IMG/VR virus record: IMGVR_UViG_2579778899_000001
Coordinates: 1-5,541 of that record
Length of the DNA: 5,541 bases
Source: a virus
Lineage: Duplodnaviria > Heunggongvirae > Uroviricota > Caudoviricetes
Direction: 5' to 3' (one strand)
In this document: positions 1 through 5,541 of the stretch, in pieces
How the letters are laid out: each line of letters starts with the position of its first letter
How positions within the stretch are numbered: the first letter of the stretch is position 1
Position numbers and translations under genes: made by a program
The notes under the pieces: generated by a model
The model's database searches: none
What the model saw: the letters and a program-made list of their open reading frames with translations, nothing else
What the model was told of the DNA's origin: nothing

Positions 1-1
1 C

Positions 2-154
2 ATCAGCCTGATGCTGACCGAGCGAACGCTGGTCAGTGAGGTGGACGGCGCACTGCATGTGAAGAATATCCCGGAACCCCCGCCGCCGGAGCCGGTCACC
101 CGCCCGATGGAGCTTTATATCAATGGCGAACTGGTGAGCAAGTGGGATGAATGA
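2..154 (+). CDS. 3' end of a tail completion protein gene (gpR-like), 5'-truncated by the window edge
   Basis: Frame 2 is open from the window start to TGA at 152-154 (…PEPPPPEPVTRPMELYINGELVSKWDE*). High-GC codon usage matches the downstream structural genes. Its stop overlaps the start of the next gene (ATGAATGA), as expected for coupled late genes. Assignment to gpR rests on synteny with P2 (R precedes S), not on recognised sequence. Confidence 0.5.
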   Translation: MSLMLTERTLVSEVDGALHVKNIPEPPPPEPVTRPMELYINGELVSKWDE

Positions 155-599
155 GTTTAAGCGTTTTGAAGACCGGCTGACCGGACTGATTGAGTCGCTG
201 TCACCGTCAGGGCGTCGGCGGCTGAGTGCAGAGCTGGCGAAGCGTCTGCGGCAGAGTCAGCAGCGTCGGGTGATGGCACAGAAAGCCCCGGACGGCACAC
301 CCTACGCGCCACGCCAGCAGCAGAGCGCCAGAAAAAAGACCGGTCGTGTTAAGCGAAAAATGTTTGCGAAACTTATCACCAGTCGTTTTTTGCATATCCG
401 CGCCAGCCCGGAACAGGCATCAATGGAATTTTACGGCGGGAAGTCGCCGAAAATCGCCAGTGTGCATCAGTTCGGTCTGTCGGAAGAAACCCGGAAAGAC
501 GGTAAGAAAATTGATTATCCGGCGCGTCCTCTGCTCAGCTTTACCGGTGAGGATGTGCAGATGATTGAAGAGATTATCCTGACTCACCTTGAGCGTTAG
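147..599 (+). CDS. S: tail completion / virion morphogenesis protein gpS
   Basis: 150-aa ORF, the size I recall for P2 gpS. The basic N-terminal region (RRRLSAELAKRLRQSQQRRV) and overall sequence look like the P2 gpS family. The start overlaps the upstream stop by 8 nt. GC-rich coding composition. Confidence 0.8.
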   Translation: MNEFKRFEDRLTGLIESLSPSGRRRLSAELAKRLRQSQQRRVMAQKAPDGTPYAPRQQQSARKKTGRVKRKMFAKLITSRFLHIRASPEQASMEFYGGKSPKIASVHQFGLSEETRKDGKKIDYPARPLLSFTGEDVQMIEEIILTHLER

Positions 600-629
600 T
601 TTTATCCAGGCAGAGGCTGATGCGCAATT

Positions 630-664
630 AAACATTGAGCGGCCATGCTGGTCGCTCAATGTTT
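630..664. terminator. Perfect inverted repeat (12-bp stem AAACATTGAGCG / CGCTCAATGTTT, 11-nt loop) between convergent genes; candidate bidirectional terminator
   Basis: Read directly: 630-641 is the exact reverse complement of 653-664. It lies 31 nt past the gpS stop and 7 nt past the minus-strand cargo gene stop. T-runs follow on both strands (TTTAATT on minus, TTTATGAGTGATTTTTATTT on plus), but neither is a clean U-tract. Confidence 0.4.
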
Positions 665-670
665 AGAGGT

Positions 671-1456
671 TTATGAGTGATTTTTATTTGATGCTTTGTA
701 TTCTAAAACCTTCTTATTGGCGTAAAAGAATTTTGTATATGACAGGAATATAACCAGACCTGAAGTGAAATAGACGAGGGATAGTATTAATAATGCTTTT
801 TTGTGACTGTTATTATCTTTAATCTCCTGGCTTAACCATTCGGAGTCCTCCTCGTTTAGCTGTAAGAGCTTATTGCAGGCGATCTCAGGAAGTGTGTCTT
901 TTATAAATACGTTTTGCAGTCTCTTGCAATCGGCAAGGCTATAAGTTTTATTAAATTCAACTGCTTTATTTTTGAAGGATAAAAGAACTTTGTCACTATA
1001 AACATAGTACATCATGTTTTTATATGGTATGCCTATGGCATCCCTTACTATAACGGATTGTTCGTTGTGTATGTAACATGCGAGGAGAATGTAAAAAATA
1101 CTGGCCAGAATTACAATTATTGTTTTAATTATGTGTGGTGGTTTTGTTATGTCACCCCAGATGCGAGTAAGGAAAAAATACGATGTTTTTAGTTTTCCAT
1201 CAATCAGTCCCTGCTGTATCATTCTCACATTTTCAATGCCTGATACATTGATTCCATTAATTATTTTAAATAGTTGAATGTCGCGCCACTTGCGGTCAAG
1301 TCTTTTTAATTTTTTGTCTGAATATCCAAAATTGAAATAATGTGCAATAAGCCTCATAAGGTTACTTTTACCAAAGCTAAAAAATGCTAATACTGCAAAG
1401 CTACAAAGGAAAAAAACGATTAGCCCCCACACATTAGTCACATTATAGCTGACCAT
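671..1456 (-). CDS. hypothetical 261-aa integral membrane protein on an AT-rich cargo island in the S-V intergenic position (orf30-like position of P2); function unknown
   Basis: Uninterrupted 786-nt ORF filling the whole AT-rich island. Strong SD (AAGGAG) about 6 nt upstream of the ATG at 1456 on the minus strand. AT-biased codons with K/N/I/F/Y-rich protein. Three hydrophobic segments of about 20 aa (residues ~9-28, ~108-129, ~221-240; nt ~1373-1432, ~1070-1135, ~737-796) separated by Lys/Arg-rich loops. No catalytic motif recognised. Confidence 0.8.
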   Translation of the reverse strand: MVSYNVTNVWGLIVFFLCSFAVLAFFSFGKSNLMRLIAHYFNFGYSDKKLKRLDRKWRDIQLFKIINGINVSGIENVRMIQQGLIDGKLKTSYFFLTRIWGDITKPPHIIKTIIVILASIFYILLACYIHNEQSVIVRDAIGIPYKNMMYYVYSDKVLLSFKNKAVEFNKTYSLADCKRLQNVFIKDTLPEIACNKLLQLNEEDSEWLSQEIKDNNSHKKALLILSLVYFTSGLVIFLSYTKFFYANKKVLEYKASNKNHS

Positions 1457-1539
1457 TACGCTCTCCTTGAATGTTGTCTGGTAGTTCTACAAATGAATCC
1501 AGATAGCATAACTTTTATATATTGTGCAATCTCACATGC
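1457..1539. promoter_or_regulatory. 83-bp divergent control region between the cargo gene (-) and gpV (+); contains the cargo gene RBS and presumably the late tail-operon promoter (P_V equivalent)
   Basis: Cargo RBS (CTCCTT on plus = AAGGAG on minus) at 1462-1467. Candidate -10 TATATT at 1518-1523 on the plus strand upstream of the V ATG at 1540, with no good -35, as typical for activator-dependent late promoters. Imperfect TGT…ACA dyad at 1472-1491 (spacing 14 or 11, not the N12 I recall for Ogr-type sites). Minus-strand TTGCAC (-35-like, plus coordinates 1523-1528) could serve the cargo gene. All calls are by eye. Confidence 0.3.
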
Positions 1540-2181
1540 ATGAACACTCTCGCAAATATTCAGGAACTCGCGCGCGCACTGCGCAACATGATTCGCACCG
1601 GCATTATCGTCGAAACCGACCTTAACGCCGGTCGCTGCCGTGTGCAGACCGGCGGCATGTGCACTGACTGGCTTCAGTGGCTGACCCATCGTGCCGGTCG
1701 TTCGCGCACATGGTGGGCACCTTCCGTGGGGGAGCAGGTGCTGATTCTGGCCGTGGGCGGTGAACTCGACACGGCGTTCGTTCTGCCGGGGATTTATTCC
1801 GGCGATAACCCCGCGCCGTCTGCGTCGGCGGATGCCCTGCATATCCGTTTCCCTGACGGGGCGGTGATTGAATATGAACCCGAAACCAGTGCACTCACGG
1901 TAAGCGGAATTAAAACAGCCAGCGTGACGGCTTCTGATTCTGTTACTGCCACGGTGCCGGTGGTCATGGTGAAAGCATCAACCCGCGTCACCCTGGACAC
2001 ACCGGAGGTGGTCTGCACCAACAGGCTGATTACCGGCACGCTGGAAGTGCAGAAGGGCGGGAAGATGCACGGCAACATCGAGCATACCGACGGGAAATTC
2101 ACTTCTAACGGCGTTCAGGTGGATGACCACGGTCACGGTGGTGTTAAGTCAGGTGACAACTGGACGCAGGGGACAAAATGA
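1540..2181 (+). CDS. V: baseplate central spike protein gpV
   Basis: The ORF track opens at a TTG at 1522; the first ATG is at 1540 (MNTLANIQELARAL…), giving 213 aa, close to the ~211 aa I recall for P2 gpV. His-rich C-terminal apex (…HGNIEHTDG…DDHGHGG…) is typical of spike tips. The stop overlaps the W start (ATGA). Confidence 0.8.
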   Translation: MNTLANIQELARALRNMIRTGIIVETDLNAGRCRVQTGGMCTDWLQWLTHRAGRSRTWWAPSVGEQVLILAVGGELDTAFVLPGIYSGDNPAPSASADALHIRFPDGAVIEYEPETSALTVSGIKTASVTASDSVTATVPVVMVKASTRVTLDTPEVVCTNRLITGTLEVQKGGKMHGNIEHTDGKFTSNGVQVDDHGHGGVKSGDNWTQGTK

Positions 2182-2525
2182 CAGCGCGTTATCTCGGAAT
2201 GAATCGCAGTGATGGCCTGACTGTCACTGACCTTGAGCATATCAGCCAGAGTATCGGCGATATCCTGCGCACGCCGGTCGGCTCACGGGTGATGCGTCGT
2301 GATTACGGCTCGTTGCTGGCGTCAATGATTGACCAGCCGCAGACCCCGGCGCTTGAGTTGCAGATTAAGGTCGCCTGTTACATGGCGGTGCTGAAATGGG
2401 AACCCCGCGTCACCCTGTCATCCGTTACCACGGCGCGCAGCTTTGACGGGCGAATGACGGTCACGTTAACCGGCCAGCACAACGACACCGGCCAGCCACT
2501 TTCATTAACCATCCCTGTGAGTTGA
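2178..2525 (+). CDS. W: baseplate wedge protein gpW (T4 gp25-like)
   Basis: 115 aa, the size I recall for P2 gpW. SD AGGGGA 4 nt upstream of the ATG. Position immediately after V and before J. Sequence looks like the GPW/gp25 family. Confidence 0.8.
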   Translation: MTARYLGMNRSDGLTVTDLEHISQSIGDILRTPVGSRVMRRDYGSLLASMIDQPQTPALELQIKVACYMAVLKWEPRVTLSSVTTARSFDGRMTVTLTGQHNDTGQPLSLTIPVS

Positions 2526-2529
2526 AACC

Positions 2530-3438
2530 ATGCCGATTATCGACCTGAACCAGCTACCCGCACCGGATGTGGTCGAGGAGCTGGACTTTGAAACCATTCT
2601 TGCCGAACGCAAGGCGACACTGATTTCCCTTTACCCGGAAGACCAGCAGGAGGCGGTCGCCCGTACCCTGACGCTGGAATCCGAGCCTCTCGTCAAACTG
2701 CTGGAGGAAAATGCGTATCGCGAGCTTATCTGGCGTCAGCGTGTGAATGAGGCTGCACGGGCGGTGATGCTGGCCTGTGCAGCCGGTAATGACCTTGATG
2801 TGATTGGTGCCAATTACAACACCACGCGCCTGACTATCACCCCGGCAGATGATTCGACTATCCCGCCGACACCGGCAGTGATGGAGTCTGACACCGATTA
2901 TCGTCTGCGTATTCAGCAGGCGTTTGAAGGCTTAAGCGTCGCCGGGTCGGTGGGAGCCTATCAGTATCATGGTCGCAGTGCCGACGGGCGTGTCGCGGAT
3001 ATCTCTGTCACCAGTCCGTCTCCGGCCTGTGTCACCATCTCTGTGCTGTCACGTGAAAATAACGGTGTGGCATCTGAAGACCTGCTGGCTGTGGTGCGCA
3101 ACGCCCTGAATGGCGAGGACGTCAGACCGGTGGCCGACCGTGTGACCGTGCAGTCTGCCGCCATCGTTGAATACCAGATAAATGCCATGCTTTACCTTTA
3201 CCCTGGCCCCAAAAGCGAGCCCATTCGCGCTGCCGCCGTGAAAAAACTGGAAGCGTATATCACGGCACAGCACCGGCTGGGGCGCGACATCCGACTGTCT
3301 GCCATTTATGCCGCTTTGCATGTGGAAGGCGTGCAGCGTGTCGAACTGGCTGCACCGCTGGCCGACATCGTGCTCAACAGTACGCAGGCGTCTTTCTGTA
3401 CCGAATACCGCGTCGTGACCGGAGGCTCGGATGAGTGA
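2530..3438 (+). CDS. J: baseplate assembly protein gpJ (T4 gp6-like)
   Basis: 302 aa, the size I recall for P2 gpJ. Starts 4 nt after the W stop. Its stop overlaps the I start (ATGAGTGA). Confidence 0.8.
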   Translation: MPIIDLNQLPAPDVVEELDFETILAERKATLISLYPEDQQEAVARTLTLESEPLVKLLEENAYRELIWRQRVNEAARAVMLACAAGNDLDVIGANYNTTRLTITPADDSTIPPTPAVMESDTDYRLRIQQAFEGLSVAGSVGAYQYHGRSADGRVADISVTSPSPACVTISVLSRENNGVASEDLLAVVRNALNGEDVRPVADRVTVQSAAIVEYQINAMLYLYPGPKSEPIRAAAVKKLEAYITAQHRLGRDIRLSAIYAALHVEGVQRVELAAPLADIVLNSTQASFCTEYRVVTGGSDE

Positions 3439-3961
3439 TTCGCGCCTGCTGCCGACCGGCTCATCACCGCTTGAAGTCGCCGCTGCAAAAGCCTGTGCGG
3501 AAATTGAAAAAACGCCGGTCAGTATTCGTGAGCTGTGGAACCCGGACACCTGCCCGGCAAATCTGCTGCCGTGGCTGGCGTGGGCGTTTTCGGTCGACAG
3601 ATGGGATGAAAAGTGGCCGGAAGCGACCAAACGCGCCGTTATTCGCGATGCCTATTTCATCCACTGTCATAAAGGCACTATAGGTGCAATCCGGCGTGTG
3701 GTGGAGCCGCTGGGCTATCTCATCAACGTGACGGAGTGGTGGGAAACCAGTGACCCGCCCGGCACCTTCCGGCTTGATATTGGTGTACTGGAAAGCGGTA
3801 TCACAGAGGCAATGTATCAGGAAATGGAACGGCTGATTGCTGATGCCAAACCTGCAAGCCGCCACCTTATTGGCCTGAACATTACCCGGGACATTCCCGG
3901 CTACCTGTTCGTCGGTGGTGTGGCTTATGACGGCGATGTAATTACGGTTTACCCCGGATAA
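3431..3961 (+). CDS. I: baseplate/tail protein gpI
   Basis: 176 aa, the size I recall for P2 gpI. Start overlaps the J stop by 8 nt. Conserved position between J and the tail-fibre gene. Confidence 0.8.
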   Translation: MSDSRLLPTGSSPLEVAAAKACAEIEKTPVSIRELWNPDTCPANLLPWLAWAFSVDRWDEKWPEATKRAVIRDAYFIHCHKGTIGAIRRVVEPLGYLINVTEWWETSDPPGTFRLDIGVLESGITEAMYQEMERLIADAKPASRHLIGLNITRDIPGYLFVGGVAYDGDVITVYPG

Positions 3962-3971
3962 GTGAGGAATA

Positions 3972-5531
3972 ATGAGCACAAAATTCAAAACCGTTATCAC
4001 CACTGCCGGTGCAGCAAAGCTGGCAGCGGCAACCGCACCGGGAGGGCGGAAGGTCAACATTACCACGATGGCCGTCGGGGATGGCGGTGGTAAATTGCCT
4101 GTCCCGGATGCCGGACAGACCGGGCTTATCCACGAAGTCTGGCGACATGCGCTGAACAAAATCAGCCAGGACAAACGAAACAGTAATTATATTATCGCAG
4201 AGCTGGTTATTCCGCCGGAGGTGGGCGGTTTCTGGATGCGTGAACTTGGCCTGTACGATGATGCGGGAACGCTAATTGCCGTGGCGAACATGGCCGAAAG
4301 TTATAAGCCAGCCCTTGCCGAAGGCTCAGGGCGTTCGCAGACCTGCCGCATGGTCATCATCGTCAGCAGTGTGGCCTCAGTGGAGCTGACCATTGACACC
4401 ACAACGGTGATGGCAACGCAGGATTACGTTGATGACAAAATTGCAGAACATGAACAGTCACGACGTCACCCTGACGCCTCGCTGACCGCAAAAGGTTTTA
4501 CTCAGTTAAGCAGTGCGACCAACAGCACGTCTGAAACACTGGCCGCAACGCCGAAAGCGGTAAAGGCCGCGTATGACCTTGCTAACGGGAAATATACCGC
4601 ACAGGACGCCACCATAGCGCGAAAAGGCCTTGTCCAGCTCAGTAGTGCGACCAACAGCACGTCTGAAACGCTCGCCGCAACACCAAAAGCCGTTAAGACG
4701 GTAATGGATGAAACGAACAAGAAAGCGCCATTAAACAGCCCTGCACTGACCGGAACGCCAACGACGCCAACTGCGCGACAGGGAACGAATAATACTCAGA
4801 TCGCAAACACGGCTTTCGTTATGGCCGCGATTGCCGCCCTTGTAGACTCGTCGCCTGACGCACTGAATACGCTGAACGAGCTGGCGGCGGCGCTGGGCAA
4901 TGACCCGAATTTTGCTACCACCATGACTAATGCGCTTGCGGGTAAGCAACCGAAAGATGCCACTTTGACGGCGCTGGCGGGGCTTGCTACTGCGGCAGAC
5001 AGGTTTCCGTATTTTACGGGGAATGATGTTGCCAGCCTGGCGACCCTGACAAAAGTCGGGCGGGATATTCTGGCTAAATCGACCGTTGCCGCCGTTATCG
5101 AATATCTCGGTTTACAGGAAACGGTAAACCGAGCCGGGAACGCCGTGCAAAAAAATGGCGATACCTTGTCCGGTGGACTTACTTTTGAAAACGACTCAAT
5201 CCTTGCCTGGATTCGAAATACTGACTGGGCGAAGATTGGATTTAAAAATGATGCCGATGGTGACACTGATTCATACATGTGGTTTGAAACGGGGGATAAC
5301 GGCAATGAATATTTCAAATGGAGAAGTCGCCAGAGCACCACAACAAAAGACCTGATGAATCTTAAATGGGATGCTCTGTATGTTCTTGTTAAAGCCCTTT
5401 TCAGCAGTGAAGTAAAAATATCTACAGTCAATGCGCTGAGGATATTTAATTCATCTTTTGGTGCTATTTTTCGCCGTTTGCGTATTTTCATGAAAGGAGA
5501 TCACTCAATAACTTCCATCGAGATCGGGTAA
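3972..5531 (+). CDS. H: tail fibre protein gpH-like (519 aa), with a compositionally distinct low-GC C-terminal portion
   Basis: SD GAGGA upstream of the ATG at 3972. Two copies of the tail-fibre repeat motif QLSSATNSTSETLAATPKAVK. Ala/Thr/Asn-rich shaft-like sequence. A conserved-looking block (WAKIGFKNDADGDTDSYMWFETGDNGNEYFKW) is followed by an AT-rich terminal segment. Shorter than the ~669 aa I recall for P2 H. Confidence 0.75.
   Translation: MSTKFKTVITTAGAAKLAAATAPGGRKVNITTMAVGDGGGKLPVPDAGQTGLIHEVWRHALNKISQDKRNSNYIIAELVIPPEVGGFWMRELGLYDDAGTLIAVANMAESYKPALAEGSGRSQTCRMVIIVSSVASVELTIDTTTVMATQDYVDDKIAEHEQSRRHPDASLTAKGFTQLSSATNSTSETLAATPKAVKAAYDLANGKYTAQDATIARKGLVQLSSATNSTSETLAATPKAVKTVMDETNKKAPLNSPALTGTPTTPTARQGTNNTQIANTAFVMAAIAALVDSSPDALNTLNELAAALGNDPNFATTMTNALAGKQPKDATLTALAGLATAADRFPYFTGNDVASLATLTKVGRDILAKSTVAAVIEYLGLQETVNRAGNAVQKNGDTLSGGLTFENDSILAWIRNTDWAKIGFKNDADGDTDSYMWFETGDNGNEYFKWRSRQSTTTKDLMNLKWDALYVLVKALFSSEVKISTVNALRIFNSSFGAIFRRLRIFMKGDHSITSIEIG
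4505..4697 (+). repeat. Imperfect direct repeat (about 60 nt per copy, 132-nt period) inside the tail-fibre gene, encoding two identical 19-aa fibre-repeat motifs
   Basis: Copies at ~4505-4565 and ~4637-4697 (AGTGCGACCAACAGCACGTCTGAAAC…). Amino-acid sequence is identical (SSATNSTSETLAATPKAVK), with mostly synonymous nucleotide differences. Confidence 0.7.
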
Positions 5532-5541
5532 TAACATTTGA

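Follow-up and report, generated by a model that had tools for sequence, protein, structure and literature searches.

A variable gap between the late-operon genes S and V of P2-like phages, occupied by the AT-rich orf30 block

The stretch of DNA analyzed here, referred to below as the window (5541 bases), is part of the late region of a P2-like phage. Its gene order is the end of R, S, a minus-strand open reading frame (ORF) designated orf30, V, W, J, I, and H. S closes the O late operon of P2, and V opens the V operon; the two genes form the conserved left and right flanks of the segment from 600 to 1539, which is the exact gap from the S stop codon to the V start codon. Bases 1 to 2096 show 98% identity with positions 8770 to 10865 of bacteriophage P2 (accession AF063097). 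The P2 counterpart of the gap lies at 9368 to 10307, and the gap measures 940 bp in both phages. The features of the locus are listed in Table 1.

Table 1. Features at and around the S/V gap, in window coordinates
Feature	Position	Strand	Remarks
Gene S, tail completion	147-599	+	Pfam Phage_tail_S, E = 1.4e-42; P2 annotation
Inverted repeat	arms 629-645 and 649-665		17 pairs, 3-nt loop; putative O-operon terminator in the P2 annotation
orf30, AT-rich cargo gene	671-1456	-	261 codons; 99.2% identical to P2 Orf30
Shine-Dalgarno sequence AAGGAG of orf30	1463-1468	-	6 nt before the ATG; read from the sequence
Ogr/delta activator site of pV	1471-1498	+	identical to P2 10239-10266
Half-sites of pV	TGT 1475-1477, ACA 1489-1491		invariant among 23 alleles
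pV core, reaching the annotated transcription start	1499-1539	+	end of the swapped block
Gene V, baseplate spike	1540-2181	+	Pfam Phage_base_V and Phage_spike

The P2 record annotates a "putative rho-independent terminator for O operon" at 9397 to 9433 (window 629 to 665), orf30 on the minus strand with the remark "nonessential," and a pV "activator binding site" at 10239 to 10266 (window 1471 to 1498). It puts the transcription start of the V operon on the first base of the V ATG. The hairpin and the activator site are identical in the window, and the orf30 region as a whole differs from that of P2 by point differences only, so that near-identical sequence is found at the position of the P2 orf30 locus between S and V. 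Differences between the two phages are seen elsewhere, namely, in the 3' end of V and in the tail-fiber gene H. H comprises 519 codons in the window, compared to 669 in P2, and its 3' end (5101 to 5531) has a GC content of 0.415, compared to 0.555 in the rest of the gene; the receptor-binding end of H has probably been exchanged. A direct repeat in H at 4480 to 4720 encodes ...QLSSATNSTSETLAATPKAVK... twice, according to the ORF translation.

The base composition sets the gap apart from its flanks. The GC content is 0.545 in S (0.487 in the last 150 nt), 0.479 at 600 to 670, 0.337 in orf30, 0.361 at 1457 to 1539, and 0.589 in V. The island as a whole shows a GC content of 0.35, compared to 0.55 to 0.59 in the flanks and 0.55 to 0.6 in the rest of the phage. 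A two-change-point maximum-likelihood fit of the GC content over bases 1 to 2200 places the changes at ∼655 and 1562, with a gain of ∼62 log-likelihood units over a single composition, and confirms the low-GC island described in the first-pass annotation of this DNA. That annotation had the GC content drop just after the S stop and recover just before the V start. The right edge is indeed found no more than ∼20 nt from the V ATG. The left drop is sharp as well, but it lies at ∼655 to 665, where the hairpin ends and the orf30 stop is located, ∼60 nt past the S stop; the bases from 600 to 665 have the same GC content as the 3' end of S.

The junctions of the block are defined by alignment with Yersinia phage L-413C and Escherichia phage 899. 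In these phages, as in fiAA91-ss, pro483, and others, orf30 is absent and S and V are separated by a gap of 66 bp. Similarity ends at 600 to 601, two bases past the S stop (after TAG TT), and sets in again precisely with the V ATG; 64 bases of the 66-bp gap are unrelated to the 938 bases of the window. Since homology breaks off at these two points, the hairpin, orf30, and pV all lie inside the exchanged segment. Judged from the alignments, they form one exchanged block, in which the whole spacer has been replaced in place of an insertion into an older spacer. The island outlined earlier from composition thereby obtains exact edges, the S stop plus two bases and the V ATG. The low-GC segment is a swappable, nonancestral block: close relatives carry unrelated gaps at the same place, so that the refuting condition named in the first-pass annotation, a colinear segment without junction variability in all relatives, does not apply.

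The extent of this variation was determined in a survey of 80 IMG/VR loci with a gpS at least 97% identical to that of the window, one of which has no V on its stretch. An empty 66-bp gap with a GC content of about 0.6 is the most frequent form (47/80 loci), and one further locus has an empty gap of 61 bp (GC content of 0.59). The 940-bp allele with orf30 is found at 29 loci besides the window, with a GC content of 0.34 to 0.37. Gaps of 1040 bp (two loci; GC content of 0.33 to 0.34) and 1256 bp (four loci; GC content of 0.34) each contain one unrelated minus-strand ORF, neither of which matches a Pfam or PADLOC model. An allele of 1305 bp, again with unrelated AT-rich cargo, comes from one Escherichia locus of the species-level survey described below, where S is again at least 97% identical. 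At least five other alleles of the S/V gap thus occur among close relatives. An apparent 918-bp allele (L022) was an artifact caused by the masking of bases in V as N; it is included in the count of 940-bp alleles. A different ORF at the S/V site has also been described for phage R18C (PMC6823313).

The alleles are unrelated in sequence except for a TTGTG/C motif 61 to 69 nt before the V ATG, which lies at 61 to 66 nt in all of them but the 1256-bp allele. The 1040-bp allele (L050) shares its first bases, TTGTGCCATT at 4454 to 4463, with the empty 66-bp allele, and a second copy of TTGTGCC lies at the activator site that it carries near V (∼5428 to 5436); this looks like an insertion by short-homology recombination beside the activator site. 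The flanks show 94 to 100% identity regardless of the allele between them, with a nucleotide identity of 96 to 100% for S in all alleles. This is the pattern expected if the block is exchanged among phages via homologous recombination in the conserved genes S and V. The 3' third of V (window 1940 to 2160, nucleotides 401 to 620 of V) exists in two types with ∼80% identity, which assort independently of the S/V allele. The 3' end of V is a second recombination module directly beside the island.

Among 5426 complete E. coli genomes, 1576 carry a P2-type S gene and 464 the orf30 island, which is always chromosomal; no relative of Orf30 was found on any plasmid. In the E. coli B derivative with the accession NZ_CP117044.1, a defective P2 remnant (L090) comprises a truncated S and V-W-J together with an orf30 allele that is intact and 92% identical. 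In E. coli B/BL21 the locus is WP_000490543.1. Beyond this species, PSP3 and Klebsiella phage 4LV2017 show empty S/V gaps of 68 bp, Salmonella phage SEN8 has a block of 1034 bp with a GC content of 0.37 and a minus-strand ORF, and Burkholderia phage Menos carries a minus-strand methylase at this site. A species-level survey (L091 to L170) includes 72 loci with both S and V, of which 24 have empty gaps of 53 to 76 bp and 48 are occupied. In 45 of the 48 occupied gaps the GC content is 0.32 to 0.47, compared to 0.5 to 0.63 in the flanks. The cargo spans 578 to 3608 bp and is found in either orientation, with 25 gaps having their largest ORF on the minus strand and 20 on the plus strand. These numbers rule out the rule that the cargo is always antisense, which the alleles of the P2 group and SEN8 had suggested; the antisense layout is typical of the P2 group and no general rule.

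These data also bear on the direction of the change. The low-GC segment might be ancestral to P2-like phages and the 66-bp gap a secondary deletion; what the 66-bp and 940-bp alleles have in common is limited to the bases beside the coding sequences, and an exact deletion could leave the same picture. This reading is extremely improbable. The 66-bp gap is no subset of the 940-bp sequence but contains its own activator dyad and a GC-rich hairpin. Empty gaps with a backbone-like GC content occur in distant genera (PSP3, 4LV2017, and the 24 species-level loci), the occupied gaps hold many unrelated cargos, and the GC content of the cargo is 0.34, in contrast to 0.55 to 0.6 in the rest of the phage.

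The left part of the block is dominated by the inverted repeat. The first-pass annotation described it as a perfect hairpin bounding the island; the hairpin is strong, with 13 perfect pairs, but one of the 17 pairs is a G.T pair. The stem contains a GC-rich core of 9 bp. The folded RNA has an energy of −27.1 kcal/mol (z = −6.5) on the plus strand and −21.3 kcal/mol (z = −6.0) on the minus strand, and none of 200 shuffled sequences matched its stability. Intrinsic terminators consist of a GC-rich stem-loop directly followed by a U-rich tract. The tails of the hairpin, AAUGUUUAG on the plus strand and AAUGUUUAAUU on the minus strand, are U-rich in part only, and a consensus scan for terminators does not call the hairpin, with a weak U-tract on both strands. 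The efficiency of termination is therefore uncertain. Where the S and orf30 transcripts converge, the hairpin is a candidate for an intrinsic terminator acting in both directions. Support for a terminator role comes from the other cargo alleles, where hairpins of unrelated sequence occupy the equivalent place between the cargo stop and S. In the 1040-bp allele this is a perfect stem of 10 bp, and the 1256-bp allele shows AAAAGGCCA-GTTAT-TGGCCTTTT, a textbook two-way terminator of A-tract, stem, and T-tract. The hairpin is not present in the empty 66-bp allele. Among 23 distinct 940-bp alleles, 4 of its 37 sites vary.

The proposal that this structure stops the late transcript ending in S agrees with the P2 annotation of a putative O-operon terminator and is weakened by the poor U-tract. 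The further proposal that the cargo gene is shielded from read-through is partly moot: transcripts reading through from S are antisense to orf30 and cannot express it. The hairpin would instead be relevant to transcription collision and antisense RNA. Alternatively, it may be no terminator at all and instead have been left behind by, or have served as a recognition site for, the process of cargo insertion, for example as a recombination site or the end of a mobile element. Its position at the left end of the swapped block and its lack of a good U-tract fit this idea, and the duplication of the short motif TTGTGCC at both ends of the 1040-bp allele is a hint of illegitimate recombination. Such an origin is nevertheless very unlikely, as the other alleles have hairpins of unrelated sequence, one of them a classical two-way terminator, and the block contains no recombinase or transposase gene. 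A search of Rfam gave nothing beyond a sub-threshold match of a generic hairpin with a microRNA model, which was dismissed.

The right-hand part of the block comprises the 83 bp between the ATG of orf30 (1456, minus strand) and that of V (1540). The earlier description of this part as a short divergent control region is correct in that it lies between two diverging start codons; it consists chiefly of the essential late promoter pV, with the Ogr site and the core, and is itself part of the swapped block. Sequence identity with the annotated P2 site assigns pV to the Ogr/delta-dependent late promoters. The consensus of P2 late promoters is given as TGT-N12-ACA, centered ∼55 nt upstream of the start (PMC3931495, citing Christie and Calendar 1985 and Julien and Calendar 1995). 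The dyad in the window at 1475 to 1491 is TGT-N11-ACA, the literal spacing being N11 or N14 in comparison to N12, and the dyads of pO and pF of P2 are likewise imperfect. The center of the annotated pV site is 55.5 nt from the V ATG, which is also the annotated start; for pO, pP, pV, and pF of P2, the annotated centers lie about 55 to 59 nt from the annotated starts.

TGT and ACA half-sites separated by 10 to 12 bases are centered 55.5 to 57.5 nt before the V ATG in the 940-bp, 66-bp, and 1040-bp alleles. Many relatives of the Klebsiella and Salmonella types have dyads at exactly 55.5 nt as well, with or without cargo in the gap. By this comparison, every allele appears to bring a positionally equivalent pV of different sequence. 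Dyads with the full TGT-N12-ACA consensus, exactly 55.5 nt before the V ATG, occur in several genera (L088, L089, L155, L158, L167, L169, and L170). None of the alleles contains a Shine-Dalgarno sequence before the V ATG. Together with the P2 transcription start annotated on the V ATG, this suggests a leaderless V mRNA, and such an mRNA would account for the return of homology at precisely the ATG.

Within the 940-bp allele, positions 1491 to 1536 are identical in all 23 distinct sequences. Variable sites amount to 19.7% in orf30, 8.5% in the left noncoding part, and 6.0% in the right noncoding part; the noncoding ends may be kept constant either by selection or by recent recombination.

The sequence of orf30 indicates a real gene. 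The frame of 261 codons is intact, without indels or stop codons, in the 23 alleles, whose DNA differs by up to 12%, and the ratio of nonsynonymous to synonymous substitutions (dN/dS) is 0.40 to 0.49. The strong Shine-Dalgarno sequence becomes GAGGAG in divergent alleles, still a ribosome-binding sequence. Hydrophobic segments of 19 residues at 9 to 27, 109 to 127, and 221 to 239 predict a membrane protein with three helices. Orf30 matches phrog_2407, a family without assigned function, and shows no Pfam match and no meaningful NCBIfam match. The PADLOC defense models recognize no family in Orf30 or in the proteins of the 1040-bp and 1256-bp alleles. A structure model of moderate confidence (pLDDT of 69.6) gave no informative match in a fold search. 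Among 5.8 billion proteins, relatives of Orf30 form five clusters at 90% identity, four of them with 80 to 98% identity to Orf30 and one with 40%. The last is found at the contig end of Enterobacter sp. CPE_E222 (L085, 1 to 788), the sole distant relative, where it adjoins a gene for an outer-membrane beta-barrel protein and other chromosomal genes, with no P2-like prophage visible around it.

P2 carries the AT-rich cargo genes old, tin, and fun(Z), which serve in the exclusion of other phages or the defense against them. By analogy with these genes, the best guess for Orf30 is a role in exclusion or defense at the level of the membrane.

As orf30 is antisense to both late operons, its expression, if it is expressed at all, is INDEPENDENTLY, from a promoter of its own. 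A sigma-70 scan of the minus strand from 1457 to 1539 found no orf30 promoter reaching 9 of 12 consensus matches, and a promoter-prediction tool and a relaxed scan of the minus strand from 1440 to 1640, covering the 83-bp region and the first 100 nt of V, gave no convincing candidate. The best one, GTGAGA-19-TATGCT, stays below 9 of 12; a consensus scan may miss a real promoter. Any orf30 promoter would overlap the stretch from 1499 to 1539 or lie inside V, and a minus-strand start near 1470 to 1530, as proposed earlier, is possible but gains no support from these scans. A divergent Ogr-dependent promoter using the shared pV site, as in pP/pO, was rejected, since its start would fall near 1429, inside orf30.

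Expression of orf30 from its own promoter in the lysogen is plausible by analogy with another cargo locus. The Z/fun locus of P2 (L084, 15639 to 17628) shows the same layout, with a putative terminator of the upstream V late operon, the AT-rich minus-strand gene fun(Z), an Ogr site, and the start of the next late promoter, pF. A comparable gene at this locus is neaT of the P2-like prophage of CFT073, with a GC content of ∼30% and antisense to tail genes; in the lysogen, its own upstream region drives its expression (PMC3573123). The locus differs from that of orf30 in being another inter-operon gap (G/FI) with unrelated cargo, and fun(Z) and neaT have known phenotypes, in contrast to Orf30. 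Both late-region cargo genes of P2 lie in gaps between operons.

The first-pass annotation also pointed to silencing or countersilencing of the island by H-NS. Nine of 16 loose matches of the H-NS nucleation motif lie inside the island, with a total no higher than composition predicts; silencing is a conjecture compatible with the AT-richness of the island. It forms part of a further reading, in which orf30 is a silent passenger without a dedicated promoter, kept quiet by H-NS or a similar protein in a block that is maintained for the O-operon terminator and pV. The negative scans of the minus strand for a consensus promoter, the higher conservation of the noncoding ends relative to the gene, the fairly relaxed dN/dS of orf30, and a composition suited to H-NS binding are in line with such a passenger. 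The reading is quite unlikely all the same, because the frame has kept exactly its length without stops or indels across alleles up to 12% apart with a dN/dS clearly below 1, and the strong Shine-Dalgarno sequence is retained. The empty 66-bp allele further shows that the phage needs neither the terminator at 629 to 665 nor the 940-bp version of pV.

The block resembles the known classes of phage cargo in part. A moron is an extra gene, equipped with a promoter and a terminator of its own, that separates two genes lying side by side in relatives. Like a moron, the orf30 block occurs in some phages and is missing from others in which S and V adjoin, is of foreign composition (GC content of 0.35, compared to 0.55 to 0.59), and is nonessential according to the P2 annotation. 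A candidate for its own terminator is the strong hairpin at the orf30 stop (z = −6), whose U-tract is weak and which the consensus scan does not call. A promoter of its own was not recognized in the consensus scans. Unlike a moron, the block replaces the entire spacer including pV, leaving no intact ancestral spacer around it.

The hotspot of old and tin next to cos in P2 is likewise a small locus between conserved genes, whose AT-rich accessory genes also show a high turnover (Rousset et al. 2022, PMC9122126). It differs in containing recognized defense systems, whereas the three S/V cargo proteins compared with the PADLOC models match none. That study does not name the S/V site as a hotspot, and recent surveys of P2 hotspots and defense genes concentrate on other P2 loci. 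The orf30 locus has been described as one of three loci of horizontal acquisition in P2-like phages, together with the TO region and the Z region (PMC3091744).

Taken jointly for identity, block replacement, and mechanism, the best explanation, and one that is probable, is that the segment from 600 to 1539 is the orf30 allele of a variable inter-operon gap between S and V of P2-like phages. The block is a self-contained unit of 940 bp of foreign composition with a hairpin, orf30 on the opposite strand, and its own pV, with the V ATG as its right end. In the mechanism proposed for it, the hairpin would end both converging transcripts, the late O-operon RNA coming from the S side and the orf30 RNA coming from the V side, and this two-way termination would lead to less antisense RNA and fewer polymerase collisions. 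In the presence of Ogr, pV would restart late transcription of V-W-J-I-H-G. orf30 would be read from a weak host-type promoter overlapping pV or the 5' end of V, which would be active without Ogr, i.e., in the lysogen. Orf30 may then give the lysogen a nonessential function at the membrane, most plausibly, by analogy, the exclusion of or defense against other phages.

A more far-reaching version can be drawn up, although it is rather improbable. The S/V gap would be a built-in cargo slot that ends at the start of a leaderless V mRNA, and each cassette would bring pV and a terminator. In the P2 group, the promoter of the antisense cargo would overlap pV, so that Ogr switches the cargo off late, as a toggle between lysogeny and lysis, and Orf30 would be a new membrane-bound exclusion or defense protein.

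The orf30 island, the putative terminator, and the activator site of pV are already known, and the GenBank annotation of this island in P2 dates from the 1990s. The additions made here are modest: the whole spacer including the late promoter is swapped as a unit from the S stop to the V ATG, and AT-rich cargo is found at the S/V site in about two thirds of P2-like prophages of different species. As the cargo proteins encountered here are without known function, the slot could be mined for new genes of lysogenic conversion or antiphage activity.

What the first reader, a model, noticed from the sequence alone, without database searches (positions are those of the whole stretch)
671..1456. AT-rich single-gene cargo island between tail genes S and V encoding an uncharacterised three-TM membrane protein
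A roughly 0.85 kb block of about one-third GC interrupts a late operon that is otherwise well over half GC. It holds exactly one gene, on the opposite strand, with its own strong RBS and AT-type codon usage, the classic signature of a horizontally acquired moron. By the positive-inside rule the protein has a periplasmic N-terminus, a basic cytoplasmic loop (res ~30-107), a roughly 90-aa predicted periplasmic domain (res ~130-220, with the acidic patch LNEEDSEWLSQE) and a Lys-rich cytoplasmic tail. I recognise no known enzyme or defence-family motif. P2-like prophages are known to carry anti-phage cargo at moron hotspots (old/tin and Z/fun), and to my recollection P2 has an uncharacterised AT-rich orf30 at this S-V position. 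A membrane protein here is a plausible superinfection-exclusion, abortive-infection or envelope-modifying factor. The function is inferred, not shown.
Basis: partly seen in the sequence, partly recalled or inferred. Interest (0 to 1): 0.85.

Follow-up and report, generated by a model that had tools for sequence, protein, structure and literature searches.

The report
Phage P2 orf30 membrane-protein cargo gene
This is the long-annotated but never characterised accessory gene orf30 of phage P2, an AT-rich cassette between tail genes S and V that encodes a three-pass inner-membrane protein, probably a prophage-borne envelope or anti-phage factor; it is a known feature whose function is still open.

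Summary
Window 600-1539 is about 34% GC inside tail operons of 55-60% GC, and it holds one intact 261-aa ORF (671-1456, minus strand) with a strong ribosome-binding site. It is not new: the block is 99.6% identical to P2 (AF063097), where the ORF is annotated "orf30, nonessential". The S-V gap is a real cargo slot. In 77 P2-like loci it was empty in 47 (69 nt), held orf30 in 18, and held other AT-rich cargo in 12, including AAA+TIR, RelA/SpoT, DUF4062 and HNH-like genes. orf30 occurs in 464 of 5426 complete E. coli genomes, almost always intact, with dN/dS 0.44. New here: Orf30 is a remote relative of Pfam DUF6216 (hhalign probability 99.85%). Very divergent relatives (22-34% identity) occupy the same antisense position next to gene V in prophages of Yersinia, Pectobacterium, Sodalis and others. 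BL21(DE3) has a PGAP-named DUF6216 protein in this slot, sharing the C-terminal module. A lone copy persists at a P2 attachment site in Enterobacter cloacae. The predicted fold (pLDDT 84) has no specific structural match. Function remains inferred; I favour envelope-level phage exclusion. Interest is moderate to low because the feature is already annotated.

The parts
147..599 (+). Tail completion gene S (left flank of the slot; last gene of the O late operon)
   Evidence: ORF. Annotated gpS in AF063097 at the matching position. GC 0.545.
600..1539 (.). AT-rich orf30 cassette. It replaces the whole S-V intergenic region, which is 69 nt in 'empty' P2-like prophages
   Evidence: GC profile. 99.6% identical to P2 9368-10298. 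Comparison of filled and empty S-V junctions.
629..665 (.). Strong hairpin (core arms 631-641 and 653-663) between the converging ends of S and orf30. Candidate bidirectional terminator
   Evidence: Minimum free energy -27.1 kcal/mol on the + strand and -22.4 on the - strand. P2 annotation: 'putative rho-independent terminator for O operon'. The strict terminator scan did not call it, because it has no clean T-run.
671..1456 (-). orf30 coding sequence: 261 aa, a predicted three-TM inner-membrane protein and remote DUF6216 relative
   Evidence: (phrog_2407, E 8.6e-149).
1463..1468 (-). Ribosome-binding site AAGGAG, 6 nt before the ATG
   Evidence: Sequence read on the minus strand.
1471..1498 (+). 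Ogr/Delta activator-binding site of the late promoter pV. It starts only 14 nt from the orf30 start codon. This back-to-back arrangement is conserved in divergent family members
   Evidence: AF063097 annotation mapped to the window. The ACACAACA half-site is conserved upstream of orf30-like genes in L006, L008, L093 and L096.
1540..2181 (+). Baseplate spike gene V (right flank of the slot; first gene of the V late operon)

Best explanation
**Shown.** The feature is phage P2's accessory gene orf30 in its AT-rich cassette. The cassette comprises a hairpin, the gene, and its own version of the pV promoter region. It occupies the S-V cargo slot of a P2-type prophage or phage of E. coli. The gene is real and under purifying selection. 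It encodes an integral inner-membrane protein with:
- three poorly conserved TM helices;
- an N-terminus predicted to face the periplasm;
- a conserved ~80-aa helical cytoplasmic loop (motif D-x-Q-L-F-[RK]-x2-N-G-[IV]-N-V-x4-D-A);
- a ~90-aa periplasmic alpha/beta domain with a conserved Cys pair (C177/C194);
- a basic cytoplasmic tail.

It is a remote member of the DUF6216 superfamily. In every informative context I examined, members of this family lay in or beside P2-like prophages, or remnants of them, across Enterobacterales.

**Inferred mechanism (my best guess, about 0.35-0.4).** The gene is expressed from the prophage independently of the late operons, and is probably held low by H-NS because it is AT-rich. 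The protein sits in the inner membrane and excludes incoming phages at the envelope. The disulfide-stabilised periplasmic domain would engage an incoming phage's ejection machinery or a host inner-membrane entry factor. The conserved cytoplasmic domain would hold a conserved host partner. This would work like a superinfection-exclusion protein rather than as an enzyme or a pore.

**On the confidence figure.** The identity part is essentially certain. The figure of 0.4 refers to the inferred function.
For: **Identity**
-.

**Real, selected gene**
- It is present in 464 of 5426 E. coli genomes and intact in 461 of them.
- dN/dS is 0.44 overall, 0.30 in the cytoplasmic loop and 0.22 in the periplasmic domain.

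**Cargo slot**
- Of 77 P2-like loci, 47 were empty, 18 held orf30 and 12 held other AT-rich cargo.
- Other cargo includes AAA+TIR_2 (PADLOC candidate PDC-S59, 1.5e-19), RelA_SpoT (PDC-S33, 1e-16) and DUF4062.
- In E. coli genomes, 1024 have the contiguous empty junction and 464 have orf30.

**Family tied to the slot**
- P0006, P0008, P0026, P0023, P0030 and P0021 all sit antisense and adjacent to V. P0033 abuts S on a short contig.
- These copies are 22-34% identical to Orf30, while V, W, J and I are 56-82% identical in the same phages. All copies are 30-35% GC.

**Value to the host independent of the phage**
- A lone copy sits at the cyaR/trhP-yegS P2 attachment site in Enterobacter cloacae, with the same neighbourhood in all 24 contigs read.
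- Two divergent paralogues lie in tandem in a decayed prophage.
- One member lies beside the portal gene, on the side of the established old/tin defence hotspot.

**Architecture**
- AlphaFold2 model with pLDDT 84 and pTM 0.75.
- C177 is present in 26 of 29 members and C194 in 29 of 29. The charge pattern holds family-wide. TM2 and TM3 have no column conserved at 60% or more. This argues for anchor helices plus two functional soluble domains, not a pore.

**DUF6216 link**
- P0030 scores 28.9 bits against a gathering cut-off of 27.3, along its full length.
- hhalign of the Orf30 group against the DUF6216-positive members gives 99.85% probability and E 1e-30.
- The BL21(DE3) S-V gene is annotated 'DUF6216 family protein'.
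Against: - No experiment or paper in the searchable library assigns any phenotype to orf30.
- The three classic exclusion phenotypes of P2 lysogens map to old, tin and Z/fun, not to orf30 (established knowledge; PMC9122126; 10.1101/2024.10.15.618418).
- There is no homology to any defence model or to any known exclusion protein. PHROG 2407 is 'unknown function'.
- No sigma-70-like promoter is detectable upstream, so expression in the lysogen is unproven.
- The best-conserved part is cytoplasmic. That fits a sensor or partner-binding role as well as, or better than, a purely periplasmic block.
- Guilt by association with hotspot neighbours is weak evidence. About 60-65% of P2-like prophages carry nothing in this slot.
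Confidence: 0.4

Rival explanations
1. Abortive-infection or sensor protein. The conserved cytoplasmic domain would detect a phage product or a cytoplasmic perturbation. Alternatively the periplasmic domain would detect envelope breach. The protein would then oligomerise to depolarise or otherwise poison the membrane, killing the infected cell before progeny are made.
For: - The most conserved region is the cytoplasmic loop: 19 of 80 columns are at least 60% conserved, and D59, Q61, G68, N70 and D76 are nearly invariant.
- The other cargos at the same slot are typical abortive-infection-type effectors: TIR, RelA/SpoT and HNH-like.
- AT-rich, probably H-NS-restrained expression would suit a toxic gene.
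Against: - The TM helices are the least conserved parts and carry no conserved polar or charged residues. This is unexpected for a pore or channel.
- There is no enzymatic or known effector domain.
- It is a single-gene cassette with no partner sensor or antitoxin gene.
- The gene is stably carried and intact in 8.5% of E. coli genomes and in all E. cloacae contigs read, with no linked neutraliser.
Confidence: 0.2
2. A lysogenic-conversion factor unrelated to phage defence. This would be an envelope protein that benefits the host in another way. Examples are immunity to membrane-targeting toxins (pore-forming bacteriocins, tailocins, contact-dependent toxins), envelope-stress tolerance, or host-colonisation fitness.
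For: - The gene is retained as a lone copy after prophage decay at the cyaR attachment site in Enterobacter cloacae.
- Two diverged paralogues lie in tandem in L102, which resembles arrays of orphan immunity genes.
- The size and three-TM layout recall immunity proteins of pore-forming colicins (established knowledge). One member gave a non-significant hit to the colicin K immunity family, E 0.11.
- P0017 lies next to a DsbA-like gene.
Against: - No toxin gene is linked in any context examined.
- Every context that could be assigned lay in or beside a P2-like phage or its remnant. This is more easily explained by inter-phage conflict.
- The only similarity to an immunity family is the non-significant colicin K hit at E 0.11, and there is no match to any known virulence family.
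Confidence: 0.2
3. An accessory function in the P2 life cycle itself. Examples are modulating lysis or DNA ejection, protecting progeny from adsorbing to lysing cells, or interfering with the satellite P4. This would explain why the gene is always placed back-to-back with the late promoter of spike gene V.
For: - The divergent arrangement is strictly conserved. The start codon lies 82-165 nt from the V start, with the activator half-site ACACAACA just upstream, in phages of several genera.
- P2 annotation calls the gene nonessential, not functionless.
Against: - The gene is on the opposite strand to both late operons.
- A mirror-image activator-dependent start would fall at about position 1428, inside the ORF (reasoning).
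- Most P2-like phages lack any gene in this slot.
- Copies survive in decayed prophages and as lone chromosomal genes, where no phage cycle exists.
- Presence of orf30 is not linked to a particular V allele.
Confidence: 0.1
4. A decaying or selfish passenger with no current function.
For: - No known domain, phenotype or detectable promoter.
- The gene is dispensable for P2.
Against: - It is intact in 461 of 464 E. coli genomes. One of 18 viral-contig copies is disrupted.
- dN/dS is well below 1 in both soluble domains.
- Architecture and key residues are conserved down to about 20% identity across genera.
Confidence: 0.03

Closest known systems
Bacteriophage P2 orf30 (AAD03281.1; PHROG 2407)
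   Same: The same gene. The cassette is 99.6% identical at nucleotide level. The protein has the same length, position, strand and flanks, with 2 substitutions.
   Different: The Orf30 protein differs only by E56K and T141I. Elsewhere the window departs from P2, in the tail-fibre gene H after about position 5478. The source is therefore a P2-type relative, not P2 itself.
Pfam DUF6216 (PF19723), including the BL21(DE3) S-V gene ECD_RS04470
   Same: - Same length class, about 250-270 aa.
- Same membrane architecture and same Cys-pair periplasmic module followed by a TM helix and a basic tail.
- Same genomic slot, antisense between S and V in P2-like prophages.
- Same low GC.
- Profile-profile probability of 99.85% between the Orf30 group and DUF6216-positive members.
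   Different: - Orf30 itself gets no hit from the Pfam model.
- The BL21 protein matches only the C-terminal part of the model (profile positions 114-265) and was not matched over the conserved cytoplasmic-loop region. hhalign against the family gave 9% probability, confined to the Cys-pair segment.
- The family has no known function, so the link names the gene without explaining it.
P2 lysogenic-conversion genes old, tin and Z/fun
   Same: They are AT-rich, nonessential, horizontally acquired single genes at variable slots of P2-like prophages (PMC3091744; PMC9122126; 10.1101/2024.10.15.618418).
   Different: They are unrelated proteins with demonstrated exclusion phenotypes (lambda, T-even phages, T5). 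They are soluble or enzymatic rather than integral-membrane proteins. orf30 has no phenotype on record.
Inner-membrane superinfection-exclusion proteins (T4 Imm, P22 SieA, HK97 gp15)
   Same: They are phage-encoded, single-gene, non-enzymatic inner-membrane proteins. They act at the envelope and are carried as accessory genes (established knowledge).
   Different: - No sequence or fold similarity was detected.
- Orf30 is larger and has a conserved cytoplasmic domain that these proteins lack.
- Activity is untested.
Immunity proteins of pore-forming colicins (3-4 TM inner-membrane proteins)
   Same: Multi-pass inner-membrane proteins without enzymatic domains. Diverged copies can be stacked in tandem, as in L102.
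   Different: - No linked toxin gene.
- No significant similarity; the best hit is E 0.11 for one member.
- Orf30 has two sizeable soluble domains.

Membership tests
P2 orf30 / PHROG 2407 | Full-length sequence match to P2 Orf30 | tested here: met
   99.6% nucleotide identity over 931 nt to AF063097. phrog_2407 E 8.6e-149, residues 1-261 of 261. Two amino-acid differences.
P2 orf30 / PHROG 2407 | Position between S and V, on the opposite strand to the tail genes | tested here: met
Pfam DUF6216 (PF19723) | Score at or above the Pfam gathering cut-off (27.3 bits) | tested here: not met
   Orf30 has no Pfam hit at E up to 10. Family member P0030 passes at 28.9 bits along its full length. The BL21 S-V protein passes at 44.5 bits on its C-terminal part only.
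Pfam DUF6216 (PF19723) | Homology to bona fide members by profile-profile comparison | tested here: met
   hhalign of A1 against A3: probability 99.85%, E 1.1e-30, 241 aligned columns. The Orf30 profile finds P0030 at E 9.1e-14.
Moron (autonomous accessory cassette in a phage late region) | Base composition distinct from its flanks, and absence from close relatives | tested here: met
   GC 0.34 against 0.55-0.60. A 69-nt empty gap in 47 of 77 related loci and in 1024 E. coli genomes.
Moron (autonomous accessory cassette in a phage late region) | Own terminator | tested here: inconclusive
   A strong hairpin lies at 629-665 (-27 kcal/mol) just past the stop codon. It has no clean T-run, and the strict scan did not call it.
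Moron (autonomous accessory cassette in a phage late region) | Own promoter, active in the lysogen | tested here: inconclusive
   No minus-strand sigma-70 match of at least 9 of 12 lies between 1457 and 1700. The 83-nt upstream gap is occupied by the pV late promoter. Expression data were not available.
Known anti-phage defence systems (PADLOC-DB v2) | Match to a defence-protein model | tested here: not met
   Zero families at E up to 10.
Superinfection-exclusion membrane proteins | Phage-encoded integral inner-membrane protein without an enzymatic domain | tested here: met
   Three hydrophobic helices; the family-wide charge pattern and Cys pair support N-out/C-in. No enzyme domain. This is a prediction only.
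Superinfection-exclusion membrane proteins | Blocks DNA entry or adsorption of a superinfecting phage while the cell survives | not testable with these tools
   Needs plating, adsorption and DNA-entry assays.
Superinfection-exclusion membrane proteins | Sequence or fold homology to Imm, SieA, gp15 or similar | tested here: not met
Two-component membrane abortive-infection systems (such as RexAB) | Membrane effector paired with a sensor gene in one cassette | tested here: not met
   The cassette holds a single gene.

The most novel reading that the evidence does not exclude
Orf30 and the DUF6216 proteins may be a previously unrecognised class of inner-membrane anti-phage (exclusion or sensing) proteins with a new fold. 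They would be carried mainly by P2-like phages, hard-wired back-to-back with the spike gene V. They would diversify far faster than the neighbouring baseplate genes, stay AT-rich for H-NS control, and be retained by hosts after the prophage decays, as in Enterobacter cloacae. On this reading the S-V gap would be a defence hotspot of P2-like phages, alongside the ones already described.
Probability: 0.35. Interest if true: 0.6.

Novelty: already known. Interest (0 to 1): 0.35.

Why it matters
P2 is a model phage, and orf30 is one of its few genes that still has no assigned role. It is also common: it occurs in about 8.5% of complete E. coli genomes, and it is the most frequent occupant of the S-V slot. 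If it proves to be an exclusion or defence factor, three things would follow:
- a new membrane-protein family (DUF6216) would join the anti-phage repertoire;
- the S-V gap would be established as a defence-cargo hotspot of P2-like prophages;
- the persistence of lone copies in Enterobacter cloacae and in E. coli BL21 would have an explanation.

If it has no phage phenotype, it is still a tractable example of a fast-evolving prophage envelope protein that is kept AT-rich. In either case the sequence feature itself is not a discovery.

Tried and rejected
**Searches that found nothing useful**
- Pfam, PADLOC and NCBIfam scans of Orf30 gave nothing significant.
- A profile search of the family against PDB sequences gave nothing below E 0.078.
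- Foldseek against BFVD and PDB gave no match at E up to 0.001, with TM-scores of 0.22 or less.
- The AFDB50 library was unavailable.
- The search for related loci with the 29-sequence alignment failed because the alignment has no conserved stretch to search with.
- The word-indexed protein search reached few relatives. The exhaustive HMMER search was needed.

**Ideas rejected**
- Bacteriocin-like peptides: the two ~49-aa ORFs upstream of P0016 are not hydrophobic or Gly-rich.
- K-12 relative: the K-12 remnant at the same attachment site (ogrK-yegZ-yegR) encodes no family member, with no hit better than E 0.3.
- A divergent Ogr-activated promoter for orf30: a mirror-image start 55 nt from the dyad centre would fall at about 1428, inside the ORF.
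- Linkage of orf30 to a particular V spike allele: orf30-bearing and empty loci have similar V identities.

**Dead ends in locating the BL21 prophage**
- The trhP-yegS site in BL21(DE3) is empty. The prophage lies at 872-892 kb.

**Paper I could not open**
- The preprint 10.64898/2026.09.05.749240 mentions DUF6216 but could not be opened.
- Term counts are Eco1 x26, retron x7, DUF6216 x1 and transmembrane x1. They suggest its main subject is retron Eco1 in the BL21 P2-like prophage, not the DUF6216 gene.
Full report

Yes. Sliding-window GC falls from 0.52-0.60 to 0.32-0.37 between about 600 and 1500, then returns to 0.54-0.63. The only long ORF confined to this block is 671..1456 on the minus strand (261 aa, ATG). 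The other long ORFs that reach into it run out into the GC-rich flanks. Its GC is 0.337 and its GC3 is 0.36, against GC3 0.59-0.69 for the flanking genes S, V, W, J and I.

AAGGAG lies 6 nt upstream of the ATG. An in-frame stop lies 10 codons further up, so the start is fixed.

**2. What is it?**

The block 600-1530 is 99.6% identical to bacteriophage P2 (AF063097, 9368-10298). There the ORF is annotated "orf30, nonessential". It is flanked by a putative terminator of the O operon and by the activator-binding site of the late promoter pV. The protein differs from P2 Orf30 at two positions, E56K and T141I. This exact variant occurs in E. coli assemblies. PHROGs places it in phrog_2407, unknown function.

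The papers I could read treat orf30 only as one of three sites in P2-like phages where foreign genes are found (PMC3091744), or note a different ORF at that position in phage R18C (PMC6823313). Rousset et al. 2022 (PMC9122126) and the hotspot-annotation preprint (10.1101/2024.10.15.618418) do not name the S-V slot. The 2026 NAR survey (PMC13586616) lumps everything "within the tail genes" together. No paper in the library gives orf30 a phenotype.

**3. The S-V gap is a true cargo slot.**

I fetched 80 viral contigs by the gpV protein. In the 77 that also carry S, the gap was as follows:

| S-V gap | Loci | Size | GC |
|---|---|---|---|
| Empty | 47 | 69-78 nt | about 0.59 |
| orf30 cassette | 18 | 942-943 nt | 0.34-0.37 |
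| Other AT-rich cargo | 12 | 826-1727 nt | 0.33-0.39 |

The other cargos include:
- a 508-aa AAA+TIR_2 protein (PADLOC candidate PDC-S59);
- a 366-aa RelA_SpoT protein (PDC-S33);
- a 449-aa DUF4062 protein;
- an HNH-like 251-aa protein;
- two unknowns, one of which is another membrane protein.

In 5426 complete E. coli genomes, 1569 carry P2-type S/V junction flanks. Of all genomes, 1024 have the contiguous empty junction and 464 have orf30. orf30 is thus the commonest occupant.

Junction comparison shows that the orf30 cassette replaces the entire intergenic region from the S stop to the V start. This includes the pV promoter sequence. Several other cargos instead sit between the S stop and a retained activator box.

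**4. It is a functional gene.**

orf30 covers at least 80% of its length in 461 of 464 E. coli genomes. Sixteen distinct alleles give dN/dS 0.44 overall, 0.30 in the cytoplasmic loop and 0.22 in the periplasmic domain. One of 18 viral-contig copies is disrupted.

**5. The family.**

The word-indexed search found only E. coli alleles and one Enterobacter protein. An exhaustive profile search of 1.84 billion representatives found 44 clusters, and the full-length members are 250-270 aa. A 29-sequence alignment and column counts show:
- a conserved cytoplasmic motif, D59-x-Q61-L-F-[RK]-x2-N-G68-[IV]-N70-V-x4-D76-A, then G87;
- a conserved Cys pair, C177 in 26 of 29 members and C194 in 29 of 29, followed by x-Y/K-L;
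- conserved I212, N247 and K254;
- TM helices that are the least conserved parts.

The N-terminus never carries K or R. The first loop is net basic, the 130-220 domain is net neutral, and the tail is basic. These features support an N-out/C-in topology, with the Cys-pair domain in the periplasm.

Pfam finds nothing in Orf30 itself. Ten of the 29 members give collinear sub-threshold hits to DUF6216. P0030 from Sodalis passes the gathering cut-off along its full length, 28.9 against 27.3 bits. A profile-profile comparison of the Orf30 group with the DUF6216-positive members gives 99.85% probability, E 1e-30, over 241 columns. Orf30 is therefore a remote DUF6216 relative.

**6. Where the relatives live.**

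This was the most informative result.
- P0006 (an Enterobacteriaceae isolate), P0008, P0026 (Yersinia spp.), P0023 (Pectobacterium spp.), P0030 (Sodalis) and P0021 all lie next to gene V of a P2-like prophage, on the opposite strand, exactly as in P2. P0033 abuts S on a short contig.
- In the five phages compared, the orf30-like proteins are 22-34% identical to Orf30, while V, W, J and I are 56-82% identical.
- Every copy has 30-35% GC, in flanks of 52-63%.
- The start codon always lies 82-165 nt from the V start, with the activator half-site ACACAACA just upstream.

Other placements are:
- P0038 sits beside the portal gene, on the side of the old/tin hotspot.
- P0021 and P0044 are tandem paralogues in a decayed prophage.
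- P0028 is a lone AT-rich gene at the cyaR/trhP-yegS P2 attachment site of Enterobacter cloacae. All 24 contigs read have the same neighbourhood, and the cluster spans hundreds of contigs.
- E. coli K-12 has the ogrK-yegZ-yegR remnant at that site, with no family member.
- The defective P2-like prophage of BL21(DE3) has a gene between gpS and gpV, antisense, with GC 0.33. PGAP names it "DUF6216 family protein". It matches only the C-terminal part of the Pfam model, at 44.5 bits.
- Three contexts are uninformative or non-phage: P0005, P0016 and P0017. P0017 lies next to a DsbA-like gene.

**7. Structure.**

With the 29-sequence alignment, AlphaFold2 gives pLDDT 84 and pTM 0.75. The model has:
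- TM1 within helix 6-40;
- cytoplasmic helices 48-67 and 74-86;
- TM2 within helix 109-134;
- a four-stranded sheet at 141-173;
- helices 174-198;
- a 59-residue helix (202-260) that contains TM3.

**8. Regulation.**

A strong hairpin at 629-665 lies between the converging ends of S and orf30. It probably terminates both. No sigma-70-like promoter reaches the scan threshold upstream of orf30, and the 83-nt upstream gap is the pV late promoter. How orf30 is transcribed is therefore unknown. A mirror-image activator-dependent start would fall inside the ORF, so late co-activation is unlikely.

The uniformly low GC of all family members, whatever their host phage, suggests one of two things. AT-richness may itself be maintained, for example for H-NS control. 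Alternatively, alleles may be continually exchanged from an AT-rich pool. This is inference.

A September 2026 preprint on H-NS silencing of immunity in BL21 mentions DUF6216 once, but I could not open it. Its term counts point to retron Eco1 as the main subject.

**9. How it most likely works.**

*Shown:* the identity of the gene, purifying selection, the cargo-slot context, and the family with its tie to P2-like phages.

*Predicted:* the membrane topology and the domain layout.

*Inferred:* the function. The following points lead me to favour an envelope-level phage-exclusion role, at about 0.35-0.4:
- defence-type neighbours at the same slot;
- the restriction of every assignable context to P2-like elements;
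- divergence much greater than in the flanking genes;
- tandem paralogues;
- retention after prophage decay;
- the absence of any enzymatic or pore-like feature.

On this view the periplasmic disulfide-bonded domain and the conserved cytoplasmic domain each bind a partner.

The rivals are:
- an abortive-infection or sensor protein (0.2);
- a non-phage host-benefit or toxin-immunity factor (0.2);
- a role in the P2 life cycle (0.1);
- a functionless passenger (0.03).

**10. Verdict.**

The feature is already known as P2 orf30, so novelty is low. This analysis adds the DUF6216 link, the family's fixed position beside gene V across genera, the cargo census of the S-V slot, and the domesticated copies. 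Interest is 0.35. The most novel reading is a new membrane anti-phage family marking an overlooked P2 hotspot. I give it about 0.35 probability, and it would merit about 0.6 if true.

Noticed in passing
window 3972-5541: The tail-fibre gene H ORF ends at 5531 (519 aa), against 669 aa in P2. The window matches P2-type phages only up to about 5478, and the last ~60 nt differ from nearly all E. coli and phage records. The source is therefore a P2 relative with a different or interrupted fibre C-terminus, not P2 itself. GC also falls to 0.38-0.45 over 5100-5500.
   Followed up: partly
window 1471-1542; L013 3931-4001: The annotated pV transcription start in AF063097 coincides with the A of the V start codon, which implies a leaderless or near-leaderless V mRNA. 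In 'empty' alleles the activator box starts right after the S stop codon, and a GC-rich hairpin (GCCGCCGG...CCGGCGGC) lies between the box and the V start. The orf30 cassette carries a quite different AT-rich version of this promoter region.
   Followed up: partly
L102 6001-7658: Two divergent orf30-family genes (P0021 and P0044) lie in tandem next to a truncated V-W-J' prophage remnant.
   Followed up: partly
L101 6001-6765: In Enterobacter cloacae a lone orf30-family gene (P0028, GC 0.36 in 0.57-0.58 flanks) sits immediately after cyaR, between trhP(yegQ) and yegS. This is the site that holds the P2-like remnant ogrK-yegZ in E. coli K-12. The neighbourhood is the same in all 24 contigs read.
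   Followed up: partly
L106 12499-32602 (BL21(DE3) 872.5-892.6 kb): The defective P2-like prophage of BL21(DE3) carries a 'DUF6216 family protein' antisense between gpS and gpV. It also carries a retron (St85-family reverse transcriptase plus effector) next to the portal gene. An unreadable 2026 preprint on H-NS silencing in BL21 mentions both.
   Followed up: partly
L047, L083, L086, L027/L071/L090, L017/L063/L073, L092 (S-V gaps): Alternative single-gene AT-rich cargos occupy the S-V slot. They are AAA+TIR_2 (508 aa), RelA_SpoT (366 aa), DUF4062 (449 aa), an HNH-like protein (251 aa), an unknown 268-aa protein, and a 251-aa membrane protein unrelated to Orf30.
   Followed up: partly
L003 66-752: Family member P0017 lies divergently next to a DsbA/thioredoxin-like gene on short metagenomic contigs. 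This is suggestive given the family's conserved periplasmic Cys pair.
   Followed up: no
L096 8800-10440: In a Pectobacterium P2-like prophage the S-V slot holds extra cargo besides the orf30-like gene: an ORF6N-domain protein and two small ORFs. The orf30-like gene keeps its position next to V.
   Followed up: no
L093/L095 about 2160-3410; L006 19687-20789; L099 19432-20804: Other cargo slots of the same prophages are filled. A Cupin_2 gene plus a PAS_4-GerE regulator lie between the tail-fibre assembly and sheath genes (the Z/fun slot) in Yersinia. GmrSD_N, with HEPN or SLFN-type domains, lies next to the portal gene in L006 and L099.
   Followed up: no
window about 4490-4720: The H protein contains an internal direct repeat, LSSATNSTSETLAATPKAVK, present twice. 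It coincides with strongly positive AT skew (0.29-0.50). This is probably the ordinary phage-fibre repeat.
   Followed up: no

Follow-up and report, generated by a model that had tools for sequence, protein, structure and literature searches.

What does the pair of histidines near the end of gene V reveal about the spike that this prophage encodes, and about the tail to which that spike belongs? The window analyzed here, that is, the whole stretch of 5,541 nucleotides, is part of a P2-like prophage of Escherichia coli, with 96.6% identity to phage P2 over positions 2-5396. Its first 5,478 positions are 100% identical to uninterrupted prophages in six complete E. coli chromosomes, including that of strain GN02461, in which the prophage is located between pflA and pflB. 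A sequence-only reading had proposed that the histidines at the spike tip coordinate a metal (iron) ion as in P2 gpV, and that this speaks for an intact membrane-piercing spike in a functional rather than decayed tail module. The genes and regulatory elements needed to address these proposals are the following; unless indicated otherwise, they were placed by means of the open reading frame (ORF) list, domain matches and P2 annotation.

147-599, + strand: gene S
671-1456, - strand: orf30
1471-1498, + strand: equivalent of the activator binding site of the P2 late promoter PV (from P2 misc_feature 1670-1697, offset 199)
1540-2181, + strand: gene V, baseplate central spike, gpV homologue of 213 aa plus a TGA stop codon at 2179-2181 (from the ORF list and homology)
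2178-2181, + strand: ATGA overlap of the V stop and W start codons (from the sequence and the ORF list)
2178-2525, + strand: gene W
2530-3438, + strand: gene J
3431-3961, + strand: gene I
3972-5478, + strand: tail-fibre gene H, truncated after codon 502 (identity to intact prophages stops at 5478)

The gene order S, orf30 (opposite strand), V, W, J, I, H is collinear with that of P2, with V downstream of S and at the head of the V-W-J-I-H baseplate/fibre operon. None of the genes S, V, W, J, and I is truncated according to the ORF list. The ATGA overlap between V and W is annotated likewise in P2, 899, 186, and PSP3, and translational coupling of the two genes is predicted to be retained through it. 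Positions 1401-1500 show zero mismatches to P2, so the PV-equivalent region is identical. In the 5.5 kb of prophage examined, the overlapping V and W have no PAAR-like ORF between them.

Gene V lies within a + strand ORF spanning 1522-2181, and its start was set at the ATG at 1540 by identity to P2 gpV. Its product aligns without gaps with the solved P2 gpV (PDB 3QR8) over residues 1-206 (E 3.5e-121) and scores 246 bits against the NCBIfam model TIGR01644 phage_P2_V, for which the cut-off is 46.75. At the nucleotide level, V is 100% identical to the RefSeq coding sequence WP_001093709.1, annotated as "phage baseplate assembly protein V." Judged by this homology, V is an intact, full-length member of the P2 gpV family. 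Its domain matches, both of which exceed the Pfam gathering thresholds, and the limits transferred from P2 divide the protein as follows.

1594-1797, + strand: N-terminal OB-fold domain, aa 19-86 (Pfam PF04717 Phage_base_V, E 3.2e-20)
1951-2109, + strand: intertwined triple beta-helix, aa 138-190 (Pfam PF18715 Phage_spike, E 2e-27, full profile 1-53)
2110-2178, + strand: apex domain, aa 191-213, equivalent to P2 gpV residues 191-211 (alignments, with the P2 limits from bioRxiv 10.1101/2023.02.25.529910)
2128-2136, + strand: HxH motif H197-G198-H199, predicted iron ligands (positional identity with P2 H197/H199; His in 67 of 69 homologues at each column)

Two minus-strand ORFs in the same region, 1794-2102 and 1978-2136, were set aside; both fall within the strongly conserved coding gene V.

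Direct reading of the codons bears out the DDHGHGG tip exactly as it had been described. Val194 is encoded by GTG at 2119-2121, and Asp195 and Asp196 by 2122-2127; these are followed by H197 (CAC, 2128-2130), G198 (GGT, 2131-2133), H199 (CAC, 2134-2136), and G200 and G201 (2137-2142). In the gapless alignment with 3QR8, H197 and H199 fall on H197 and H199 of P2 gpV, which are the ligands of the P2 metal site. The anticipated correspondence between the tip histidines and the metal-coordinating positions of a solved spike was thus found. The V protein has six histidines in all, at positions 50, 101, 177, 182, 197, and 199. The further histidines upstream of the motif to which the sequence-only reading alluded do exist as H177 (codon 2068-2070) and H182 (codon 2083-2085), but they lie outside the segment 2119-2181 given for that reading, do not belong to the cage, and are poorly conserved, with His in 7 of 71 and 31 of 68 diverse homologues, respectively. 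Because H177 and H182 are not conserved, "His-rich" is an overstatement, and the functional unit is the two-residue HxH. We considered H177/H182 as a second metal site and rejected it on account of this low conservation and of the lack of any role assigned to these residues in the literature consulted.

Conservation of the motif was assessed in two sets of homologues. All 80 homologous loci from IMG/VR, representing 29 distinct C-termini, carry HxH at the same place. A more diverse set was drawn from the best 150 matches among 1.84 billion cluster representatives; 69 of these align through the apex, at pairwise identities of at most 50%, and His occupies column 197 in 67 of the 69 and column 199 in 67 of the 69. 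The residue between both histidines varies freely (K, Q, T, V, D, G, and others), and the only other near-invariant apex columns in this set are G191, G201, and G205. One exception, protein P0019, has Tyr for His and Ile for Thr along its whole C-terminus, and its lack of HxH may reflect a sequence error. In these proteins, the last 25 residues contain HxH at a density about 67 times that found elsewhere (105 of 3,450 positions, versus 12 of 26,607). The first His is placed 17 residues from the C-terminus in 48 of the 91 proteins with a C-terminal HxH, the window's included, which makes this the commonest position; the P2 length class, with the first His 15 residues from the end, comprises 17 proteins and is less common family-wide. 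These counts bear on the simplest alternative, namely, that both histidines are a chance pair in a tail containing Gly and His, with no specific role. Only the shortness of the motif speaks for it. Against it, the histidines align position for position with the P2 ligands, are 97% conserved per column at no more than 50% overall identity while neighboring columns vary, occur in all 80 homologues, and have persisted through an exchange of the apex DNA after which only 36% nucleotide identity remains. We therefore consider the chance reading refuted and its residual probability negligible.

In P2, the apex comprises residues 191-211, and it is through the OB-fold that the spike is seated on the hub and tube (Miller et al., bioRxiv 10.1101/2023.02.25.529910). 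In the gpV trimer, His197 and His199 of the three chains, related by symmetry, enclose a buried iron ion in an octahedral cage of six histidines (bioRxiv 10.1101/2023.02.25.529910), and the same iron site has been seen in the P2 virion (2026 cryo-EM preprint). gpV is reported to reach the periplasm (PMC12407873). With high confidence, we interpret positions 2128-2136 as the HxH of a P2-family spike apex, predicted to bind metal (iron in P2) and carried on a recombined apex of the 186/PSP3 type. That the window's protein trimerizes, binds a metal, in particular iron, and serves in piercing is deduced by analogy with the P2 work. Under this analogy, the protein would form a trimer. Its N-terminal OB-fold would attach to the hub and tube, and an intertwined beta-helix would lead to a small conical apex, where the three HxH copies would put six imidazoles around one buried metal ion (iron in P2) in octahedral arrangement. 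Such a metal cage would keep the tip folded, narrow, and stiff; sheath contraction would then drive the spike through the outer membrane, much like a drill bit, and the spike would be released into the periplasm. The window's spike is accordingly a predicted member of the iron-loaded HxH-apex class (the class of Browning et al. 2012, as described by Miller et al.), and its sequence displays His at both ligand positions of the class, conserved across homologues around a variable middle residue.

A different metal (Zn, Ni, or Co) might occupy the cage, or the cage might stay empty in the 186-type apex, in which case HxH would serve as a register for the chains and not harden the tip. The metal cannot be told from sequence; moreover, HxH cages in fibres are thought to serve as folding registers, and a core with Phe in place of His yields a wild-type phenotype (bioRxiv 10.1101/2023.02.25.529910). 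Yet iron has been found in every case reported in the literature consulted (P2 gpV and the differing His3Cys site of T4 gp5.4), and the ligand set and its spacing in the window are identical to those of P2. We regard this alternative as improbable and favor an iron-binding cage.

How much function can be read from the cage is limited by the genetics of P2 itself. Phages in which the cage was destroyed (H197A/H199A) or replaced by Phe (H197F/H199F), or in which the apex was deleted, still infect in the laboratory, and only the mutant with an unfolded apex plates less well, at an approximately two-fold lower efficiency (bioRxiv 10.1101/2023.02.25.529910). Since the P2 cage and apex are dispensable in the laboratory, an intact HxH is weak evidence of function. 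It identifies the kind of spike and does not certify that the spike works, and "required for piercing" would overstate its role. The earlier proposal of an intact membrane-piercing spike therefore holds as regards an intact, full-length V, but not as regards the weight it placed on the histidines as a sign of function. The HxH feature is also already known, because an identical protein is annotated in RefSeq and both the structure and the genetics of the motif have been published. Its practical value would be that of a reliable marker of a fused spike tip for which no PAAR protein should be needed.

Comparison with known spikes places the window's protein closest to P2 gpV (structures 3QR8, 3QR7, and 3AQJ; apex mutants 8VOL, 8VOM, and 8VON), to which it is 90% identical over the whole protein and about 97% identical as far as residue 171. 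Both share the three-part architecture, the positions of H197 and H199, the V-W ATGA overlap, and the neighbors S, orf30, W, J, I, and H. The apex differs: it reads VQVDDHGHGGVKSGDNWTQGTK in the window and KVLHTHKHPGDSGGTTGSPL in P2, P2 H195 (not a ligand) is Asp in the window, the distance from the first His to the C-terminus is 17 residues instead of 15, and the window has a Trp near the tip, unlike P2. The window's apex type, DxHGHGGVxxGxxWTxxTK, is shared with the Eganvirus phages 186 (Orf32) and PSP3 (orf15) and with 899 and GMG73. Among other solved spikes, a C-terminal HxH followed by a Gly-rich tip, as in the window, is found in Mu gp45 (3VTN, 3VTO, and 9KI1), phi92 gp138 (3PQH and 3PQI), OBP gp146 (6P2A), and the gp41 puncturing protein (4RU3), and 9ZD7 gp86 (...FHTHKHGGVMPGGGVTAVPQ) has both the post-motif length of the window and an HxHGGV..G core. 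Outside the apex, the similarity of the 9ZD7, Mu, phi92, OBP, and 4RU3 spikes to the window's is distant or undetectable, and their lengths and upstream domains differ. The PAAR-repeat tips (T4 gp5.4 and the PAAR proteins of type VI secretion systems, T6SS) do a like job, each being a sharp metal-stabilized cone on a trimeric beta-helical spike. However, they are separate monomeric proteins with a tetrahedral His3Cys site, whereas the window's tip is fused to the spike, would be built of three chains, and has a predicted octahedral six-His site.

The difference from P2 is confined to one end of the gene. Within 2001-2200, the window has 57 differences from P2, with 0 to 5 per 100 nt on either side, and the divergence starts at about 2055 and stops at 2177, the last base ahead of the W start codon, leaving a patch of about 125 nt between flanks that are 96-99% P2. 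This patch and the identities to the window of its core and of the adjoining W gene are given below.

2055-2177, + strand: sharply bounded patch divergent from P2, apex cassette of the 186/PSP3 type (mismatch map)
Apex core, 2111-2177 (67 nt), identity to the window: P2 36%, phage 899 97%, 186 72%, PSP3 76%
W gene, identity to the window: P2 98.6%, phage 899 97.1%, 186 65.5%, PSP3 68.7%

The last 142 nt are 98.6% identical between the window and two phages deposited with complete genomes, Escherichia phage 899 and Yersinia phage GMG73; for 186 and PSP3 the figure is 72-75%. At the protein level, two discrete apex types can be distinguished, a P2 type, KVLHTHKHPGDSGGTTG[SG]PL, and a 186 type, VQVDxH[GD]HGxVxxGxxWTxGTK; the window's allele, HGHGGVKSGDNWTQGTK, belongs to the 186/PSP3 type, and that of P2 is two residues shorter. 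G191, H197, H199, G201, G205, and T209 are invariant across the apices of the window, P2, 899, 186, and PSP3. The spike body of 186 and PSP3 has only 60-79% DNA identity to the window, and their W 66-69%. Because the body and W of 186/PSP3 diverge while the window is P2-like there, V of the window is best described as a mosaic, in which a 186-type apex was apparently recombined onto a P2-type body, with a putative recombination boundary at the V/W junction.

The 33-aa apex peptide by itself retrieved one insignificant and unrelated match from the PDB, where sequence searching turned up no structure of the 186-type apex. Because the apex peptide alone is thus unmatched, the correspondence between the 186-type and P2 apices rests on the flanking alignment together with G191, H197, H199, G201, and G205. 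A profile of the 17-residue apex class, in turn, matched spike apices only; the best PDB match was the gp86 tail tip 9ZD7 (E 8.8e-11, at its last residues), and the others were P2 gpV, Mu gp45, phi92 gp138, OBP gp146, and 4RU3 gp41.

A match to the 3' end of V is present in 1,599 of 5,426 complete E. coli genomes, and in 202 of these it extends through the apex, i.e., these genomes carry a 186-type allele, about 90 of them at an identity of at least 90%. The 186-type apex is a minority allele in E. coli, since only 202 of the 1,599 V-matching genomes have one. The sharply bounded exchange of P2-type and 186-type cassettes is the one mildly new observation made here. We tentatively suggest, as a speculative reading with rather low odds, that the last ~125 nt of V are an exchangeable apex cassette with two deeply diverged alleles (HTHKHPGDSGG... 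and HGHGGVxxGxxWT...) on P2-type E. coli spikes that are otherwise 96-98% identical, perhaps under selection; alternatively, the exchange could reflect neutral mosaicism. If selection keeps both tips, e.g., in response to differing outer-membrane or LPS chemistries, the apex would help to determine how efficiently the phage infects in nature, though dispensable in the laboratory. A role of the apex in natural infection has been raised as a possibility, without a test (bioRxiv 10.1101/2023.02.25.529910). Through the apex mosaicism, two natural alleles are available on near-identical spike bodies, with which an effect of tip chemistry on the infection of different hosts could be tested.

The state of the tail as a whole is decided at the other end of the window, where the last feature begins.

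5479-5541, + strand: left end of the IS21-family element ISEc12, beginning TGCGTATTTTCATG... (multicopy match, next to istA/istB)

From position 5479 (TGCGTATTTTCATGAAAGG...), the sequence belongs to a multicopy element present in 2,827 E. coli genomes. Positions 5479-5541 are identical at 63 of 63 positions to the IS end in NZ_CP054161, and this sequence lies directly upstream of the annotated istA/istB of ISEc12. Base-by-base mapping of the junction places the cut in gene H at 5478/5479, after codon 502; the intact allele is 2,046 nt long and encodes 681 aa, so that the C-terminal 179 residues are lost from the frame, and the 519-aa H ORF of the window ends in IS-encoded residues. The exact H-ISEc12 junction is absent from the 5,426 complete E. 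coli genomes. The tail module is hence not intact, with H broken by ISEc12 while the spike gene V is intact, and the claim of a functional rather than decayed module fails within the very stretch from which it was drawn. HxH is no marker of a working tail.

The spike could thus be intact but idle, in a prophage that is decaying and has kept HxH only because the IS insertion is recent. H is essential in P2, and it is listed there with the V operon members V, W, J, I, H, and G; the insertion removes 179 of 681 residues from its frame, and the 100% identity to six uninterrupted prophages outside the IS fits a very recent event. On the other hand, S, V, W, J, and I are full-length and the PV-equivalent region is identical to that of P2, the window does not extend to the 3' part of H or to the remainder of the prophage, and IS insertions can be lost. 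On balance, we consider an idle spike fairly probable, and the spike of the window may never be used, H being broken by ISEc12. Such idleness bears on whether the module works and not on the identity of the motif, for which the reading as a P2-family, metal-binding HxH apex is retained.

Some further features of the locus were recorded. A second, independent ISEc12 insertion interrupts H of another P2-like prophage (NZ_CP170378.1, 3480-3640) in the same orientation, 20 bp downstream of the site in the window, and two such nearby insertions may indicate a local target preference of ISEc12. Ahead of the insertion, the 3' part of H (5301-5478) diverges sharply from P2, with 14 differences in 5301-5400, after which the alignment is lost; its matches are instead to phage P2_AC1 and a number of E. 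coli prophages, which is the usual C-terminal mosaicism of tail fibres. Farther upstream in H, at 4520-4720, the translation contains a direct repeat of a peptide segment, with ...LSSATNSTSETLAATPKAVK... occurring twice.

The orf30 homologue, on the opposite strand between S and V, encodes 261 aa with hydrophobic segments at its N- and C-terminal ends and forms an AT-rich island (33-36% GC, versus ~58% in the flanks). It is near-identical to P2 (4 mismatches over 601-1500) and nonessential according to the P2 annotation; searches of its product yielded no Pfam match, no PADLOC match, and only PHROG 2407, of unknown function. Outside the window, a sister uninterrupted prophage (NZ_CP095533.1) carries defence-type genes at both P2 cargo sites (7153-11391 and 26812-29443), with a DUF7380 protein and the reverse transcriptase and effector of retron Ec48 at one of them and a Lit-family exclusion protein and a DUF2634 protein at the other.

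Follow-up and report, generated by a model that had tools for sequence, protein, structure and literature searches.

The tail-fibre gene H that ends this stretch of P2-like prophage DNA is truncated by an insertion of the transposable element ISEc12, and the fall in GC content over the same part of the gene is a separate and older feature that belongs to a native receptor-binding module of the Sv type; we put the probability of this reading at roughly 0.93. The window, by which we mean the whole 5,541-nt stretch of DNA that was analysed, is the entire 5541-bp draft contig AYQT01000168.1 (GCA_000503455.1), as found by exact-protein look-up. It holds tail and baseplate genes from a P2-like E. 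coli prophage, in which the baseplate genes V, W, J and I precede H in the synteny of gpH of Peduovirus, and the gene order S-orf30-V-W-J-I-H is the same as that of P2. The features of the window are as follows.

11 to 154: R, 3' end.
147 to 599: S.
671 to 1456, minus strand: P2 orf30, a low-GC ORF between S and V.
1522 or 1540 to 2181: V.
2178 to 2525: W.
2530 to 3438: J.
3431 to 3961: I.
3972 to 5531, plus strand: H ORF, 519 codons.
3972 to 5478, plus strand: authentic 5' part of the P2-type H, codons 1-502 and the first base of codon 503.
5094 to 5119, plus strand: single relic gix/cix-like crossover site GTTATCGAATATCTCGGTTTACAGGA of the Gin/Cin/Pin family, encoding ..IEYLGLQE..
5094 to 5478, plus strand: Sv-type receptor-binding module, proximal part only, low GC (0.418).
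5226 to 5321, plus strand: conserved block WAKIGFKNDADGDTDSYMWFETGDNGNEYFKW (WAKIGF...EYFKW), aa 419-450.
5474 to 5478, plus strand: predicted 5-bp target-site duplication CCGTT, from the 5-bp duplications of other ISEc12 copies.
5478 to 5531, plus strand: IS-encoded read-through codons 503-519 (LRIFMKGDHSITSIEIG) and TAA stop (5529 to 5531).
5479 to 5541, plus strand: left terminus of ISEc12, IS21 family, 63 nt (TGCGTATTTTCATGAAAGGAGATCAC...).

The H ORF is short for its kind, as the earlier note had remarked, at 519 codons compared with the 2010 nt and 669 aa of P2 H. An intact comparator is the prophage of E. coli GN02461 (NZ_CP095533), in which positions 1102 to 6579 of the extracted locus (L001) align with window positions 1 to 5478 without gaps and with 2 mismatches in 5478 nt (99.96% identity), after which the similarity drops off abruptly and wholly at 5478. 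In this relative H is intact at 5073 to 7118, encoding 681 aa, and G, a 175-aa Caudo_TAP tail-fibre assembly gene, starts 3 nt after it. At the junction the intact allele reads ...TTCGCCGTT followed by CTGAAGAAAACCTGTATATCATTCC... and runs on beyond the equivalent of 5478 as ...CTGAAGAAAACC..., whereas in the window the same ...TTCGCCGTT is followed by TGCGTATTTTCATGAAAGGAGATCAC... The abrupt and complete loss of similarity at 5478 rules out a frameshift or a point nonsense mutation as the origin of the truncation.

The sequence that takes over at 5479 is identical at all 63 of its positions to the start of an istA/istB element that interrupts H in another prophage (NZ_CP170378, locus L002). 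There the element occupies 6598 to 9181 (2584 bp), starting with TG and ending with CA, and contains istA at 6791 to 8332 (Pfam rve and Mu-transpos_C_2) and istB at 8347 to 9096 (IstB_IS21), with IstA annotated as "IS21-like element ISEc12 family transposase" and IstB as its helper ATPase. The same 63-mer has 5066 occurrences in a set of 5426 complete E. coli genomes, 1703 of which carry it, with a median of 3 and a maximum of 14 per genome, on both chromosomes and plasmids and under unrelated annotations. Codon 503 (5478 to 5480) spans the boundary between H and the element, the ORF reads ...GAIFRR-LRIFMKG... across it, and the stop of the ORF sits within the insertion sequence and does not mark where the gene really ends. 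The earlier note had listed an insertion truncating H among three possible explanations, and this one proved correct, with the left end of ISEc12 starting at 5479. It had also found the last ~50 residues unlike a fibre tip, which applies to the final 17 (aa 503-519), these being foreign, and does not apply to the preceding ~33, which are authentic and identical to the intact homologue.

We propose that ISEc12 inserted between 5478 and 5479, in the same direction as H, its left end directly following the 5' part of the gene. The H reading frame runs 17 codons into the end of the element before stopping, giving the 519-codon ORF, and H is left as a pseudogene that falls 179 residues short of the 681-aa fibre at its C-terminal end. 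The presence of a full-length ISEc12 at this site is assumed from the 63 nt seen in the window and 127 nt seen in a second assembly (L008, described below), and the left junction may reflect a simple insertion or an IS-associated deletion or rearrangement alike. For a simple insertion, the right junction is predicted to read ...GGTAATACGCA followed by CCGTTCTGAAGAAAACCTGTATATC..., with CCGTT duplicated. The contig ends 63 nt into the element because assemblers break at multicopy repeats, and since it breaks there the DNA downstream is not visible in this short-read draft.

A known comparator is the ISEc12 insertion that inactivates tssM in E. coli ST131 clade C, where it is fixed in the lineage, and draft contigs end at ISEc12 in ST131 assemblies as well (PMC10711316). 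The IS terminus is identical in tssM and in H, and the target frame is split in both. In tssM of EC958 the element is flanked by the 5-bp duplication ACTGC (PMC10711316) and the reference copy in L002 is flanked by ATATC, so that the duplication is seen at the reference copies, whereas in H it is predicted only. The two cases also differ in their targets, a type VI secretion (T6SS) gene being hit in ST131, whereas here it is a prophage tail-fibre gene in an allele that is rare (2 contigs).

The part of the fibre that is missing, 179 aa in comparison with the 681-aa allele, can be placed by its domains and by a solved structure. Pfam matches on H comprise Phage_tail_fib at aa 1-151, two Phage_fiber_2 repeats, and Gp34_trimer at aa 419-529, the last of which is cut by the break after aa 502. 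When set against the solved Mu tail fibre S (5YVQ), the intact H aligns over its residues 375-680 with Mu residues 166-503, which places H residue 502 at about residue 293 of Mu S, and the lost part corresponds to about residues 294-504 of Mu S, including the distal receptor-binding end. The conserved C-terminal end of the fibre, ...FRPIQKYINGTWYNVAQV, is lost with it. The window H, authentic up to residue 502 of 681, thus has no complete C-terminal receptor-binding region, and the contig carries no G; the intact relative has both. The block WAKIGFKNDADGDTDSYMWFETGDNGNEYFKW, which the earlier note took for a conserved region preceding variable fibre tips, is indeed nearly invariant: P2 H, Mu S, PhiR68_1 S and the intact H of GN02461 agree throughout it save for one G/S position. 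It falls within the region aligned to 5YVQ, and the region that holds it is detectable at 72-78% nucleotide identity in large fibre genes of Aeromonas and Stenotrophomonas phages. Further upstream, H contains a 76-nt direct repeat (4490 to 4565 and 4622 to 4697, 81.6% identical), each copy of which encodes ...QLSSATNSTSETLAATPKAVK..., the Pfam Phage_fiber_2 repeat; one copy is conserved in Mu S.

The decay of GC content towards the end of H that the earlier note described is real, and it has another origin. In 200-nt windows from 4901 to 5500, GC falls through 0.555, 0.50, 0.45, 0.42 and 0.38, the first value being that of 4901-5100 and the last that of 5301-5500, and by segment of the gene it is 0.556 from 3972 to 5093 and 0.418 from 5094 to 5478. 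This drop exceeds local fluctuation, because no 385-nt stretch in the backbone from 1522 to 5093 lies below 0.522. The inserted element was considered as the cause of the fall and ruled out, since the fall begins ~385 nt upstream of it and is present in uninterrupted alleles: the intact GN02461 prophage shows the same drop, with GC at 0.436 across the final 924 nt of H and G itself at 0.451, as does P2 H.

What begins at 5094 is instead recognisable by homology. The stretch from 5094 to 5396 is common to P2 H, while 5397 to 5478 is absent from P2 H and present in P2_AC1, pro147, P88, 503458 and the Mu-like PhiR68_1, all of which match to 5478 and on into the intact allele; P2 H, Wphi and R18C match only up to 5396, a further mosaic joint. 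Up to that joint the window H and P2 H are ~96% identical in nucleotide sequence and share the N-terminal collar domain and the fibre repeats, and it is from 5397 that the 681-aa allele of this lineage, interrupted in the window, has a different middle of the distal module. Homology to Mu, D108, SfMu, PhiR68_1 and 503458 (Peduoviridae) starts at 5088-5091, and that to P1 (C segment) and P7 (Sv') at ~5113-5157. At the protein level, P2-type and Mu-type fibres cannot be aligned before ...LGLQETV and are nearly identical beyond it.

That P2-, Mu- and P1-like phages exchange host-range modules has long been recognised, and such exchange has long been described for P2 H. From 5094 onwards H is made up of an AT-richer Sv-type host-range module circulating among these phages, joined to a P2-specific shaft at a relic invertase crossover site and fixed in one orientation in this lineage, without an invertase. 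The horizontal exchange suggested by the earlier note therefore stands as an old background from 5094 and falls as the cause of the shortness, because the module is present in intact full-length fibres too. As for what that note had said would count against it, the authentic part of the C-terminus does lie in a conserved full-length fibre with the assembly gene directly downstream, while a composition-linked homology breakpoint does exist, at 5094; this breakpoint is old and common to full-length fibres, and nothing new.

The crossover site itself, GTTATCGAATATCTCGGTTTACAGGA, lies where the P2-specific constant part of H gives way to the shared Sv-type module. It aligns to the left boundary annotated for the G segment of Mu (4008 to 4033 in our Mu locus L006, with the boundary at 4021), and over the 26-nt window scored, 5094 to 5119 matches Mu gixL at 22 of 26 positions, the right half and the next ~16 nt being identical and 3-4 mismatches lying in the left half. 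The window, the two related prophages (L001 and L002) and P2 each contain one copy of the site, and no inverted second site was found at 7 or fewer mismatches within ~6 kb in L001, L002 or P2. In the same scan Mu, PhiR68_1 and 503458 had two inverted copies, and P1 gave cixR only, its cixL being taken from the record annotation. Neither an invertase gene nor an alternative Sv'/U' cassette is present in the annotated L001, L002 and P2; 503458, PhiR68_1, Mu and P1 each have an invertase or serine recombinase. In comparison with the Mu G segment and the P1 C segment, which are switched by Gin and Cin, the module from 5094 is 89-91% identical in nucleotide sequence to the Sv of Mu and P1, and in Mu and its relatives the module boundary coincides with the crossover site, as it does in the window; unlike Mu and P1, the intact relative and P2 have one site, no invertase and no alternative cassette. 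The module in the window is a fixed, non-invertible descendant or relative of the Mu and P1 modules.

Three other accounts of the short H were weighed against the ISEc12 insertion. The H of the window might be the constant part of a Gin/Cin/Pin-type switch whose alternative cassettes and invertase lie past the end of the contig, an arrangement that the earlier note had entertained, and the match of 5094 to 5119 to gixL invites this idea, as does the existence of such switches in some Peduoviridae, for example phage 503458 with its DNA invertase, two inverted sites and two fibre/chaperone sets. It is nevertheless highly improbable, given that the truncation at 5478 lies away from the crossover site and that in the 99.96%-identical prophage H and G are followed by a Lit-family gene, a DUF2634 gene and a sheath gene, with no invertase, second cassette or inverted site; with the partner site, cassette and invertase lacking from both the intact relative and P2, an invertible or alternative cassette downstream is unsupported. 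That the short H with its low-GC end is a genuine and complete alternative fibre, its mosaic tip acquired by horizontal replacement, is scarcely credible, even though the distal part of H is indeed mosaic, with P2 H diverging at 5396, Mu- and P1-like phages sharing sequence from ~5090, and GC dropping. Intact 681-aa fibres hold the whole of this mosaic module and match the window H exactly as far as residue 502, the last 17 codons come from the end of a transposable element with thousands of copies in unrelated contexts, and the break interrupts the Gp34_trimer domain (aa 419-529).

It also had to be considered that the junction is an assembly chimera, a misjoin at the contig end, as it lies 63 nt from the end of a short-read draft contig and the exact junction was found in no complete E. 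coli genome, where only the insertion allele 20 nt downstream reaches into the element. The exact 35-nt junction pattern likewise had no match among GTDB species representatives, a collection with few E. coli genomes. A second assembly, GCA_016858965.1, encodes the identical 519-aa product on a 44-kb contig (L008) that differs from the window at one base and runs 127 nt into the element, identical to ISEc12 at all 127 positions, before it too ends. Misassembly is very unlikely, because this separate assembly shares the junction and because H gives way to the element precisely where the IS terminus has its first base (TG...), as transposition predicts; moreover, two closed hybrid assemblies resolve the independent insertion of ISEc12 that lies 20 nt away. 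The allele with the H/IS junction was found on two contigs in a collection of 15 billion proteins (3 and 2 samples in the look-up), and the presence of the same junction in both assemblies suggests vertical inheritance.

The ISEc12 insertion in the window is not the only disruption of this gene. The element that splits H in L002 (6598 to 9181), and likewise in H2 (NZ_CP170374), lies 20 nt downstream of the window site in the same orientation, and since the site is a different one it represents an independent insertion. A 509-aa product (P0004, ending ...RRSEENLYI) indicates the same +20-nt site in three more contigs. A 477-aa protein from the 90% cluster of the window H (P0013, WP_439108717.1) is authentic up to aa 461 (...STTTKDL) and then continues as IEPPRKSWRLNSLRKR, a tail that matches neither H nor the ISEc12 read-through and which marks a third disruption, ~40 codons upstream. 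In the 66-member cluster of 3972 to 5528, most of the members listed are "partial" H proteins, 374-524 aa long, that stop where their contigs do. E. coli genomes have the Sv-type module at a median of 2 places and a maximum of 14, and being multicopy it is a place where short-read assemblies often break; such breaks are a general source of seemingly truncated fibre genes. The two ISEc12 insertions, 20 nt apart and alike in orientation, together with the third disruption, would fit a preference of ISEc12 for AT-rich Sv-type fibre modules or repeated selection for inactive fibres in P2-like prophages, but we consider either unlikely. Ascertainment would fit equally, the search having covered this 640-nt region and the cluster being one that groups truncated forms of similar length.

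Two further loci in these prophages hold cargo-like genes. The ORF at 671 to 1456 (GC 0.337) encodes a 261-aa predicted membrane protein that is identical to P2 orf30 at 259 of 261 aa, belongs to phrog_2407 and is labelled "nonessential" in the P2 record; it is absent from the L002 prophage, in which synteny is otherwise kept. Its product had no Pfam or PADLOC match, and with 99% identity to P2 orf30 the ORF was dropped as a candidate for novel defence cargo. The position of orf30 is one of the recognised variable cargo loci in P2-like phages (PMC3091744). The second locus, downstream of G in L001 (7913 to 10544, the Z/fun cargo locus), contains the Lit-family phage-exclusion gene and, on the reverse strand, the DUF2634 gene, at a GC content of 0.30-0.39.

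Two unrelated causes had been merged in the earlier note, namely the ISEc12 insertion, which accounts for the shortness and for the odd last 17 residues, and the composition of the module, which accounts for the GC content. The truncation of H is an ordinary gene disruption of an already-known kind and not a new fibre tip, and the 519-aa "tail fibre", as a pseudogene with 17 IS-encoded residues, is unfit to be treated as a new tip or used for host-range prediction. There is a general trap here, in that ORFs near contig ends in draft assemblies can owe their C-termini to repeat elements. The break at 5094, on the other hand, is a clear example of host-range module exchange at a relic invertase site. 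Judged by homology, the prophage of these strains would make no functional fibres, and any particles that it formed would probably fail to adsorb.

Follow-up and report, generated by a model that had tools for sequence, protein, structure and literature searches.

An identical peptide of 19 residues, SSATNSTSETLAATPKAVK, is encoded twice within the tail-fibre gene carried by this viral DNA, and the two coding stretches have diverged at the nucleotide level. This raises the question of what the repeated element is, why its peptide has stayed the same while its DNA has not, and what the nucleotide divergence means for recombination between the two copies. These questions are addressed here with the window, meaning the whole stretch of 5,541 nt that was analyzed, and with related loci from IMG/VR, phage records, and complete Escherichia coli genomes.

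Gene context and identity of the repeat

Open reading frame (ORF) listing and Pfam scans resolve the window into a contiguous block of P2-type tail genes (Table 1). In a megablast search against phage genomes it was 96.6–96.9% identical to phage P2 and P2_AC1 across nearly its whole length, with the P2 match (96.6% over nt 2–5396) covering S-orf30-V-W-J-I-H. The motif-bearing gene, which comes after the baseplate genes V, W, J, and I, begins with a tail-collar fibre domain (PF12571, aa 1–151, E=1.3e-58), continues with two stretches of Phage_fiber_2 (PF03406 x2, E=1.6e-41), and carries a Gp34_trimer-type domain (PF21446) at aa 419–486. A P2-type N-terminal domain, the gene order V-W-J-I-H, and high identity to P2, which together characterize a Peduovirus gpH, are all present, and on these grounds the gene is identified as H, the tail fibre of a P2-like (Peduovirus) prophage.

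Table 1 Coordinates of the genes, repeat elements and insertion sequence in the window.
Feature	Position (nt)	Strand	Basis
S	147–599		Pfam match
AT-rich ORF	671–1456	-	ORF list
V	1522–2181		Pfam match
W	2178–2525		Pfam match
J	2530–3438		Pfam match
I	3431–3961		Pfam match
H (tail fibre), residues 1–502, 3' end cut by an insertion sequence (IS)	3972–5478	+	ORF list, Pfam, P2 identity
Repeat unit 1, H aa 170–213, SLTAKGFTQLSSATNSTSETLAATPKAVKAAYDLANGKYTAQDA	4479–4610	+	PF03406 best stretch aa 170–210, model positions 1–41 of 42
Motif copy 1, 19-aa core SSATNSTSETLAATPKAVK	4509–4565	+	Sequence and translation
Repeat unit 2, H aa 214–257, TIARKGLVQLSSATNSTSETLAATPKAVKTVMDETNKKAPLNSP	4611–4742	+	Second PF03406 stretch; codon-by-codon comparison with unit 1
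Motif copy 2, identical 19-aa core, 7 synonymous differences	4641–4697	+	Sequence and codon comparison
Antisense 72-aa ORF, TTG start, containing TAFGVAASVSDVLLVALL twice	4502–4720	-	ORF list
ISEc12 (IS21-family) left end, inserted into H	5479–5541	+	Alignment with three other insertion contexts

Translation places the two motif copies at H residues 180–198 and 224–242, and their starts lie 132 nt, or 44 codons, apart. Twelve of the 19 codon pairs are identical and the other seven differ only synonymously (AGC/AGT, ACA/ACG, CTG/CTC, ACG/ACA, CCG/CCA, GCG/GCC, GTA/GTT), with no non-synonymous difference. The resulting 57-nt patch is 88% identical between copies, and the longest identical run, 26 nt, occupies the first 26 nt of the motif. 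A repeat search found that the longest direct repeat of the window is larger than the motif, pairing 93 nt at 4473–4565 with 4605–4697 at 76% identity. Similarity reaches upstream of the core across the pattern D-A-x-x-x-x-K-G-x-x-Q-L, and the true repeating unit is therefore 44 aa rather than the core alone. This length is comparable to that of the PF03406 model (42) and agrees with a tail-fibre repeat of ~40 residues. The Pfam match scores 140 bits in two stretches, against a gathering cut-off of 22, and by this family assignment the duplicated peptide is identified as two copies of the Pfam “phage tail fibre repeat” (Phage_fiber_2).

The first-pass annotation of this DNA had described an identical 19-aa peptide duplicated 132 nt apart and had named the phage tail-fibre repeat as its likely family. 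Both statements held, the span given for it (4505–4697) being correct to within 4 nt and the Pfam check returning the expected family twice. Its report of several synonymous differences between the copies also stood; the 19-aa motif it described is the core of a longer unit.

The gene itself is damaged. In the ORF list it appears as a 519-aa frame (3972–5531) that runs past H into IS sequence, so that its last 17 codons and stop are IS-derived. Three other genes, namely another H, lom, and gpM, contain this ISEc12 end with annotated istA/istB behind it, and in the other H gene the insertion point lies 20 nt closer to the 3' end. A 72-nt query across the junction (5470–5541) had 6798 match places in 2642 E. 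coli genomes. The possibility that the odd C-terminus reflects another fibre allele or a frameshift was rejected because the sequence is that of the IS end. Intact H relatives measure 669–724 aa, against 502 H-derived residues in the window, and ~180–220 C-terminal residues including the receptor-binding tip are missing by comparison with intact relatives of 681 or 724 aa. The window H is a disrupted family member and not a different family. This copy is already dead in its present genome and no longer under selection, so the repeat pattern it carries records past selection.

Selection on the repeat peptide

Nei–Gojobori counts for the motif give 14.5 synonymous and 42.5 non-synonymous sites. 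Between the two copies pS is 0.48 (dS 0.77), while pN and dN are both 0, and the probability that seven of seven substitutions would be silent by chance is 7e-5. The flanking linkers have a pS of 0.66–0.75, with synonymous sites saturated, and a pN of 0.44–0.59 (dN 0.66–1.15).

The same contrast is observed among relatives. We collected the best 160 of >590 matching IMG/VR loci in two scans; together with the window these make 161 repeat-bearing sequences, among which 118 arrays, with 324 units, are distinct. At 15 of the 19 motif positions the consensus residue is held in at least 95% of these units. Codons vary freely: the 324 units comprise 84 distinct peptides and 224 distinct DNA versions. 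In unit numbering, the invariant or nearly invariant residues are G6, Q9, L10, N15, S16, S18, E19, A22, T24, A27, and K29, and each of these from Q9 onward uses 2–4 codons. Of the 324 units, one lacks G6, none lacks T24, and 299 have P25. Amino-acid drift is seen at unit positions 12 (S/N), 13 (A/V), 17 (T/D/V/M), 21 (L/Q), and 25 (P/S). Beyond these loci, a tblastn search matched the repeat core in 424 phage records, and the core was confirmed gene by gene in lambda-type Stf, D108/Mu S, P1-type S, and the 933W fibre.

Purifying selection on the motif peptide is well supported by this pattern of substitution and conservation, in agreement with the selection on the peptide that had been claimed from the window alone. 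Non-synonymous drift in the motif of related fibres had been put forward as the observation that bears against selection. Some is present, and 16 of 27 two-copy P2-type arrays have 1–3 amino-acid differences between their two motifs, but the ratio still lies far below 1. The perfect peptide identity in the window is therefore one common state and not the rule.

Recombination at and between the repeat units

Alignment of the window with related loci places the repeat at a boundary within H. In the first IMG/VR sample, similarity to the window ends at 4690–4699 in 58 of 80 related loci, at 5396–5421 in 12, and at 5477/5478 in 10. The second sample consisted of 80 loci picked for sharing the distal module, and in 57 of them similarity starts at 4490, 4622, 4632, or 4635, positions that correspond to K-G or Q-L in either unit. 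Some of these loci carry another N-terminus (MAVKISGVLKDGTGKPVQNCTIQLKA...), which we take to be of the lambda side-tail-fibre (Stf) type, joined to P2-type distal sequence exactly at the motif, with 1–2 units. D108 has a single unit where the constant part of S ends, and the annotated G-segment inverted repeat follows ~75 nt downstream. Horizontal transfer of tail-fibre genes among unrelated phages, which is the pattern seen here, was reportedly described in work of 1992 that has been cited in the field since. Judged from these directly observed clusters of junctions, the 3' edge of motif copy 2 is the main mosaic breakpoint of H, and the motif is a conserved joint at which an attachment part specific to the lineage meets distal parts that can be exchanged. 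The clustering could partly reflect selection for junctions that fold, as opposed to a locally raised crossover rate. An engineered lambda–P2 fibre fused at H residue 251, nine residues past the motif, was functional (PMC11338833).

Of 5426 complete E. coli genomes, 4026 (74%) contain the motif DNA, at a median of 3 places and up to 26, so substrates for exchange are abundant. This abundance invites the thought that the motif might also be kept, under second-order selection, as a shared recombination cassette that swaps receptor-binding modules between unrelated prophage families and adjusts the number of units (1–5), thereby tuning fibre reach to the thickness of the host surface layer. We regard such an additional role as unlikely.

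Copy number varies widely among relatives. The 118 distinct arrays include 20 with one unit, 33 with two, 25 with three, 36 with four, and 4 with five, and successive units are spaced by exactly 44 residues in 205 of 207 cases. Hits from a large protein search, mostly partial proteins encoded on contigs of ~700 nt, served for alignment and were unsuited to such counts. This series was read directly from the arrays, and the comparison of repeat number among related prophages that had been suggested as a check thus gave one to five units in 44-aa steps. In arrays of at least three units, each internal unit begins like unit 2 (TTARKGLVQL), continues through the motif, and ends like unit 1 (AAYDLANGKYTAQDA), the composition expected from unequal crossing-over within the motif. 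In one relative (L027), nucleotide identity between adjacent units is as high as 100%. The reciprocal arrangement is found in nine loci with a one-copy H, where unit-1 sequence on the left passes into unit-2 sequence on the right as an exact chimera. At least three different crossover intervals can be distinguished among these, all inside the motif: within the 26-nt identical core, at unit nt 72–75, and at unit nt 76–80. In the second IMG/VR sample, 8 of the 24 loci whose N-terminus is of the P2 type are one-copy deletion products. As these chimeras indicate, the motif copies do recombine in nature.

Sequence divergence is known to lower recombination in E. coli and lambda, with a divergence of 12% causing a 100-fold drop with lambda Red and a much larger one with host recombination (PMC3945230). 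The divergence between the motif copies very probably lowers their recombination rate as well. From this it could be argued that the synonymous differences are themselves kept by selection, lowering intragenic recombination and guarding the fibre from deletion and duplication, and several observations fit. Besides the established effect of divergence (PMC3945230), two-copy P2-type arrays retain 5–12 mismatches per 57 nt, with identical runs of 9–26 nt; the seven differences between copies 1 and 2 of the window recur in the relatives compared, among them L001, which also retains all seven; and at those seven sites the one-copy chimeras have, in their flanks, either the unit-1 or the unit-2 variant. 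However, synonymous divergence in the motif (pS 0.48) is below that of the linkers (0.66–0.75), and there is therefore no excess divergence to explain. One-copy deletion products are common (8/24) and arose through at least three independent crossover points, and arrays with identical or near-identical adjacent units persist, which gives no indication that homology is selected against. Simple neutral drift of silent positions is enough to account for the pattern. The recombination-reducing role that had been proposed for the divergence thus found no direct support and is partly contradicted, given that the copies recombine and that their pS lies below that of the flanks, and we judge a selected function of this kind to be quite improbable. 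The synonymous divergence of the motif is ordinary drift following an old duplication.

Conservation of the repeat as a DNA element, whether a recombinase site, a regulatory site, or an RNA structure, is very unlikely. The motif does coincide with mosaic junctions, it lies ~75 nt upstream of the annotated G-segment inverted repeat in D108/Mu, and the first 26 nt of both copies are identical in the window. Yet the existence of 224 DNA versions with free third positions and a nearly fixed peptide is the opposite of what constraint on DNA would produce, the motif copies are direct and not inverted, and the Mu-type inverted repeat lies downstream of the motif as a sequence of its own. A DNA-level site was accordingly rejected, as codons vary freely across the 324 units. 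No invertase gene was found in the window by ORF listing and Pfam, and a gix/cix-type crossover site for an invertase was ruled out, the copies being direct repeats 132 nt apart with no invertase in the window.

That the antisense ORF is a real gene, with its own internal repeat as the selected feature, is barely conceivable: the frame is uninterrupted in the window and in 9 of 12 distinct close relatives, but it has a TTG start, occupies the antisense frame that shares third codon (wobble) positions with H, in which long ORFs arise passively, and has internal stops in the remaining 3 of 12 relatives, where H is open, while the sense frame is strongly backed by Pfam. Sharing of wobble positions also makes conservation of this ORF a low-power test. 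The ORF contains TAFGVAASVSDVLLVALL twice because this peptide is read from the reverse complement of the sense repeat, and it is an artefact of the sense-strand repeat, as the first-pass annotation had held.

A probable shaft module and its counterparts in other fibres

With these alternatives weighed, we consider it highly probable that the two copies are adjacent 44-residue Phage_fiber_2 units of gpH, that the units are shaft modules under peptide selection, and that their DNA serves as a homology patch for recombination. Each unit would be a structural module of the fibre shaft, directly distal to the N-terminal baseplate-attachment domain. The invariant Gly would start a short beta-strand (KG-x-x-QL), SSATNS-x-SE-x-LAA would form a compact core, and the invariant Thr-Pro would open a helix (PKAVK...), which would bundle with its two counterparts about the three-fold axis, like the mixed alpha/beta fibrous repeats of T4 gp34/gp12. 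We propose that the need for three chains to interlock keeps the core peptide under strong purifying selection, whereas third codon positions drift, leaving an identical peptide on diverged DNA. On this reading the conserved patch of ~60–90 nt provides homology inside one gene, from prophage to prophage, and even across phage families that are unrelated. Homologous recombination there changes the number of repeats, which is 1 to 5 units in relatives, and joins one proximal fibre part to various distal receptor-binding parts. The number of units may in turn affect the length of the fibre.

Literature models point to the same placement. In a 2026 cryo-EM preprint on P2, gpH is a homotrimer in which an N-terminal adaptor is followed by “two repeat domains (RBPseg-D19)”, the D19 assignment coming from a fitted AF3/RBPseg model (10.64898/2026.09.14.750843). 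According to the RBPseg paper, the D19 copies of gp34-like fibres are similar to the T4 short tail fibre. In the T4 gp34 crystal structure a conserved Gly turns the chain and starts a strand, and the gp34/gp12 repeat has a conserved [ST]-Pro before the helix that forms a three-helix bundle (PMC5537660). These hallmark residues are present in the P2 unit as G6 and T24-P25, and from the motif hallmarks and the literature models we infer that the P2 repeat unit is a mixed alpha/beta shaft module of the gp34/gp12 type; the mapping of G6 and T24-P25 onto the gp34 consensus is likewise putative. An AF2 monomer model of H residues 150–300, built from a 50-sequence alignment and unreliable overall (mean pLDDT 46.5, pTM 0.16), has helices at PKAVKAAYDLAN and PKAVKTVMDETNK, right after each T-P. 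A profile of 11 diverse units searched against all PDB sequences (E≤1) gave no match to gp34/gp12 chains. The repeat-bearing PDB sequences recovered by whole-protein and repeat-profile searches are Mu gpS entries only, and a Mu cryo-EM paper modelled only an unspecified N-terminal part of gpS, with no statement on residues 113–156; PDB sequence searches found no experimental atomic structure of the repeat.

The repeat is already known and ordinary, being a curated Pfam family with two gpH repeat domains in the P2 structure preprint. A literature text search did not find the literal SSATNSTSETLAATPKAVK peptide string in papers. The comparison adds a clean natural series of 1–5 units and nucleotide-level crossover maps in a 57-nt, 88%-identical patch. 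It also confirms the motif's 3' edge as a natural and functional site at which engineered chimeric fibres can be spliced, consistent with the lambda–P2 join at residue 251.

The P2 gpH is a textbook protein and the closest known counterpart of the window H. The UniProt entry for it (P26700) has the same two-unit array, the same N-terminal domain, and the same position in the tail cluster. Residue 215 is I in the window (TIARKG) and T in the close relatives retrieved (TTARKG), and distal of nt 5396 the window H carries an allele other than that of P2.

Among other fibres, PF03406 is found in lambda Stf, Mu/D108 S, P1-type S, and Stx-phage fibres as a unit of 40–44 residues like that of P2 H, with KG-x-V-QL-SSAT-[ND]-S-x-SE-T-x-AAT-x-KAVK as the common core. 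In all of these fibre types the unit sits in the shaft, proximal to the exchangeable distal part. The example genes of the other types have one unit each by the pattern used, whereas P2-type H has 1–5; two-copy alleles also exist in lambda-type Stf. The N-terminal attachment domains are unrelated, with a collar and an Ala/Ser-rich coiled coil in lambda Stf and a tail-collar domain in P2. The mixed alpha/beta repeats of T4 gp34/gp12 (PDB 5NXF/4UXE) are comparable in that they form modules of ~33–47 residues in a trimeric shaft, and the P2 and gp34 repeats fall into a common, model-based RBPseg class, D19. They differ in the loop from Gly to Thr-Pro, which is variable in gp34 but shorter and conserved in the P2 unit.

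Interruption of gene H by ISEc12

The tail-fibre gene H is interrupted by the left end of ISEc12, an IS21-family element, and the final 17 codons and the stop of its ORF are derived from the insertion sequence. Because this truncation removes the receptor-binding C-terminus of the fibre, the tail-fibre gene is non-functional in its present state. Similar bases directly abut the IS end in three of the four ISEc12 insertion sites compared, a resemblance between pre-IS sequences that caused BLAST matches to overrun the true IS boundary by a few bases and that hints at a target preference of the element. Further clusters of similarity breakpoints among relatives fall in the distal half of H and suggest, from sequence comparison, additional module boundaries beyond the repeat.

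Coordinates of features in the window and in comparison loci
Feature	Location	Strand	Remark
261-aa ORF	window 671-1456	minus	between S and V
Distal breakpoint clusters	window 5115-5149, 5396-5399, 5478		distal half of H
Pre-IS sequence CGCCGTT	window 5472-5478
ISEc12 left end	window 5479-5541		IS21-family; interrupts gene H
Pre-IS sequence CGACTTT	L167 ~3202-3208		comparison locus
Pre-IS sequence CGCCGTT	L168 ~3202-3208		comparison locus
D108 region holding the repeat unit	L084 1501-1702		Mu-like phage
HK629 region holding the motif	L083 2501-2683		lambda-like phage

Reverse-strand ORF between S and V

The reverse-strand ORF lies in an island of 33–36% GC, compared with 55–60% GC in its flanks, and its product gave no Pfam match. 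Its counterpart in phage P2 is the region annotated as orf30, a moron-like insert.

Dispersal of the motif DNA

Motif DNA, queried with window positions 4617-4700, is a dispersed repeat of E. coli and was detected in 4026 of 5426 complete genomes, with a median of three and a maximum of 26 places per genome; 1815 of the places are on plasmids. Among the database relatives of this region (P0001-P0120), most bear the annotation of a partial tail-fibre protein, and contigs of only ~250–800 nt are the source of many. Breaks in short-read assembly at the multi-copy repeat may be the reason.

Position of the repeat in D108 and HK629

The Mu-like phage D108 carries a single repeat unit that ends ~75 nt ahead of the inverted repeat annotated for the invertible G segment; this position puts the unit right where the constant portion of fibre gene S ends. 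In the lambda-like phage HK629, the annotated fibre ORF ends 13 codons past the motif (…KAVKVVMDETNRKAHWTVRH*) and is followed by a second fibre ORF, an arrangement reminiscent of laboratory lambda, in which stf is split.
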